A DNA stretch of 64,000 nucleotides, taken from NCBI GenBank assembly GCA_963760795.1, contig CAVXEP010000016.1, positions 160,395 through 224,394 on the forward strand, given 5' to 3'. This DNA comes from an uncultured delta proteobacterium. Its GTDB lineage: Bacteria > Desulfobacterota > Binatia > UBA9968. A program made the position numbers and the translations under genes. The notes beneath the pieces were generated by a model. It saw only the letters and a list, made by a program, of their open reading frames with translations, was not told the DNA's origin and ran no database searches. Below are positions 1 through 64,000 of the stretch, one piece after another; the stretch's first letter is position 1, and every line of letters starts with the position of its first letter.

Positions 1-219
1 CCACTCATCATCTGGTCTCTAGCGTTCGTCGCGTGGTTGTATTGGGACAGCATCACGGCGCCATTCTCCACGGACAAAGCGAAAGGGCGCAAGCCAGCGC
101 GGACAATACACGATCTGGAGAAATCTGAAAAAGCTCCGGCGCCCGCCAAACGTTCCCAGGAAAAAATTCTCGACGACGACCGCAAGAAACTCGAAGATGT
201 TTTAAAGCAGCGCCAGTAG
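1..219 (+). CDS. hypothetical membrane-anchored protein (5'-truncated by window)
   Basis: Frame 1 is open from base 1 (PLIIWSLAFVAWLYWD...), a hydrophobic helix followed by a charged tail ending EKILDDDRKKLEDVLKQRQ*. Confidence 0.55.
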   Translation, partial: PLIIWSLAFVAWLYWDSITAPFSTDKAKGRKPARTIHDLEKSEKAPAPAKRSQEKILDDDRKKLEDVLKQRQ

Positions 220-353
220 TCTTGCCAACCGAGTTCGTGTCCGATCCGTTTATCAGCGCTGAGTACATTTGCCGGTCGTAAGAGTTTTCACCATCGGCTT
301 TCGGATCGATCATCCGCAAAGAGCGCAAGCGGCGCAAAAAAGAGTTGGGATTC

Positions 354-380
354 GTAGGAGCGGGTTTCAAACCCGCCTCT
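354..380 (+). repeat. GTAG-tagged REP-like palindrome
   Basis: GTAGGAGCGGGTTTCAAACCCGCCTCT: GTAG tag followed by a GCGGGTTT/AAACCCGC stem. Confidence 0.7.
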
Positions 381-436
381 TCGGTTTGCACCGGTGCAGC
401 GTTGTGCCGGAAGTTTTGCCCAAGTCGTGTAAACTT

Positions 437-512
437 TCAACGAAAGTAGTACCGAGTTCACAGAGGGTTCGAAGATTTTTTTTCTCTGTGGTCTCTGTGT
501 TCTCTGTGGTGA
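437..512. repeat. 9-nt-periodic CACAGAG/CTCTGTG inverted repeat element
   Basis: TTCACAGAGG...CTCTGTGGTCTCTGTGTTCTCTGTGGTGA; same family as 53525-53598. Confidence 0.6.
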
Positions 513-606
513 TGGGTCTTCTCGGAATTGCATCCCGAAGCTGGTTCGGAGTGAGAGTGATGGATTTTGCATTGCGTCAATGGCAAACTAGTCAGAATTA
601 CAAATC

Positions 607-1761
607 ATGAGCTTTTGGCAAGACATACCCAAGCCGATCGTCGGCCTGTCGCCCATGGACGGGGTCACCGATGCGTCGTTTCGCTGGATCGCGGCTAAAC
701 ATGGCGGGCCGGATATCACGGTCACCGAGTTTACCAATGTCGATGCGGCGATTCATGCGCCGCAGACGTTGATCCGCGATTTTACCTATTCGGAGATCGA
801 GCGGCCGATCGTCGCGCAGATTTACGGCCATACGCCGGAATTGTTTTATAAAGCTGCTCACGTGGTCTGCGAATTGGGATTCGACGGCCTGGATATCAAT
901 ATGGGCTGCCCGGCGAAGAACGTCGCCGCCTCGGGCAGCGGCGCGGCGTTGATTCGCACGCCGGAATTGGCGCGGCAGATCGTCCGCGAAACCCGCCGCG
1001 GCATCGACGATTGGGTGGCGGGGCAGACGCTCGACCAGTTGGGTTTGCGTCAGAAGCTTCGTGAAACCGTTATGGCGTCGAATCTCCAGCGCAGCGGTTG
1101 GGCGAGGCCGCCGGTGCGCCGGTCGATACCGCTGTCGGTGAAGACCCGCATCGGCTACGACCAGATCGTCATCGAAGACTGGATCGGCAACTTGCTTGAA
1201 GAGAAGCCCGTTGCGATCTCCATCCATGGCCGCACCCTCAAACAGGGCTACAAAGGCGATGCCGATTGGGACGCCATCGGCCGCGCCGTCGAAATCGCCA
1301 GGCCGACGGGGACGCTCATTCTCGGCAATGGCGACTTGCGCGACATGGGCGACGTATATCGCAGAGTTCGCCAGTGCGGCGTCGATGGGGTTTTGCTCGG
1401 TCGCGCCGCTGAAGGCAACCCGTGGATCTTTAAAGCCAAGGAGAGCCTAAAGCAAGCGTTAAGCGATTCGGTCCCGCCGCTGTCCGGCGAGCCGATCAGC
1501 ATGGCCGAGCGCTTTAACGTCATCGTCGAACACTCGTGCCACTTCGAAACTTACGTCCAGGAGCGCAACTTCGTCGGCATGCGCAAGCACTTGATCTGGT
1601 ACTGCCGTGATTTTCGCGGCGCCGCCGAGTTGCGCACGAAAATGGTGCGGGTCAACGGCACCGCGGACGTGATCCAATGTCTGCGCGATTACCAGGCTTG
1701 GCGTGCTGCGCAGCCGGTTGGCGCGCGGGAATCGGCTCAAGCGCCATCGTTTGAGTTATAG
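607..1761 (+). CDS. dusB: tRNA-dihydrouridine synthase (DusB-like)
   Basis: LSPMDGVTD, DINMGCP, SVKTRIG, IHGRT, GNGD and GRAAEGNPWIF motifs. Confidence 0.9.
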   Translation: MSFWQDIPKPIVGLSPMDGVTDASFRWIAAKHGGPDITVTEFTNVDAAIHAPQTLIRDFTYSEIERPIVAQIYGHTPELFYKAAHVVCELGFDGLDINMGCPAKNVAASGSGAALIRTPELARQIVRETRRGIDDWVAGQTLDQLGLRQKLRETVMASNLQRSGWARPPVRRSIPLSVKTRIGYDQIVIEDWIGNLLEEKPVAISIHGRTLKQGYKGDADWDAIGRAVEIARPTGTLILGNGDLRDMGDVYRRVRQCGVDGVLLGRAAEGNPWIFKAKESLKQALSDSVPPLSGEPISMAERFNVIVEHSCHFETYVQERNFVGMRKHLIWYCRDFRGAAELRTKMVRVNGTADVIQCLRDYQAWRAAQPVGARESAQAPSFEL

Positions 1762-1779
1762 TCTTCCGGCAGAGAATTC

Positions 1780-2406
1780 ATGCGCTTGATTCTCGCTTCT
1801 ACTTCGCCCCGGCGGCGGCAGATTCTGTCGTTGCTGGGACTACCCTTCGACGCCATCGCCCCCGAGTTCGACGAGACGGTCTCTGCGCACCTAAGTATCG
1901 AGGATGAAGTGCTCGACTTTGCCGTCGGCAAGGCGCGTTCCGTCGCCGTCCATCATCCCGAGGCCATCGTCATCGGCAGCGATACAATGATTTTTCTCGA
2001 TGGCGTCAAGATCGGCAAGCCGCTGGATCTGACTGACGCCAAGCGAATCTTGCGCTTGTTATCGGGCCGGACCCATCTGATTTACACCAGCGTGGCGATT
2101 ATCGACGGTGGCGGCGACGGTCTGCAAATGACGGCTAAGGTGTCGGTCGACATGCGCCCATACGATGACAACGCCATCAATCGCTATCTAGCCTACGACG
2201 AATCGATGGACAAAGCCGGCGCTTATTCGATCCAGGGGCAGGGGAGTAAGCTTATCGCAAAGATTGACGGCGACTTCCTCGCCGCGGTGGGCATGCCGCT
2301 GCGGCCCATCGCCGAATATCTGCAACGTCGGCATGTCGAGTTGCCGATCGACATCGATGCACTTCACGCTCAGAAAGATTTTCTCAACTGGCGCCATTTC
2401 GCCTGA
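1780..2406 (+). CDS. maf: Maf/YhdE-family nucleoside triphosphate pyrophosphatase
   Basis: LILASTSPRRRQIL, GSDT, GKP, LSGRTH, DKAGAYSIQG, VGMP motifs. Confidence 0.92.
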   Translation: MRLILASTSPRRRQILSLLGLPFDAIAPEFDETVSAHLSIEDEVLDFAVGKARSVAVHHPEAIVIGSDTMIFLDGVKIGKPLDLTDAKRILRLLSGRTHLIYTSVAIIDGGGDGLQMTAKVSVDMRPYDDNAINRYLAYDESMDKAGAYSIQGQGSKLIAKIDGDFLAAVGMPLRPIAEYLQRRHVELPIDIDALHAQKDFLNWRHFA

Positions 2407-2440
2407 GTCCGCAAGCTGGATGTAACCGGTCCGTCGATCC

Positions 2441-3634
2441 ATGCCGCCATTTTGGGAATTTGTCTTGCTCGCGTCATGCGTCCTGTGGATTTGCGGTTTG
2501 ATATACTTATCCTGGGCGGCGTTTTGCTTGGCGCAATTTCACCGGTTGCAATTTCACCCACCGCAAGAGTGGCCAGCGCTCAGCATCATCATCCCGGCCT
2601 GTAACGAGGCCGCTAATATCGAGAGCGCGGTCGAGACGTTACTCTGGCAAGACTATCCCAACTTCGAACTTATCCTGGTCGACGACCGCTCCACGGACGG
2701 GACGGGTGCAATCATCGATCGGTTGGCGGCAGGCGACCGGCGGATTCGCGCCTTGCACGTGCAGACTTTGCCTGACGGCTGGTTGGGTAAAGTACATGCG
2801 CTCGAGCGCGGCGTCGAAATTGCCAGCGGCGATTGGCTGCTTTTTACCGACGCCGATGTCCATTTTGCCGCCGGCACGCTGCGCCGGGCCGTGGGCTGGG
2901 CGGCCGACCGGCAACTCGATCATTTGGCGCTGGCGCCGCTGTCGCTGCAGCCGAGTTTCTTGCTCGAGATCGTCGTGCAAAGCTTTATGTTGCTGTTTCT
3001 GATCGGCACCCGCGCTGCGGGTCTCAATCGGCCCGGCAGTCGGGGCATTGCCGGTGTCGGTGCCTTCAATCTCATACGCCGCGCGGCATTTCAGCGCACG
3101 CCGGGTTTTTCATGGCTGCGTCTCGAACCCTGCGATGACGTCGGCTTGGGATTGATGATCAAGCGTGCCGGCGGGCGATCGTTTTTTGCCTTCGCGCAAC
3201 AACATCTAACCGTGGTGTGGTACGGCTCGGTATCGGCGATGTTCAAAGGGCTCGAGAAAAATCTGTTCGGCGCAACCGCCAATTATCGCTGGTGGGTGAC
3301 GCTGGTGCAGGTGGTCGGGATTTATACCATGGCGGCTGCCCCGATGATGGCGCTGTTTTTCGGTCTAACCGATAAGCATGGCCTACTACTCTGTACCGGC
3401 CTGATCGCGCTGGCGCTTCATTGGGCATTTAGCTTAGCGGTCACGACCGAAGGCTGGCGCAGCCGGTTGAGTCTAATGCTTGCGCCGGTGGGACTCTGGA
3501 TGATCGGCGCCATGATGGCTCATGCCGCCTGGAAGTGTCTTGCCCATAATGGCATCGATTGGCGTGGTACCCATTATCCGCTCGTGCAATTACGCGGCGG
3601 CCAACGGGTCAAGCTTGGCTCCATGCAAGATTAA
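2441..3634 (+). CDS. family 2 glycosyltransferase, membrane-bound (HpnB/CrtQ-like)
   Basis: SIIIPACNE, VDDRSTDGT, GWLGK, FTDADV, DDxxLG, C-terminal WRG motif and TM helices. Confidence 0.85.
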   Translation: MPPFWEFVLLASCVLWICGLIYLSWAAFCLAQFHRLQFHPPQEWPALSIIIPACNEAANIESAVETLLWQDYPNFELILVDDRSTDGTGAIIDRLAAGDRRIRALHVQTLPDGWLGKVHALERGVEIASGDWLLFTDADVHFAAGTLRRAVGWAADRQLDHLALAPLSLQPSFLLEIVVQSFMLLFLIGTRAAGLNRPGSRGIAGVGAFNLIRRAAFQRTPGFSWLRLEPCDDVGLGLMIKRAGGRSFFAFAQQHLTVVWYGSVSAMFKGLEKNLFGATANYRWWVTLVQVVGIYTMAAAPMMALFFGLTDKHGLLLCTGLIALALHWAFSLAVTTEGWRSRLSLMLAPVGLWMIGAMMAHAAWKCLAHNGIDWRGTHYPLVQLRGGQRVKLGSMQD

Positions 3635-3814
3635 TCTTCGTGCGTGTCCCGTTGCTCCGACGTCTAAGAAACCAAGGAGACTTGCGCAGAATTGTGAATT
3701 GGCTGAGGAGCCTAACGCCAATTTCGCACAGCCATCAGGGAAGACTCGTCACACTACAGGTATCAGCGCTCTCGAAATTCCTACAGAAGTAGTCGCTTAC
3801 GGCTGGTCTATCGA

Positions 3815-4036
3815 TTGCTCAGCAAGATGAACAGGATTGCCATGAAACAGCCAAGCACTATCCCAAACGACGGGCAAAACTGGCAGTGGCCGGACAAGAC
3901 CTGGTTTCGTCAACGCTTGAACGCCTTGAAGGCGGAGGAGAATCAGCGTCGACGCCGTCCCATGGTGAACTCCAACCAACCAGCCACGGTTACTTCCCCG
4001 AAAACCGACCCCGCCGACCAGTTGAAGGCTGAATAG
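3815..4036 (+). CDS. small hypothetical protein
   Basis: Protein-like 73-aa ORF (WQWPDKTWFRQRLNALKAEE) in an otherwise non-coding gap, followed by a hairpin at ~4071-4097. Confidence 0.4.
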   Translation: MLSKMNRIAMKQPSTIPNDGQNWQWPDKTWFRQRLNALKAEENQRRRRPMVNSNQPATVTSPKTDPADQLKAE

Positions 4037-4495
4037 GCGCTTTGACTTCGCCTGGAGTCGCGCGCTTTCCGAGCCTGAGGGGGTAAATACCTCGGGCTGC
4101 GAACACACTTAGATTCACCGAAGCCCCAGCATCAGCAATCATTCTCGATATGCTTTGCGTTCTTTACGATCTCCGTCCGCATTCTTATTGAATGCCGCTA
4201 AAATCTTGGCAGTTACATCGAAGCGCGATTGTCGATATCAACGCTGCCGTTGCCAATTCCAGCGGTTGATATCTTCGGCCGCCACTGCTTCGAGGATTCC
4301 CTGGCTAGTTTATTGATCCAAGTAAATGAAACCGGCTGGCCTCGTGTTTGGCTAACCTTTCTCGATCATCGCTGGAGGTTCCGGAAATTCTTTGAGACGC
4401 CGGAGCTTTAACTTCGCTAGTCAAAAGTCCACGGCCGGAAAGCAGCGGCATGGCAGCACTGCCAAGAAGCTTCGAATCCTCGATATCCTCCCTAG

Positions 4496-5569
4496 TTACA
4501 GAGCGAACAACGCCTTGGGATTGTCATAGCAGATCTTGTCGTATTGGCCGTCGGTGATCATGCCGGTCTTCTTCAGGTTGCGCAGCGCTTCGACTTCGGT
4601 GGACTGGTCGTTGTGGCCGTAGTCGGTACCGATGACGAGATTGTCTTCGCCGGAGTATCGGAGCACGTAATCGACATCGTCGTCGGTCTGGCAGGAGACA
4701 TACTGGCGGTACTCTTTGAGCGGGTTATCGGGCAAGTCTTTTTTCTGCGTCGCCCAGCGACGCTGTAAGTCCTTGACGACGTAGGGCACCCAGTTGGCTG
4801 CCGCCTCGGCCCAGTGAAAGCGCAGTTTGGGAAACTGCTGCGGGATTTCGCCCATGATGACCGAGTGAAACGCGCCGATCACCGGGATGCGAAATTTCCA
4901 GAAGCTGCCGCCGCCGTTGTACTGCGACACCATGTCGATGTTGTGCGGGCTGCCATTGCCGACGTGCACGCCGACCGCCATGTCGAGCCGGCTCATGGCA
5001 TCGTAGAGCGGATAGAAATACGGGTCGGTGATCATGCGGCTGCCTTCGATGCCGCGCATGAAAACGCCGACGGCGCCGTGCTGTTGGCAAAACTTGAGTT
5101 CTTCCACAGCCGCGCTCATGTCGAGCAGCGGCAGGACGCAGATCCAGCGCAAGCGCCCCTGGCCTTGTTGGTAAATGTCGGCGAGCCAGCGGTTATAGCC
5201 GCGGCAGATGGCGACCTCCCAGACCGGCTTCTCGGTGATCTGCTCGATGAACATGGTCGGGTAGAGCACCTGGACATCGATGCCGAGCTCGTCCATATGT
5301 TTGAGCCGCGCCGGGACATTTTCCATCTCGCGAGTTTCCTGCGGCGTGCCCATGACCCGGCCGGTGCGCTGAGCCACGTCGTCCATTTCCTTGGCGGTCA
5401 TGATGACGCGTACCAGGCCGCGAATTTTGCCATCGATGAACCAATACTCGGCGCTACTGCTACCGCGCGGCTTGACGATCACCGGCCGGTACTTCTGGTC
5501 GGCCTTGTCCATGTAGTCCCAGGTCCGTTCGCTTTCGACCACATGGGCGTCGGAATCTATAGTCGGCAT
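4496..5569 (-). CDS. amidohydrolase-2 family protein
   Basis: IDSDAH, MDELGIDVQVLYPT, YNRWLAD, VHVG, AEAAANW, GTDYGH. Confidence 0.88.
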   Translation of the reverse strand: MPTIDSDAHVVESERTWDYMDKADQKYRPVIVKPRGSSSAEYWFIDGKIRGLVRVIMTAKEMDDVAQRTGRVMGTPQETREMENVPARLKHMDELGIDVQVLYPTMFIEQITEKPVWEVAICRGYNRWLADIYQQGQGRLRWICVLPLLDMSAAVEELKFCQQHGAVGVFMRGIEGSRMITDPYFYPLYDAMSRLDMAVGVHVGNGSPHNIDMVSQYNGGGSFWKFRIPVIGAFHSVIMGEIPQQFPKLRFHWAEAAANWVPYVVKDLQRRWATQKKDLPDNPLKEYRQYVSCQTDDDVDYVLRYSGEDNLVIGTDYGHNDQSTEVEALRNLKKTGMITDGQYDKICYDNPKALFAL

Positions 5570-5688
5570 GTGCGCTCCCTCCGTCGGCTGTTGCCCGCTT
5601 CTAGCGCGCCGTCGGTGCCACTGTCAACGCAAGAGCGCGGGATTATTTGACATCGTGGTGGCGGCATGATTCGTAGAGTGTTCAGACA

Positions 5689-6312
5689 GTGAAAGTCTTG
5701 ATGCCGATGAACATGAAATGGCTTGTCTCGAGCCTGTGCTCGCTGCTTTTGACCTGGACTCTTTCACTTGCCGTCGTCAGGGCGGACGGAGAAGAGCAAC
5801 CACCCCGGCTGGTGCCGATTCTCAAAATCGACGAGGGGCTCGATAAGCGCACGGCGATCAAGCCCTCGCTCATTCCCGGCGGCGGTAACGGGCTGTACGC
5901 CGCCGCGGCGATCCAGCAGGGCGATGTCATCGGCATGCTCGGCGGTCAGCTGCGCACGGATGAGGATTATCCGGCGGGCAATTATTATCTGGCTTCCATC
6001 CCGGAATGCGCCTGGGAGGAGACCAAGCCGTATAAATATCTCGATGCGAAACATTTCGGCGCTCATGTCAGCCGGATCAATTTCGCCCCCAAGACTATCA
6101 ATGGCATCGAAGCGGGTTTGCAAAATGCCGCGTTGCGCCAGCTGTGCAATTATCCCTATGTGATATTCGTCGCGCTTCGCGATATCGAAGTGGGCACCGA
6201 GATCTGGTCCAGCTACGGGCCGTATTATCCCTACGATCAGTTCATGTATGAACCGGCGGTAAGAGAGTTTTTCTGCAACCAGGCGAAAATCGACTGCCGG
6301 GAAGAGCTATAG
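5689..6312 (+). CDS. exported SET-domain protein (paralogue 1)
   Basis: Signal peptide, SLIPGGGNGLYA, SRINF, ALRDIEVGTEIWSSYG. A probable +1 G error at ~6301 hides a C-terminus KSYSFEP* (ending 6325) that matches the paralogue. Confidence 0.8.
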   Translation: MKVLMPMNMKWLVSSLCSLLLTWTLSLAVVRADGEEQPPRLVPILKIDEGLDKRTAIKPSLIPGGGNGLYAAAAIQQGDVIGMLGGQLRTDEDYPAGNYYLASIPECAWEETKPYKYLDAKHFGAHVSRINFAPKTINGIEAGLQNAALRQLCNYPYVIFVALRDIEVGTEIWSSYGPYYPYDQFMYEPAVREFFCNQAKIDCREEL

Positions 6313-6342
6313 TTTTGAGCCCTAAACGGCTGAGGAGACGAT

Positions 6343-7140
6343 ATGGAAGTTATCGATATTCATCATCACTTGGGCGCGCTCAACGGCGGCAGCTTGCAGG
6401 AAGGCGACGACTGGCCGGATCGTGACTATGTCAATCGCGTGCGCATCATGGACGCCAATGGCGTAAACGCCGCGGCGATTCTGGCGGCGACGGGATATAT
6501 CCAGGCGGACGGCATCAAGGACACGATGCGCTCCAACGATGTCGTCGCCGCCTATCGACTACGCGATCCCAAACGTTTTCCCATCGCCTGCGGCATCGTC
6601 GAGCCGCTCCACGGCGCCCGCTCGCTGGGCGAGTTGGAGCGGATGAAATGCGAGCTCGGTCTCGAGGGCGTGGTCTGGCATAGCCGCTTTCAAGGCGTCG
6701 CGGTGGATCACCAGCTGATGCGGCCGCTGCTCAAAAAGGTCCAAGAGCTCGGCCTGGTGCCGCTGATTCACACCAATGCCGAATCCAACCTCGAAGCGGT
6801 GTGGCGCTTGGAACGGCTCGCGCTGGAGTTTCCCGACCTGACCTTCATCTCGTTGGACGCGTTGACCACCAACACCAACAGCCAGTTAGCGTTGGACATC
6901 GCCAAGCGTACCAAAAATATTATTTTCGATACCGCCCATGTGCGCGGGCCGGGCTATGTGAAAAATTTTGTCGAAGCGGTGGGCTCGGAGCGCATGGTTT
7001 TCGGCAGCCTGTTTTATTCCCATCCGGCGAGCTACGACCATTGCGTGAGCTTGGCGGAGATCAAGGCAGCCAAGATCAGCGACGCCGACAAGGCCAACAT
7101 TTTGGCCGGCAACGTCAAAAGAATTTTTCAGCTCAAATAG
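6343..7140 (+). CDS. amidohydrolase-2 family protein
   Basis: IDIHHH, LIHT, IFDTA, GSERMVFGS, ILAGNVKRIF; RBS GAGGAG. Confidence 0.82.
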   Translation: MEVIDIHHHLGALNGGSLQEGDDWPDRDYVNRVRIMDANGVNAAAILAATGYIQADGIKDTMRSNDVVAAYRLRDPKRFPIACGIVEPLHGARSLGELERMKCELGLEGVVWHSRFQGVAVDHQLMRPLLKKVQELGLVPLIHTNAESNLEAVWRLERLALEFPDLTFISLDALTTNTNSQLALDIAKRTKNIIFDTAHVRGPGYVKNFVEAVGSERMVFGSLFYSHPASYDHCVSLAEIKAAKISDADKANILAGNVKRIFQLK

Positions 7141-7204
7141 CCGCGGCGAATTTGATTGCGGCAAAGTTCGATTTGGAGAGGAGCCGGTTGCGAATCGCTT
7201 CAGT

Positions 7205-7813
7205 ATGGCTAAATTCTTCGTCCTGTTATTTATCACCGTCGTGGGCGAGTGGGTGTTTCAAGGTTCGCCATTGTTGCCGGCGGAGAGTCTTAATATGGAA
7301 TTCCCGCTGCTAAAAATTAACAAGGCGCTCGACAAGCGCACGGTGATCAAGCCGTCGATGATTCCCAATGGCGGCAACGGCCTATATGCGCTCGTGCCGA
7401 TCAAGAAAGGCGAGGTGATAGGCGAGCTCGGCGGACGATTGCTGCCGGCGGATAAATACCCTCAAGGCAACCATTACATCGCCGCGTTGTTGGAGTGCGC
7501 GCAAAAGCAGGCCCATCCTTACGTTTACCTAGACTCCAAGGATAACGGCGCCAATGTCAGCCGGATCAACTTTGCGCCAAGCAAAATCAACGGCATTGAC
7601 ACTCATTTCCAGAACTCGGCGATCCGAAGATTGTGCCAGCCGCCGTACGTTGAGTTCTACGCGCTGCGGGATATCCCAGCGGGTGAAGAGATATTCTCCA
7701 GCTATGGGCCCAACTACGACTATGACCGGTTCATGCACCAGCCCGACGTGAAAGAGTTCTTCTGCAAGCGCGCCAAGATCGACTGCCGGGCGAAGTACTC
7801 ATTCGACCATTAG
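7205..7813 (+). CDS. exported SET-domain protein (paralogue 2)
   Basis: N-terminal hydrophobic leader, SMIPNGGNGLYA, SRINF, ALRDIPAGEEIFSSYG; closely similar to 5689-6312. Confidence 0.8.
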   Translation: MAKFFVLLFITVVGEWVFQGSPLLPAESLNMEFPLLKINKALDKRTVIKPSMIPNGGNGLYALVPIKKGEVIGELGGRLLPADKYPQGNHYIAALLECAQKQAHPYVYLDSKDNGANVSRINFAPSKINGIDTHFQNSAIRRLCQPPYVEFYALRDIPAGEEIFSSYGPNYDYDRFMHQPDVKEFFCKRAKIDCRAKYSFDH

Positions 7814-10094
7814 TCGGCGTTCTTACCAGCCGGGGTAATTTCCACCAAGGTGTCAAAGAAAGCATAGTTGTCTGAAGTCGGGCTCACCTGTTCGTGGGTC
7901 AGGCTGTAGGGCTCGCCTTTGGGGAAATCTTTCACCCAGGAGCCTTCCGAGATCACCACCACGCCAGGACGTAGATCGGCATTGAGGCGGCACTTTAGCT
8001 CGACGCGGCCACGCGGGTTGTAAACTCGGACGAGCTGGCCATCGCTCAAACCTCGGCGCGCGGCGTCATCCGGAGCAATCTCGACCAGCGGTTCGGGTTC
8101 GTGCTGCTTTGCTCTGGCCAGATTGGCGAAGGTCGAATGAATCCGATGACGGCTGTGGGAGAAGAGTAAAGTCAGCGGATACTTCGCATAGATTGGATTC
8201 TTGGGACTCGCCTCGATGGGCTCGCGGTAGTAGGGCAGTTCCGCGCCATGTTTTAGCAGTTCTTCCTTATAGATTTCGATGCGTCCTGACGGAGTTTTAA
8301 ACCGCAAATCGGCCAAGCCGACATAGGGCGCAGCCGGGCGGTTGAGCAAGATCGCATCTTCGCCCTGCAAGCGTTCGAGAGTAATGCCTTTGAGCAAGGC
8401 ATCGTCACTGTCGAGCATCTCGCGCAAATAATCGTCCGGTGGGCGCTCGAAGTGTTGTCCAAACCCCATGCGCTGGGCCAAGCCGGCCATGATATCCCAG
8501 TCAGATTTACTTTCGCCCTCCGGGGTGACTGCTTGGCGTTGCAGTTGGAGAAACATCGCGGCGATCAAATCGTTCTTTTCAAAAATCGTGCAGGCGGGCA
8601 GGACGATATCGGCTAACGCCGCGCTATCGGTCATGAACTGATCGACCACGACGAGCAGCTCCAACTTGGGCACAATTTCCCGCAACACCCGGCGGCGATT
8701 GGCCGAGGTCTGATTAAACATGTTCGAGGCCGAGAGCCAGAGCGATTTGACCGGGTAGGGCTCGCCATGTTCGATGGCTTGCATCAGGCCGATGATGTCG
8801 AGGGTCGCCGCTTCCCGGCCGCCGGGAGTGCGAAAGGGCCGCAAGTTTAACGGCGCCGCGTAGGTGCCGTCGTGGACGCTGATGCCGCCGCCGGGAATGC
8901 CGATGTTGCCGGTGGCGATGGCTAGATTCGCTACCGCGCGGGCGGTGTAGTCGGCGTAGTACCAGCGGTCAACGCCGTAACCAATGCGAATCGCCGCCGG
9001 TTTGGTGTTGGCAAACTCTCGTGCCAGGTCGCCGAATGACGTTCGCTGGCAATGCTGGTGATTTCCGCTGCGCGCTCGACCGAATACTCTGCGCAAAGAT
9101 CGTGCAGTAGTTGAAACGACGGCACGCAATCGATGGTTTCGCCGAAATCGGTTTTCACTTGATACACACCCGTTAGCGCCGGCGTCCTCGCTTCGTTGGC
9201 GGCGCAGAGCTGTCGGCGCTGGATGAATCCCAAACCAGATACTAGAGGAAGCACCATCGATTTGATGTCCAGTCCGCGCAGCAAAGCGCCGTTGTCGCGT
9301 CGCACCAAAAACGCCGCATTGGTATGGTGGATGAGAAATTCGCGATCATGGAGATCCTGGGCAATGATCTCGTTGAGCAGCGCGAGTGCCAAGGCGGTAT
9401 CGGTGCCCGGCCGGGGTGAAATCCACTGATCGGCATGTTGTGCCGTCGCGCTGCGGTTGGGATCGATGCAAATAATCTTGGCGCCGCGCCGCTGCGCCTC
9501 CAAGACAAAGTGAAAATCCACCAGCCGGGTATCGGCAGCGTTGCCGCCCCACAGGAGGATCAGTTGCGAATTCACCGCGTCGGCGTATTCATGGCCACCA
9601 GGCCTGAAATAGGTCGAGGCTGGAATGCCAAAGCTGTACTCCAATCCCTTGGGCACGCCGTAGTCGACGCCGCCGGCGCGGTAGGCCGTGCCGCCGATGG
9701 CGGCGGCGAAGCGCTGCACCGAGCCCTTGGTTAGAACTCCCGCCGCGCCGCTGCCGGTGTAAAAGGCCAGCGAGCGTGAGCCGTATTGATCACCAACGAT
9801 GCGCAATTGTTCGGCGAGAAGCTCGTAGGCGCGATCCCAACTGATCCGTTGCCATTTGCCTTCGCCGCGCCGGCCGAGGCGTTGGAGCGGGTAGTGCAAC
9901 CGATCCGGGTGATATTGTTGTTCAAGCCGCGCCATGCCCATGGCGCAGATGCGCCGGTCATATTCGGCGAGCGGGAAGCGACCGGCTTCGATCTTGTCGA
10001 TTCGACCGTCGACGACGTGAGCCGTGATGCCGCAGCGCGGGCTGGCGTGGCAATTCGGGTCGCAGACGGTGCGGACTATGCGGGATTCGGCCAT
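7810..10094 (-). CDS. molybdopterin-dependent oxidoreductase (DMSO reductase family, Fe-S N-terminus), frameshifted near 9040
   Basis: TVCDPNC...C...ICAMG, DRLHYPL, WQRISWDRA, WGGN, PRPGTD, LADIVLP, FKTPSGRIE, RIHSTF; split over two ORFs; no Tat leader. Confidence 0.85.
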
Positions 10095-10215
10095 GGATCG
10101 GAACTCACTGCTAAGTAAATATCGGCAGGCGAACGACTGCAAGTCATCCCGGATCTATCGTGCGGCTTTAGTTTGACAGCCTCCTCTCCTTGTTCACGAG
10201 AAGGGCCACGCCTGC

Positions 10216-10321
10216 GTCATTCCCGCGCGGGCGGAATTCAGCTGACGGACAGCGTCCGTCATGCCGTTGAAAAATATCCAGGTGGATGATGGGTCCGGAT
10301 TGCCGTTGTCACGGGAATGAC
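10216..10321 (+). repeat. ~110-bp composite GTCAT-hairpin element (copy 1)
   Basis: Three GTCAT hairpin units with conserved spacers TGACGGACAnnGTCC and GGTGGATGATGGG; homologous to 43003-43112 (inverted) and 56917-57030. Confidence 0.8.
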
Positions 10322-10414
10322 GGAATTAGAGTCCAGTTTTGTTGCGCTCGGCGCTGGCTTTTCCAATCTCGGTTAAGTATTTCTAACGGTGAAGTCAATT
10401 TTAGGAGGCAATCG

Positions 10415-10540
10415 ATGAAACCAGAAGATTGGGCGAAGAAATACGCGGCGATGGATAAACGCATCGAACTCAAGTACCAGCAACTGGCCAAAGGCGAACA
10501 AGTCGGCAAGCGCACCGAGGCGCCAAAACCCGCTAGCTAA
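10415..10540 (+). CDS. small protein (41 aa)
   Basis: AGGAGG RBS 6 nt before the ATG; helical charged sequence MKPEDWAKKYAAMDKRIELKYQQLAKG. Confidence 0.55.
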   Translation: MKPEDWAKKYAAMDKRIELKYQQLAKGEQVGKRTEAPKPAS

Positions 10541-10556
10541 GAAATCCTAACCTGCC

Positions 10557-11099
10557 TCACGCCAACGGCTTCTTGCCGTCGGGCACCTCCACGTCGAAGG
10601 CGTTGAGGGTGAGCGCCACCATGGCGTAGAAGCCCACGCCGGAGACGAGCTCGACCATTTGCTGTTCGCCGAACAGCGCCATGCCGCGGCCGAAAGTTGT
10701 ATCCGAAAGTCGCTGGGTGGTGTTGAGCTCCAGAGTAATATCGTAAACCAACCGCTCGTCTTCACGGGTAAAGTCCGGCGTGCGCCGGTCGCGGATCGCT
10801 TCGACAATCTCGCGCGAGATCCCATGCTGCAACGCATGGGGCTCGTGGATGTGCCAGGCATACTGCGCGCCGGCGCAGCGCGCCGCCACCAAGATCATCA
10901 ACTGGATCAGGCGCCGCTCCATCTGCACCCTCGACGCGAACATGTCTTGCAGCTTTAGAGCACCCTCGGCGAGCTCGGCATTGCGCAGCCACACCGCGAA
11001 CGGCCCGCGCACCCTTCCGCGCACGCGCATGATGTCGTCGTAAATAACTTTTTGTTGCGGCGAAAGTTTCGCTTCGTCTAGCTCGGGTAGTCGTGGCAT
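10557..11099 (-). CDS. carboxymuconolactone decarboxylase/AhpD family protein
   Basis: RGPFAVWLR, ILVAAR, YAWHIH, ELVSGVGFY pattern; RBS GGAGG. Confidence 0.82.
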   Translation of the reverse strand: MPRLPELDEAKLSPQQKVIYDDIMRVRGRVRGPFAVWLRNAELAEGALKLQDMFASRVQMERRLIQLMILVAARCAGAQYAWHIHEPHALQHGISREIVEAIRDRRTPDFTREDERLVYDITLELNTTQRLSDTTFGRGMALFGEQQMVELVSGVGFYAMVALTLNAFDVEVPDGKKPLA

Positions 11100-11300
11100 G
11101 GTTATCCTCCGGTAGGTGATTTGGCTATCTTTTTTAGCACAACTGGCTCGTCAATCGTTAGCTCGACTGCATGGATGAAACGGAAGCTAGTTTTGCATTA
11201 TCCATGTCAATTCTCCATTGGCATTTTTTTGCTCTTGTAATTTTATCGTACTGGTTATAATCGAGTCTAAATCTTCACAGTACAGCGGGAGGAGAGAGCG

Positions 11301-13032
11301 ATGGCACAAGCAGGAGCGAATAGCTGGGATCTCGAAGCGGATGTTGTGGTGATCGGTTCAGGAGCGGCGGGCTTGCCGGCGGCGGTCAAAGCCCGCGATG
11401 AGGGTTGTTCGGTAATCGTCGTCGAAGCTAACTACGACATCGGCGGCCATGCGATCATTAGCGGCGGCAATGTGCCGCTCGGCGGCGGCACCAGTGCGCA
11501 GAAGAAATACGGCATCGCCGATTCTCCCGATACGGTATTCTCCGATCTCACCGACTGGACCGTGGTGCAAAACAATGGCTCGCCGGATTTCCGCTACAAT
11601 GACCGCGAAGTCATGCGCGCCTTTGCCGATCATTGTGCGCCGACCTATGAATTTCTCATCGGCAACGGCGTCGAGTTCAAACCGATCCCGCCCGACAATC
11701 AAGGCGGTCACAACTTGGGTAATTCCGCGCCGCGCGAGAATCACGCCTTTTGGACCAAAGGCGCCGGCTACGAAAGTCCGAACAACCGGCCAGGCACGGG
11801 CGTGATCCGGCCGCTGGAAAACAGCGCGCGCAAGAAGGGCGCGAAGTTTTTGCTCAATTACAAGATGACCGGTTTCGTCCGCGAAGGGCAGAAGAGCGGC
11901 GCGGTACTCGGCATCAACGCCGAGTACACGCCGCGGATCATGCCGGGACAATCGACGCCATTGAAGAGCTTTCGTTCCGACGGCAATATCGACAGCACCC
12001 AACCGACCCTGCGCATCCGCGCCAAGAAAGGCGTGATCGTCGCCACCGGCGGCATGACCAGCGACGTGAACTTCCGGCGCATGTTCGATCCGCGTCTGAC
12101 CGAAGTGCTGACCGTCGCCGGCGAACCCTACAGCTATCAGGACGCCAGCGGCGAGCGCGCCGCCTTGGAGATCGGCGCGTCGCTGTGGGGTTTGGTGAAC
12201 CAGACCTTGGAGAACGGCGATAACATTCGTTGCCAACGGGTGCTCGGCACCAAATGGAATTACATGACTTGGGAGTTCGAAAGTCCGATCTTCCCGCTGG
12301 TGCGCGCGCAAGGATTGAGCTTAAAAGATTGGCAGAATCTGATCTTGGTGAACCAGGTTGGCAAGCGCTTCTACGACGAGACCAAGGGCGACTATCCGCA
12401 TGGCAATGTCTGTGGCGATATCGATCCCTACACGCCCAACGATTATCGCAACAACGAAAACATTCACTACCATCCGAGCAATTACAACTTTTTCAACGCC
12501 GCCGTGGCGATGAATGAATACTCGGAGCCGCCGGAATATTCCGCCGGGCCGATTTGGGCGATCTTCGACTCAGAGGCGGTGGCGCGCAACCAGTGGAACG
12601 TCGAGCCGCCCTACGTCGATCCCGACGGCTACTTCTTCAGCGCCAATACGCTGAAAGAGCTGGCCGTCAAGATCAAGAACGAGTTTCAAGCTAAGCCGAT
12701 GAAAGGCGAAGTCTTGGAAGCCACCGTGGCGCGCTACAACTCCTTTGTCGATGCCGGCAAAGACGAAGACTTCGGCAAGCCGTCGCCCAAGTACAAAATC
12801 GCAAAAGCCGCCGTTCTACGCCGCCTGGAGCACGCCCAACGTGCATGACACCCGCTCCGGCTTGCGCATCAACGCCAAATGCCAAGTCCTGGATATGAAC
12901 GGCCAAGTCATTCCCGGCCTCTACTGTGCCGGCGAAAGCGCCGGCGGCTTCAACCAACATGGCTTGGGCCGCTGCACGACCCAGGGGTTTATTTCAGGGA
13001 TGAACGCGGCGAAGGAGCCGAGTAGGGGATAA
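11301..13032 (+). CDS. FAD-dependent oxidoreductase (FAD_binding_2; fumarate reductase flavoprotein/ketosteroid dehydrogenase-like), frameshifted near 12805
   Basis: DVVVIGSGAAG, VIVATGG, LVNQVGKRF; the C-terminal PPFYA...GLRIN...IPGLYCAGE lies in the second frame. Confidence 0.85.
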
Positions 13033-13062
13033 GGAAGAAATTTCCGAAATGGGTTGGTACAA

Positions 13063-13090
13063 GCGGGGCCGGGTGCGCAGCACCGGCCCC
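13063..13090. terminator. GC-rich hairpin (terminator or REP-like)
   Basis: GGGGCCGGGTGC/GCACCGGCCCC stem downstream of the oxidoreductase; no clear U-tract. Confidence 0.35.
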
Positions 13091-13143
13091 GTCGAGTTTC
13101 ATGCTCACACCTCGCATTTGTCTGTGATTTGTCATTTCCTACG

Positions 13144-13638
13144 ATGAATTCCTATTGCCTCGATCCCTGCGAAGAAAATCAGTTTCTCGTCGACCACGTC
13201 GCGCTTTTACTCGCCAGTCTTCGGCGCTGGACAGGGCGCGACCTAGTCGACCCAGAGTTGCCGATAGCCGAGCAGGCAAGGCGGATATTTTATGCACCGT
13301 TTGCGGTTTTGTCCCATGACACCGCAGCCGATCCGATTCTGAACTATGGCAACCGCGCCGGCATGCAGCTCTTCGAGCTTAGCTGGGCTGAGTTGACGCA
13401 AACGCCATCGCGCTTGACCGCTGAGCCGGTGCATCGTGACCAACGGGCGCGCTTGCTCGATGCGGTGACCCGCGATGGCTTCATTGACGACTATCGCGGT
13501 ATTCGCATTTCCAAAACCGGGCGGCGATTTTTGATTGAGAACGCGACGGTGTGGAACCTTCTCGACGAAAATGGTGCGCACTACGGCCAGGCGGCGACGT
13601 TTAGCGCGTGGAAGTATGTCGATGCCGAAGGCACATGA
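13144..13638 (+). CDS. stand-alone MEKHLA (PAS-like) domain protein
   Basis: APFAVLSH, DPILNYGN, PSRLTAE, YRGIRISKTGRRF, VWNL, GQAATF. Confidence 0.88.
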   Translation: MNSYCLDPCEENQFLVDHVALLLASLRRWTGRDLVDPELPIAEQARRIFYAPFAVLSHDTAADPILNYGNRAGMQLFELSWAELTQTPSRLTAEPVHRDQRARLLDAVTRDGFIDDYRGIRISKTGRRFLIENATVWNLLDENGAHYGQAATFSAWKYVDAEGT

Positions 13639-15116
13639 TCATGGATGAGATAAGCTTCGTCGATACTACGCTGCGTGATGGCCATCAGAGTTTGTGGGCC
13701 GAAGGAATGCTGACCGGGATGATTCTGCCGATCGCCGATCGCCTGGACCAGGCTGGGTTCGAAGCCATCGAACTCGTCGCGCCGTCGTTTTTCAAAAAAG
13801 CTTGCCGGGAATTTAAGGAAGACATCTGGGAGCGCATTCGACTGGTGCGCCAGCACGTCACCAAGACGCCGCTGCGCGGTATCCGCAATCGCTATATGGC
13901 GGGCTTTCAGGTGACGCCGGCTTGTGCCACCCAGCTGTGGCTGGAGCGGCTCGCCGCCAATGGCATTCGTGAGCTGCGCAGCTCCGATCCGTCCAATAGC
14001 CCTGCCAATTGGGCCGAGATGGTGAGCGCGGCTAATGAAGTGGGTTTAGCGACGATTATCAACCTCACTTTTTCCGAGTCGCCCAAGCATTCGGATGCTT
14101 ATTACGTTGGGCGCGCACGGCAGGCGGCGGCGCTGCGACCGGCGCGTATCTGCATCAAAGACCCCGGCGCGCTGTTGACGCCCGATCGAACTCGAACCTT
14201 GGTCCCCGCAGTACTTGGCGCCGTCGACAATGTCCCGGTCGAGTTTCATACCCATTGCATTACCGGGCTTGGGCCCCTGTGCTGCTATGAGGCGATCAAG
14301 CTAGGCATCCGTTCGATCAATACGGCGATCCCACCGCTAGCCAACGGTTCATCGAACCCGTCGCTGTTCACCGTCGCGCGAAACGCCCGCGCCTTGGGCT
14401 ATCGCACCGCTATCGATGAAGCGGTGCTGAAGCCGGTGGAAGAACATTTCAACTGCATCGCCAAGCGCGAAGGTTTTGCTCCCGGTGAGCCGCGCGAATA
14501 CGATAGCTATCACTACCACCATCAAGTTCCCGGCGGGATGATTTCCAACTTTCGTTTTCAGCTTGGCAAACTTGGCATGTCACATCGCGTCGGCGAAGTC
14601 TTGGAAGAGGTTGCCCGGGTGCGCCAGGAGTTAGGCTATCCGATCATGGTCACGCCGTACTCGCAATTCGTCGGCGTCCAGGCGGCGATGAATGTCATTC
14701 TCGGCGAGCGCTACAAGGAATGCACCGACGAAGTGATTCAATACGCCTTGGGAACTTGGGGTGAGGAAGAGAGCTCATCCATCGAAGCGAATGTTAAAGA
14801 CAGGATTCTCAACCGGCCGCGGGCGCGGGAGCTAAAGAATGGTCAAGTGCCGGAGCTCACGCTGCGACAATTTCGCGTCAAGCTGGCTGGCGCCGGAGTA
14901 TCCGACGACGAATTGTTATTGCGCTACTTCGCCGGCAAGGACGATGTCGAACGGATGAAAGGTGCGCCACCGGTGCGCGCGTACTTGAGCGGGCAACGGC
15001 CACTGGTGCTACTGATCGAGGAACTGAGTAAGCAGAAAAAGTTTCGTCAAGTTGTCGTGCAGCGCGGCGATCTGGCGATCCGCCTGGAGCGGCAGGGGAG
15101 TGCGGGCAACCCTTAG
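13635..15116 (+). CDS. pyruvate carboxylase subunit B / oxaloacetate decarboxylase alpha-like carboxyltransferase lacking a biotinyl domain
   Basis: DTTLRDGHQSL, ICIKDPG, FHTH, HQVPGGMISN, LGYPIMVTPYSQFVG; no EAMKM motif. Confidence 0.85.
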   Translation: MIMDEISFVDTTLRDGHQSLWAEGMLTGMILPIADRLDQAGFEAIELVAPSFFKKACREFKEDIWERIRLVRQHVTKTPLRGIRNRYMAGFQVTPACATQLWLERLAANGIRELRSSDPSNSPANWAEMVSAANEVGLATIINLTFSESPKHSDAYYVGRARQAAALRPARICIKDPGALLTPDRTRTLVPAVLGAVDNVPVEFHTHCITGLGPLCCYEAIKLGIRSINTAIPPLANGSSNPSLFTVARNARALGYRTAIDEAVLKPVEEHFNCIAKREGFAPGEPREYDSYHYHHQVPGGMISNFRFQLGKLGMSHRVGEVLEEVARVRQELGYPIMVTPYSQFVGVQAAMNVILGERYKECTDEVIQYALGTWGEEESSSIEANVKDRILNRPRARELKNGQVPELTLRQFRVKLAGAGVSDDELLLRYFAGKDDVERMKGAPPVRAYLSGQRPLVLLIEELSKQKKFRQVVVQRGDLAIRLERQGSAGNP

Positions 15117-15159
15117 ATCGGTTAGCGCAGCGCTCGTTCCGTTAGATTGGGCGGCAAAG

Positions 15160-15645
15160 TTACGTCGCGGAGCGACCTTCGCGAGAACCGCCGTTGATAG
15201 TGGCGCGCTCTTTATACATGCGCATGGCCATACCGGCGATATCGTTAGCAACCATATCCTCGCTGCGATATCGACCCATGCGGGTTTCGTATTCGATCTT
15301 GAAGATGCTGCCGTCCGATACGGAATCCGGCGCCGAGATGCGCACTAATTTGGCGTCGATTCGCTCGACGTGGCGGCCGATGGTGCGGAGAATTTCACCC
15401 AGACCTGTGAACTCCACGAACTTGAATCCGGAGCTTCGTGTCTCGATGGCGCGGAATTCCAGGGATTTGAGTTCGAAGGTTGAATATCTGAGATGGATCA
15501 GATCGGTGAAAGGCGGATTCGGATCGCCGCAGACCAGGACATAATCGCCGTCCTCGTAGCGCAAATCGAATATGTCGATGTCTCGCTTCGCGAGCTGTTG
15601 GCCGATGGTGCGCAGCTCTCGTGCGTGGTTATAACGAGGCACCAT
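15160..15645 (-). CDS. conserved hypothetical protein with duplicated LRxIGxxL motif
   Basis: ARELRTIGQQL and GEILRTIGRHV; aligns with 19313-19818. Confidence 0.65.
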   Translation of the reverse strand: MVPRYNHARELRTIGQQLAKRDIDIFDLRYEDGDYVLVCGDPNPPFTDLIHLRYSTFELKSLEFRAIETRSSGFKFVEFTGLGEILRTIGRHVERIDAKLVRISAPDSVSDGSIFKIEYETRMGRYRSEDMVANDIAGMAMRMYKERATINGGSREGRSAT

Positions 15646-15831
15646 GAATTGAGCTTTTATCTTATTCGCTCGCCCCCCGCAAGCCGAAAAATTGCGGCGT
15701 CGCTTGGCCGCTAAGTTGAACGGCTGTGCCAATCCGCTAATATCCATTGGCTGCGCTCGGGCGCGGCAATTTTTTTGGGCTACGACGCTTTCCCGCCTCT
15801 GCATAAACTGGAAAGTGCCGCGCATTCCGGC

Positions 15832-17064
15832 ATGGCCGATCTCAAACCATCAGACCCAACAGAACGGCGCGGCATCTATGCCTACGATCAGTTTCTCACG
15901 CTGTATTTCCCGGCCTTTGTTTTCGCCCTGGGCTACAGCATCGCGACTCCGGCGATTCCGGTGTTCGCCAAGTCCTTCGACAAGGGCTTCGCCGTCGCTT
16001 CGTTGGTGATCGTCATGCACGCCTTGGGCGGGCTGATCGCCGCCGTACCCAGCGGATTTCTCATCGACCGTATCGGCCGCCGGCCGGTGCTGCTCATCGG
16101 CCCGCTGTTGATGGCGCTGTCGTCGATTCTAACCGCGTTGGCTGGCTCGTTTACGCAGTTACTGGCCTATCGCTTCATCGGCGGCGCGGCCATGGAGATG
16201 TGGCGCCAAGCGCGCTTGGCGATGGTCGCCGATGTCGGTAAACAGCGCCAGCGCGGCCGCCAGATGACCGGCATGATCGGCACCGAAGGGGCAGGGCGGC
16301 TGATCGGCCCGGCGTTGGGCGGCTGCTGGCGAGCTGGAGTATCCGTGTGCCTTTTGTCGTGCATGGTATCTTGTCCGTGCTGGCGATCCTGCCGAGTGTC
16401 TTTCTTATTGCGCGAGTCGGCGCCCAACCCCAAGGCTAAAAATGGCCCGGACGCGGATAACCACCTGAGTACCCGTGAAATAATCGCCCTGATGTGGGAT
16501 CGCCAGTACCGCGGCTTTTTCTGCGCGCAATTTTTTGCCTCGATGACCCGCGGTGTGCTGTGGGGCGGCACCATGTTGCTCTATGCCACCTTCGCCTACG
16601 ATATCGGCCCCCAGGGATTGGGTGGTCTGGCGACCATGAGCACCATCGTCGGCATTCCGATTACGCTCTGCTGCGGCTACTTGATGGATCGCTTCGGCCG
16701 CAAGACCACCATGGTTCCCGGTTTTGCCTTGATGGCGCTGGGCTTGTTTTTTCTCGCCGCCGGCGCCGGTTGGCAGTGGGGCTTTGTTTATTTCATCGGC
16801 GGTTTTCTCTGGGTACATTGCGGCCAGGCGGTCACCGCCGGCAGCATGCAGGTATTGGGCTCGGATATGGCGCCGGCCAACGCCCGTGGGCGCTTCTTTG
16901 GCTTCTGGCGCTTGATCGGTGAGATCGGCGGCTTGGTCAGTCCGGCGGTGTTTGGATTTGTCGCCGATCATGTATCCTACGCAGCGGCGTTTAGCATGAC
17001 GGCTTTTTTCGCCTTGATCACTGCGGCGCTGTTGACCTTCTCGGTGAAAGAGACCGTCGGATAG
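15832..17064 (+). CDS. MFS transporter
   Basis: DRIGRRPVL and DRFGRK motif-A copies, multiple TM helices; compensated frameshift at ~16323-16410. Confidence 0.88.
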   Translation: MADLKPSDPTERRGIYAYDQFLTLYFPAFVFALGYSIATPAIPVFAKSFDKGFAVASLVIVMHALGGLIAAVPSGFLIDRIGRRPVLLIGPLLMALSSILTALAGSFTQLLAYRFIGGAAMEMWRQARLAMVADVGKQRQRGRQMTGMIGTEGAGRLIGPALGGCWRAGVSVCLLSCMVSCPCWRSCRVSFLLRESAPNPKAKNGPDADNHLSTREIIALMWDRQYRGFFCAQFFASMTRGVLWGGTMLLYATFAYDIGPQGLGGLATMSTIVGIPITLCCGYLMDRFGRKTTMVPGFALMALGLFFLAAGAGWQWGFVYFIGGFLWVHCGQAVTAGSMQVLGSDMAPANARGRFFGFWRLIGEIGGLVSPAVFGFVADHVSYAAAFSMTAFFALITAALLTFSVKETVG

Positions 17065-17140
17065 AGATCGGGGATGAATGGGCACGAGGATCGTCTATGG
17101 CGCTTGGCTTTCTGACTGGTGGTGAAGTTTGATGAGTTCC

Positions 17141-17224
17141 GTCATGCCGGCGCAGGCCGGCATTCATCTTCGGCTTCGTTTCAAGTTCAAAAAAAGCCTG
17201 GATTTCCGCCTGCGCGGGAATGAC
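17141..17224. repeat. inverted pair of GTCAT hairpins (REPIN-like)
   Basis: GTCATGCCGGCGCAGGCCGGCATTCA ... TGGATTTCCGCCTGCGCGGGAATGAC between convergent genes. Confidence 0.78.
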
Positions 17225-17294
17225 GAAAAAGAGCCAGTCAACTTCTAGTCGACGCAAGCAAAGTCCCTCAGCCCATAACCGAAGGTCGTTCAGT

Positions 17295-18321
17295 TTACTT
17301 CAAAAGCTTGTGCAGCCGGTCGACGGCATCTTTATTTGCCGACATCACTTCCTTTGCCAAGGCTTCGAGATCCTCGCCGCTGGTCGGGTCGATCTCGAGG
17401 TTTTTCTTTTTCGCTTCGGCCAACAGATCGGGATCTTTCAGAGTCTTGGCAAAGGCCTCGCGTAGCAGTTTCGCGCGCTCGGCGGGGATGCCGGGGGTGG
17501 CGACGATGGGCCGGCCGAAATCGCCGGACGCCAGCGCTAGGCCGGACAATCGGCGCATTCCGTCTGAAACTTTGTACTCATCGAGCAACTCATTGACCGT
17601 TGGCACGTCGGCCAAGCGCGGATCGCGTTTCCTGCCGGTTTGAACCAGCACGCGGACAAAACCGCGCTTGCGCCAGCTGTGAAACGGCTCGCGGGCGAAA
17701 AACGTCGTCACGGTAAAGCCGCGGCACACCGCTTCGCCGCGCTCGACTGCCAGATCAATTTCCTGACCGCCCTGATAGCCGGTAACTACGGTGAATTTAG
17801 TGCCGATCGCTTCGTTAAGCAGCTTGACGAGAAAATAGGACGGCGAGCCGGTGCCGGTGGAGCCGCATTTGGGCGGCTCCGTGGCTTTCGTCACATCGTG
17901 GATGGTTTTGTAGGGCGTATCGGCGCGCATGTAAATCAGGTTATTGGAGCTTTCGAAGCTGCCGAGCCAGCCATACTTGCGCCAGTCGAACTTCACTTCC
18001 TTGCGGCCGAGCAGTTGATCGAAGTAGAGCGATGGCAAGATCGAGCCGAAGGTCAGGCCATCGGGCTTGGCGACGTTGTAAACATAATTCGCCGTGATCA
18101 TGCTCGACGCCCCCGGCATATTTTGCACCATCAGCGTGGGATTGCCGGGGATATACTTGCCCATGTAGGTTGCCAACATGCGGGCGTAGGTATCGTAGGC
18201 GTCGCCGGCGGGCAGACCGACGACTATGCGGATCGTCTTGCCCTCGAAAAATGATCCTTGCGCTGACAGCCTGCCAGCGGATAAAACCAATATCAGGAAA
18301 CGCGAGAGCGATGGTGTTCAT
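17295..18321 (-). CDS. Bug/TctC tripartite tricarboxylate transporter substrate-binding protein (frameshift in signal peptide)
   Basis: GKTIRIVVGLPAG, VQNMPGA, KPDGLT, GYQGG, ERGE; leader reconstructs as MNTIALAFLILVLSAG after RBS GAGGAG. Confidence 0.85.
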
Positions 18322-18422
18322 AGCGCAGCTCCTCTTGACCGCTAGGCTAAAGACGGCTGGAGCCTAGCCGAGTGCGCTCGTCTGTGTCAAATTAATTCCA
18401 GCGATTTAAAAGGAGAAAGGCC

Positions 18423-19241
18423 ATGACCGAAAAATTTGAAACCTTATTGCTGACCCGCGATGGCGGCATCACGACAATTACCTTTAATCGTCCGGAAAAA
18501 CGCAACGCCATGAGCCCGCAGTTGCATCGCGACATGTACCAGGTCTTGACCGAACTACGCTACGACAAGCAGACCAAGGTCGTGGTTCTCACCGGCGCGG
18601 GGGATAATTTCTGCGCCGGTCAAGATTTGAAACAGTACGGCTTGGAGATGGAGTCCCAGCCCGAATGGGTGAAGGACGAAATTCGCGAGAAAGTGCGCAA
18701 GTGGCGCACTGAGCTCCTGCGCACCTTGCCGCAACCGATCATCGCGCGCATCGCCGGCTGGTGTCTGGGCGGTGCGCTCACTGTCACAGTGGGTTGTGAC
18801 GTGGCGATCGCCGCCGATGACGCCAAGTTCGGCCTGCCGGAGGTCAACTTCGGCCATTTTCCCGCCGGCGAAACAACACCGATCTTGGCCAATTATTTAC
18901 AATCCAAGCATGGCCTCTATTACGCCTTGTCGGGCAAGATGATGTCGGCTCACGAAGCCGAACGGATCGGTCTGATTTCGCGCGTGGTGCCGCGCGCCGA
19001 GCTCGATAACGAAGTGAACGAGTTTGCCAATTGCCTCGCCGAGAAGAGCCCGCGGGCGCTAAGAGCCGTTAAAGAGGCATGGTACACGAGTATGAAAGCC
19101 TCGCCGGACGTCGGCTTTGCGATCTCCAACTTTATTTCCGAACGGATCATTCGCGAGCAGGGCGGGCGGCCCGGCCTGGAGCAGTTCGTCGAGAAAAAAC
19201 TCCGCCCGGTGTCGGGCACGATGAAACTGGAGAAGGAATGA
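18423..19241 (+). CDS. crotonase-family enzyme, p-hydroxycinnamoyl-CoA hydratase/lyase-like
   Basis: NRPEKRNAMSP, FCAGQDLK, GWCLGG, FGLPEVNFG, C-terminal GLEQF..KK.RP. Confidence 0.8.
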   Translation: MTEKFETLLLTRDGGITTITFNRPEKRNAMSPQLHRDMYQVLTELRYDKQTKVVVLTGAGDNFCAGQDLKQYGLEMESQPEWVKDEIREKVRKWRTELLRTLPQPIIARIAGWCLGGALTVTVGCDVAIAADDAKFGLPEVNFGHFPAGETTPILANYLQSKHGLYYALSGKMMSAHEAERIGLISRVVPRAELDNEVNEFANCLAEKSPRALRAVKEAWYTSMKASPDVGFAISNFISERIIREQGGRPGLEQFVEKKLRPVSGTMKLEKE

Positions 19242-19312
19242 GCCAAACACGAATCTGCGGGGGAAACCGGAGGTGTCTTCAAACCGTAGGCTAATCGGCT
19301 ATAATTCTTGAA

Positions 19313-19818
19313 ATGGCACATGCAAAAACCTTCAGAGCGGTCGGTGAGTCGCTCGAATCCCTCGGCGTGCGCACCTTTACTTTAGAAAAGGCCGGGCAAG
19401 GCGTCACCGTTCGTACCAGCGATCCGCTCGACCCGTCGAAGTTGCCTAAGGCGAATCTTTCGGAAAAGGATTGGGAAATCGAGGCGAGACTCGCGGCGGC
19501 AGGCTAAACTGTTTCGCGAGGATGGCGTGCTGCGCTACGACGCCGACTATATCTCCTGGCTCGAAACCCAAGGCCAGCGCAAACGGCACAATCGATTTTC
19601 CCGCGAGCAGCAAGAAGAGTCTGGCCCAGCTGATGCGCTCTCTCGGCCGCCATCTCGATCGCGTCGAACCCCACAAGTTTCGGATCTCCTGGGGCGATGC
19701 AGAAGTCCATCTCGATTACCAATTGCCTGATGGCAGCCGCATTCAAGAAGTCCTCAACATCGCAAAGCTTGACGAACTGACGATGCGCAGCCGCTACCGC
19801 CGGTCGGCGCGCAAGTAA
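19313..19818 (+). CDS. conserved hypothetical protein (paralogue of 15160-15645), two frameshifts
   Basis: Three overlapping ORF pieces join as AKTFRAVGESL...LRYDADYISWLE...LAQLMRSLGRHL...RSRYRRS. Confidence 0.6.
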
Positions 19819-19847
19819 TACCGCCGCCATCTCCGCCGAATTGTCGA

Positions 19848-19877
19848 TTGACTTCGCGCGCGCTTCAAACGTACAAC
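19848..19877 (+). promoter_or_regulatory. candidate sigma70 promoter
   Basis: TTGACT-N18-TACAAC upstream of RBS GAGGAGG. Confidence 0.3.
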
Positions 19878-19927
19878 GGACTCGAACCATACGGCTGACG
19901 CGTGGAAACTGCGAGGAGGCGTTGCTT

Positions 19928-21127
19928 ATGGATCGGTAAAGATTCGATTGCTCTCTTTGGCGCTTATGCTTTGGCAATCTGTTGCCAGGCAGCGTTCGCC
20001 AATCCCTTTCCGCCGGCAGATCAGAAACGACCGCCGCTGGTGCTTCAAGCCCATGGCATCTTTTGGGCCGGCGGCGAGATTGTCAATCGCACACAATCCG
20101 GCACCGAGAATAGTCGGCGATCTGAAAAATCTTCCCTACAACCAACAGCAGTATTTGGTCGGCCAAGCCTATGTCGAGTATTTTATTCCGCAGAAACTGC
20201 GTAACGGCAAAAACACCTTGCCGATCGTCATGGTACCGGGCGGCGCTTTGATCGGCGTGCAATTTTCTCACCACGCCGGACGGGCGCGAAGGGTGGGCGC
20301 ACTATTTTCTTCGCCGCGGTTTTCCGGTTTATGTCGTCGATGTGCCGGGACGCGGGCGCGCCGGCTTCATGCCCGACGAATTTAACAGACGTGAGAGCGG
20401 GGGTTACGCGTCGCCGAATAGCCAGACGGAAATCCGCGCCTGGGACAGCTCGGCCTGGCTCGAGTGGAATACCGGGCCGCTGCCGGCACCGACACCGGCC
20501 CATGGCGCCAACGATCCTAGCTGCATCGGCAACGATGGCCGCGATCCCAACAGCGCGCCGGTGTACTGCAACGGCAATTTGATGCCGGCGCTGGATAGCG
20601 AAGGCTACAAACATTGGCTTGCGGCGTTGGTGCCGGAAGGACCGGTCAAAGGTGGCAGCGACCCGGGTTTACTGGCGGTGATGAAACGAGTCGGCCCAGC
20701 GATCTGGCTCGGCCACTCACAAGCCGGAACTACCGGCGGCCGCCTGAGCAACGAAAACCCGGAGCTATTTAAAGCCGTGATCGGCATCGAGCCTCAGGGC
20801 GCCTGCAATCTGCCGCCGAATGCCAGTCACAAGGGCGTCGCCAAGGTGGCGCAGTTCAGTATTCACGGCATCAACCAGGTCGGCCGACCCGACACCGGCC
20901 CTTGCTTGGATACTTACGCGAAGATCAAAGCGGCTGGCGGCGATGCGACGTATTTGTCCTTACCGAAGCTGCCACGCACGCCGCTCTTCGATCGGATTCC
21001 GCAGGCGGGTATTTGGGGCAACGACCATATCATGATGTGGAACAGCAACAGCGATCAGATCGCCGACCTGGTGCTGAAGTGGATTGAGAAGCATATCGAG
21101 AAGAAAAAAGTGAAGACGCCGTGGTGA
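19928..21127 (+). CDS. secreted alpha/beta-hydrolase (esterase-like), multiple frameshifts
   Basis: GQAYVEYFIP, PIVMVPGG, TTPDGREGW, VYVVDVPGRGRA, GHSQAG nucleophile, GNDHIMM; signal peptide. Confidence 0.78.
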
Positions 21128-21172
21128 GTTTGGCCGCTGCATGCGACATAGTGCAGCTTTGAAAGATCTCTT

Positions 21173-21221
21173 CCACCACGAAGGACACGAAGTTCACGAA
21201 GTGGGGTGCGCTTTGCACACC
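21173..21221 (+). repeat. CACCACGAAG-family half element abutting a GTGG REP-like hairpin
   Basis: CCACCACGAAGGACACGAAGTTCACGAA directly followed by GTGGGGTGCGCTTTGCACACC. Confidence 0.55.
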
Positions 21222-21243
21222 GTTCGGTCTCACTGGAGGTTCT

Positions 21244-22227
21244 ATGGGATTACTGATTCGAGCGACACTATTGTCGCTGCTGTTGCTGCCCCGGTATTCA
21301 CCCGCCCAGGCCAAGATCACCATCGCCTATATCTCCGACTCGCCGAGCTCATCGGTGCCCCAGTGGATCGCCAAGGAAACCGGGATATTCAAAAAGTATG
21401 GGCTGGACATCGATCTGGTATTTATCGACGGCAGCACCCGCGGTATTCAAGCGCTCTTGGCCGGCGATCTCGGCTTCACCGAAGCGGTGGGTACCTCGGC
21501 GATCAACGGCAAGATCGCCGGCGGCAACATTGCCATCATCAACGGCGTGGTCAACACGCTGCCTTACTACATCATCGGCAATCCGGCGATCAAATCGCGC
21601 GACGATCTCAAAGGCCGCATCGCGGCAGTGCATATACCGGGCACGGCGGCCGACTTTGCCTTGCGGCTGGCGCTTAAGGGCATCAACTTGCCGTACAATC
21701 AGATCAAAGCGATCACCGTCGGCGGCGGGCCGGCGCGCATCGGCGCCTTGATCAACGGCCAGGCGGAATTCACCATCGTCAGCGACGCCGAGAGAATTCA
21801 AGGCGAACGGGTTGGCCAGAAAGTCATCATCGATATCGCCGAACTCAAAGTGCCGTTTCAATTTACCTGCACTGTCACTTCGCTCAAAATGATTCGCGAG
21901 CAGCCTGACACCGTGCGGCGCATGGTCGAAGCGATCGCCGCCGGGATTCATTTCTTTAAGAACAACAAGGAAGAGACGATTAAGATCTTGAGTAAATACA
22001 CGCGCGGCGCCGATCGCACGATCCTCGAAGGCGCCTACACGGCTTACAACAAACTATTCGTCGAAGACACCTATCCGACGATTGAAGGCTTGCGCAACAC
22101 GCTGGAGATCCAGTCGTCCTGGGATCCCAAGGTCGCCAAGGCTAAAGCCGAGGATTTCGTCGACCTGCGTTTCGTCGATCAGATGCGCAGCAGCGGCTTT
22201 ATCGACAAGCTTTATGGCCGTAGATAG
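21244..22227 (+). CDS. ABC-type substrate-binding protein (NMT1/SsuA-like)
   Basis: Signal peptide, WIAKETGIFKKYGLD, DLKGR, C-terminal D.RF...M..SGFIDKLY. Confidence 0.85.
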   Translation: MGLLIRATLLSLLLLPRYSPAQAKITIAYISDSPSSSVPQWIAKETGIFKKYGLDIDLVFIDGSTRGIQALLAGDLGFTEAVGTSAINGKIAGGNIAIINGVVNTLPYYIIGNPAIKSRDDLKGRIAAVHIPGTAADFALRLALKGINLPYNQIKAITVGGGPARIGALINGQAEFTIVSDAERIQGERVGQKVIIDIAELKVPFQFTCTVTSLKMIREQPDTVRRMVEAIAAGIHFFKNNKEETIKILSKYTRGADRTILEGAYTAYNKLFVEDTYPTIEGLRNTLEIQSSWDPKVAKAKAEDFVDLRFVDQMRSSGFIDKLYGRR

Positions 22228-22247
22228 TCAATTAGGATTCGGAGTGT

Positions 22248-22468
22248 CAACCACAAAGTCTGTCCTGAGCGAATGCGAAGGAACTGGAGCCGCACAAAGG
22301 GCGCAAAAAAATCCCAAGATGAAATCCCAGTGTAGGGGCGTATGGCATACGCCCTGGGGTAGTGGAGTGGCAATCGCGTGGCGCCAAGATTTGCGTTCTA
22401 GATTTTGCCGAACTTCGTGCTCGTAGCGTGTGGTGACGTAAAGTCCAACGCATGTCCTTCGTGATGAA
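22248..22468. repeat. nested repeat cluster (CACAAAG/CTTCGTG element containing a CTGAGCGAATGCGAAG hairpin and a GTAG REP at 22332-22354)
   Basis: Motifs of three repeat families are visible within one intergenic gap. Confidence 0.6.
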
Positions 22469-22494
22469 CAAGTCTTTCGCGTTAGGAGTGGAAA

Positions 22495-23620
22495 ATGACA
22501 TCTAGGCTGTAGAATCTACACGGTAGCTACGGCGATTGTTTTCTTCGTTTCTCTGACGGCTGGCGTCGCCGTGGCGCAGAGCGATTGGAAGAAAGACTGG
22601 GAGCGGGTCCAGCAAGACGCGAAGAAAGAGGGTGCCATCGTCGTCGGCATCCCGGCGCGGGCCGAACTGAGGAAACAAATGGAGGCGGTGTTCAAACCCA
22701 AATTCGGCATCGACATGGATCTGTCGACGGCGCGCGGACCGCAAAACGCCAGCCGCATCGCCGCGGAATACGCCGCCGGGGTGAAAAACTTCGATGTCTT
22801 TATCGGCGGCAGCGGCACATTTGAGTCGTTGGTCGAGGGCGGCATGGTCGAACCGTTAGATGCGCTGATGCTTCTGCCCGAAGTCAAAGAGGCCAAGCAG
22901 TGGTGGGGCGGCCATATCTGGGAAGATAACTTGAGCGGCAACCGCCATCTCTATTCATTCATCGCCGAAGCCGGCACCGGCGGCCTGTGGTTTAACACCG
23001 AAGCAGCGAAGCCCAACGAGCTGCGTTCCTTTGACGATCTGCTGAACCCCAAGTGGAAAGGCAAGATCGGCTTTCTCGACCCGCGCACACCCGGCTCGGG
23101 TCAGTCGGTGTGGTCTTATTTGTGGGATAAAAAAGGTGAGCCCTTTTTGCGCAAACTCTTGCAGCAAGATCTGTTCATCAGCCGTGACCAGCGCCAATTG
23201 GGCGACGCCCTGGCCAAAGGCAAAGTCGCGATTGCCCTCGGCGTAAGCTTCTACACTCTCGAAGGTTTCATCGTCGCCAATTTGCCGGTGAAGGAGTTGC
23301 CGACACCGAAGGAAGGCTTGCCGTCGAGCAACGGCTCAGGCGTCATCGGCGTCGTCAAAAACGCGCCCCACCCCAACGCGGCGCGGCTGTTCGTCAACTG
23401 GCTGCTGTCCAAGGAAGGCCAGGAGTTATACGTGAAAGCTATGCACCAATCGACCCGCCGCCTCGATGTCGACACCAAATGGCTGCGCGAACACGGCGTG
23501 CGCGCCGCCAAGGACAACATGACCGTGGATCAATATCACAAGGCGAGAAATCACTTGGAAGACAAATATACGCGGGTACGGATTCCGGCAGGGAAGTTCG
23601 CCGAGGAAATTCTCAAATGA
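22495..23620 (+). CDS. extracellular solute-binding protein (Fe3+/thiamine-type ABC SBP), frameshift in leader
   Basis: AKKEG, DLLNPKWKGKI, APHPNAARLFVNWLLSKEGQ; RBS AGGAG before ATG 22495. Confidence 0.83.
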
Positions 23621-23684
23621 GTTCAAAGCTCAAGCGTTCAAGGTTTCAAGTATCCTGTTTATTGCACTTTGAGCTCTTTAACTT
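23621..23684. repeat. GTTCAA/TTGAAC periodic inverted repeat
   Basis: GTTCAAAGCTCAAGCGTTCAAGGTTTCAAG...TTGAGCTCTTTAAC; related to 25139-25200 and 32128-32165. Confidence 0.55.
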
Positions 23685-23776
23685 CTCATAAAAACTGACC
23701 TTTGGCATTTGCAGTATCTGCTGCTTTAGATAGGTCGCGATCCCCACAGCTTTCAAGACATTCGGGAACAAACGGC

Positions 23777-25122
23777 TCAAAGGTCCTGAATCTTTCGATT
23801 CGCCGGCGCGGTTTCCAATATTTCGTCGAACTTTCGGGTGATCTCGCGCAACTTGTCCAGGCTGGGGGAATCCGCCAGCGGGAGAGCATCCTCACCGTGG
23901 CGGTCCATCGCGGCCAAGACCTTGGTTACCGTCAGCTGGTCGAGCGGGCAGCCCGGCTGATAGGCGACCATCTCACTGTCGCTGGCACGAATCTCCGCAA
24001 GAATTCTGGCTTCCGTCAGCTCGAGAAGAGTGGAACGAACTAAACGGATGGGGATTTCCAATTCCTGGGCGATGTCCTCGGCGGTCGGCGCGCTTTGCGC
24101 CTGGACAAACGCCTTGACGCAATGATGCGGTGATGAACAGGGCCACCGTGCGTTTGAACCGATTGCTGAGACTGGCGCAGTCGGCGGCGAACTCATAGGC
24201 AGGCGACATTCTGATGGGCAAAGGAGACTTCGGCGCCGAACAGAACGATCAGCCAGCTCAATTGCAGCCACACCAGAAACAGCGGCAACGCCGCGAAACT
24301 GCCGTAGATCGCGCCGTACCCGGAGACACCGACTTGGAATTTGATGTAGGTAAACTGCGTCAGTTGATAGATCGTCCCGGCGAGAACCCCGCCCCAGATG
24401 GCGGATTTTAGCTGCACTTTGGTGTTCGGCATGAAAACATACATGAAGGTGAATAAAAACCAGATCACGGTATAGGGCAAAAACTTGATGAGAATAATGA
24501 TTATGCCGCCGGCATAACCGAGGAAGGCGAGCCCTTCGACCATCGTGGTAATTTGCGTGGTCACTAACAGGGTCACGCTGCTGGCGATAATCAACAGCAC
24601 CGGACAGATAATCATCACCGATAAATAATCGGCAAGCTTGCGGCCCAAGGCGCGCGCCCTGGCGATGCCCCAAATATCGTTGAGAGCGCTTTCAATGTTG
24701 CCTAAGACTTTTATCACCGACCAAAACAACACCGCCACACCGACGCCGGCGATGGCGCCGCCCTTGGTGTTCTCCAACAGGGTGCGGGCAAAGCCGAGCA
24801 GGCGGTCGGCGACTTCGGGCTGCCCCTCCAGTTTGGCGAGCAGCTGCGCCTCGAGTATTTTCTCCAGGCCGAATCCCTTTGCGACGCCGAAAGCCATCGC
24901 GACCACGGGCACGATCGACAGCAAGGTGTAAAAGGTCAGCGCCGAGGCACGCAATTCACACTTGTTGTCGAAGAATCGGCGGCTCGCCAGCAGCAGGATC
25001 CGTAACGGGTTGATATAAAGTTGTTTTCGCCGATCTAATTTACGCCCATGGATGCGCCAAATATCGCTTTTGAGAAATTGCCTCGAGGCGGAAATTTTGT
25101 CGCGCAGTGTGCTTTCCGGCAT
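23777..25122 (-). CDS. YihY/virulence factor BrkB family membrane protein with C-terminal HTH, frameshifted
   Basis: ASALTFYTLLSIVP, IESALNDIWG, MPNTKV, YGAIYGSFAALP, LSWLIVLFGAE; HTH IAQELEIPIRLV in a shifted frame. Confidence 0.85.
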
Positions 25123-25138
25123 AGCCTCCTTCGATTCC

Positions 25139-25200
25139 GTTCAAAGGTTCAAGCGTTCAAGGTTCAACGTTTTCGGAATCGGATTGAACTTATTGAACAA
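25139..25200. repeat. GTTCAA/TTGAAC periodic inverted repeat
   Basis: GTTCAAAGGTTCAAGCGTTCAAGGTTCAACG...TTGAACTTATTGAAC. Confidence 0.6.
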
Positions 25201-26331
25201 TTATTTGAGCGCCGGCATCGCACTCTTGACCCCTGTCTTGGCCAATTCATCGTCATAGTGCCTGCGAATATGCGGATCTTCGTCGGCGTACTCGATCAAG
25301 GTTCCGCCTTGTTTGACGTCGATATAGACGCCGTCTTCGCTGCGTTTGTCGGCGATCTTGAAACCGATGGGGTGGATGCGACTGCCGTAACGGAGCGCCA
25401 AGTGGCGCGCGGGATCGGCGCCGGTGTTGAAGTGTTGATGGAACCATCCGCCGCCGGGGCAGTAGACGCTGCCGGCTTTCCATTTGACCTCGACCACTTC
25501 ATCGCCATGGCCGTTCTCGAAGGGGTGCGTGCCCGCCTCTTTTGACCAAAGCAGGACGTAGCCGGATGACTGCAAGCCTAAGAGAATCGCGCCGGCGCCG
25601 TGATAGTGCGCTTTGTGATAGCGCGCGGCGGGCCAGGTGGCTAGATGGCCGATCAAACTATTACCGGCGATTTCGAACTGGGTGATGCCGACGCCGGCGC
25701 CTTTGACTTCGCGGCTGTCGACGTTGGCGGTTTGGATGTCGCTGATAAAGTTGGTCTCCCAGATATGCTGCATGCCGGCCTCGTAGCGCTTGAGACCTTG
25801 ATTGAAATAGCCGTCGTCGGCGGCGTAACGGTCGGCGAAATTATACGGACAGTTAAAAATAAAATCTTCGTTGTGGACGATGTCCATGACCAGCGGCGCG
25901 TTGCTCACCGACAAGTATTTCACCGGCGTCCGGCCGCCATTGATCAAGCGGTGCCAAGTATTGAGCGGCGGTGCGAACAGGCTCCAGGGGCCCCACTCGA
26001 ACATCAGCTTCTTGCCGCCGTCCTGCCAGACCTCCGTGGCGCCTTGGCCTTCGAGGATAACCATCACTTCTTCATAGAAGTGCTTCTCCGGCTTCAACGC
26101 GCCGCCGGCGGGGATCTCGCCGACATACATGCCGGTGACGCCTTCCATGCCGTAGAGATTTAAGAACGCCGCTTTGCCACCGGTGCGCGACCAAGGAGCC
26201 ATGGCGACATCGCGCACATCTTCGACGCCATAACCGTCGACCACCGGGATGGCTTCCTTGGCCATCCAGCGAAAGTAAGTGGTCTTACGAAAGGCCGCCA
26301 TCAAAGCTTCGATACGTGGGTTCTGTGCCAT
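25201..26331 (-). CDS. bicupin protein (gentisate dioxygenase-like fold)
   Basis: EKHFYEE...PLNTWHRL and YHKAHYHG...WFHQHFN cupin motifs. Confidence 0.8.
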   Translation of the reverse strand: MAQNPRIEALMAAFRKTTYFRWMAKEAIPVVDGYGVEDVRDVAMAPWSRTGGKAAFLNLYGMEGVTGMYVGEIPAGGALKPEKHFYEEVMVILEGQGATEVWQDGGKKLMFEWGPWSLFAPPLNTWHRLINGGRTPVKYLSVSNAPLVMDIVHNEDFIFNCPYNFADRYAADDGYFNQGLKRYEAGMQHIWETNFISDIQTANVDSREVKGAGVGITQFEIAGNSLIGHLATWPAARYHKAHYHGAGAILLGLQSSGYVLLWSKEAGTHPFENGHGDEVVEVKWKAGSVYCPGGGWFHQHFNTGADPARHLALRYGSRIHPIGFKIADKRSEDGVYIDVKQGGTLIEYADEDPHIRRHYDDELAKTGVKSAMPALK

Positions 26332-26470
26332 GTGAAGAATCACTCCCGATTACTGAATTGTTCGTCGAACTCGACCTTTAGCACGATTTGGCAAAGCGCA
26401 GGAAGTCTTGGAGCGCGGAAATTCGCGGGCGGATTTCTCGTCGCACGCAAAGCATGTTAAGATTTGGCCG

Positions 26471-26995
26471 ATGAAGTTGTTGCGCAATCTCGGCCTGGTC
26501 CTAACGCTGATGACGCTCGCAGGCTGTTCTCATCCGATGACCATGAGATCGCCTGAGGGCGTGACCTACGACGGACGTTACCGTTTCGGCCGCGATGACA
26601 GCGGTCTTATGCAAATTCATGGGCCGGAAAATGAAGTGCTGCTGGGCCGCTTCGACCGAGTCGGCCGGACGGCATTTGTCGAGAACTATCAGAAAGCCTT
26701 CGGCCGCGGCACCATCGAGATTGACGGCCCCGACCTGTCGCGCCATGTCGGAAGTCTAGGCGGGGTGATTGGACCTACCTCAGGCTTTCATGAAACCGCT
26801 TTTGCCGATCCGGCCGCGGCCGCCGAGGGACGGCCGAGCAAGTCGATCACCGGGCCGCTGTTTTACTGGGTCGCCTCCCTGCAAGGCGACCGGCGCACCG
26901 TGCTCGGCTGCTTTCTCATCGGCTCGTCGTACACCGGCAGCGGTTTCGGCCGCTGTAAAAGCCAGAGCGGCCAAGAGTACGACATCGATTTTTGA
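26471..26995 (+). CDS. hypothetical lipoprotein
   Basis: MKLLRNLGLVLTLMTLAGC lipobox; C-terminal C...G.G.C motif. Confidence 0.7.
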   Translation: MKLLRNLGLVLTLMTLAGCSHPMTMRSPEGVTYDGRYRFGRDDSGLMQIHGPENEVLLGRFDRVGRTAFVENYQKAFGRGTIEIDGPDLSRHVGSLGGVIGPTSGFHETAFADPAAAAEGRPSKSITGPLFYWVASLQGDRRTVLGCFLIGSSYTGSGFGRCKSQSGQEYDIDF

Positions 26996-27061
26996 CTATT
27001 CGTTTTCGCTGCCGGTTCCCATCAGCGCGATACCGTCGGTCTACTTGCAAGACATAATCTC

Positions 27062-28051
27062 ATGACGTCAAATCTCAAGTTCGGTCTGCTGCTGCCCCAT
27101 TTCGGCGCCCATATGTCGGTTGCCGACTGCCTTGAGGGCGCGCGGCGCGCCGAGGCGTACGGTTTCGATTCGGTGTGGGTGCGCGATCACTTGGTTTTCA
27201 AACCGCACGCCGGCGAAGGCGGCGATCCGAGTCATCTGGAATGCCTGATGCTGCTCGCAGCATTGGCGCCGGTGACGACCAAATTGCAATTCGGCACCGC
27301 CATGGCGATTTGCCATCGCCATCCGATTCACCTGGCGCAATCCTGCGCCGGGTTAAGCGAAATCTCCAAAGGACGATTTATTCTAGGCCTTGGTTTAGGC
27401 GGCTTTCCCCATGAGTTTGCCGCCGCCGGGCGACCGAGTTCGCTTACCGAGCGCGCCGAGCTGGCACGGATCAATATCGAAATCTGCCGAACGTTGTGGC
27501 GCGGCGAAACGGTTTCCCATCGCAGCGCTTATTTTGAATTCAAAGATGTCGCCCTCAAGCCACGTCCTGACAAATCCATTCCCATCTGGATCGGCGGTAG
27601 CACGCCCGCGGCATGCCGCCGTGCCGTGGCGCTGGGCGATGGCTGGATGCCGGCGCGGATCAATTACCCGACGTTCGGCAAACGGATCGAATACCTGCGA
27701 TCGCTCTGTGCCGAGGCGGGCCGGCCGATGATTGAAACCGCGGTGATGCCATTTACCACCATCGGCAAAGATGTCGAGAACGCGCTGCGCGGCATTGACG
27801 TCAAAGGCTTGTTGGATGAAGCGCATAATTCCTCCACCTGGGTAAAACCGGCGTCGGGCAAATTTGAAACCCGCGAAGACCTGGGCGGTGTGCTGATCGC
27901 CGGCTCGCCCGCCGACATCGTGCGCGAAAGCGCAACCTATGAAGCCGCCGGCGCCAATCACATCGTCTACGACTTGCGCCTGCGCTTTAACGACTGGTAC
28001 GAGCAGATCGATTTGTTGGGAAAAGAAGTGCTGCCGGCACTGCGCTCTTAA
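27062..28051 (+). CDS. LLM-class flavin-dependent oxidoreductase
   Basis: AEAYGFDSVWVRDH, SKGRFILGLGLG, PIWIGG, GDGWMP. Confidence 0.88.
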   Translation: MTSNLKFGLLLPHFGAHMSVADCLEGARRAEAYGFDSVWVRDHLVFKPHAGEGGDPSHLECLMLLAALAPVTTKLQFGTAMAICHRHPIHLAQSCAGLSEISKGRFILGLGLGGFPHEFAAAGRPSSLTERAELARINIEICRTLWRGETVSHRSAYFEFKDVALKPRPDKSIPIWIGGSTPAACRRAVALGDGWMPARINYPTFGKRIEYLRSLCAEAGRPMIETAVMPFTTIGKDVENALRGIDVKGLLDEAHNSSTWVKPASGKFETREDLGGVLIAGSPADIVRESATYEAAGANHIVYDLRLRFNDWYEQIDLLGKEVLPALRS

Positions 28052-28053
28052 GA

Positions 28054-28124
28054 CGTAAGGTGTGAAGGGTGAGGGGTAAGGGGTTTCGGACCGGACGCTT
28101 TACCCTTTACGCTTCACCCTTCAC
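28054..28124 (+). repeat. 7-nt-periodic palindromic element with TCGGACCGGACGC core (copy 1)
   Basis: (GTRAGGG)n ... TTTCGGACCGGACGC ... (CCCTTCAC)n between convergent genes. Confidence 0.78.
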
Positions 28125-29452
28125 CTATGTTTCCTACCGACGGCACAGTGAAACGGTTCTGAGATAAAAAACGTGCCTTCGGCATTGGCCCGTTCCAGAG
28201 CGGCACGCCATTCCGTGAGTTCGTCAGGATTGAGTAACGCGACGATGCGCTCGTGCAGGTAGTCTAATCTTTCGCCATCCTTGTGACTCGCCCATTGCGG
28301 CAGCATCGCGACATCCTTTAGTCCCGCCTCATTCATGCGCCGGTAGAGACTGGCGTCGGCGCAGCCTTTGTCGGTGACGTTACCGCCAAAAAGCGTTGCC
28401 GACTCGACCTTGGCTTTAAGTTGCGGCCCTAAAGGTAGATTCACCCAACGTGGCAGATCAGTGGAGCGGGTGACACTGCCGACTTTGCCGCCCGGTTTGG
28501 TGACCCGGACGAATTCACTGAGCATGCGATCGGCATCGCCTTCTTCCATCACGGTGCAAGAAATGGTGCGATCAAATCGGTTGTCCGCGAATGGTAGTTG
28601 GGTGGCGTCGCCAGGGTGGAATTCGATATAACCCTCCAACCCTTCGCGCTTGGCCAACGCCGCCGCCTCGCCCATGAGATAACGATTTACATCGGCGGCG
28701 ACGATCGGATTGGCCCCACGGGTGCGGGCAGCGAGACGACGAACGATGGCGCCGGGACCGCAGCCGACTTCGAGAATCGAATGTCCCGGTCTAAGATTCA
28801 ATTCATGGAACAGTTGATCGATGACACGCATGTAGCTCGACTGCGCTCTGGTTTCGAGATGGGCGACCATGCCGAGATGAGCGCCGCCCAAGGTAATGAC
28901 GCAGAAGTTTTCGCTCAGTGGCTTGACGAGCGGTTGCCACTGGGAAGGCGAGAGCGCCAGCGGCATGAGCAACAACGGCTCGCCGCTGCCATGACAGGAA
29001 TAGGTGATGCCGTCGCATTCGCCGAACCGGGACGATAAGTTTGCGATTCGCTGTGAATCGCCGAGAGCGTTGGTCTCGATAAATTCCCTCATCGCACTAC
29101 CGATGGCGTCGCGCCGATCGCCAATCGGGTCGGCCCAAGGCGGGCTAAAGTAGTTCTCTAGAATCAGCGACCGCGCACCGGCGATCTTTTTCGCATCTCT
29201 GATCGCGTCGAGGCCGCCGCGCCCCTTGTCGCCGGTGACGATAAAGATCGGCGGTGGGCTGGTGACCAAGGGCGCCAGTTCGATGCCCATCGGGCACATC
29301 AGCGTGAGCGACGCGACCGTGTTTTTGTGACGGGTAAGCAGTCCCACCCAGTCCCGCGGCATGCAGGCGGCGAAATGAGCACGCTCGATGCCGAGGTGAC
29401 GCATGAGCTCGATTAGGCGATCTTCGAGGGGAGCGTCGGTTAAGTTCGTCAT
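28121..29452 (-). CDS. class I SAM-dependent methyltransferase fused to a degenerate alpha/beta-hydrolase-like domain
   Basis: ILEVGCGPG, GDATQLPFADNRFD, RVTKPGG; N-terminal LGIERAHF and GSGEPLLL segments. Confidence 0.78.
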   Translation of the reverse strand: MTNLTDAPLEDRLIELMRHLGIERAHFAACMPRDWVGLLTRHKNTVASLTLMCPMGIELAPLVTSPPPIFIVTGDKGRGGLDAIRDAKKIAGARSLILENYFSPPWADPIGDRRDAIGSAMREFIETNALGDSQRIANLSSRFGECDGITYSCHGSGEPLLLMPLALSPSQWQPLVKPLSENFCVITLGGAHLGMVAHLETRAQSSYMRVIDQLFHELNLRPGHSILEVGCGPGAIVRRLAARTRGANPIVAADVNRYLMGEAAALAKREGLEGYIEFHPGDATQLPFADNRFDRTISCTVMEEGDADRMLSEFVRVTKPGGKVGSVTRSTDLPRWVNLPLGPQLKAKVESATLFGGNVTDKGCADASLYRRMNEAGLKDVAMLPQWASHKDGERLDYLHERIVALLNPDELTEWRAALERANAEGTFFISEPFHCAVGRKHR

Positions 29453-29481
29453 GAAAAGTAGTCTCCTACGGTGCGATTCTT

Positions 29482-29620
29482 CTAGCAGGTCGCCGAAAAA
29501 GCTTCTCGGAATCCTTCGACGTGACTCAGGACGAATGGAGGGGATTTGAAATCATCGATGATTTTTCGCTCATGCTGAGGTACTCGAAGCATTCCGACTC
29601 TTCTTTACGCAGGTTGCTAG
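29482..29620. mobile_element. putative MITE with CTAGCA termini containing a CTTCGAC..CTCAG / CTGAG..TCGAAG hairpin pair
   Basis: CTAGCAGG...TTGCTAG ends, internal TCGGAAT/ATTCCGA arms, and CCTTCGACGTGACTCAGG / CATGCTGAGGTACTCGAAGC. Confidence 0.45.
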
Positions 29621-29732
29621 CCTCTCTTTAGCTCGACCTTCAGCGCTAATACAACTCATCGCTGAACCTGTTTTTCTTAACTCGCTATGCTATTGATCTA
29701 GTGAAGCGAGGAATTGGCCGATTAAATCTCCA

Positions 29733-30431
29733 TTGCTCAATATCGGTTTCGTCAGCCCCGGACCGGCGACCTGGCCGCATTATGATGGCTTCATGCAGCT
29801 GGTGCCGGACTTTGTGCAGTTCGATTTTCAAGGCTTGGGGCTATTCGGCCAATCGCTTTACGAAATCATCGGCAAGAAACAGGAAGTCGTGCGCCGGGTC
29901 AGTGAACTTGCCACTGCAAAGAAATGGCATGCGGTCATTCTCATCGGCGCGCCGACCGAGGTGATGAACCCTGGACTGTTCGTGGAACTAAAAGCGGCTC
30001 TGCAAATCCCCGTGACCACCGCTCTGACGGCGTCGGTGCATGCGTTGCAACAGTACGACGCCAAGCGTTTACTGCTGCTGACGCCATTCGAGACCCGGCT
30101 GAACGGCATGATCGAAGAATATTTGACCGACGTCGGCTTCTCGGTGCGCGCGCCAAAGTCATTCGCCAACATCGGCGAGGCCGGCCGTTTGGGGCCGGAA
30201 GCGGTTTATGATCTCACCAAACAGGCGTTGGCCGAAGTCGGCTCTGTCGATGCCATATACTTTCAAGGCGCCGTGCTCGATCCATTGCCGGTGTTGCAAC
30301 AGATCGAAGACGATCTAAAGATCACCGCCATCGCCAGCAATCCGGCGATGCTCTGGGAAATACTTTCACAATTGGGCCGCCGCGCGCCGATCCAAGGTTA
30401 CGGCAAACTGCTCGCCGAGTGGCCGAGCTAG
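29733..30431 (+). CDS. Asp/Glu racemase-maleate isomerase-arylmalonate decarboxylase superfamily protein, cysteine-free
   Basis: IPVTTA, LLTPF, DAIYFQG, IASNPAMLW, GYGKLL; no Cys in the protein. Confidence 0.78.
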   Translation: MLNIGFVSPGPATWPHYDGFMQLVPDFVQFDFQGLGLFGQSLYEIIGKKQEVVRRVSELATAKKWHAVILIGAPTEVMNPGLFVELKAALQIPVTTALTASVHALQQYDAKRLLLLTPFETRLNGMIEEYLTDVGFSVRAPKSFANIGEAGRLGPEAVYDLTKQALAEVGSVDAIYFQGAVLDPLPVLQQIEDDLKITAIASNPAMLWEILSQLGRRAPIQGYGKLLAEWPS

Positions 30432-30437
30432 GCGACT

Positions 30438-31524
30438 ATGAAGTCAGATTCATATTCACCACGAAGGACATGGTTCGACTACGCTCACCACAGGCTACGG
30501 TCACGAAGTTTTCGGACAAGTAATTTTCCGACCTTCGTGCTCTTCGTGTCCTTCGTGGTGAATGCGTTCTTCATCAGCCCGCCAGAATACGCCCAAGCGA
30601 TGGACAAGATTCGCCTCGGCATGGGCGCTTTTAGCCCGAGCAATAGCGCCATATGGGTAGCTGAGGAGCGCGGTTTTTTCAAAAAGCATGGTCTCGACGT
30701 CGAGGCGATCTTCATCGGCGGTGGGGCGGCGCGCGGCATTAACGCCTTATTGGCGGGCGATATTCAGTTCGCCAGCGCCAGCGGCGGGCCGGTGATTAGC
30801 TCCATGCTCAAGGGCGTCGATGTGGTGATGATCGCCGCGCTCAACAACAAAGGCGTGCATCGGCTACTCGTGCGGCCGGATGTCGATACGCCGGAGGCCT
30901 TAAAGGGCAAGCGCATCGCCATTACCGCCTTTGGCACCGCATCCCATACGGTTCTGACGCTCTTGCTCAATCATTGGAACCTGCGCCAGGAGGAGTTGAA
31001 CGTCTTGCAGATCGGTTCATCACCGACCATGCTGGTGAGCTTGCAAAAGAAAGTCGTCGACGGCGCGGTGCTGACCGATCCGTCCTATTTCATCGCCGAA
31101 GACAATGGCTTCCGCGTTTTGGCCGATCTCGCCAAGATGAACATTCACTATCTGCAAAGCATGCTGGTGTCGACGCGCGGCTACCTGCGCGGCAACCGTG
31201 ATCAGGCGACTCGATTGATGCGCGCCTACGTCGAGGGGATCGCCTATTTCAAGCGCAACAAGAAGGAAAGCATCCGCATCATCCTGAAGAAAATGCGCAT
31301 GGAGGCGGACAAGGAGAAGTACGCCGAGCGCACCTACGACCAGTACGCCAACACCTATTTCGATCGTGTGCCCTATCCCTCCTTGGGCGGCATTCGCACC
31401 GTGCTCGACTCCATCGCCAAGGAGTTTCCCAAAGCTAAGGTCTGCCGACCCGGCGTCGTTCAGCGATCCAAGTATTTTGAAGTCGCTGGAAGACAGCGGC
31501 TTCATCAAAAGTCTGTACGAATAA
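30438..31524 (+). CDS. ABC-type substrate-binding protein (NMT1/SsuA-like), frameshift near 31440
   Basis: WVAEERGFFKKHGLD, LKGKRIAIT; true C-terminus SADP...LEDSGFIKSLYE* in a shifted frame. Confidence 0.83.
30455..30562. repeat. CACCACGAAG/CTTCGTGGTG element within the SBP 5' coding region, with a nested TTCGACTACGCTCA hairpin
   Basis: TCACCACGAAGGA...CCTTCGTGCTCTTCGTGTCCTTCGTGGTGAA. Confidence 0.75.
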
Positions 31525-31605
31525 TGTTTCTGGTCGTCAGCAATATCACCACAAAAACGGCGGCGAAAAGAGAAAGCGGTAATCAATGAGCCATCATTAG
31601 CCAGC

Positions 31606-32121
31606 TTGCAAGGATCTCGGGCACAGCAGTTTGTCGCGCTGATTCTCGATAACGAAGTCACCGTCGGCGAGTTCGTCACCGAACCGCCGTTGCCCTGGTC
31701 GCGCATCGTCCAGATTGGCGGCGTGTTTCAAATTGCCGAAGGATATCCGAAAGTGCTGAACGCAGCGCTAGGCAAGGCGGAAATGAGAAATTGGGACGAG
31801 GTCTTGCTGCATGGCATGATCAGAACTCTGGCCGATTTAACCGATGCGGTGGATTACGTGGTTATCGGCAACAACGCCGGCCAGGGCTTGCCATTGGCCC
31901 AGGCGGTGCCGCAGGGACTGCGCGCGGCCTCCTCGGGAATCATCTTCGCTAACAGCCTGCCGGAGCAGAGCGCTTACGAACGGCTCGGTTATCAGAATTT
32001 CTTTCGCCGTTGCGAGACCTCGCCGCGCTTGCTCGCAGCGGCGGAAGCGACCGACCGGCCGTTGCATCTTTATTTTATGAACTCGATCCAGCACAACACG
32101 ATGAATTATCACGATCCATAA
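31606..32121 (+). CDS. hypothetical protein
   Basis: 171-aa ORF with protein-like composition (DYVVIGNNAGQG); start uncertain. Confidence 0.6.
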   Translation: MQGSRAQQFVALILDNEVTVGEFVTEPPLPWSRIVQIGGVFQIAEGYPKVLNAALGKAEMRNWDEVLLHGMIRTLADLTDAVDYVVIGNNAGQGLPLAQAVPQGLRAASSGIIFANSLPEQSAYERLGYQNFFRRCETSPRLLAAAEATDRPLHLYFMNSIQHNTMNYHDP

Positions 32122-32190
32122 AGATGGTTGTTCAAAACGTTCCAATCGTTCAAGCCGTGCAAAACCTATGGGACAAACGGGAGGCTCTTG

Positions 32191-33342
32191 ATGAGCGGTG
32201 GTCTATTGCCAGTAATGCCGCGCCAGGCGGCCATGACCGTCAACGATCTCCTCGACAACTGCGCTGAGGTGAAGCCTGGACAGCAAGTCGTCATCGTTGC
32301 CGCTTTCGACGGCCTGGCCGGCGGCGCCAATCTGGTCGATGAAACGGCGATTGCTTGGCTGCAAGCCGGCGTGCAGCAGCGCGGCGCGCAGGCTACCGTG
32401 ATCTGGACCGATATTCCTGCCCGCCTGCACGATTGGCATGTGCCGCCGGTGCTCAAAGCCGCGGTGGCTGGCGCCGATATGCTGATCAGCCATGCCTTCG
32501 ACCTGCCTTTCGAAGAACTCTATGAATTGCGCGATGTCATGGCTCATCACAAAGCTGTTTTCGTCAGGAACATGGCGACGACTGCGCCGTTGTTGGCCAG
32601 TGACTGGGCGGCGACCCCTTATGAGTTGGTTTCCGAGCTACGCATCCGCACGGCGCGGTTATTCAAAGCGGGGCAATCCTGGTCGTTGAGCCACGCCAAC
32701 GGCACGAGCCTGTCGGGAAAAATCCGCACGCCGCTACCGCCGGGACGAAAATACGACGACTATCGTTCGGAGGGTTTTTATCGGCCGTTTCCCGAGGGCG
32801 TCTTCAGCCCGGTCAATATCGCCGATACCAACGGCGTGCTTGTCTTCGAACATAGCTCGCCATGGTGGGCCCGTTACATGGGAGTGCCGGCGCATTTCGC
32901 GACGCCGGTAAAGGTGACCATCGAAAATAATCGCATCCGCGGCTTCGAGGGCGGCGTTGAAGCGCGGGCGATGGAACGTTTCGTCGCCGCTATGGCTACC
33001 CGTGTCGGCGACATGATGTACGAAGCTTTCGCGCTCCATGGCGGCGTCCATCCCCATGCCAAGCTGGCGCGCCATCAATGTCTCGACGATCGCTATCGCG
33101 ACTTCATCGAGCATCATCATTGGAGCAACCTGCACCTTCATCTTGGCGTGGTGCCGCCGGAGCACCGGCAGGATTATCCCTACTTCGTGCATATTACCGG
33201 CGACCTCCAGGGCGCGACGCTCAAACTTGATGAGCAGGTGATTTACGATCACGGCCGGCTGTGCACGGCGGACTTGTCGGAGATCAAAGCCATCGCCGCG
33301 CGTTATCCGGGGCGGCCGGGTGTTGAAGCGGAGGGCTTATGA
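32191..33342 (+). CDS. M29/aminopeptidase-T-like fold protein (NicX-like)
   Basis: VKPGQQVVIV, FPEG, PVKVTIENNRI, HGGVHP, LHLHLG, VHITGD; RBS GGAGG. Confidence 0.6.
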   Translation: MSGGLLPVMPRQAAMTVNDLLDNCAEVKPGQQVVIVAAFDGLAGGANLVDETAIAWLQAGVQQRGAQATVIWTDIPARLHDWHVPPVLKAAVAGADMLISHAFDLPFEELYELRDVMAHHKAVFVRNMATTAPLLASDWAATPYELVSELRIRTARLFKAGQSWSLSHANGTSLSGKIRTPLPPGRKYDDYRSEGFYRPFPEGVFSPVNIADTNGVLVFEHSSPWWARYMGVPAHFATPVKVTIENNRIRGFEGGVEARAMERFVAAMATRVGDMMYEAFALHGGVHPHAKLARHQCLDDRYRDFIEHHHWSNLHLHLGVVPPEHRQDYPYFVHITGDLQGATLKLDEQVIYDHGRLCTADLSEIKAIAARYPGRPGVEAEGL

Positions 33343-34295
33343 ACTTGAAGGCTGGTTTGGCCATCTGCTTGCTGTATTCGCTCTGTTCAACAGGAGCGAT
33401 CGCCGCCGCGGAAAAAGTCGTCATCGCCCATTCCGTGCAACTCTCGGCCACCATCGCGCCGCTGCTCTACGGCATCCAACGCGGCTTCTTCAGGGATGAG
33501 AACATCGATCTCGAGTACCGCATGCTGCCCACCCACATCGGAGTCAAGGCGCTGCTCAATAACGAGATCGATTATCTTTACAGCGCCGGCACGGCGATCC
33601 GCGCCTCCATGCGCGGACTGCCGATCCGCGCTCTGTCCTACGATCTGGAAAGATTGACGCACTATCTAATGGGCCGTCCGGCCGTTCGCAGCGCGGCCGA
33701 TCTGCGCGGCAAGATTGTTGGCGTGAGCTCGCCCGGCGCTTCGGGCGATGTGGCGGCGCGCGCTTGTCTGCGATCCCTCGGCCTCGAGCCCAAGAAAGAC
33801 GTGATCATTGTCTCGATGGGTTCGGATGCGATCCGTTACAGCGCCATCAAAGCTGGTTCAGTAGAAGCGATCATCGCGCCGCTGCCGCGCAACATTCAGC
33901 TGAAAAAGGAAGGCTTGAACGAGCTTTGCTATGCCGGAGCGCTCTTCAAGGGCGCGGTTTCCGGCGTGGTCGCGACCCTGGAGCGTATCCGCGGCAAACC
34001 CGAACAAGCTAAGGCGATGCTGCGCGGCGTGTTGAAAACCTCGCGCTCGCTCACCAGGGAGAAAAATAGTTTCATCGAGTTTTTGGTCACGCGGGTGAAG
34101 CTTGACCGTGACGTTGCCATTGAGACCGCATCGGTGCTCATCGAGGCGCAAACCAAAAACGGCATTATCGAAGAGCCGGATCTGCTGCAAGTGATCGAAA
34201 CCGAGAAGCAGATCGTCGGCGTCGACAAGCCGATTAAGATCGCCGACGTTGCGGATTACAGCTTGCTGCGCGAGGTGTTAAGCAAAGAGCGTTGA
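33339..34295 (+). CDS. ABC-type substrate-binding protein (NMT1/SsuA-like)
   Basis: Signal peptide, RGFFRDENID, DLRGKIVGVSSPG, DYSLLREV. Confidence 0.85.
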   Translation: MNLKAGLAICLLYSLCSTGAIAAAEKVVIAHSVQLSATIAPLLYGIQRGFFRDENIDLEYRMLPTHIGVKALLNNEIDYLYSAGTAIRASMRGLPIRALSYDLERLTHYLMGRPAVRSAADLRGKIVGVSSPGASGDVAARACLRSLGLEPKKDVIIVSMGSDAIRYSAIKAGSVEAIIAPLPRNIQLKKEGLNELCYAGALFKGAVSGVVATLERIRGKPEQAKAMLRGVLKTSRSLTREKNSFIEFLVTRVKLDRDVAIETASVLIEAQTKNGIIEEPDLLQVIETEKQIVGVDKPIKIADVADYSLLREVLSKER

Positions 34296-34357
34296 TCGAT
34301 TGAACGCTGCTACAAGCGAATCGGGTTTGCTAACTCCGAATGATCTAGAATTCGAAC

Positions 34358-35095
34358 TCACTCGCCCAACCCGCGCATCGTCAACGCGCTGGCGGCGCGA
34401 TAGGCAGCATCGATTTTGTACGACGCCTTGGCGCCTTCCAACGCTGTGCGCACGGCAAATTCATCGGTGATATAGGGCGCGATCGCTTCCCAGAGGGCAT
34501 CGGAGTGGTCGACATCGGCCTCGACGTGGACGTTGGTGGACGCGAGTTTTTCCCGCGGCACGCCGGCTTCATTGACGAGCTTGTCACGCCAGCGCCGCGA
34601 GATGCCACCGCCGGGAATCAGTTTGTCGCTGTTACGCCGCTCCAAGGCGTGAAACGCCGTCAAAACGCCCAACCAGGGAAAGGTCGCGGCGATATGCAGC
34701 CAGCCGTGAAAACAAGTCGCGACCAGCGGCGGCAACTCGTAGTTCACCACGTCCTCGCGCGTGAGTCCCAGGGCCTTGGCCTCTTTTAACTGCAAAGTTT
34801 GATGATCGGCGCCGCCGCGCTGATCGAACGACAATTCGTCTTTTTCATGATCCCAGATGGTTTTTTTAACCGCGTAAGGCGAGCGCGCTTGAACGTAAGC
34901 CCAGCAATCCCGTCGATTGATGCCGTAGTACACAGTAAGGATCGCGTGGCGCCGGGCTCTTTCCAAGGTTAACGGTGTCGAGAACATTAACTTAAATTCC
35001 GGGGTGTCATATTGGGCGCGTGCCATCCGGGTTAGTTCTTGGTCGAGCTGCTGCACCAGTGCCGGATTGGCGATTTTATCCCGTAGATCATACAT
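34358..35095 (-). CDS. heme-oxygenase-like diiron enzyme (CADD/PqqC-like iron-containing redox family)
   Basis: HEKDE...DH, ALE, HVEADVDH metal-ligand pattern in a helical protein. Confidence 0.7.
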   Translation of the reverse strand: MYDLRDKIANPALVQQLDQELTRMARAQYDTPEFKLMFSTPLTLERARRHAILTVYYGINRRDCWAYVQARSPYAVKKTIWDHEKDELSFDQRGGADHQTLQLKEAKALGLTREDVVNYELPPLVATCFHGWLHIAATFPWLGVLTAFHALERRNSDKLIPGGGISRRWRDKLVNEAGVPREKLASTNVHVEADVDHSDALWEAIAPYITDEFAVRTALEGAKASYKIDAAYRAASALTMRGLGE

Positions 35096-35220
35096 TTAAG
35101 ATGCCTCCACCGATTAGGTCAACGAATAACACCGGCCTGTTCGTCAAGTCAAACTTGTCAACCAGGCGATTTGACGCCCGCCTTATTTGTTCGATACGGT
35201 ATCCAAGTCAGGGAGTCATC

Positions 35221-36183
35221 ATGGTCGAGATATCGATCTCGCTTTTGTTTATCGCATGGGCTTGGCTCGTGCCGGTTCGCTTAGCGGCCCAGGAACCGTT
35301 CAAAATGATCGTGCCGTTTTCGCCCATCGGCGGCAGTACGGTGCCGTTTTGGATCGCCACCGATGAGCGGCTGTTTCAAAAATATGGCTTGGAAGTGACG
35401 CCGCTTTTTGTCGGCGGATCGAGCGCTATTGTTCAGTCGATGGCGGCTAAACAGTTCGATATCGGTCTGATCGGCGGTGGGGGAGTCGTGCTCAACCGTT
35501 TTGCCGGCGGCGATCTCATCACCATCGGCGCCCATGGCGGTATTTTAACCAGCGACTGTTACGCCAAACCGGAGATCAAGACTGTCGGTGAATTGAAGGG
35601 CAAAATAATCGCCGTGACACGATTCGGCACGACCACGCATTTTTCCGCATTGGCGATGCTTCGGCTGGCCAACATGCGGCCCAACGATGTCGCGTTCGTC
35701 CAAGCCGGCGGCGTCGCCGAATCGTTGGCTGCTCTGCTGAGTAAGAAAGTCGACTGCGCCATCCTCGGTTATCCGAGCAATCAATACGCGCTGCAAGCCG
35801 GCTTCAAGCAGCTTACCGCCTTGGGCAAGACCGAATACGGCTTATTTCCCAATGTCGCCATCGGCACCCGCGAGTCCTGGTTGAAAACACCGCGCAATCG
35901 CGAGCTGGCGGTGAATTTTTTGCGCGCCTTCAGTGAGGGCTTGGCGCTGGCCAAGAAGGACGCCGGATTGAGCAAGAAGGCGATGCGCAAATACGCGCGT
36001 CTTAACGACGAGACGGTGCTGCAAGCTTCGTTTGAATTCTACAAGGACCAATTCCCGCAAACCCTGCGCGTAGATGAGCGCAGCTACGCGAATCTGTTGC
36101 GGTATCTCGATCACCCCAAGGCCGCGGGGGCAGACCCTAAAGAATTCTTCGACAACAGCTTGATCAACGATATCCTGCGCTAA
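35221..36183 (+). CDS. ABC-type substrate-binding protein (NMT1/SsuA-like)
   Basis: Signal peptide, FWIATDERLFQKYGLE, LKGKIIAVTRFG, FFDNSLI. Confidence 0.85.
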   Translation: MVEISISLLFIAWAWLVPVRLAAQEPFKMIVPFSPIGGSTVPFWIATDERLFQKYGLEVTPLFVGGSSAIVQSMAAKQFDIGLIGGGGVVLNRFAGGDLITIGAHGGILTSDCYAKPEIKTVGELKGKIIAVTRFGTTTHFSALAMLRLANMRPNDVAFVQAGGVAESLAALLSKKVDCAILGYPSNQYALQAGFKQLTALGKTEYGLFPNVAIGTRESWLKTPRNRELAVNFLRAFSEGLALAKKDAGLSKKAMRKYARLNDETVLQASFEFYKDQFPQTLRVDERSYANLLRYLDHPKAAGADPKEFFDNSLINDILR

Positions 36184-36263
36184 AGACATCGACGCGGAGA
36201 GTTTATCCCGGCTGGCGATTAGGGTAAGATCCCAATCATAACCGTGCTACCAAGAACCTAGCG

Positions 36264-36560
36264 ATGAGACAGTTATTGACGAAACTGCGACCGCTGGTGG
36301 TCGCCGGCGGGGCGGCGGCGGTGGGAGCGCTGCGCAAGCGGCTTGGCGACGTGCGATCCGAAGACAGCGCGAATCGGTTATATGCGCTGGAGAAGGGTTT
36401 CGAGATTCAAAACGAGCTCAACGAGACCATGGACGTGCGGATCACTGTGTTGCAGGCGCAACTGGCCAAACTGCGCAAGACCGCGCAATTTCTGCTCATC
36501 GGCCTGATCGCCACCACCACGATTGCGGCGATCGCTTTGGCGGCGGCGTTGATGCGCTAA
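36264..36560 (+). CDS. hypothetical coiled-coil protein with C-terminal TM helix
   Basis: 98-aa ORF with heptad pattern and hydrophobic tail. Confidence 0.55.
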   Translation: MRQLLTKLRPLVVAGGAAAVGALRKRLGDVRSEDSANRLYALEKGFEIQNELNETMDVRITVLQAQLAKLRKTAQFLLIGLIATTTIAAIALAAALMR

Positions 36561-36627
36561 TGGCGTCGTAGCCCGCGCCGACTGTGCGACAAAATTTCCC
36601 TGTCACCATAGGAAACCATATCCAAGC

Positions 36628-38542
36628 ATGCCTCTGTTTCGCCTCGATAACATCTCCCACGCCTACGGCCATATTCCATTATTGTCCCAGGTCGGCTTTC
36701 AGATCGACGCCGGTGAACGGGTCTGTTTGGTCGGGCGCAACGGTACCGGCAAGACCACGCTGTTCCGCGTGATCGCGGAGCAGTTGTTGCCGGATGACGG
36801 CGAAATCTGGCGCGCCGAGTCGTTGCGCGTGGCGCACCTCGAACAAGAAGTGCCGCCCGACACCGACCAGACGGTTTTCGAAGTGGTCGCCGGCGGCATC
36901 GGTGAGCTTGGCAAGCTATTGGCGGAATATCACAATCTAACCCACGGCGGTCAGCTGGCGAATCGCGACTCGTTGCTGCAGCTGGCGCGCTTGCAGGCCA
37001 GGATCGAGACCCTGGGCGGCTGGAATATCAATCAAAGAGTCGAGACCGTGCTGACAAGATTGAATCTGCCTGAGGATAAGCGGCTCGCCGATTGTTCCGG
37101 CGGCATACGCCGCCAGGTGATGCTCGCCCGCGCACTCGCCAGTGAGCCCGATTTGTTGCTGCTCGATGAGCCGACCAACCACCTGGATATCAATGCTATC
37201 GATTGGCTGGAAAGATATCTGCTCAATTACCAAGGCGCGGTCATGTTCATTACCCATGACCGGACTCTGGTGCGGCGCTTGGCCACCCGCATCGTCGAGC
37301 TCGACCGTGGCAAGCTTACGTCGTTTCCCGGCGATTTCGATCGTTACTTACAAAAAAAGGACGAACTCTTGGCGATCGAGGAACGGGCGTCGGCCAAGTT
37401 CGACAAAAAGCTCGCCGAGGAAGAGGTGTGGATTCGCCGGGGCGTCAAGGCTCGCCGTACCCGTAACGAGGGCCGGGTGCGCGAGCTTCAAGCCCTGCGT
37501 AAAGAAAAAGCCGACCGCTTGGATGCCCAGGGAAAGGCGCGTTTCACTCTCGACGCCGGCGCGTCCTCGGGTAAGTTGGTCGTCGACCTGCGCCGGGTCG
37601 GGTTTCACTATGGTGAGAATGCGATCATTCGCGAGCTCTCGACAAGAATTATGCGCGGCGACCGTGTCGGCATCATCGGCCCCAATGGTTCGGGCAAGAG
37701 CACGTTGCTCAAATTGATCCTGGCTGAGCTGGCACCGACCACTGGCGAAGTGTTGTTGGGCACCCGGCTGCAGGTGGCCTACTTCGATCAGCACCGCCGC
37801 ACTCTCGACCCGGAAAAAACCGTGCGCGCGAACCTGAGCGATTCGGATATCGTCACCGTGCGCGGCCGCTCGCGCCATGTGGTCGGCTATTTGAAGGACT
37901 TTCTGTTCCCGCCCCAGCGCATCGATTCGCCGGTGAACGCGCTGTCCGGCGGCGAGCGCAACCGTTTGCTGTTGGCGAAACTATTTACTCAATCGGCCAA
38001 TCTGATGGTGCTCGACGAGCCGACCAACGATCTCGATGTCGATACCTTGGAACTGCTCGAAGAACTCTTGTCCGAATACGAAGGCACGCTCTTGCTGGTC
38101 AGCCACGATCGCGCCTTTCTCGACAACGTCGTCACCAGCACGCTGGTTTTCGAAGGCGACGGCAAGTTCACCGAATACGCCGGCGGCTACGAAGACTGGG
38201 CACGCTATCAACGGCAAATTCCCGACGCACCCAGTGAAACTAGACAAGCGCGCCAATGGCGTCGCGATTCCGCCACCGGCTGAAAACAGGCGAACTGAAA
38301 AGCCGCGCAAGCTCAGCTACAAAGAGCAGCGTGAATTGAAAGCGTTACCGGAGAAAATCGAAGCCCTTGAGGTAGAACAGTCTGAACTCAACGCGCGCAT
38401 GGGTGAGCCGGAGTTTTACCGGCAGGGCAACGAAAAGATTAGCGCGACGATGGCCCGGATCGAAGCGGTTAAAAGCGAGTTGGAATCCTGTTATGCGCGC
38501 TGGCAGGTTTTAGAGCTCGTGGCGGTCGCTGCCAATAACTGA
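36628..38542 (+). CDS. uup: ABC-F family ATPase Uup, frameshift near 38235
   Basis: Two ABC domains (GRNGTGKT, GPNGSGKST, LLDEPTN), WIRRGVKARRTRNEGRV linker, C-terminal KLSYKEQREL...RW..LE. Confidence 0.9.
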
Positions 38543-38558
38543 GGGACCCTTCGCGGCG

Positions 38559-38792
38559 ATGACGGATTGCAAACATTCCACTTTAGAACTGCTCGCCGAG
38601 CGCAAAAGCACCATGCGTTGCCGCCGCTGCCATCTGACCCTGGCCGCCGAAGAATTGGGCGATGGTCATTGCCCAGAGTGTTTCGATAGCAGCGGCATTA
38701 AGAACTTCGATTTTGAGGAACTCGCACAGACAGGCGGCAATGGGGTGCGTTATCGCTGCGAAGAGTGCGGCATTGTGATCACCAGTCCTTAA
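38559..38792 (+). CDS. small double zinc-ribbon protein
   Basis: CxH + CxxC + CxxC + CxxC in 77 aa. Confidence 0.7.
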   Translation: MTDCKHSTLELLAERKSTMRCRRCHLTLAAEELGDGHCPECFDSSGIKNFDFEELAQTGGNGVRYRCEECGIVITSP

Positions 38793-39063
38793 ATGGATGG
38801 CATCGCATCGAACCGGGTGCGGCGATCGCAATCGATTAGGATTTGTCGGTGCAAGCGAAACGGATCGTTAGGGAATTAGTCGACCGTGTAATCGTGGTTG
38901 TTCAAATCCGTCGTACCGGCGCAGGCCGTATCCATGTCGGAGAAATATTGCGAACTAGTCAGAGGATGCCGGCCGCAGCTGGCATAACGAAGGCTGCGTA
39001 TTCCGAAACCAGGGATGCCGACTGTCCGCTGGACTACTACCAAGCGAAAATCGAGGGTCGCTG

Positions 39064-39492
39064 TTAGGCCGCCGGCTTGAACTTGGGCAGCCAGATTTTT
39101 TCCGACGCCTTCTCGAACTGCACGGTTACCTTCATTCCCAGCTTCACGTCTTCCACAGGACAACCAATAATGTTGGTGATCAAGCGCGGACCTTCGTCGA
39201 GGTCCACCCACGCGATGACGTAGGGGATGTCGGGCTCGAAGGCTTTCGATGCGGCGCGGCCGACAACCTGGCGGATGACCGTGAACGAATAGATTTCGCC
39301 CTTGCCGCTCATCGGCGTCCACTCGACTTTTTGGCTACCGCATTCGTTACACGACGGGCGCGGCGTCCAGACCCAGGCGCGGCAATCTTGGCAGCGCTGG
39401 ATGGAAAGTTGCTGTTGCGCCGCGGCGTTCCAAAAAGCTCGCGCTTCGTTGGTGATCGCCGGCAGGGGTTTTCTTACGTCTAGTTCAGCCAT
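39064..39492 (-). CDS. DUF35/ChsH2-like Zn-ribbon OB-fold protein
   Basis: QRCQDC..PRPSCNEC, SGKGEIYSFT, PYVIAWVDLDEGPR. Confidence 0.88.
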   Translation of the reverse strand: MAELDVRKPLPAITNEARAFWNAAAQQQLSIQRCQDCRAWVWTPRPSCNECGSQKVEWTPMSGKGEIYSFTVIRQVVGRAASKAFEPDIPYVIAWVDLDEGPRLITNIIGCPVEDVKLGMKVTVQFEKASEKIWLPKFKPAA

Positions 39493-39552
39493 GGTTTTAT
39501 TCTTTTCGCCGAGGTCGCGCTTCGATAAGCGCAACGCGAACGGTTTTTATAT

Positions 39553-40746
39553 CTACAGTTCGTTGCCCAAAATCGCCACGGCACAGCAGCCAAGATTTTT
39601 GCCGTAGGGCAGGACACCCAGGCCTGAGATCAAGCCGATCTTGGCATTGGGCACCTGGCGCTCGCCGCCTTCGCCGCGCAACTGGCGCACGCCTTCTAAA
39701 ATATGATGCACGCCGCCGGCGGTGGAAGGCTGGCCGCAGTTGATAATGCCGCCGCCGGTTTGGATCGGCAGTTGGCCTTTGAAAGTAAAGTCGGTGTTCT
39801 CGAAGAATTTAAGATCGCCCTTCTGGCAAAAGCCCAAGTCTTCGATCTGCAAGTAGACCACGATCACGTAGTCGTCGTAGAGCTGCAAAAAATTAATGTC
39901 CTTGTGCTTTACCCCGGCCATCTCCATGGCGACTCGGCCGGCGTCTTTGACGCCCATGATGAGCGCATCGGAACCGGCGCGCGGCCCGTAGGAGGGGTTG
40001 CTGCGTTCGCCGAAGCCTTTGACCCACACCGGTTTCTTGCGCAATGTTTTGGCGCGCTCAGGCGAGGCCAAGATATAGGCCTTGCCGCCGTTGGCCGGCA
40101 TCACGCAGTCGAACAGGCGCACCGGATCGGCGACCAAGCGGGAATTTTTATAATCCTCGATCGTCATCGGCGAGCGCAGGTAGCCGAGCGGATTCAAGCT
40201 TGAGTGATAGCGCGCCGTGACGGCGATCTTGCCCAGATGGTCGAGGGTGGTGCCGTATTCATGCATATGCCGGCGCATGACCATGGCGATTTTACTATTA
40301 GGCCCCATGGTGCCGTAGGGAATTTCCCAGTCGCGCATGTCGCCGGGCTGAATGCCGCCGCCCCAATGTTCGGAGAAAGGCGCAGCCGCGCCAATCACCA
40401 GCGCGAGATCGATCAATCCGGAATTGATCGCCGCGCTCATGCCGCCCACCAGCGACACCGCGCCGGCGCCGCCGGTGGCGCCGCCGAGCAAGAAGCCCGG
40501 CGTGATGCCGAGGATCTCGCTGACCTCTTCCGGCCAGAACGGTTGGGGATACGCCGTGGGAATCGTCACGCCGAGTCCCTGTCCCTGGAAATCCTTGAGG
40601 CTCAAGCCGGCGTCTTCCAGCGCAAGATGCATGGCCCAAGCTAAATATTCGGCGCTCGACTTGCGTGGCTCGCCGGGCTTGGAGCCCAAGCGATCCGTCG
40701 GTGGGTCGCCGATGCCAACGATTGCCGCTTTGTTTGTTATGCTCAT
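39553..40746 (-). CDS. SCP2/Ltp2-type thiolase-family protein
   Basis: AIVGIG, RHMHEYG, LFDC, LYDDY, PIQTGGG, QLRGEGGERQV. Confidence 0.85.
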   Translation of the reverse strand: MSITNKAAIVGIGDPPTDRLGSKPGEPRKSSAEYLAWAMHLALEDAGLSLKDFQGQGLGVTIPTAYPQPFWPEEVSEILGITPGFLLGGATGGAGAVSLVGGMSAAINSGLIDLALVIGAAAPFSEHWGGGIQPGDMRDWEIPYGTMGPNSKIAMVMRRHMHEYGTTLDHLGKIAVTARYHSSLNPLGYLRSPMTIEDYKNSRLVADPVRLFDCVMPANGGKAYILASPERAKTLRKKPVWVKGFGERSNPSYGPRAGSDALIMGVKDAGRVAMEMAGVKHKDINFLQLYDDYVIVVYLQIEDLGFCQKGDLKFFENTDFTFKGQLPIQTGGGIINCGQPSTAGGVHHILEGVRQLRGEGGERQVPNAKIGLISGLGVLPYGKNLGCCAVAILGNEL

Positions 40747-40887
40747 AGTCCGTCCAATGGGTTTCAGCCGGGACCATAGGACAGCTGTCGGATCATTTCA
40801 AGGGAAATCTTGCTTGGCTTGACAGCGCTGTGAGGTGCCGGTACCACTGCTGGAAAGAATCGGACGGATCAGTCGGATAGGACGGAT

Positions 40888-41877
40888 ATGACCAATCAAC
40901 TGGCAAAATCTTTATTCGCGCTTGCTTTGCTGCTATTGCCTGCCGCGGCACAGGCGCAAAAATTCGTGCAAGCCTACTCATCGATTAGCGCGCTTAACGC
41001 GACCTTCTGGATCATCCAAGACGCCGGATTCGCCAAGCAGGAAGGGCTCGACACCGAACTGGTCTACATTCCCAGTTCGTCGACGGTGGCGCAGGCGACG
41101 CTTGCCGGCGAAGTGATGATCTCACCGGCCAACGGCCAAGTGGTCGCCGATGTCGGCCTGCAAGGCGGCGATTTGGTGGCGATGGGCGGCATCACCAATG
41201 TCGTGGCGTTCTACATCATGGCGACGCCGGAAATAAAAACCATCGCCGATCTCAAAGGGAAAACCGTCGGCGTGACCCGCTTCGGCTCTTCCGGCGATGT
41301 CGGCATGCGCATGTTTTTAACTAAATACGGCTTGGAACCGGTGAAGGATGTGCCGATGATTCAACTCGGCGGGTTGCCGGAGATCGCCGCGGCGATGGGC
41401 AAGCGCACGGTGCATGCCGCGGCATTTTCCCAACCCCTGGCCTATGTCGCGCAGCAGGGCGGGGCGCATCTGTTGGCGAATCTGGCGAAGGAGAACATAC
41501 CGTTTCTCCATGTCGGCGTGACCACGACGCGCAAGTTCATGCGCGAACGGCGCGCCCAGGCCAAAGCTTATCTGCGCGCCTACGGCCGCGCCGTCCACTT
41601 CATGCATACTAAAAAGGAAGACACCAAAGCGATTATCAGCAAATACACCAAGATCAAAGATCAAGGCATGGTCGATGGCAGTCTGACGTACGCTTACGAC
41701 TTCATCGAAAAAGTGCCGCTGGTAAAAGCCGCCGCTTTCCAGGTCACGCTCGACGACATCGCCAAAAAGAATCCCAAAGCGAAGAGCGCCAAGCCGGAAC
41801 AGTTCTACGATAACAGTCTGGTGCAGGAGCTGATCGACGAAGGTTTCTTCGTTAAATTGTGGGGGAGGGCGCCGTGA
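40888..41877 (+). CDS. ABC-type substrate-binding protein (tandem copy A)
   Basis: Signal peptide, DLKGKTVGVTRFG, QFYDNSLVQELIDEGFF. Confidence 0.87.
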   Translation: MTNQLAKSLFALALLLLPAAAQAQKFVQAYSSISALNATFWIIQDAGFAKQEGLDTELVYIPSSSTVAQATLAGEVMISPANGQVVADVGLQGGDLVAMGGITNVVAFYIMATPEIKTIADLKGKTVGVTRFGSSGDVGMRMFLTKYGLEPVKDVPMIQLGGLPEIAAAMGKRTVHAAAFSQPLAYVAQQGGAHLLANLAKENIPFLHVGVTTTRKFMRERRAQAKAYLRAYGRAVHFMHTKKEDTKAIISKYTKIKDQGMVDGSLTYAYDFIEKVPLVKAAAFQVTLDDIAKKNPKAKSAKPEQFYDNSLVQELIDEGFFVKLWGRAP

Positions 41878-42872
41878 TGGACAATCGCCTTCGTGCTAGC
41901 GTTGCGATCGTACTTTTGCTGCTCGCTCTCGGCATCTCGCCGGCCCAGGCGCAAAAGCTGGTCATTGCCTGGACTGCGGTGAGCGCGTTCAACGCGCCGT
42001 TTTGGATCATGAACGACGCAGGATTCTACAAAGAAGAAGGTTTGGACGTCGATACCATGTATATCGCCAGCTCGCCGGTGGCGGCGAAAGCGACGCTGGC
42101 CGGTGATGTCGTTATTAGCGCGCAAAATAGCCAGGTGATTGCGGACTCGGGGCTCCAAGGCGGCGACTTGGTGGCGATCGGGGCGACGGTGAATATCGTG
42201 CCTTTCTATGTTATGGCCGCGCCTGAGATAAAAACCGTCGCCGACCTCAAAGGCAAAACTATCGGTGTCTCGCGTTTTGGCGCAGCCACTGACTTCGGTA
42301 TGCGCATGTTTCTGGCCAAGCATGGGCTCGAAGCTCATAAGGATGTAGCGTTCATTCAAATCGGCGGCATGCCCGAGATCGCCGCGGCGCTGTCCAAGAA
42401 GCTTATCGCGGCGGCGCCAATGTCTTATCCGATGGTCTATGTCGCTGAACAGGGAGGGGCAAAGGTGCTGGCCAATCTCGCCAAGGATGAGATTCCCTTC
42501 GTTCACTTGACTCTGACGACCACCAAACGCTTCGTCAAAGAAAGGCGGCCGGCTGCGAAAGCTTTTTTGCGCGCCTACGGCAAGGCGATGCATTTCATTT
42601 ACAACCGACCGGCTGAGACGAAGACGATATTCGCTAAATACACCAAGGTCACTGATCCAAGAATCCTCGACGGCAGCTTGAAATACGGCTACGAGTTTAT
42701 GGAGAAGGTCCCGTTCGTTAAAGCTGCTGGATTCCAGGTAACTCTCGATGAGATCGCCCGGACCAACCCCAAGGCGAAACAAGCCAAGCCGGGCCAGTTC
42801 TACGACAACAGTCTTGTTCAAGAATTGGTCGATGAAGGATTCTTCGTGAAATTATGGGGGCGCAATCCGTAA
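41877..42872 (+). CDS. ABC-type substrate-binding protein (tandem copy B)
   Basis: Close paralogue of the upstream gene; TGATG overlap. Confidence 0.87.
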   Translation: MDNRLRASVAIVLLLLALGISPAQAQKLVIAWTAVSAFNAPFWIMNDAGFYKEEGLDVDTMYIASSPVAAKATLAGDVVISAQNSQVIADSGLQGGDLVAIGATVNIVPFYVMAAPEIKTVADLKGKTIGVSRFGAATDFGMRMFLAKHGLEAHKDVAFIQIGGMPEIAAALSKKLIAAAPMSYPMVYVAEQGGAKVLANLAKDEIPFVHLTLTTTKRFVKERRPAAKAFLRAYGKAMHFIYNRPAETKTIFAKYTKVTDPRILDGSLKYGYEFMEKVPFVKAAGFQVTLDEIARTNPKAKQAKPGQFYDNSLVQELVDEGFFVKLWGRNP

Positions 42873-42881
42873 ACCGGAATA

Positions 42882-43184
42882 CTCACCACGAAGAACACGA
42901 AGTTCGGAATAACCAGCCTCCGAAACCTTCGTGTCCTGCGTCAGATCCTTCGAAAATACTTGTGAGAGGATGATATGTACAACGAAGAGCCTCCGGTGTT
43001 CCGTCATACCCGCGAAAGCGGGTATCCAGGCCCATCATCCGCCTGGATACCGTTTTTCAACGGTATGACGGACAGTGTCCGTCACCTGGATTCCCGCGTG
43101 CGCGGGAATGACGAATCGAGGAGGGAGCAGAGCCATTTTCATGCTTGTAGGCGAGCGCGAGCTCATGGACACTTCGAGGTGAAA
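42882..43184. repeat. CACCACGAAG-family element interrupted by an insertion containing the GTCAT composite
   Basis: TCACCACGAAGAACACGAAG...CCTTCGTGTCC [insert] CTTCGAGGTGAA. Confidence 0.5.
43003..43112 (-). repeat. ~110-bp composite GTCAT-hairpin element (copy 2, best preserved)
   Basis: Reverse complement reads GTCATTCCCGCGCACGCGGGAATCCAGGTGACGGACACTGTCCGTCATACCGTTGAAAAACGGTATCCAGGCGGATGATGGGCCTGGATACCCGCTTTCGCGGGTATGAC. Confidence 0.85.
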
Positions 43185-43227
43185 TGAATTGGCGATGTGT
43201 TAAATTGGCCAGTCCTTGGGGAGCAAG

Positions 43228-44328
43228 ATGCTTTTTCTCAACAACGATGACGTGAAACAAGTGCTGACCATGGAACTCACCATGAATGCGCTGGACAAGG
43301 CGTATCGGGAACTGGCGCGCCAGGAAGCGGTCTGCCGGCCGCGCATCGATATTCAAATTCCGACCACGGACCCGGAGAAAATTTATCAGTGGGGCACCAT
43401 GGAAGGCGGCTCCATGTCCGGTTACTTCGCCATCCGCATGAAATCTGACGTGATCTACGAGCAGGAGTATCAAGGCGCGATCACTCAGGAAAAATACTGC
43501 GTGCGGCCCGGCAACTTTTGCGGCTTGATTCTCTTGAATAGCATCGAGAACGGCGAGCCGCTGGCGCTGATCAATGACGGCTATCTGCAGCATATGCGGG
43601 TCGGCGCCGACTCCGGCATCGGCGCCAAATACATGGCGCGGGAAGATGCCAGCGTCGTTGGCATGATCGGCTCCGGCGGCATGGCGCGCTCCCATGTCGA
43701 GTCGTTTCTGCAGGCGCGCAAAATTAAAAAAATTCAGGTCTACAGTCCGACCAAGGCAAACCGCGAAGCCTACGCCAAGGAAATCAGCGTGGAATTCGGT
43801 CTCGAAGTCGTGCCGATGAGCCATCCGCGCGACGTTTACAAAGGCGCGCATATCGTCGCCGGTTGCACCGACTCCGCCGTGCCCATCGTCATCGGCAAAT
43901 GGCTGGAAGAGGGAACTCATGTCACCTGCGTCGGCGGCAAACCGGACGAAGACACTTTGAAGCGCATCGATGTCTCGCTGCGACTGGGCACGGCACCGGC
44001 GCCTTGGGGGCTGCCGGAATTCGCTCTCGCCGATGAGTACATCACCTACGCGGCCAAGCCCAAAGACAATGCCGGCTTTCAAATGAAGCGTGCCGGCAAT
44101 CGCGGCCATGGCGTCATCGCCGAAGATCGCGCGCTGTTTTTCTCGGAGATACTTAGCGGGGCGAAAAAGGGGCGAAGCTCCGACAAACAAGTGACGTACT
44201 CAGAGCGCGGCAATATTCAGGGCGCGCAATTTTTTGCCGTGGCCGGGAAGGTCTACGAGCTCGCTAAGGAGCGCGGTCTCGGACGCGAGCTGCCGACCGA
44301 GTGGTTCTTGCAGGATATACGGGATTAA
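43228..44328 (+). CDS. ornithine cyclodeaminase/mu-crystallin family protein
   Basis: MRVGADSGIGAKYMARE, GMIGSGGMA, VYSPT, GAQFFAV. Confidence 0.85.
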   Translation: MLFLNNDDVKQVLTMELTMNALDKAYRELARQEAVCRPRIDIQIPTTDPEKIYQWGTMEGGSMSGYFAIRMKSDVIYEQEYQGAITQEKYCVRPGNFCGLILLNSIENGEPLALINDGYLQHMRVGADSGIGAKYMAREDASVVGMIGSGGMARSHVESFLQARKIKKIQVYSPTKANREAYAKEISVEFGLEVVPMSHPRDVYKGAHIVAGCTDSAVPIVIGKWLEEGTHVTCVGGKPDEDTLKRIDVSLRLGTAPAPWGLPEFALADEYITYAAKPKDNAGFQMKRAGNRGHGVIAEDRALFFSEILSGAKKGRSSDKQVTYSERGNIQGAQFFAVAGKVYELAKERGLGRELPTEWFLQDIRD

Positions 44329-44363
44329 GGCTCCGGCCATCAGGAATTCTTGAACCAGCTGTT

Positions 44364-44387
44364 GTCGGAGCGACCGGCGGGTCGCCC
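44364..44387 (+). repeat. REP-like hairpin (GTAG-family variant)
   Basis: GTCGGAGCGACCGGCGGGTCGCCC. Confidence 0.5.
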
Positions 44388-44440
44388 GTGCCCTTACCCT
44401 AACCCGCAAGCGGGAGCGGCGAACCGTTTCGAGGTTATTC

Positions 44441-45532
44441 ATGCCATTATTTCTCAACAACGACGAAGTCGAGCAGTTGATCACCATGAAGGACACGATG
44501 GAGGCCTTGGAGATTCTCTATCGTGAAATGGGCCAGGGTGTGGCGGTCACTGCGCCCCGGTCCGATGTTCATAGTCCGACTGCTGCGGCAGCGAACGCCG
44601 AGGGGCCGATGGCGCACTATTTGAAAAGCATGAGCGGCGCCAGTCCGCACTTTGGCACCGCGGCGCTGCGCTTTTCCTCCGACATCGTCGCCTGGCGCGA
44701 CACCGCCGGTGGCATGCGCCGGGAGAAGCTACCGATGCTGCCGGGGCAGCGCTGGATGGGAGTGATTCTACTTTTCAGTTCGGCCAACGGTGAACTGCTG
44801 GCGGTGATGAACGACGGCGTGTTGCAACGCTTCCGCGTCGGCGGCGCCAACGGCGTGTCGACCAAATACCTGGCGCGGGCCAATGCCGAAACCGTCGGCC
44901 TGATCGGTTCCGGCTGGCAGGCCGGCACCCAGGTGTTAGCCGTGTGCGAGGCGCGCAAGATCAAGCGCATCAAAGTCTACAGTCCGACCAAAGCCAACCG
45001 GGAAAATTTCGCCAAAGAAACCAGCGCCAAGGTTGGCGTCGAAATCATCCCGGTGGACTCCTATGAGGCGGCGGCCAAGGATGTCGACATCCTGATCACG
45101 TCGACCAATGCGCGCAAGCCATTTCTCGGCAAATCCGTGCTACGCGAAGGCTTGCACATCAGCGCCATGCAGCGCGATGAATTCGACGACGAAGCGTTGA
45201 TGACCTGCCAACCGTTGGTGCTGCACACGCATTCGACTGAGAACAATGTGACTTCGTCGGCGCTGGCCCATTTCGAGCGCGACGATTTCACCTTGCGCGA
45301 CCACCCGACGACGCGCTCCATCGATTGGCAGTCTCTGCCGACCTTGCCGGATCTCCTTTGCGGCCGGATCAAGGGACGCGAACACGACCGGCAAATCACC
45401 GGCTTCGTCAATAACATCGGTATGGGCGCGCAGTTCGCAGCGGTGGGGAAGAAAGTTTACGACGCGGCGCGGGCGAAAGGCTTGGGACGAGAAGTGCCTG
45501 GGGAGTGGTTTACCCAGGATGTGCATCCGTGA
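44441..45532 (+). CDS. ornithine cyclodeaminase/mu-crystallin family protein (paralogue)
   Basis: FRVGGANGVSTKYLAR, GLIGSGWQA, VYSPT, GMGAQFAAV. Confidence 0.85.
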   Translation: MPLFLNNDEVEQLITMKDTMEALEILYREMGQGVAVTAPRSDVHSPTAAAANAEGPMAHYLKSMSGASPHFGTAALRFSSDIVAWRDTAGGMRREKLPMLPGQRWMGVILLFSSANGELLAVMNDGVLQRFRVGGANGVSTKYLARANAETVGLIGSGWQAGTQVLAVCEARKIKRIKVYSPTKANRENFAKETSAKVGVEIIPVDSYEAAAKDVDILITSTNARKPFLGKSVLREGLHISAMQRDEFDDEALMTCQPLVLHTHSTENNVTSSALAHFERDDFTLRDHPTTRSIDWQSLPTLPDLLCGRIKGREHDRQITGFVNNIGMGAQFAAVGKKVYDAARAKGLGREVPGEWFTQDVHP

Positions 45533-45584
45533 TCGGAATGTTTGGCGTCGGGTCGGGATTTGGGGTTGTCGCGAGAGGGTTTCG

Positions 45585-46577
45585 ATGAAGAAATCTATTC
45601 GGGATCTTTTTCTGATCGTCTTGCTGCTGGTTCCTCAGATCGCGTTCACGCAGAATAAGTTTCTCCTCGGTTACTCCTCCTTCAGTTCCAATCAAACGCC
45701 GCTTTGGGTAGCTAAAGAAGAGGGGCTGTTCAAACGTTACGGCAGCGACCCCGATTTGATTCTTATTGAAGGCGGCACAAGAGGAGCCCAGGCGTTGATC
45801 TCCGGCGACGTACCGATTATGGGAATGTCGGGACAGCCGGTGATTAGCGCGCGGGCACGGGGCGCGGATCTAACCATGTTTGCCGGCATGGTTAACAAGA
45901 TGAATTATATCTTGGTAACGTCAGCGGCGATCAAGAAACCCGAAGATCTCAAAGGCAAACGCATTGGCGCGGCGCAAGCCGGCACGGCGTCTTACCATGC
46001 GGTGTCACTTGGCCTGAAGCACTGGGGCCTCGACGCCCGGCGCGACCGCATCACGATTCTTCAATTGGGCAATCAAGCGGCGCGGGTCGGTTCGTTGCAG
46101 TCCGGCGGCAGCGACGCGATCATCGTCAATCCCGGTCTCGGGCCGGTGCTGAAGGAACGTGGCAATTCGATCCTGGCCGATTTCACCGAGCTGCCGATTC
46201 CCTATCCGCAGCAGACCATGAGCATTCGGGAACGAACGATCAAGAATGACCCAGAGTTTGTCGAGCGCGCGCTCAAAGGCATCGTGGCCGGCAATAGTTT
46301 CAGTCTCGACCCGCGTAACAAGGAACGGGTCAAGCAAGTCATCGCCAAGTATTTAAGACTCGATCGAGTTGAGAAGGCTGAGGAGCATTATCAATCAGCG
46401 CTCAAAGTGCTGCCGCCAAAACCTTATGTCGATAGCGCCGGCATCGCGTCGATGATCGAATTCATCGCCGAATCGGACCCGTTGGTGGCAAAGATCAAAC
46501 CTGATATGGTGATCAATCATTCGATCCTGAAAAAACTCGACGACAGTGGCTTCATCGATCAGTTAGCAAAGCGATGA
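45585..46577 (+). CDS. ABC-type substrate-binding protein (NMT1/SsuA-like)
   Basis: Signal peptide, LWVAKEEGLFKRYG, DLKGKRIG, LDDSGFIDQL. Confidence 0.85.
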   Translation: MKKSIRDLFLIVLLLVPQIAFTQNKFLLGYSSFSSNQTPLWVAKEEGLFKRYGSDPDLILIEGGTRGAQALISGDVPIMGMSGQPVISARARGADLTMFAGMVNKMNYILVTSAAIKKPEDLKGKRIGAAQAGTASYHAVSLGLKHWGLDARRDRITILQLGNQAARVGSLQSGGSDAIIVNPGLGPVLKERGNSILADFTELPIPYPQQTMSIRERTIKNDPEFVERALKGIVAGNSFSLDPRNKERVKQVIAKYLRLDRVEKAEEHYQSALKVLPPKPYVDSAGIASMIEFIAESDPLVAKIKPDMVINHSILKKLDDSGFIDQLAKR

Positions 46578-46682
46578 AGCGGCGATCGATGCAGAGTTCA
46601 GTGGGGAGGGAAAAACAGTTCTTTGAAGTGCAGGGCGCTATGCCAGGGACAGTTGGAAATCCGAATTAGCTCTAGTGAGCAA

Positions 46683-46710
46683 AGTTTACATAATATATCT
46701 TATCAGACCT
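46683..46710 (-). other. dif: dif site (XerC/XerD chromosome dimer resolution site)
   Basis: Minus strand AGGTCTGATAA-GATATA-TTATGTAAACT, an 11-6-11 layout with a TTATGT XerD arm. It is an AT-rich island between convergent genes, with KOPS GGGGAGGG 80 bp upstream. Confidence 0.85.
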
Positions 46711-46724
46711 AATCTAAAGGCAAC

Positions 46725-47411
46725 TTATTTCGCCGCAGGTTTCACCGGCGCTTTGTTCTCAAGCTCGGCTACTTTAGCGCTCAGTATCGAAGTCGGCTGG
46801 TCTTTGACGTATTCCTTATAGGCCGCTAACGCCCCGGCTGCATCGCCGGTCTTTTCCAAACACCGTGCTTTACCGAGTAATGCTTCGTCTTGCTGAGCTG
46901 CGGCAATTTTCCGCGCTTCGTTATAAGACTCGATAGCTTGGCGACAGTCGTTCTTTTGCTCCGCGGCGTTAGCCAGTGCCATTAAAGCTAACTGACGGTA
47001 CAGCGTGTTGGGCTGGCTCGCTGTAACCGCGCGCTGACCCGAACTCAACGCCTTGTCGAGTTCGCCCAACGCGATATGGCTGTTGGCTTGATAAAGATGG
47101 GCCAAGCCGGCGTAACGCGACCAGCGGTATGACTGAACCTTTTCGAAGGCGGTCAGCGCCTCGCGGTACTTCTCGGCTTGATACAGCGCCGTAGCGTCGG
47201 TGAACTCCAGCGCCGCCGCGTCATTTTGCCTTTCCTTAAAAAGCTGCCAGCCCAGGATTCCCAGACCGATCAGCACTAGCACTCCGACCACGGCGAAGAC
47301 GAGATTCTTGTGCGATTGGAAATATTCCAGCGCCTTTTCAGTGGCCACTTGAAAGCGATCAGGCTGGCGCAGTTCTTTACGGGTGATTCTTCTCGATTGT
47401 GTCGTAGCCAT
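46725..47411 (-). CDS. YfgM-like tetratricopeptide-repeat membrane protein
   Basis: RITRKELRQPDRF N-terminus, single TM helix, TPR-like helices. Confidence 0.75.
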   Translation of the reverse strand: MATTQSRRITRKELRQPDRFQVATEKALEYFQSHKNLVFAVVGVLVLIGLGILGWQLFKERQNDAAALEFTDATALYQAEKYREALTAFEKVQSYRWSRYAGLAHLYQANSHIALGELDKALSSGQRAVTASQPNTLYRQLALMALANAAEQKNDCRQAIESYNEARKIAAAQQDEALLGKARCLEKTGDAAGALAAYKEYVKDQPTSILSAKVAELENKAPVKPAAK

Positions 47412-47481
47412 TGGATCCAAATGGGTTTGCGCGAATTTCGCAACAATAACTTGAACTAAGGATTGGATCGGCGTGATCGCA

Positions 47482-48010
47482 CTACTGCTTGTACTTGAAA
47501 TCGTCAGGGGTCATCTTCTCGAGGATTTCGCCCCATTTTTCTTGAGACACGTTGGAGACGTTCTCCACCGGCAGCTCTTTAGATTCGTCCTGCTGCAAGA
47601 TGCTGGATGCTTCCAGCACGGCTTTGGCAACGTAGATAGGACACTTGGCCCGCAGTGCCAGCGCGATGGCATCGCTGGGGCGTGAGTCGAGCATAAGTTG
47701 GCGCCCGCCCGCGCAGGGTCAGATTGATCGCTGCGTAGTAAGTATTTTCTTTGAGTTCGGTGATCTCGATAGACTGCACCGAACAGCCGACTTCGCCCAA
47801 CAAGGTCTTGAGCAAATCGTGGGTCATCGGCCGCGCCATGGTGATGCCCTCAATCTCAGTCGCCATGGCGGTGGCTTCCAGGAGGCCGATCCAGATCGGC
47901 AGATTGAGTTTATTTTCCGTATCTTTGAGGATCACGATGGGAGTTTTGGTAACCGGGTCGAGGGTTAAACCGCCGACGGACATCTCGATACAGTCTGGTT
48001 TCGCGCTCAT
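47482..48010 (-). CDS. bifunctional nuclease family protein (DUF151), frameshift near 47705
   Basis: LPIWIGLLEA, RPMTHDL, DSRPSDAIALALR, PDDFKYKQ. Confidence 0.87.
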
Positions 48011-49374
48011 TGCCTATCCCCTTCTTGCTGGGATTCTATCGCAGCATTAGCGCACATCAACTCGCCGAGCAATGAGTTGGCGGTGGCGCCGATAATCCGG
48101 ACTTGAACGAATTCACCGATCAAACTGGTAGAACCGGTGAGGTTGACGATACGGTTGGCGCGGGTGCGGCCCATGATTTGTTCGGCTTTAAGTTTGGACG
48201 TTCCCTCGACCAGTACTTCTTCGCGATCGCCTATGCGCTGGCGATTTTTCGCCAGAGAGATTTCACGTTGCAAGGTTTGCACAATTTTAAGACGCTCTCT
48301 TTTTACTTCGTTGGGAACATCGTCGGAATAAATTTTCGCGGAGACCGTCTGCGGCCGCGGTGAATATATGAACGAGTAAATATCATCGTACTCCACCGCG
48401 CGCAGTAATTCTAGCGTCTCGGCAAATTCGCCATCGGTTTCGCCGGGAAAGCCGACGATGATGTCGGTGCTCAGCGCCACTTTCGGACGACGATCGCGCA
48501 GACGATAGAGCCGGGACAAATACTCAGCCTTGGTATAGCCACGGCGCATGCGCGCCAGAACCGTGTCCGAACCCGATTGCACCGGCAAATGCAGGTGCTC
48601 GCACAAATTTTGCAGCGTGGCGAAATCCTCGATCAGTTCGGGCGACAAATCTTGCGGGTGGGAAGTGGTAAAGCGAATGCGCCGCAAACCGTCGATCCGG
48701 TCGACCTGGGCGAGCAGCTCGGCAAAGCTCAACTCGCCAGGCGTGAGCTTGCCGTAGGAATTGACATTTTGGCCGAGCAACATGACTTCCTTGACGCCGT
48801 GGCGCGCCAGAGATTCGATTTCAGCGAGAATTTTTGCGCTGGGCCGGCTCACTTCGCGGCCGCGCACATGGGGCACGATGCAGAAACTGCACACTTTGTT
48901 GCAGCCTTGCATGATCGTCACAAAAGCTTTGACGCCGTCAACTTGCGTCCGCAGTTCAACTTCGTCCATATAAGCCGGATCGCGGTAGAAAGCGGTCTCC
49001 ACCGGCCGTGCCCGGCCATTTTCCACCTGCTCGATCATCTCCGGCAGTTTATGAATGTTGTGGGTGCCGAAAACTAAATCTAAATGGGGGATGCGCTTTA
49101 AAAGATTTTCGCCTTCCTGTTGCGCCACGCAACCGCCGACGCCGATGATGACGCCATCGCGGTAGTTCTTGAATTCTTTCCAACTGCCGAGCGCGCTGTA
49201 AACTTTTTGTTCCGCCTTGTCGCGCACGCTGCAAGTGTTGAGCAGGATCACATCCGCGCCATCGATACGGTCGGTTTGGACGTAGTCTTTGAGCGCCAGG
49301 ACCTGGGCGATCTTCTCGGAATCGTACTGGTTCATCTGGCAGCCGTAGGTCTGGATGAAAAGCTTTTTCGGCAT
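48007..49374 (-). CDS. miaB: tRNA-2-methylthio-N6-dimethylallyladenosine synthase
   Basis: TYGCQMN, NTCSVR, GGCVAQ, CNKVCSFC radical-SAM motif, FTTSHP, TRAM domain. Confidence 0.95.
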   Translation of the reverse strand: MPKKLFIQTYGCQMNQYDSEKIAQVLALKDYVQTDRIDGADVILLNTCSVRDKAEQKVYSALGSWKEFKNYRDGVIIGVGGCVAQQEGENLLKRIPHLDLVFGTHNIHKLPEMIEQVENGRARPVETAFYRDPAYMDEVELRTQVDGVKAFVTIMQGCNKVCSFCIVPHVRGREVSRPSAKILAEIESLARHGVKEVMLLGQNVNSYGKLTPGELSFAELLAQVDRIDGLRRIRFTTSHPQDLSPELIEDFATLQNLCEHLHLPVQSGSDTVLARMRRGYTKAEYLSRLYRLRDRRPKVALSTDIIVGFPGETDGEFAETLELLRAVEYDDIYSFIYSPRPQTVSAKIYSDDVPNEVKRERLKIVQTLQREISLAKNRQRIGDREEVLVEGTSKLKAEQIMGRTRANRIVNLTGSTSLIGEFVQVRIIGATANSLLGELMCANAAIESQQEGDRQ

Positions 49375-49378
49375 AACG

Positions 49379-50785
49379 CTAGGGCACGATCAAATCGACG
49401 ATCTTATAAAGTTGATTGATGCTGCGGCATTCCTCCGCGATATGGCAATGGGGCGCGTAGCGCGGCATCTCGCTGTCGCCGATACCCCAGGTCATGCGGC
49501 TTTCCGGATTGAGCCAGATCAACTGCTTGGCCTTTTGTTTGACTTCGCGCAGCACCCATTCGTTGGGACGGTTATAATTGTTGCGTCCGTCGCCGATCAC
49601 CAACACGGTGGTCTTGCTGGTGATCGAGGCGAAAAAGTTGCGGTGGAACTGCTCGAAGGCGCGGCCGAAATTCGAATGGGAGAAAACGTCGATGACATCC
49701 CCTTTCAAAGCGGTCTCAACGGCGGTCTGGATGTCATGTTCTTCGAAGAGCTTGGTGACCTCGCCGATCTCGGCGACGAAGACAAAACTGCGCACCTTGG
49801 CGTAGAGATCCTGGATGGAATAGACGAACTGCAGCATGAAACGCGACGCGTTCAACACCGAGTCGGAAATATCGCACAGCACCATCACCTGCGGCTTGGT
49901 CTTTTTGCGCCGGTCGAGTTGAATCAGAAAAGGCACGCCGCCGTATTGCATGTTTTTACGCAAGGTCGCTTTGACGTCGAAGCGGCCACGGGCGGCTCTT
50001 TTGCGCCGCACCGACAAGCGGTTTTTCAAGCGCTGCGCCAGGCGCGTCACGGCGTCGTTCATGCGCCGGATATCGTCTTCGGTGTAGAAAGAAAAACTCT
50101 TGTCCGCCAGCGCGCTGCGCTGGGAGTAATCGCGCGGTTCAGCGCCCTGTTTGCGCTGCTCCTGCTGGATCACTTCGCGCAACAGCCGGTTCAAGTCGCG
50201 CATGCGCTCGTCTAAATAGCGCATGACGTTTTGCAGATCCTCGCCGTTCTCGCCGAGCATTTGCAGCATGCCGCGGAAGCGCTCGATCTCGCTCTGCACC
50301 CGGTCGAGCCCGAGGCGCATCATCATGCGCGTGTAGGGCGTATGGCGCAGGCTGTCGGCGGTGCCGTCTTGAGTCTCCTGCTGCATCGCTTCGCGCAGCA
50401 GGCGCTCCAGCTCGGCGCGGTTGTTGTTGAGCAGCGCCTTGGTGAGCTCGGATAGGTCGCCTTCCATTTCCTTCAAAAGTTTCTGGATCTGCTCGAGCAT
50501 CTCCTGAAACTTTTCCGGCGATAGCCCGAGCTCTTCCATGATCTTGCGGTCGATGGCGTCGAGGGCCTGGCCGATGCCGAGGAAAAAATAATCAAACAAT
50601 TCGTCGAAGGGTTTCTGGTCGCTGGTGCGCTTGATCAGAGTGGTGCGCAAGGCATTGCGAAACATTTGCGGGTCAGCGATGCCGATCAGCTCCAGCGCGC
50701 GGAACGCGTCCATGTTTTCCGACAACGACACCCGGATGCCGTTGCGGCGCAAAACATTGGCGAACTCGATAACCCGCGCTTGCAT
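49379..50785 (-). CDS. VWA-domain CoxE-like protein
   Basis: CDISDS MIDAS, GDGRNN, WLNPE, long helical N-terminus. Confidence 0.85.
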   Translation of the reverse strand: MQARVIEFANVLRRNGIRVSLSENMDAFRALELIGIADPQMFRNALRTTLIKRTSDQKPFDELFDYFFLGIGQALDAIDRKIMEELGLSPEKFQEMLEQIQKLLKEMEGDLSELTKALLNNNRAELERLLREAMQQETQDGTADSLRHTPYTRMMMRLGLDRVQSEIERFRGMLQMLGENGEDLQNVMRYLDERMRDLNRLLREVIQQEQRKQGAEPRDYSQRSALADKSFSFYTEDDIRRMNDAVTRLAQRLKNRLSVRRKRAARGRFDVKATLRKNMQYGGVPFLIQLDRRKKTKPQVMVLCDISDSVLNASRFMLQFVYSIQDLYAKVRSFVFVAEIGEVTKLFEEHDIQTAVETALKGDVIDVFSHSNFGRAFEQFHRNFFASITSKTTVLVIGDGRNNYNRPNEWVLREVKQKAKQLIWLNPESRMTWGIGDSEMPRYAPHCHIAEECRSINQLYKIVDLIVP

Positions 50786-50813
50786 AGTCTTGGTGAACGC
50801 CGCGCTCTAGCGG

Positions 50814-51770
50814 CTAATGCAGATGATCCTTATCGTCGCTGGCGTCGGGGCGCCGGGCTTGCTTCTCAGCTAGATAACTCTTGAGTTCCTGGTGCGCCTT
50901 GCGGATGTCGGCTTCGTACTTCATCAGCGCCGACATGGTCTGCTCGACCAGTTCGTTGTCGAGGTCTTTGATATTGAGCAATGTCAAAGCGCGCACCCAG
51001 TCGAGGCTCTCGCTGATGCTCGGTGTCTTCTTTAAATCGAGCTTGCGCAGACGGTGCAGCAAGCGCACCACTTCGTCGGCGAGCTTGTCGCCGACATTGG
51101 GCACTTTGAGCTTGATGATCTCTTTCTCGCGCTCAGGATCGGGGAAGTCAAGAAACAAATGCAGACAGCGGCGCTTGAGCGCGTCGGACACTTCCCGGCT
51201 GTTGTTGCTGGTCAGCACCACCAGCGGAATATGCTTGGCCTTGAGCGTGCCGATCTCCGGCACGGTGATTTGAAAGTCGCTCAGAACTTCGAGCAAAAAA
51301 GCCTCGAACTCGGCGTCCGACTTATCGATCTCGTCGATCAACAACACCACCGGTTTTTCCGACAAGACCGCGCGCAGCAACGGCCGCGGCAGGAGAAAAC
51401 GATCGGAGTAAAACACCCCGTCCTGATTGGCGACATGATCGACCGCTTCCTGAAGCGTCTTGGCGCCCTCAAGGATCTCGCCGATCTTGTCTTTCAAGAT
51501 TTGGGTGTAAAGCAGCTGCTTAGCGTACTCCCATTCGTACAGCGCTTTAGCCTCGTCGAGCCCTTCGTAGCACTGCAACCGGATCAGCTCCATGCCCAGC
51601 GAGTCCGCCAGCACCTTGCCCAGTTCGGTCTTCCCTACCCCCGCCGGTCCCTCGACCAACAGCGGCTTTTGCAGCGACGTGCCCAGGTAGACCACGGTAG
51701 CGACGTTCTTGTTGCACAGATACTTCTGCGTAGCCAGCCCGGCGATCACTTCGTCAACAGATTGAAACAT
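50814..51770 (-). CDS. MoxR-family AAA+ ATPase (CoxD-like)
   Basis: EGPAGVGKTEL, RLQCYEGLD, LLIDEIDK, SDALKRRC. Confidence 0.9.
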   Translation of the reverse strand: MFQSVDEVIAGLATQKYLCNKNVATVVYLGTSLQKPLLVEGPAGVGKTELGKVLADSLGMELIRLQCYEGLDEAKALYEWEYAKQLLYTQILKDKIGEILEGAKTLQEAVDHVANQDGVFYSDRFLLPRPLLRAVLSEKPVVLLIDEIDKSDAEFEAFLLEVLSDFQITVPEIGTLKAKHIPLVVLTSNNSREVSDALKRRCLHLFLDFPDPEREKEIIKLKVPNVGDKLADEVVRLLHRLRKLDLKKTPSISESLDWVRALTLLNIKDLDNELVEQTMSALMKYEADIRKAHQELKSYLAEKQARRPDASDDKDHLH

Positions 51771-51882
51771 GGTTGCCCTTTCCGAATTTATCGAAGCTAA
51801 CACAAACAATATTCAACAACAATCAAGGCTTAGAGCGAGTTTGAAAAGTTTTCGCCTGCCGCAAAAAAGCCCAGTTGGTTGG

Positions 51883-51964
51883 CACCACGAAGGGCACGAA
51901 AGACACGAAAGTTGCGGATGATCACCACTCGGTACTTCGTGCTCTTGGTGTCCATCGTGGTGAA
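51883..51964. repeat. CACCACGAAG/CTTCGTGGTG inverted element
   Basis: CACCACGAAGGGCACGAAAGACACGAAAG...CTTCGTGCTCTTGGTGTCCATCGTGGTGAA. Confidence 0.72.
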
Positions 51965-52016
51965 TGAATGGGTCGAAGTTTGCACAAGCGCTGACCATTC
52001 GGTAAATCATTGAATC

Positions 52017-52793
52017 GTGTGCACCTTGGCGCTTTATCTAAATGTTTTTGCCGATTTTCCGCTGCTGGTGGCGGCCAATCGCGACGAGCACTTCGACCGG
52101 CCATCGGCGCCGCCGGCCGAGATAGCCGGCGATCCGCGTATCGTTGCCGGGCGCGATCTGCGCGTTGGCGGCACCTGGTTGGGGGTCAACGACCATGGCT
52201 TGTTGGTCGGTATCTTGAACCGGCGCCAAAACGACAATGGTAACAACGAGCCGACGCCGACAACTACCCGTTCACGCGGTCTTTTGTGCATGGACCTGCT
52301 GCAAAGGAAAAGCGTCGCCGAGGGCGTGGAGTTTATCGATGGCCACCACGCCGCTTACAACCCTTTCACGATCGTTTTTGCCGACCGGCAAACGGCCTGG
52401 GTGGCTTACAACAATCATGACAGCAAGATCGTCAGCAAACCCCTCGATCTTGGCCTCCATGTTTTCAGCAGCGCGGCGGAGCTCGATTTGAACTCCGCCA
52501 AGGCCGATCGCGCCCATCCGCGCTTCGCTCAATTGAAAGATCGCCTACCGACGGGCCGCGCCGAGCCAGCGACTTGGCTGAGTGATCTGCGTGCCGTTCT
52601 CGCCGATCACACGTTGCGTGACGGTTCCAACGATCCCGGCGACGCGATTTGCGTGCACCGCGAGAGTACTGGAACGGTGTCGTCGAGCGTGGTTGCTATG
52701 GTCGCGGCGCGCTCGCGCTTCGATACTTTTTTCTGTCCCGGCCCGCCTTGTCAAAACAGTTTTACCGGCCCGCTGAGTTTAGCGATCCGATGA
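52017..52793 (+). CDS. NRDE/TANGO2 family protein
   Basis: MCT start, AANRDE, GRDLRVGGTWLGVN, RSRG, GTVSSS. Confidence 0.9.
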   Translation: MCTLALYLNVFADFPLLVAANRDEHFDRPSAPPAEIAGDPRIVAGRDLRVGGTWLGVNDHGLLVGILNRRQNDNGNNEPTPTTTRSRGLLCMDLLQRKSVAEGVEFIDGHHAAYNPFTIVFADRQTAWVAYNNHDSKIVSKPLDLGLHVFSSAAELDLNSAKADRAHPRFAQLKDRLPTGRAEPATWLSDLRAVLADHTLRDGSNDPGDAICVHRESTGTVSSSVVAMVAARSRFDTFFCPGPPCQNSFTGPLSLAIR

Positions 52794-53509
52794 GCGAGCC
52801 GGGCAAACCCAAACACGCCGCCACCGTGATCCTCCTGCGTCCGGCCGGGCCCCGCGGCTTCGAAGTATTTCTCACCCGCCGGCCCGACGCCATGCCATTT
52901 TTGGGCGGCATGTACTGCTATCCCGGCGGCACCGTGAGCAAGGAAGATTGCCGCGCGGCGACGATCGCCCGGACGTTGGGCCGGACGCCCAAACAGGCGC
53001 GCCAGATCATCGGCGCCGCTTTCACGCCGGAACAAGCCATCGGCCTGTGGATCGCCGCTGCGCGCGAGCTCTTCGAGGAAGTCGGCGTGCTCCTCGCCGC
53101 CGAACAGTCCGGCGCGAAACTCTCCACGACCCCAGAACGCGCCGCGCGCTTGGCCGCGCGCCATGGCGAGCTGACAAATCAAGCCCTCAGCTTCACTGCA
53201 CTGTTGGAAAGAGAACAGCTTTACTGCGATCTCGGTAGCTTGAGCCATTTCTCCTACTGGCAGACACCGCCGCAGTTTGCCATGCGCTTCGACACGCGCT
53301 TTTTCCTCGCCGCTCTGCCGCCGGGACAGACGCCGCTGGCCACTTCCTATGAAGTCGCCCACAGCGTCTGGCTCACCCCCGACCGTGCCATGCAGCTGTT
53401 CAATCGCGGCGAGCTACCGATGATCTTCCCGACCTTCGCGTCGCTGCGCACGTTAGCCGACTTCGACACGTTGGAAAGTGTCCTGCAGGAGTTCGGCTTG
53501 GAAAAATAG
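52790..53509 (+). CDS. NUDIX hydrolase (NUDT19-like)
   Basis: AATVILLR, YPGG, AARELFEEVG, WQTP...RFDTRFF, MIFPT. Confidence 0.85.
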   Translation: MSEPGKPKHAATVILLRPAGPRGFEVFLTRRPDAMPFLGGMYCYPGGTVSKEDCRAATIARTLGRTPKQARQIIGAAFTPEQAIGLWIAAARELFEEVGVLLAAEQSGAKLSTTPERAARLAARHGELTNQALSFTALLEREQLYCDLGSLSHFSYWQTPPQFAMRFDTRFFLAALPPGQTPLATSYEVAHSVWLTPDRAMQLFNRGELPMIFPTFASLRTLADFDTLESVLQEFGLEK

Positions 53510-53524
53510 CCGGAGAAGGAGTTT

Positions 53525-53598
53525 CATTACGGAGCGCACAGAGGACACAAAGAAAAATCTTCCAAACCTTCTGTGCACTCTGTGTCCTCTATGGTGAG
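53525..53598. repeat. 9-nt-periodic CACAGAG/CTCTGTG inverted repeat element
   Basis: GCACAGAGGACACAAAG...CTTCTGTGCACTCTGTGTCCTCTATGGTGA. Confidence 0.65.
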
Positions 53599-53663
53599 AT
53601 ATCTGCTCCGATCTTAGTCTCGTTGAATTCACCGACTCGGTCCGTTACGTTGAGTTCTCTCGT

Positions 53664-54989
53664 TTGTCATCCCGCAGGGGATCTTCCGGTATTGAAACTT
53701 CAGTCCAAAGGATTCTTTTGCTGCGTTCACTCCACTATCGGATTGGCGGTCTCTATTTTGGCTGGCGCATGGTCGCCGTCGGCGCGGTGCTGCGCGTGCT
53801 CGGCGGCGGATTATATTTCTACGGCTTCTCGGTCTTCTTTCTGCCGCTGAGCCAGGACCTCGGCCTCAGCCGTGCTTCAACTTCTTTGGTTTTTTCTCTT
53901 GCCCGTGCTCAGGGCGCTTTTGAAGGACCATTCGCCGGCTATTTCATGGACCGCCATGGGCCGCGGCCATTGATGATCCTGGCGATTCTTTGCGCCGGCA
54001 TCGGCCATATGCTGCTCGCCGGCGTCAACAGCTACGTCATGCTGCTGCTGGTCTACCTGGGCGTGGTGTCGCTGGCGTTTCACGCCGGCTTCATGGATGC
54101 GCCGATGTTGATCGCCAACACCTGGTTCATCCGCCAGCGCACCATGGCCATGGCGCTGATCAGCGGCTCCATCGGCATCGGCGGGTTTATCTTCACGCCG
54201 TTCCTGTCGATGGCGGTGCATGCATACGGCTGGCGCCCGGCGGCGTTTGCCTGCGGTATCGCTTTTATTGTCATCGGCCTGCCGTTGGCTCTGCTCGTGC
54301 GTCGCTCGCCGGAGAGTATGGGACTGCAACCTGACGGCGATCCATTGCCGCCCGTAGTGACAAGCGCAAATAGCCCGCAACCGGGCAGCACCGATGAAGC
54401 CGACTTCACCCTGCGCCAAGCCCTGCGCACTTCGGCTTTCTGGTTTATCACCGCAGCCACGGCGATCCGGGTCGTCGTTCTGAGCGCCGTCAACGTTCAC
54501 TTCGTTGCGTTAATGGTCTGGACCGGCATGAGCGAGCAGCGCGCGGCGTTCTTCTTGGCCGCTCAAGCGTTTATGGCACTACCGTCGCATATCTTGTTCG
54601 GCTGGCTCGGCGACAAGGTCGACAAGCCCAAGTTGATGGCCGGCTGCATGCTGTCGGCGCTAGCCTCGATGATTCTCTTGGGCGTGGTGCAAACCGAATG
54701 GGCGATCCTGTTGTTCACCGCTTTGTTCAGCGCGGTGGAGTCGACCTTTCCAGTCAACTGGTCGACGGTGGGAGAATATTTCGGTAGGAAGAATTTCGCC
54801 AAGATCCGCGGCTCGATGGGTTTCGTGTCGAGCTGGGGCAGCGTCATCGGCCCGGTTGCCGCCGGCCTTGTCTACGATCGAACTGAGAGCTACGAATTAT
54901 TGATCTGGTCGTCGGCCGCGCTGTTGCTGGTCGCCAGCGCGCTGTATGCGATGGTGAAAAAACCGTCAGGCGTGAGGGGTAAAGGGTGA
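53664..54989 (+). CDS. MFS transporter (MCT/OFA-like)
   Basis: YFGW, DRHGPR, WFIRQR, PESMGLQPDG, EYFGRKNFA; start uncertain. Confidence 0.87.
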   Translation: MSSRRGSSGIETSVQRILLLRSLHYRIGGLYFGWRMVAVGAVLRVLGGGLYFYGFSVFFLPLSQDLGLSRASTSLVFSLARAQGAFEGPFAGYFMDRHGPRPLMILAILCAGIGHMLLAGVNSYVMLLLVYLGVVSLAFHAGFMDAPMLIANTWFIRQRTMAMALISGSIGIGGFIFTPFLSMAVHAYGWRPAAFACGIAFIVIGLPLALLVRRSPESMGLQPDGDPLPPVVTSANSPQPGSTDEADFTLRQALRTSAFWFITAATAIRVVVLSAVNVHFVALMVWTGMSEQRAAFFLAAQAFMALPSHILFGWLGDKVDKPKLMAGCMLSALASMILLGVVQTEWAILLFTALFSAVESTFPVNWSTVGEYFGRKNFAKIRGSMGFVSSWGSVIGPVAAGLVYDRTESYELLIWSSAALLLVASALYAMVKKPSGVRGKG

Positions 54990-55036
54990 GGCGTCCGGTC
55001 CGAGACGCTTTACCACCTAACCCTTCACCGCTTACG
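54968..55036 (-). repeat. 7-nt-periodic palindromic element (copy 2, inverted)
   Basis: Core GCGTCCGGTCCGAGACGC is the reverse complement of the core in copies 1 and 3. Confidence 0.78.
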
Positions 55037-55040
55037 ATTC

Positions 55041-55964
55041 CTATCTCCACAGCTCCCGATACCTTACGGCCACCACGTCTTCATACTTCACCGGCGCTGT
55101 TAGCTGTCCGACGGATTCTGCGAAGCGGTTCATTTTGGCGATGCGTTCTTCGCTGATTGCCGGATCGTAAAACTCGGCGTCGCGTGTAACCACGTTGGCG
55201 ATCAGTTCGGCAGCGTCTTTGGGGAATTTGCGCAGGCCGACTTGGCGCGCAAGCGAAGGATCGGCGCGTAGCGCGTTCTGCGCTTTGACAATGGCGCGTA
55301 CCGCCGCCGCCATCGCTTCCGGTTCGCGCGCGATGAAATCATCGGTGGTCGCCATACCGGCAAAAGTGCAAAACCGCACCTCCGCCGGATCGTCGCCGCG
55401 GCGCACGTCGACGTGAATTTTTCCTGCGCCGCTACTAGTGGCGCTCTCTCCGCCCATGGCGTTGGCCCAGAAGCCGTCTATTTGATGAGCTTGCAGCGCC
55501 CGCGCGGCGAAGACGCCGAAGGAAACATCGCGCGATTTTGCCCCCGGCAACTCGACAATGTCTATGTCGCGGCCGACTTCCAGACCGCCGCATCTCAACA
55601 AATGCTTCAACACCAGATCGGGACCTTCGGCGGCGGTGATGCGTAGACCCTTGAGTGCGTTCAGATCGCCGCGCTTGGCGGCTAGATTACTTCGAACCAC
55701 GAGCAGCCACGGCGTTCCCTGCGAAAGCGCTACCGCAATCTTGGCGCCCTGCCAATTGGGAAACTCGGTGAGAAGATCGAAAACCGAACCGGCGATCATG
55801 GCGTCGGCGTTGCCCTGGCTTAACGCCTTGGTGGCGCCCAACATGGCGACCAGCTCGATGCGCGCGTCCAGACCCTCGCTCTTGAAATACCCCAACTCAT
55901 CCGCCGCTAGAGCGGGAAAACAAGTGTTGCTGACCAAATCCACGGCTGCGATACGAAACTGCAC
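55041..55964 (-). CDS. NMT1/THI5-like SBP-fold protein without signal peptide
   Basis: LGYFKSEGLD, LKGLRI; GGAGG RBS just before the GTG start, and the sequence begins directly with the first beta strand. Confidence 0.8.
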   Translation of the reverse strand: MQFRIAAVDLVSNTCFPALAADELGYFKSEGLDARIELVAMLGATKALSQGNADAMIAGSVFDLLTEFPNWQGAKIAVALSQGTPWLLVVRSNLAAKRGDLNALKGLRITAAEGPDLVLKHLLRCGGLEVGRDIDIVELPGAKSRDVSFGVFAARALQAHQIDGFWANAMGGESATSSGAGKIHVDVRRGDDPAEVRFCTFAGMATTDDFIAREPEAMAAAVRAIVKAQNALRADPSLARQVGLRKFPKDAAELIANVVTRDAEFYDPAISEERIAKMNRFAESVGQLTAPVKYEDVVAVRYRELWR

Positions 55965-56034
55965 GGGAACCTCCGGGACACAGATTGTGAAGCTCGACTA
56001 TGCGAGATTGAATTGCGCAGGTCAATCTAGCGCT

Positions 56035-56114
56035 GTGAGACGCGTAAGGGGTCAAGGGTAAGGGGTAAAGCGTTTCGGACCGGACGCCTCACGCTTTACC
56101 CTTCACCCCTTACC
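56035..56114 (+). repeat. 7-nt-periodic palindromic element (copy 3)
   Basis: GTAAGGGGTCAAGGGTAAGGGGTAAAGCGTTTCGGACCGGACGCCTCACGCTTTACCCTTCACCCCTTAC. Confidence 0.8.
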
Positions 56115-56156
56115 ATCATTCATGTTATAGCCGAGCTGTTTCATACGGAGATCGTC

Positions 56157-56882
56157 ATGACCACAAACCGCAATATTACTCTCGGCCTCCTCTCTCCGGC
56201 GACGCCGAACAAACCGCACTTTAAACATGTCGATGCGTTATTGCCACCTGGAGTTTCACTGATTCATGAAGGGCTCGGTTTGTTGGGTGACGCCTATCAA
56301 GATCTCGCCGGCAAGGCCGATGTGGTGATCGCCAAGGCGAAAGATTTCGTCGCGCGCAACAAAGTCGACGGTCTGGTGCTGACCGGCGGCTTCATCGGCC
56401 TGTTCAATCCCGGCATCGACGTCAAAGTCAGTGAGGCGATCCAACTGCCGGTGGCGACCGCGGTGTCGTCGGCCATCGCAGCGCTGAATATCTACAAAGC
56501 CAAATCTGTGCTGTTGATGACGCCCTTCGACGCCAAGTCGGATGCAGTGATTAATGATCACTTGAATGGTCTCGGCTTCACCGTCCAGTTGGGCCCGGCC
56601 TTCGAAGGTCGAAAGGCGGGATCGGGTGTCGATCTGACGCCGGACGAGCTGTTCGACCTGGTGGTGAAAACTTATCGCAGCTTTGCGCCGGCGGATGCGA
56701 TCTATTTCCAAGGCGCCACCATGAACCCGTTGCCGATCATTCAAAGACTGGAAAACGAACTGAAAGTGCCGGTCATCGCCAGCAATCCGGCGATGTTCTG
56801 GAGTGTGTTATCGAAACTCGGTGTGAAGGATTCGGTCAAGGGATACGGCCGGTTGTTGGATGACTGGCCGGAACAGTTTTGA
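56157..56882 (+). CDS. Asp/Glu racemase-maleate isomerase-AMDase superfamily protein, cysteine-free (paralogue of 29733)
   Basis: LPVATA, LMTPF, DAIYFQGA, IASNPAMFW, GYGRLL; no Cys. Confidence 0.78.
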   Translation: MTTNRNITLGLLSPATPNKPHFKHVDALLPPGVSLIHEGLGLLGDAYQDLAGKADVVIAKAKDFVARNKVDGLVLTGGFIGLFNPGIDVKVSEAIQLPVATAVSSAIAALNIYKAKSVLLMTPFDAKSDAVINDHLNGLGFTVQLGPAFEGRKAGSGVDLTPDELFDLVVKTYRSFAPADAIYFQGATMNPLPIIQRLENELKVPVIASNPAMFWSVLSKLGVKDSVKGYGRLLDDWPEQF

Positions 56883-56916
56883 TCGCACTAGCATGGATTG
56901 ACATGCATCGACCTCT

Positions 56917-57030
56917 GTCCTGCCGGTGAAAACCGGTAGGGAATCTAGGTGATGGACAACGTCCGTCATACCGTTGAAAAACGGTATCCAGGTGGTGATG
57001 GGTGTGGATTCCGGCCTCCGCCGGAATGAC
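56917..57030 (+). repeat. ~110-bp composite GTCAT-hairpin element (copy 3)
   Basis: Contains GTCCGTCATACCGTTGAAAAACGGTATCCAGG, identical to copy 2. Confidence 0.82.
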
Positions 57031-57052
57031 GGAGAAATCGGGAAACGGAGAA

Positions 57053-58057
57053 ATGCGCAGACTAAGTGCTCTACTTCGACGCGGTATTTTGACGATCGCC
57101 CTGGCCTGGTCGCTCACGGCTACGTCATTCGCCGCCGACAAAATCCGCGTCGGCTTCTCGGCGGTCAGTCTTGCCAACGCGCCGGTGTGGATCGCCGAGG
57201 AGAAAGGCTTCTTCAAGAAATATGACATTGAAACCGAAGCGATCGTTATCGGCGGCGGCGCGACCCGGTCGCTGAGCGCGGTGATTGCCGGCGATTTGCA
57301 ATTCGGCTCCACCGGCGGCGGCGCGGTGGTCAGCGCGGTCTTTAGCGGCGCGGACATCGCCATGGTCGCCGCCGGCAACAATAAAGGTATCCAACGTCTG
57401 ATGGTCAAAGCGGACGTCACGTTGCCGACGGCTTTGAAGGGCAAAAGAATCGGCATCACCGCCCTGGGATCTTCCAGCCACCTGGCACTAATGCTGATGC
57501 TGCGCAAATGGAATATGGCGTCGGAAGATGTCCAGATCCTCCCGGTCGGTCAATCGCCGGTGATGCTCATCAGTTTGCAAAAAGGCGGCATCGACGCCGC
57601 GGTGCTGCAAGACCCGACATTTTTCATGGCCGAAGACATTGGGTTTAAGACTCTCGGCGATCCGGTGGCCATGGACATTCAATATTTGCAGAACGTCTTG
57701 GTCGCCTTGCGAGGTTACGTAAAAACCCACCGCGACTTGGCGAGCCGCTTTATGAAAGGTTTCGTCGAGGGCGTCGCCCACTTCAAACGCAACAAAGAAG
57801 ACAGCCTGAAAATCCTCATGAAGAAGATGCGCATCGAGAAAGGCAAAGAGACATATTTGGAGCGCTCCTACGGTCTTTATGCCACGCAATATATCGAGTC
57901 CGCCCCCTACCCTTCCGTGGTCGGCACCAGGACCGTGCTCGAATTCATGGCCAAAGACTTCCCCAAAGCCAAGACCGCCGATCCCAATTCGTTCATCGAC
58001 AACAGTTTAATCAAACCACTCGAGGACAGCGGGTTTATTAGAGGGCTGTATCCGTAA
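57053..58057 (+). CDS. ABC-type substrate-binding protein (paralogue of 30438)
   Basis: Signal peptide, WIAEEKGFFKKY, NNKGIQRL, LEDSGFIRGLY. Confidence 0.87.
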   Translation: MRRLSALLRRGILTIALAWSLTATSFAADKIRVGFSAVSLANAPVWIAEEKGFFKKYDIETEAIVIGGGATRSLSAVIAGDLQFGSTGGGAVVSAVFSGADIAMVAAGNNKGIQRLMVKADVTLPTALKGKRIGITALGSSSHLALMLMLRKWNMASEDVQILPVGQSPVMLISLQKGGIDAAVLQDPTFFMAEDIGFKTLGDPVAMDIQYLQNVLVALRGYVKTHRDLASRFMKGFVEGVAHFKRNKEDSLKILMKKMRIEKGKETYLERSYGLYATQYIESAPYPSVVGTRTVLEFMAKDFPKAKTADPNSFIDNSLIKPLEDSGFIRGLYP

Positions 58058-58080
58058 CAGATATCGGAATTACCAGCCCC

Positions 58081-58161
58081 GTCATGCCGGTGAAGACCGG
58101 CATCCATCTTCGCATTCGCTGGACCAGAATCAGCCTGGATTCCGGCCTACGCCGGAATGAC
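58081..58161. repeat. inverted pair of GTCAT hairpins (REPIN-like)
   Basis: GTCATGCCGGTGAAGACCGGCATCCA ... TGGATTCCGGCCTACGCCGGAATGAC between convergent genes. Confidence 0.85.
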
Positions 58162-58223
58162 GGAAATAGAAATTAATCCGCTGGCGAGAAGTTTTTGATT
58201 CCCGACTTTGAGTCGATAGCTGT

Positions 58224-59333
58224 TCACTGGGCTTGCGCGCCATTCAGTCCAAACATCCGCATCGCGTTGCCGCCCAAAACCTTTTCCTTGTCGGTTGCCG
58301 ATAAAGACTTCATCTGCTTGATCACGTCGACGGTGCGCGGCCAGGTGGCGACGGCGTCGCCGTGGTCGAAATCGCTGCCAATAATAATATTGTGGTTGGG
58401 CCAGCCGTTGACGGTGTCGGCGATGTAGGTTTCCCAGGAAACGCAGGCGATGAAGAACTGATCGAAGTACTGGCTGGGCATTTTTTTGATGGCATTTTTG
58501 CCTTCGAAAAACTGTTGGACAGAAACGGAAACCCGATCGTCATTCGGCATATGGGCGTCGAGTGTGTGCATGAGCCAAGGCACCCAACCGATACCGCCTT
58601 CGAAGAAACCGAACTTTAACGTCGGGAAACGATCGAGCACGCCGCCGAAGATCAATCGCGACGCGCTGACCATGTAAGTGAGCGGAAAGCCCAGGGCTGT
58701 GGGAAAATGTTGATAGCCTTGAAAGCGCTCGCTGCCGACCAGCCACGGGTGGCTGTGTTGGGCTTCGTACACACGCGCCGCTGGATGGAGCAGAATGGGA
58801 ATATTCAAATCGGCGATTTCTTCGTAAAGCGGATAGAGCACTTCACTATCCAAGTCGCCGTCGCCCCAGCCGCCGTTGAACTTCACCGCTTTCAGACCAA
58901 GCTCCTTCACTGCGCGGCGCAGTTCTTTCACGGATTCCTTGATGTCCGGCAAATAAATCCAGGCGCAGCCGATGAAACGATCGTCGCCCTGAATGTCCTC
59001 GGCCACCGTGTCGTTGTAGGCTCGCGCTAGCTGGCGCCCGAGTTCGGCATCGCACTCGTAGATCAGCGGCCGGTTGTCGGGAATCAAGACCTGCTTGTCG
59101 AAACCGTCTTTTTTCATGAACTCGGCGCGCAGCGCAATGCTCCAGCGCCCTTCTTTGAAGGAGTGAACTTTCTTGCCGTCGCGGTAATAGGTCGCCACCT
59201 TGCCCGGCACCACTTCGCCGTAGCGCACCATGTCGCCCTTGTCCTCGACCACTTCGAGATGGCCCTTGCCGGGGTGTTTCACCTTGTCGATAAAGCGCAG
59301 CGGCCAATAGTGGGTATCGCCGTCGATGTACAT
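58224..59333 (-). CDS. amidohydrolase-2 family protein
   Basis: IDGDTH, ARAYND, LLHP, GVLDRFPTLK, FEGGIGW, GSDFDH. Confidence 0.88.
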   Translation of the reverse strand: MYIDGDTHYWPLRFIDKVKHPGKGHLEVVEDKGDMVRYGEVVPGKVATYYRDGKKVHSFKEGRWSIALRAEFMKKDGFDKQVLIPDNRPLIYECDAELGRQLARAYNDTVAEDIQGDDRFIGCAWIYLPDIKESVKELRRAVKELGLKAVKFNGGWGDGDLDSEVLYPLYEEIADLNIPILLHPAARVYEAQHSHPWLVGSERFQGYQHFPTALGFPLTYMVSASRLIFGGVLDRFPTLKFGFFEGGIGWVPWLMHTLDAHMPNDDRVSVSVQQFFEGKNAIKKMPSQYFDQFFIACVSWETYIADTVNGWPNHNIIIGSDFDHGDAVATWPRTVDVIKQMKSLSATDKEKVLGGNAMRMFGLNGAQAQ

Positions 59334-59374
59334 GGAACCTCCTTCACGCACCTGATTGCAGCCATCCCCGGCCT

Positions 59375-59717
59375 GTCATTTCGACCGCAGGGAGAAATCT
59401 AGATCGCATTGCTCAGATCATTCCAATGAGGATTGAGCTGTATGACCAAGGCGTTTTTCTTTTCTCTGCGCCATTTTTTGATCTCTTTTTCCCGAGTCAG
59501 AGCGGTGAATACGTCGTTAGTCTGTTCGCGTAAACGAGCTTGTTGACGTTGAATTTCTCTGTGAAACCTTTCACTAACTTGTTCTGGTGTTCGTAAACAC
59601 GCCTTGTGAGGTTATTGGTTACACCAACGTACATGACTTTATTGTTCGAACTGGTCAGCAAATAGACGTAGTAGCAGTTCTCTGCCGGCATAGATTTCTC
59701 GCTGCGCTCGAAATGAC
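59375..59717. mobile_element. putative GIY-YIG nuclease element bounded by 26-bp inverted GTCAT hairpins
   Basis: Left GTCATTTCGACCGCAGGGAGAAATCT (59375-59400) and right reverse complement GTCATTTCGAGCGCAGCGAGAAATCT (59692-59717) directly abut the ORF. Confidence 0.65.
59399..59691 (-). CDS. GIY-YIG nuclease (UPF0213/YhbQ-like), 1-bp deletion near 59529
   Basis: YYVYLL...MYVGVTNNLTRRVYEH...GFTEKFNVNKLVY, continuing in a shifted frame as EQTNDVFTALTREKEIKKWRREKKNALVIQLNPHWNDL; ~97 aa; AT-richer than flanks. Confidence 0.88.
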
Positions 59718-59744
59718 AAAACGGAAGATTCTACCTCTACGTCG

Positions 59745-59770
59745 AGATCCCTCACTTCGTTCGGGATGAC
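59745..59770 (-). repeat. third GTCAT hairpin of the GIY-YIG-flanking subtype
   Basis: Reverse complement GTCATCCCGAACGAAGTGAGGGATCT. Confidence 0.8.
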
Positions 59771-59787
59771 GACTGCTACCGCCGCCG

Positions 59788-60801
59788 TCATTTCACTCCA
59801 TACTTGGTCATAATCTCATCGATAAACCCGCTCTGGTCGAGCTTCTTCATGATTCGGTCGTCGATGAGATTTTCCGGTTTTACGCTCTCGACTTTTGGGT
59901 TGCTGCGCTTCATCAGGCGGATGACATTGGTCGCACCCGCCGGGAGGGCGTAGGGTTTACGGTCGAGACCGGTGACCATATCGCGATAGCCTTCCTCTGC
60001 GTCCTTCTCCGAGATGCGCAGGTACTTTTGCAGAATCTTCAGTGTGTTAGGTTTCTGCGCGGCTGATAGGCAAAAGGCCGAGCCTTCGATCACCGCGCGC
60101 AAAACGTTCTCGACGATCTGCGGGTTTTTTTGCAGGTAAGTATCCCGAACGACGATCGAAGAGCTCAAGATCGGCAATCGGGCTTTATCGAGCTCGGCCA
60201 AGATAGGAAATCCCCTCGCCTGCAAAGGTCGACTCTGCACACCGTCGAGCACGGTCGCATCGATGGTGCCGTTGGCGAGAGCTTGCGCAAGCACAGTTTG
60301 ATCTCCCGCCGCGATGATAGCGATCTTGTCCCGTTCCGGTTCGAGACCAAGGTGTTCGAGCGCGAGGATCGCACCCATCCACACCGTGCCGCCGATGGCT
60401 TGCACGCCGAATGTTTTGCCGCGCAGATCTTCGGGTGATTTTATGCCAGGACGGACGACGAGGTCGTAGGTAACGCGGTTGGTCAGCGCCGATAAAACTT
60501 TTAGATCGGCACCGGACGCTACCGCGCCGATGACCGCGGTGCCGCCGGTGTAACCGACTTCGATATCGTTGGAGGCCATGGCGGCGACCAAGGTCGGCGC
60601 GCCGCGCACGAAGAGCGTTTCAGCGTCAAACCCGTACTTGGCGAAAAAGCCGCGTTCGCGCGGCGCCCACAGCGGGCATACCCGCGCGTTCATGGCGGCA
60701 TAGGCGATGATGAGTTTCTTACCGGCTGCCGCGGCGAAAACATCTTCTGGAGCGCTCAGTAAACCGAGCACTAAGACGATTGTCAGGATCAAACTCGTCA
60801 T
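59788..60801 (-). CDS. ABC-type substrate-binding protein (NMT1/SsuA-like)
   Basis: Signal peptide, ERGFFAKYG, DLRGK, LDQSGFID. Confidence 0.86.
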   Translation of the reverse strand: MTSLILTIVLVLGLLSAPEDVFAAAAGKKLIIAYAAMNARVCPLWAPRERGFFAKYGFDAETLFVRGAPTLVAAMASNDIEVGYTGGTAVIGAVASGADLKVLSALTNRVTYDLVVRPGIKSPEDLRGKTFGVQAIGGTVWMGAILALEHLGLEPERDKIAIIAAGDQTVLAQALANGTIDATVLDGVQSRPLQARGFPILAELDKARLPILSSSIVVRDTYLQKNPQIVENVLRAVIEGSAFCLSAAQKPNTLKILQKYLRISEKDAEEGYRDMVTGLDRKPYALPAGATNVIRLMKRSNPKVESVKPENLIDDRIMKKLDQSGFIDEIMTKYGVK

Positions 60802-60846
60802 TGGGCCTCCAGTTTCACATTAGCAACAAATCCAGTCGCGAAGCCG

Positions 60847-60873
60847 AGATTGCGTCCGTTGGTTCGGAATGAC
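60847..60873 (-). repeat. degenerate GTCAT hairpin
   Basis: Reverse complement GTCATTCCGAACCAACGGACGCAATCT. Confidence 0.45.
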
Positions 60874-60890
60874 AAGTTTACCAAAGACGC

Positions 60891-61982
60891 TTACAGCCCC
60901 AGGCCCAATAAGTTGATCGCGTTCTCGCCCAGCACCTTGCGCTTGTTCTCTTTAGAAATCTTCGTGCTGTTAGCCACCGGACCGGTCACCTGTCCCGGCA
61001 CCGACGAGTCCCAGTGCGGCGAATCGGTCGCCAGCACTAGCCGATCGCCGCCTAAATACTCCACCGCCCATTCGAACAGCCCGTCTTCGAAGGGTTCGCA
61101 GCCGACGAAGACACTCTCATTGAAAATGTCCGTCGGTTTGCGTTTCTGCCAGGGCACGAGATGGGGCAGCTTTTCGAAGTGCTCGTCCATGCGCGACAAC
61201 CACCAGGGCATTTGCGAGGCGCCGGTTTCGAGACAAATGATTTTCAGATTGGGATGCTTTTCCATGACGCCGCCGCACAGATAGATCATCAAGCAGACCA
61301 TGCTCTCGATGGTGCGGCCGACCATGTGGGAAAAGAAAAAATTGTCGGCGAAACGTTCGTGGCCCATGGAGCCGGTCTTGGTATCGTGAAAGATGATCGG
61401 TGTGTTGGTTTTTTCCAGTTCGTCGAAGATCGGGTCGAAGTGCGGGTCGGTCCATTCTTTGCCGGGGATCGGCGTGGCTTTGACGTTGAGCGCCTTGCTG
61501 CCCAACTCGCGTGAGCGATGCAGCTCTTTGATCGCTTCCTTGGAATCTTGCAGCGGGATCACCCCGGCCCACATGAGCCGGCCTTTTTGCTGCGACGCGT
61601 ACCAGTTCATGTAATTGTTCTGCGCCCTGGCGTAGGCCGCCGCTAGCTCCGGATCGTCGGCGAACCAAAGAATGTCGAGTGCCGGCGAGTTGGGCGACAG
61701 CACGGCGACATCGATGCCGTCCAAGTCCATGTTGCGCACGCGTCCTTGCGGCGTCAGATCTGCGGGCGTCACCCATTCTTTCTTTTCAGCTTTTTGCCGG
61801 CCAAGCTCGGAGCCGATCATGATTTGATTGCCGACCAGAGTTTTGCGCCGCTCGTTATCCTTCGTTGGCAACTTGCGCGGAAGGAATTCTTTATACTTTG
61901 CTTCAACTGTTTGGTCCCAGCTTTCCAAGTCGCCCACTAAGTGACTGTCGAGGTCGATCACCTTCATGCCGTCGATTGCCAT
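60891..61982 (-). CDS. amidohydrolase-2 family protein
   Basis: IDLDSH, MDLDGIDVAVL, IIFH, LETGASQ, ATDSPHWD. Confidence 0.88.
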   Translation of the reverse strand: MAIDGMKVIDLDSHLVGDLESWDQTVEAKYKEFLPRKLPTKDNERRKTLVGNQIMIGSELGRQKAEKKEWVTPADLTPQGRVRNMDLDGIDVAVLSPNSPALDILWFADDPELAAAYARAQNNYMNWYASQQKGRLMWAGVIPLQDSKEAIKELHRSRELGSKALNVKATPIPGKEWTDPHFDPIFDELEKTNTPIIFHDTKTGSMGHERFADNFFFSHMVGRTIESMVCLMIYLCGGVMEKHPNLKIICLETGASQMPWWLSRMDEHFEKLPHLVPWQKRKPTDIFNESVFVGCEPFEDGLFEWAVEYLGGDRLVLATDSPHWDSSVPGQVTGPVANSTKISKENKRKVLGENAINLLGLGL

Positions 61983-62009
61983 ACATTCCTCCTCGTTTAC
62001 GCTGCCTGA

Positions 62010-63035
62010 TTATTTGACTCCAGACTTTGCGCCGAATTGCTGATCGAGGAAACCGCTTTTCTCGAACTCACGAAGAAAACTCTCATCGATCAATTTTTCC
62101 AGATTAAGCTCGGCGATTTTTGGACTACGCAGCTTCATGAACCGTTGAATGTTCTTCAAACCATCGAGCCCGACATAGGGTTTGCGCACTACGCCGTTGA
62201 CATAATCCACATAACCGTCGGCGGCGGCGCTTTGATCCTTTATCCCCAGGCGCTTGGTCAAGATCTCCATGGAGCCGCTTTTATTGGCCGGATTCAATAC
62301 ATAGGCATGGCCTTCGACCAGACTCCGGAGCACGTTTCTAGAGATAGCCGCTTGATTGTGAAGATAATCGGCCTTGACGACCAAGCCAGTGCCGGTGAGC
62401 GCGATTTTATCGGGTTCTCCCGGTATCCAGTATCCCTTTCTGGCTAATGTCCGGCTGAAAACGCCCGCCAGGGCCGCGCCTTGTATCGTGCCGCTCTCGA
62501 GAGCTTGGCTGATGACTCGTTGATCGCCAAAAGCCGCCAGCGAAAGTTTATCCCGATCGGGGTTGATACCGATCTGTTCGAGAATCAGCATCGCCGACAT
62601 CCAGCCGGTGCCGCCGATGCTGGTTACGCCGACGCGTTTGCCCTTAAGATCCGCGGCGGTCTTGATCTCGGGCCGGGTCACGAGTTCGCTCTGCACGCGA
62701 TCGGCGAACGCGGCGATCAACCGGACGTCGAGTCCGGCGACCGCCGCGCCCAAAGTCGCAGTACCTCCGGTAAAACCAAAATGGACATCGCCTGTGTTGA
62801 GCGAGGCGATCAAAGTTGGCGAGCCGGGGATAAAGACCATTTGGGCGTCAATGCCGTTTTTTGCAAAGAAACCTCTGTCCTGGGCGGCCCACAGGGTTAG
62901 CACGACGGAACTCATCGAGGCGTGGCCGATGACGACGCGCGGTCGGCTTTGAGCATTGACCGCACCCGGCGCCTGTGCGGAAGCGATCAACAATGAGACC
63001 AAGAGTAGTAATTTTGCCAAGTTAATCATTCTCAT
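62010..63035 (-). CDS. ABC-type substrate-binding protein (paralogue of 59788)
   Basis: Signal peptide, DRGFFAKNG, DLKGKRVGV, IGGTGWM, FEKSGFLD. Confidence 0.86.
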   Translation of the reverse strand: MRMINLAKLLLLVSLLIASAQAPGAVNAQSRPRVVIGHASMSSVVLTLWAAQDRGFFAKNGIDAQMVFIPGSPTLIASLNTGDVHFGFTGGTATLGAAVAGLDVRLIAAFADRVQSELVTRPEIKTAADLKGKRVGVTSIGGTGWMSAMLILEQIGINPDRDKLSLAAFGDQRVISQALESGTIQGAALAGVFSRTLARKGYWIPGEPDKIALTGTGLVVKADYLHNQAAISRNVLRSLVEGHAYVLNPANKSGSMEILTKRLGIKDQSAAADGYVDYVNGVVRKPYVGLDGLKNIQRFMKLRSPKIAELNLEKLIDESFLREFEKSGFLDQQFGAKSGVK

Positions 63036-63105
63036 CGGATAACAAATCGCCCATGGGGCGTCAAACGTCACGGCGCTTTGCTGCGGTTAATTCGGCTTAA
63101 AAGTT

Positions 63106-64000
63106 TTACAGGCCCAGTTCTTTCTGCGCCTGGCGCACATAGCTGTGGTCCGCGTATCGATCGGGCGTCGGTAGCGGTTCTTTGAGAACGCCGTCTTTGA
63201 ACTGGATATCGATATTGGCTTTCAATCCTTCAATTGTCACCGAGCCATCGATGGGAAACACTTTGTTCTTAGTAAAATAATCGACGCCACGCCGGGCGTA
63301 GGGCGGCTTGATGCCCATCTCCGCGGTGAATAAGTCGGCGGCTTGGTCCGGGTGTTCGTGGATCCAACGCAGCGAGCGGATATGCGCTTTCAAGAAGCGC
63401 ACTACGTTGGCGCGATTTTTCTCCGCCCAGGATGGATTTACCGTGAGGCCGTTGAATTGATACGTCGAGATGACGTCCATGGTGTCGCCCAAGCGGGTGA
63501 ATCCCTGGTCGACGGCGATGTCCGAATAGGGAAAACCCAGCACGGCCCCGGCGATGGCGCCGGTTTCCAACGCAGTCAATCGGCTCACGGTGCCGCCGGA
63601 GATCACCGTCAAGATAAAATCCCGTGGGAAGAGCAGCCCCTTGGTCTTCAGATACTCCAGCAAGATCGAGGTCGCGCCGCCGCGCAAGCTCGACACGCCG
63701 AGGCGCGCGCCTTTAAGGTCTTCGACCTTTTTGTAGTTTTTGCCGCCGATGAGAAAGTATGGCGCGGCGTTATCGACACCGGCGACGACCTTGAGAATCG
63801 CCCCTTTCTCGCCAACGGCGATAACGCTGTCGGCGTTGAGGGTGCCAAAATTGATTTCGCCGCTGAGCAGCGCTTGCAGATGAACATCGGTGCGGCCGAT
63901 GAGAATCAGTTCGACCTTGACATTCTCCTGGTTGTAAAAGCCGCGTTTTTGGCCGACGTAAAATGGCAAATAGAAAAGCGTCTTCGAAGTCATGCCGACT
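63106..64000 (-). CDS. ABC-type substrate-binding protein (5'-truncated by window)
   Basis: RGFYNQENV, DLKGARLGVSS, DHSYVRQAQKEL. Confidence 0.84.
   Translation of the reverse strand, partial: VGMTSKTLFYLPFYVGQKRGFYNQENVKVELILIGRTDVHLQALLSGEINFGTLNADSVIAVGEKGAILKVVAGVDNAAPYFLIGGKNYKKVEDLKGARLGVSSLRGGATSILLEYLKTKGLLFPRDFILTVISGGTVSRLTALETGAIAGAVLGFPYSDIAVDQGFTRLGDTMDVISTYQFNGLTVNPSWAEKNRANVVRFLKAHIRSLRWIHEHPDQAADLFTAEMGIKPPYARRGVDYFTKNKVFPIDGSVTIEGLKANIDIQFKDGVLKEPLPTPDRYADHSYVRQAQKELGL

Follow-up and report, generated by a model that had tools for sequence, protein, structure and literature searches.

Organization of the Locus

The window analyzed here, i.e., the whole stretch of 64,000 nt (G000:C16:160395-224394, with G000 denoting the source genome), contains the gene of a small GIY-YIG nuclease enclosed by hairpin repeats and situated between two host genes (Table 1). 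Domain search identifies the latter as encoding an NMT1-type substrate-binding protein (SBP) and an Amidohydro_2 protein, in agreement with the context given in the preliminary description of this DNA.

Table 1. Features of the nuclease locus (positions in the window).
Feature	Position	Strand	Remarks
Amidohydro_2 gene	58224-59351	-	Downstream host gene, context
Hairpin L	59375-59400	+	Downstream of the gene, inverted; inner stem CC/GG; tag outward; overlaps the stop codon
GIY-YIG gene, assigned to the Ssn family	59399-59691	-	One base short near 59529
Hairpin R	59692-59717	-	Upstream of the gene; tag outward; abuts ATG; inner stem GC/GC, GCA loop
Hairpin T	59745-59770	-	Tandem with R; outer stem TCCC/GGGA, inner stem AC/GT
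Short palindrome TGAC...GTCA	59767-59790	-	Spans from the SBP stop codon to the tag of hairpin T
NMT1/SsuA-like SBP gene	59788-60801	-	Upstream host gene, context

Hairpins L, R, and T share a 26-bp architecture: a GTC tag, a 5-bp stem, GA facing GA, a 2-bp stem, a 3-nt loop, and a C following the stem. Two positions distinguish L from R, and these pair with each other (C–G versus G–C in the inner stem); in T, both the outer and the inner stem are altered, with pairing retained. The pairing in each copy bears out the compensatory differences and the covariation noted earlier, and the same holds for the repeat coordinates, for the 343-bp repeat–ORF–repeat unit from L to R, and for its junctions: the nuclease ATG at 59691 adjoins the ATCT of R, and the stop codon (59399-59401) overlaps L. 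The nuclease ORF is indeed AT-richer than its neighbors (GC content 43% versus 57% in both flanking genes), and, as reported before, no target duplication is visible at the locus.

Hairpin T occupies the same position in orthologous sites that are filled and in those that have only repeats; hence, T belongs to the cassette. TGAC at the SBP stop codon is seen, by eye, in all seven filled or remnant sites with this end visible and in none of 12 empty ones, and the palindrome that contains it is probably the outer edge of the occupied allele.

The GA/GA-type hairpin is present in the window in three copies, all at the nuclease locus. Eight more GTCA-tagged hairpins (at 43002-43113, 48763, 56965-57030, and 58080-58162) lack the GA/GA bulge; seven of these represent the NTS type with its perfect stem, and the hairpin at 48763 matches weakly. 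The earlier remark that such palindromes are frequent in the window thus applies to GTCA-tagged hairpins generally, but not to the bulged type. The NTS-type hairpins at 43002-43113, 56965-57030, and 58080-58162 include some tags-outward doublets, and hairpins of this type are probably partners of the classic SsnA-type gene found elsewhere in G000.

The Nuclease Gene

The nuclease gene spans 293 nt and is not the open frame of about 97 codons assumed in the preliminary description, which hinted at a missing base only among its suggested checks: the frame shifts near 59529, and the product as assembled has 64 amino acids (59691-59497), as compared to 97 in intact orthologs (e.g., L022:2533-2826 of G013). 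Consistently, tblastn finds the gene as two pieces, with the second half in another frame. Pfam identifies GIY-YIG (PF01541) as the sole domain of the 64-aa product (E 5e-12). At the level of families, NCBIfam yields no match for the locus protein; Atlas look-ups return generic GIY-YIG clusters that do not separate the groups considered below; and a PDB sequence search with the 64-aa query finds weak Slx1 chains only (E 0.04-0.4) and no solved Ssn structure.

The published criterion for Ssn homologs is a tblastn E-value below 1e-10 over more than 75% of the query (Chenal et al., 2025; PMC11893778). As a proxy for the N. meningitidis query used there, we took N. gonorrhoeae SsnA (locus L001). 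With this proxy, two pieces of the locus gene are recovered that together cover residues 5-89 of the 94 in the query at E 3e-11, i.e., within both limits, although by a narrow margin in the E-value. The locus nuclease is 43-48% identical to N. gonorrhoeae SsnA (45% for an intact ortholog), and in the alignment Y10, Y21, and E68 of the locus read-through face SsnA residues Y6, Y17, and E64, which have counterparts in the intact ortholog as well. The catalytic Glu lies past the frameshift and is therefore absent from the 64-aa product as assembled.

In a midpoint-rooted tree of 52 sequences, from which 15 broken or partial ones were omitted and which includes no named outgroup or UPF0213 protein, 41 sequences (group A and SsnA) are separated from 11 distant small GIY-YIG proteins with support 100/100. 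Classic SsnA proteins (group B) form a tight group (99/99), while group A, not resolved as a single clade, may represent a grade basal to group B. Judging by the homology criterion and the tree, we assign the locus gene to the published Ssn (cd10448-type) family; the label "UPF0213-type" used earlier is not the closest one, as the protein groups with SsnA. The dN/dS ratio is 0.05-0.07 in four of 21 pairs, with dS saturated in the other 17, showing past long purifying selection on the nuclease gene.

The Bulged Repeat in the Source Genome

A strict structural search of G000 yields 54 copies of the bulged hairpin, and a looser one yields 105 sites, 11 of them within long ORFs. A pattern that ignores pairing has 77 matches, compared to about three expected from the base composition, and each of the six stem positions is paired in 61-76 of these 77 matches; hence, the repeat is not a product of chance, and stem pairing is selected. 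The most common inner pairs are G–C (27), C–G (20), and A–T (10), and some G–T pairs occur. The stem variants seen in L, R, and T are genome-wide subfamilies. Of the earlier claim based on compensatory stems, selection on pairing is upheld, but not a change private to this locus; similarly, the GNA triloop is the usual one (52 of the 77 matches), but not invariant.

Among pairs of bulged hairpins within 150 nt of each other, 21 have tags outward (HH), five have tags inward (TT), and one is tandem. All 21 tags-outward doublets are gene-less, and in 13 of them the spacer is 7 nt long. Of 62 repeats located between co-directional genes, 27 have the tag on the mRNA strand and 35 on the template strand; this absence of a strand bias favors a role at the DNA level. 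Folding of the 25-nt repeats with DNA parameters is weak, -1.9 to -2.6 kcal/mol, with almost no asymmetry between the strands, as compared to -4 to -7 kcal/mol with RNA parameters (versus about -2 with DNA ones). The folding energies lend no support to the sheared GA pairs proposed previously, a claim that stands on covariation and on general knowledge of the chemistry of such pairs.

The published SRM pattern occurs in G000 at 128 sites, with 33-39 expected from Markov controls, but matches none of L, R, and T, each of which would require two to three substitutions. The repeats do show the features of CGTC-tagged REPs, that is, an unpaired CGTC or TGTC tag, a stem of 8-9 bp starting from AT, a short tail, dispersal, and mostly HH arrangement; viewed in this way, the stem of the locus repeat contains two mismatches. 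On these sequence features, we classify the locus repeats as CGTC-type REPs.

A RAYT-like Y1 transposase was considered as the partner of the repeats and rejected: G000 has three Y1 matches, and neither repeat type lies within 900 nt of any of them. Nor did any other enzyme turn up next to the repeats.

Association of Nuclease Groups With Repeat Types

The host genus was surveyed in 31 genomes, 26 of which have a homolog; a locus was taken for every place of a match, groups were assigned by hand from protein similarity, and one unrelated locus was excluded from the group counts. Repeat classes in the genus were defined once the flanks had been viewed. Of the 26 group-A loci, 23 carry the bulged hairpin on one or both sides (12 on both), and two have SRM within 500 nt. 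Group B (classic SsnA, also 26 loci) never has the bulged hairpin and has SRM in 23 cases; the perfect-stem NTS type is seen at 26/26 loci (at 23 on both sides), as scored with a loose detector without a chance control. Groups C and D (11 loci) show other hairpin types in 11/11 cases and SRM in none. For comparison, among all 4,797 ORFs of G000 the bulged hairpin flanks 113 on one side and one on both sides.

The independent test is confined to the metagenomic set, for which the pattern was fixed beforehand; the homologs are kin, so the counts are not statistically independent. Among the best 80 of 252 metagenomic relatives, the bulged hairpin is found upstream in 65/80, downstream in 63/77, and on both sides in 54/77, mostly with tags outward (62 upstream in the sense and 54 downstream in the antisense orientation), while SRM within 500 nt is found in 0/80. 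Two checks suggested earlier, enrichment of flanking hairpins (54/77 versus 1/4797 for both sides) and agreement between nuclease and repeat groupings (23/26 in group A versus 0/26 in group B), have thus turned out positive, and the repeat type sorts by nuclease group within the host genus. The openly accessible literature yielded no description of a pairing between the bulged hairpin and an Ssn branch (figures in PMC11893778 and PMC3733652 may show the type) and no report of REP spread driven by GIY-YIG proteins or of follow-up work beyond PMC11893778. What appears to be new here is an Ssn branch paired with a GA/GA-bulged hairpin that is missed by the SRM pattern.

Several further loci deserve mention. 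G000 carries an intact classic SsnA-type gene (L112, G000:C16:258-548) that shares 57% identity with N. gonorrhoeae SsnA. An NTS-type repeat lies upstream of this gene, and the downstream repeat is truncated by what looks, by eye, like an insertion-sequence end and a transposase start. The second group-A gene of this genome (L060, G000:C13:143416-143688) has two internal stops and is flanked by bulged hairpins. A distant small GIY-YIG gene (L111, G000:C7:135472-135741) reaches E 2e-9 to SsnA, which is below the Ssn criterion; together with L101-L106 and L108 it has a CCGTTCG-tagged inverted hairpin with a GA/GA bulge of its own, on at least one side in 8/8 cases, and SRM in 0/8. Loci L074, L075, and L109 form a nested subgroup of the distant genes (99/100) with a fourth hairpin type, starting with CCCCGAGTAG. 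In L187 and L188, part of a hairpin repeat replaces a mid-gene stretch of the nuclease in frame, and nested repeats are seen upstream of L139 and at L177, with a hairpin in the loop of another one and a C-type repeat inside an A-type loop. A Planktothrix plasmid (L193, NZ_LR882964.1:18847-19131) carries a group-A-like gene with arrays of bulged hairpins, located between a type IIL restriction–modification gene and DISARM drmA.

History and Decay of the Site

The orthologous site was surveyed in 24 loci of genus-mates, 21 of which are informative. Six carry the gene (G000, G019, G013, G002, G022, and G023); two have repeats only (G024 and G016, with T, a degenerate R, and L, and the gene absent); and 13 are empty, containing unrelated sequence, often with other palindromes, one of these being seen from one side only. 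Empty sites, whose existence in relatives had been suggested as a check, are therefore common, but a clean pre-insertion allele is not among them. Four empty alleles from scattered genomes (L028, L030, L035, and L036) share a palindromic element of about 130 nt in the SBP–amidohydrolase gap; the slot seems to swap occupants.

The occupied alleles are not monophyletic either in the amidohydrolase tree (20 sequences, four changes, p-AU 9e-09) or in the SBP tree (16 sequences, four changes, p-AU 5e-36). The four nuclease proteins from the site that are present in the genus tree form one clade (100/97). These trees are consistent with a single old insertion and subsequent losses or allele exchange, and not with repeated fresh insertion.

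The nearest relatives of the locus gene, 92-96% identical to it, are broken elsewhere in the gene: L166 (96%) has another frameshift, and L116 and L181 have a stop codon. At the site itself, the copies of G019 and G023 are broken by indels, and of ten metagenomic copies placed there by eye, six are intact, one is cut by a contig end, and three are broken. The frameshift in G000 is probably real decay. An assembly error, with the gene intact in the cell, is a weaker but serious contender: the rest of the nuclease gene shows no decay, soil contigs contain the missing base in two of four runs, and about eight of 48 gene matches of G000 show a frame change relative to relatives (a rough count with some double and spurious cases). 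These soil contigs, however, come from strains other than the source; the break lies outside a homopolymer and is accompanied by a substitution; and the breakage of the 92-96% relatives at other positions indicates that real decay is common in the sub-lineage.

Interpretation

We interpret the locus, with a probability of about 0.85, as a recently broken nuclease gene of the Ssn (cd10448-type) family amid its cognate CGTC-type repeats, belonging to a branch with a GA/GA-mismatch repeat. This Ssn-system reading is supported by the SsnA criterion, the union with SsnA in the tree (100/100), the tag and C determinants, and the flanking statistics. The proposal that nuclease and repeats are partners has held up well, as the enrichment, the sorting of repeat types, and the empty sites all agree; what had been taken for a new analogous system is the published Ssn/SRM system, for which the REP/RAYT analogy has also been proposed already (Chenal et al., 2025).

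If the locus enzyme acts as Neisseria SsnA does, the intact protein would bind the GTC-tagged strand in its single-stranded, folded hairpin form and hydrolyze it at a point a few bases to the 5' side of the tag. With tags pointing outward, a single cut would be expected on each strand immediately beyond the unit, at about 59370 on the plus strand and about 59722 on the minus strand. These cuts, combined with host recombination repair, might occasionally move the cassette and seed gene-less doublets. The cassette at this site would be old, inherited or recombined among genus-mates, and now decaying in the sub-lineage of G000. An earlier suggestion of a nickase acting on cruciforms does not agree with the characterized Ssn enzymes, which cleave ssDNA and do not cleave dsDNA (PMC11893778). 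Mobilization of the repeats by the nuclease is plausible as a hypothesis, but neither a clean empty site nor a target duplication was found.

Alternatively, in line with the preliminary description, the repeat–ORF–repeat unit might be a self-sufficient minimal transposon, with the GIY-YIG protein moving both the unit and the doublets, as RAYTs do with REPINs. The best 80 of 252 homologs fall into 54 neighborhood clusters and the 26 group-A loci of the genus into seven; L139 and L145 share 97% identity in the gene and no relationship in either flank; and the gene-less doublets with their preferred 7-nt spacer, as well as the dispersed placement of occupied sites in both host-gene trees (p-AU 9e-09 and 5e-36), point in the same direction. 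Yet the informative sites include no clean pre-insertion allele, target duplication was sought and not found, the identity of the locus gene to other Ssn-like copies of G000 is no more than 45-49%, the single clade of four proteins from the site (100/97) fits one old insertion, and the L139/L145 similarity extends about 20 nt past the tag, so that the edge may not coincide with the repeats. GIY-YIG enzymes hydrolyze DNA, with no strand-transfer or joining step known to us, which also argues against autonomous transposition, and the inverted ends would place the predicted cuts on opposite strands, unlike the peel-and-paste of IS200/IS605; with cuts on opposite strands outside each end, movement would need host repair. 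On balance, we regard a self-sufficient transposon as rather unlikely. Similarly doubtful is a domesticated host nuclease that, as in Neisseria, uses the repeats as sites for restriction of ssDNA that is incoming or displaced, with the repeats spread by other means and the gene located among them for regulation or hitch-hiking. In N. meningitidis, transformation by DNA with NTS is reduced by SsnA (PMC11893778), the gene was under long purifying selection at a fixed site, and 26/31 genomes of the genus have a homolog, but the gene is frequently and independently broken (at different places in G000, G019, G023, L116/L181, and L166), its sites vary across the genus, and the search next to the repeats turned up no other enzyme. 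Domestication is compatible with our preferred reading of a broken Ssn-family gene amid cognate repeats and differs from it only in who spreads the repeats.

Quite another explanation would make the hairpins RNA terminators or stabilizers, with an incidental link to the gene. Their greater stability with RNA than with DNA parameters and the occasional G–T pairs agree with it; however, neither strand is preferred (27 versus 35 of 62), a T tail is absent, and the repeat type tracks the nuclease group. As the main explanation, a role in RNA is largely refuted and very improbable, while a secondary one is compatible with the data. The boldest possibility, which we put forward tentatively and consider less than likely, is that small GIY-YIG nucleases are the missing mobilizers of CGTC REPs, with a hairpin code for each lineage and with the 343-bp unit as the minimal mobile element. 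The codes would be the perfect stem (SsnA), the GA/GA bulge (group A), and two types in the distant group that fails the SsnA criterion; the unit would spread itself and the gene-less doublets through ssDNA cutting plus host repair.

While the system has been published and the copy at this locus is probably dead, a large Ssn branch, having a hairpin of another build, escapes the SRM pattern, so that the link between Ssn genes and repeats has been undercounted. The bulged-hairpin branch is a candidate for an ssDNA cutting specificity of its own, with possible use as a tool. A single genus contains three to four nuclease–repeat pairs together, along with a site whose alleles may be filled, repeats-only, or empty, and is a good comparative set for studying what spreads CGTC-tagged REPs.

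Comparison With Known Systems

Stand-alone GIY-YIG proteins such as UPF0213/YhbQ and Slx1-like ones have the same fold and belong to the same size class. The similarity of the locus protein to them is weak (Slx1 chains at E 0.04-0.4), whereas it groups with SsnA. RAYTs are HUH tyrosine enzymes acting through a covalent intermediate, while GIY-YIG enzymes are hydrolytic. REPtrons combine a GTAG tag with a Y1 enzyme (Di Nocera et al., 2013; PMC3733652), the locus a GTC tag with a GIY-YIG one. The likeness of the locus to REPtrons lies in a nuclease gene amid inverted hairpins, gene-less doublets with fixed spacing, and no target duplication.

A comparable GA/GA bulge is present in certain CGTC repeats of alphaproteobacteria. 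CGTC-tagged REPs have been cataloged mostly as tags-outward dimers, with no transposase found according to the text of that study (Di Nocera et al., 2013). The locus repeats resemble them in the CGTC/TGTC tag, the stem opening with AT, the unpaired tail, the compensatory subfamilies, and the HH heterodimers, and when taken as an 8-bp stem with a 5-nt loop they have the geometry of CGTC-2; pruning of the catalog removed single repeats with more than one stem mismatch (PMC3733652), and the locus repeat has two.

The Ssn family (cd10448) comprises single-domain GIY-YIG proteins of about 94-95 amino acids, whose genes are flanked by GTC-tagged hairpin repeats of 20-50 nt; 71% of homologs have SRM on one side and 42% on both (Chenal et al., 2025; PMC11893778). 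With SRM at 71% of homologs, a match to this pattern is no condition of Ssn membership. SsnA of N. meningitidis binds its hairpin exclusively in the form of ssDNA and cleaves within a few bases on the 5' side; the enzyme depends on the GTC tag and on the C that follows the stem (PMC11893778). The discussion in that paper raises the likeness of the repeat–gene–repeat structure to IS200/IS605 and REPs; spread of the repeats by the nuclease is a hypothesis there, as it is here. The locus differs from this family's characterized members in that its hairpin has the GA/GA mismatch and is one base longer, from the tag to the terminal C, than the NTS oligonucleotide; in that, by the same text, no GA/GA-type repeat accompanied any of the four enzymes assayed; and in that its protein, about 45% identical to SsnA, falls outside the tight SsnA group, with the locus copy frameshifted. 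It resembles them in size, in the catalytic residues as aligned in its read-through, in the inverted GTC-tagged hairpins with a C after the stem, and in the dispersal of these repeats (PMC11893778).
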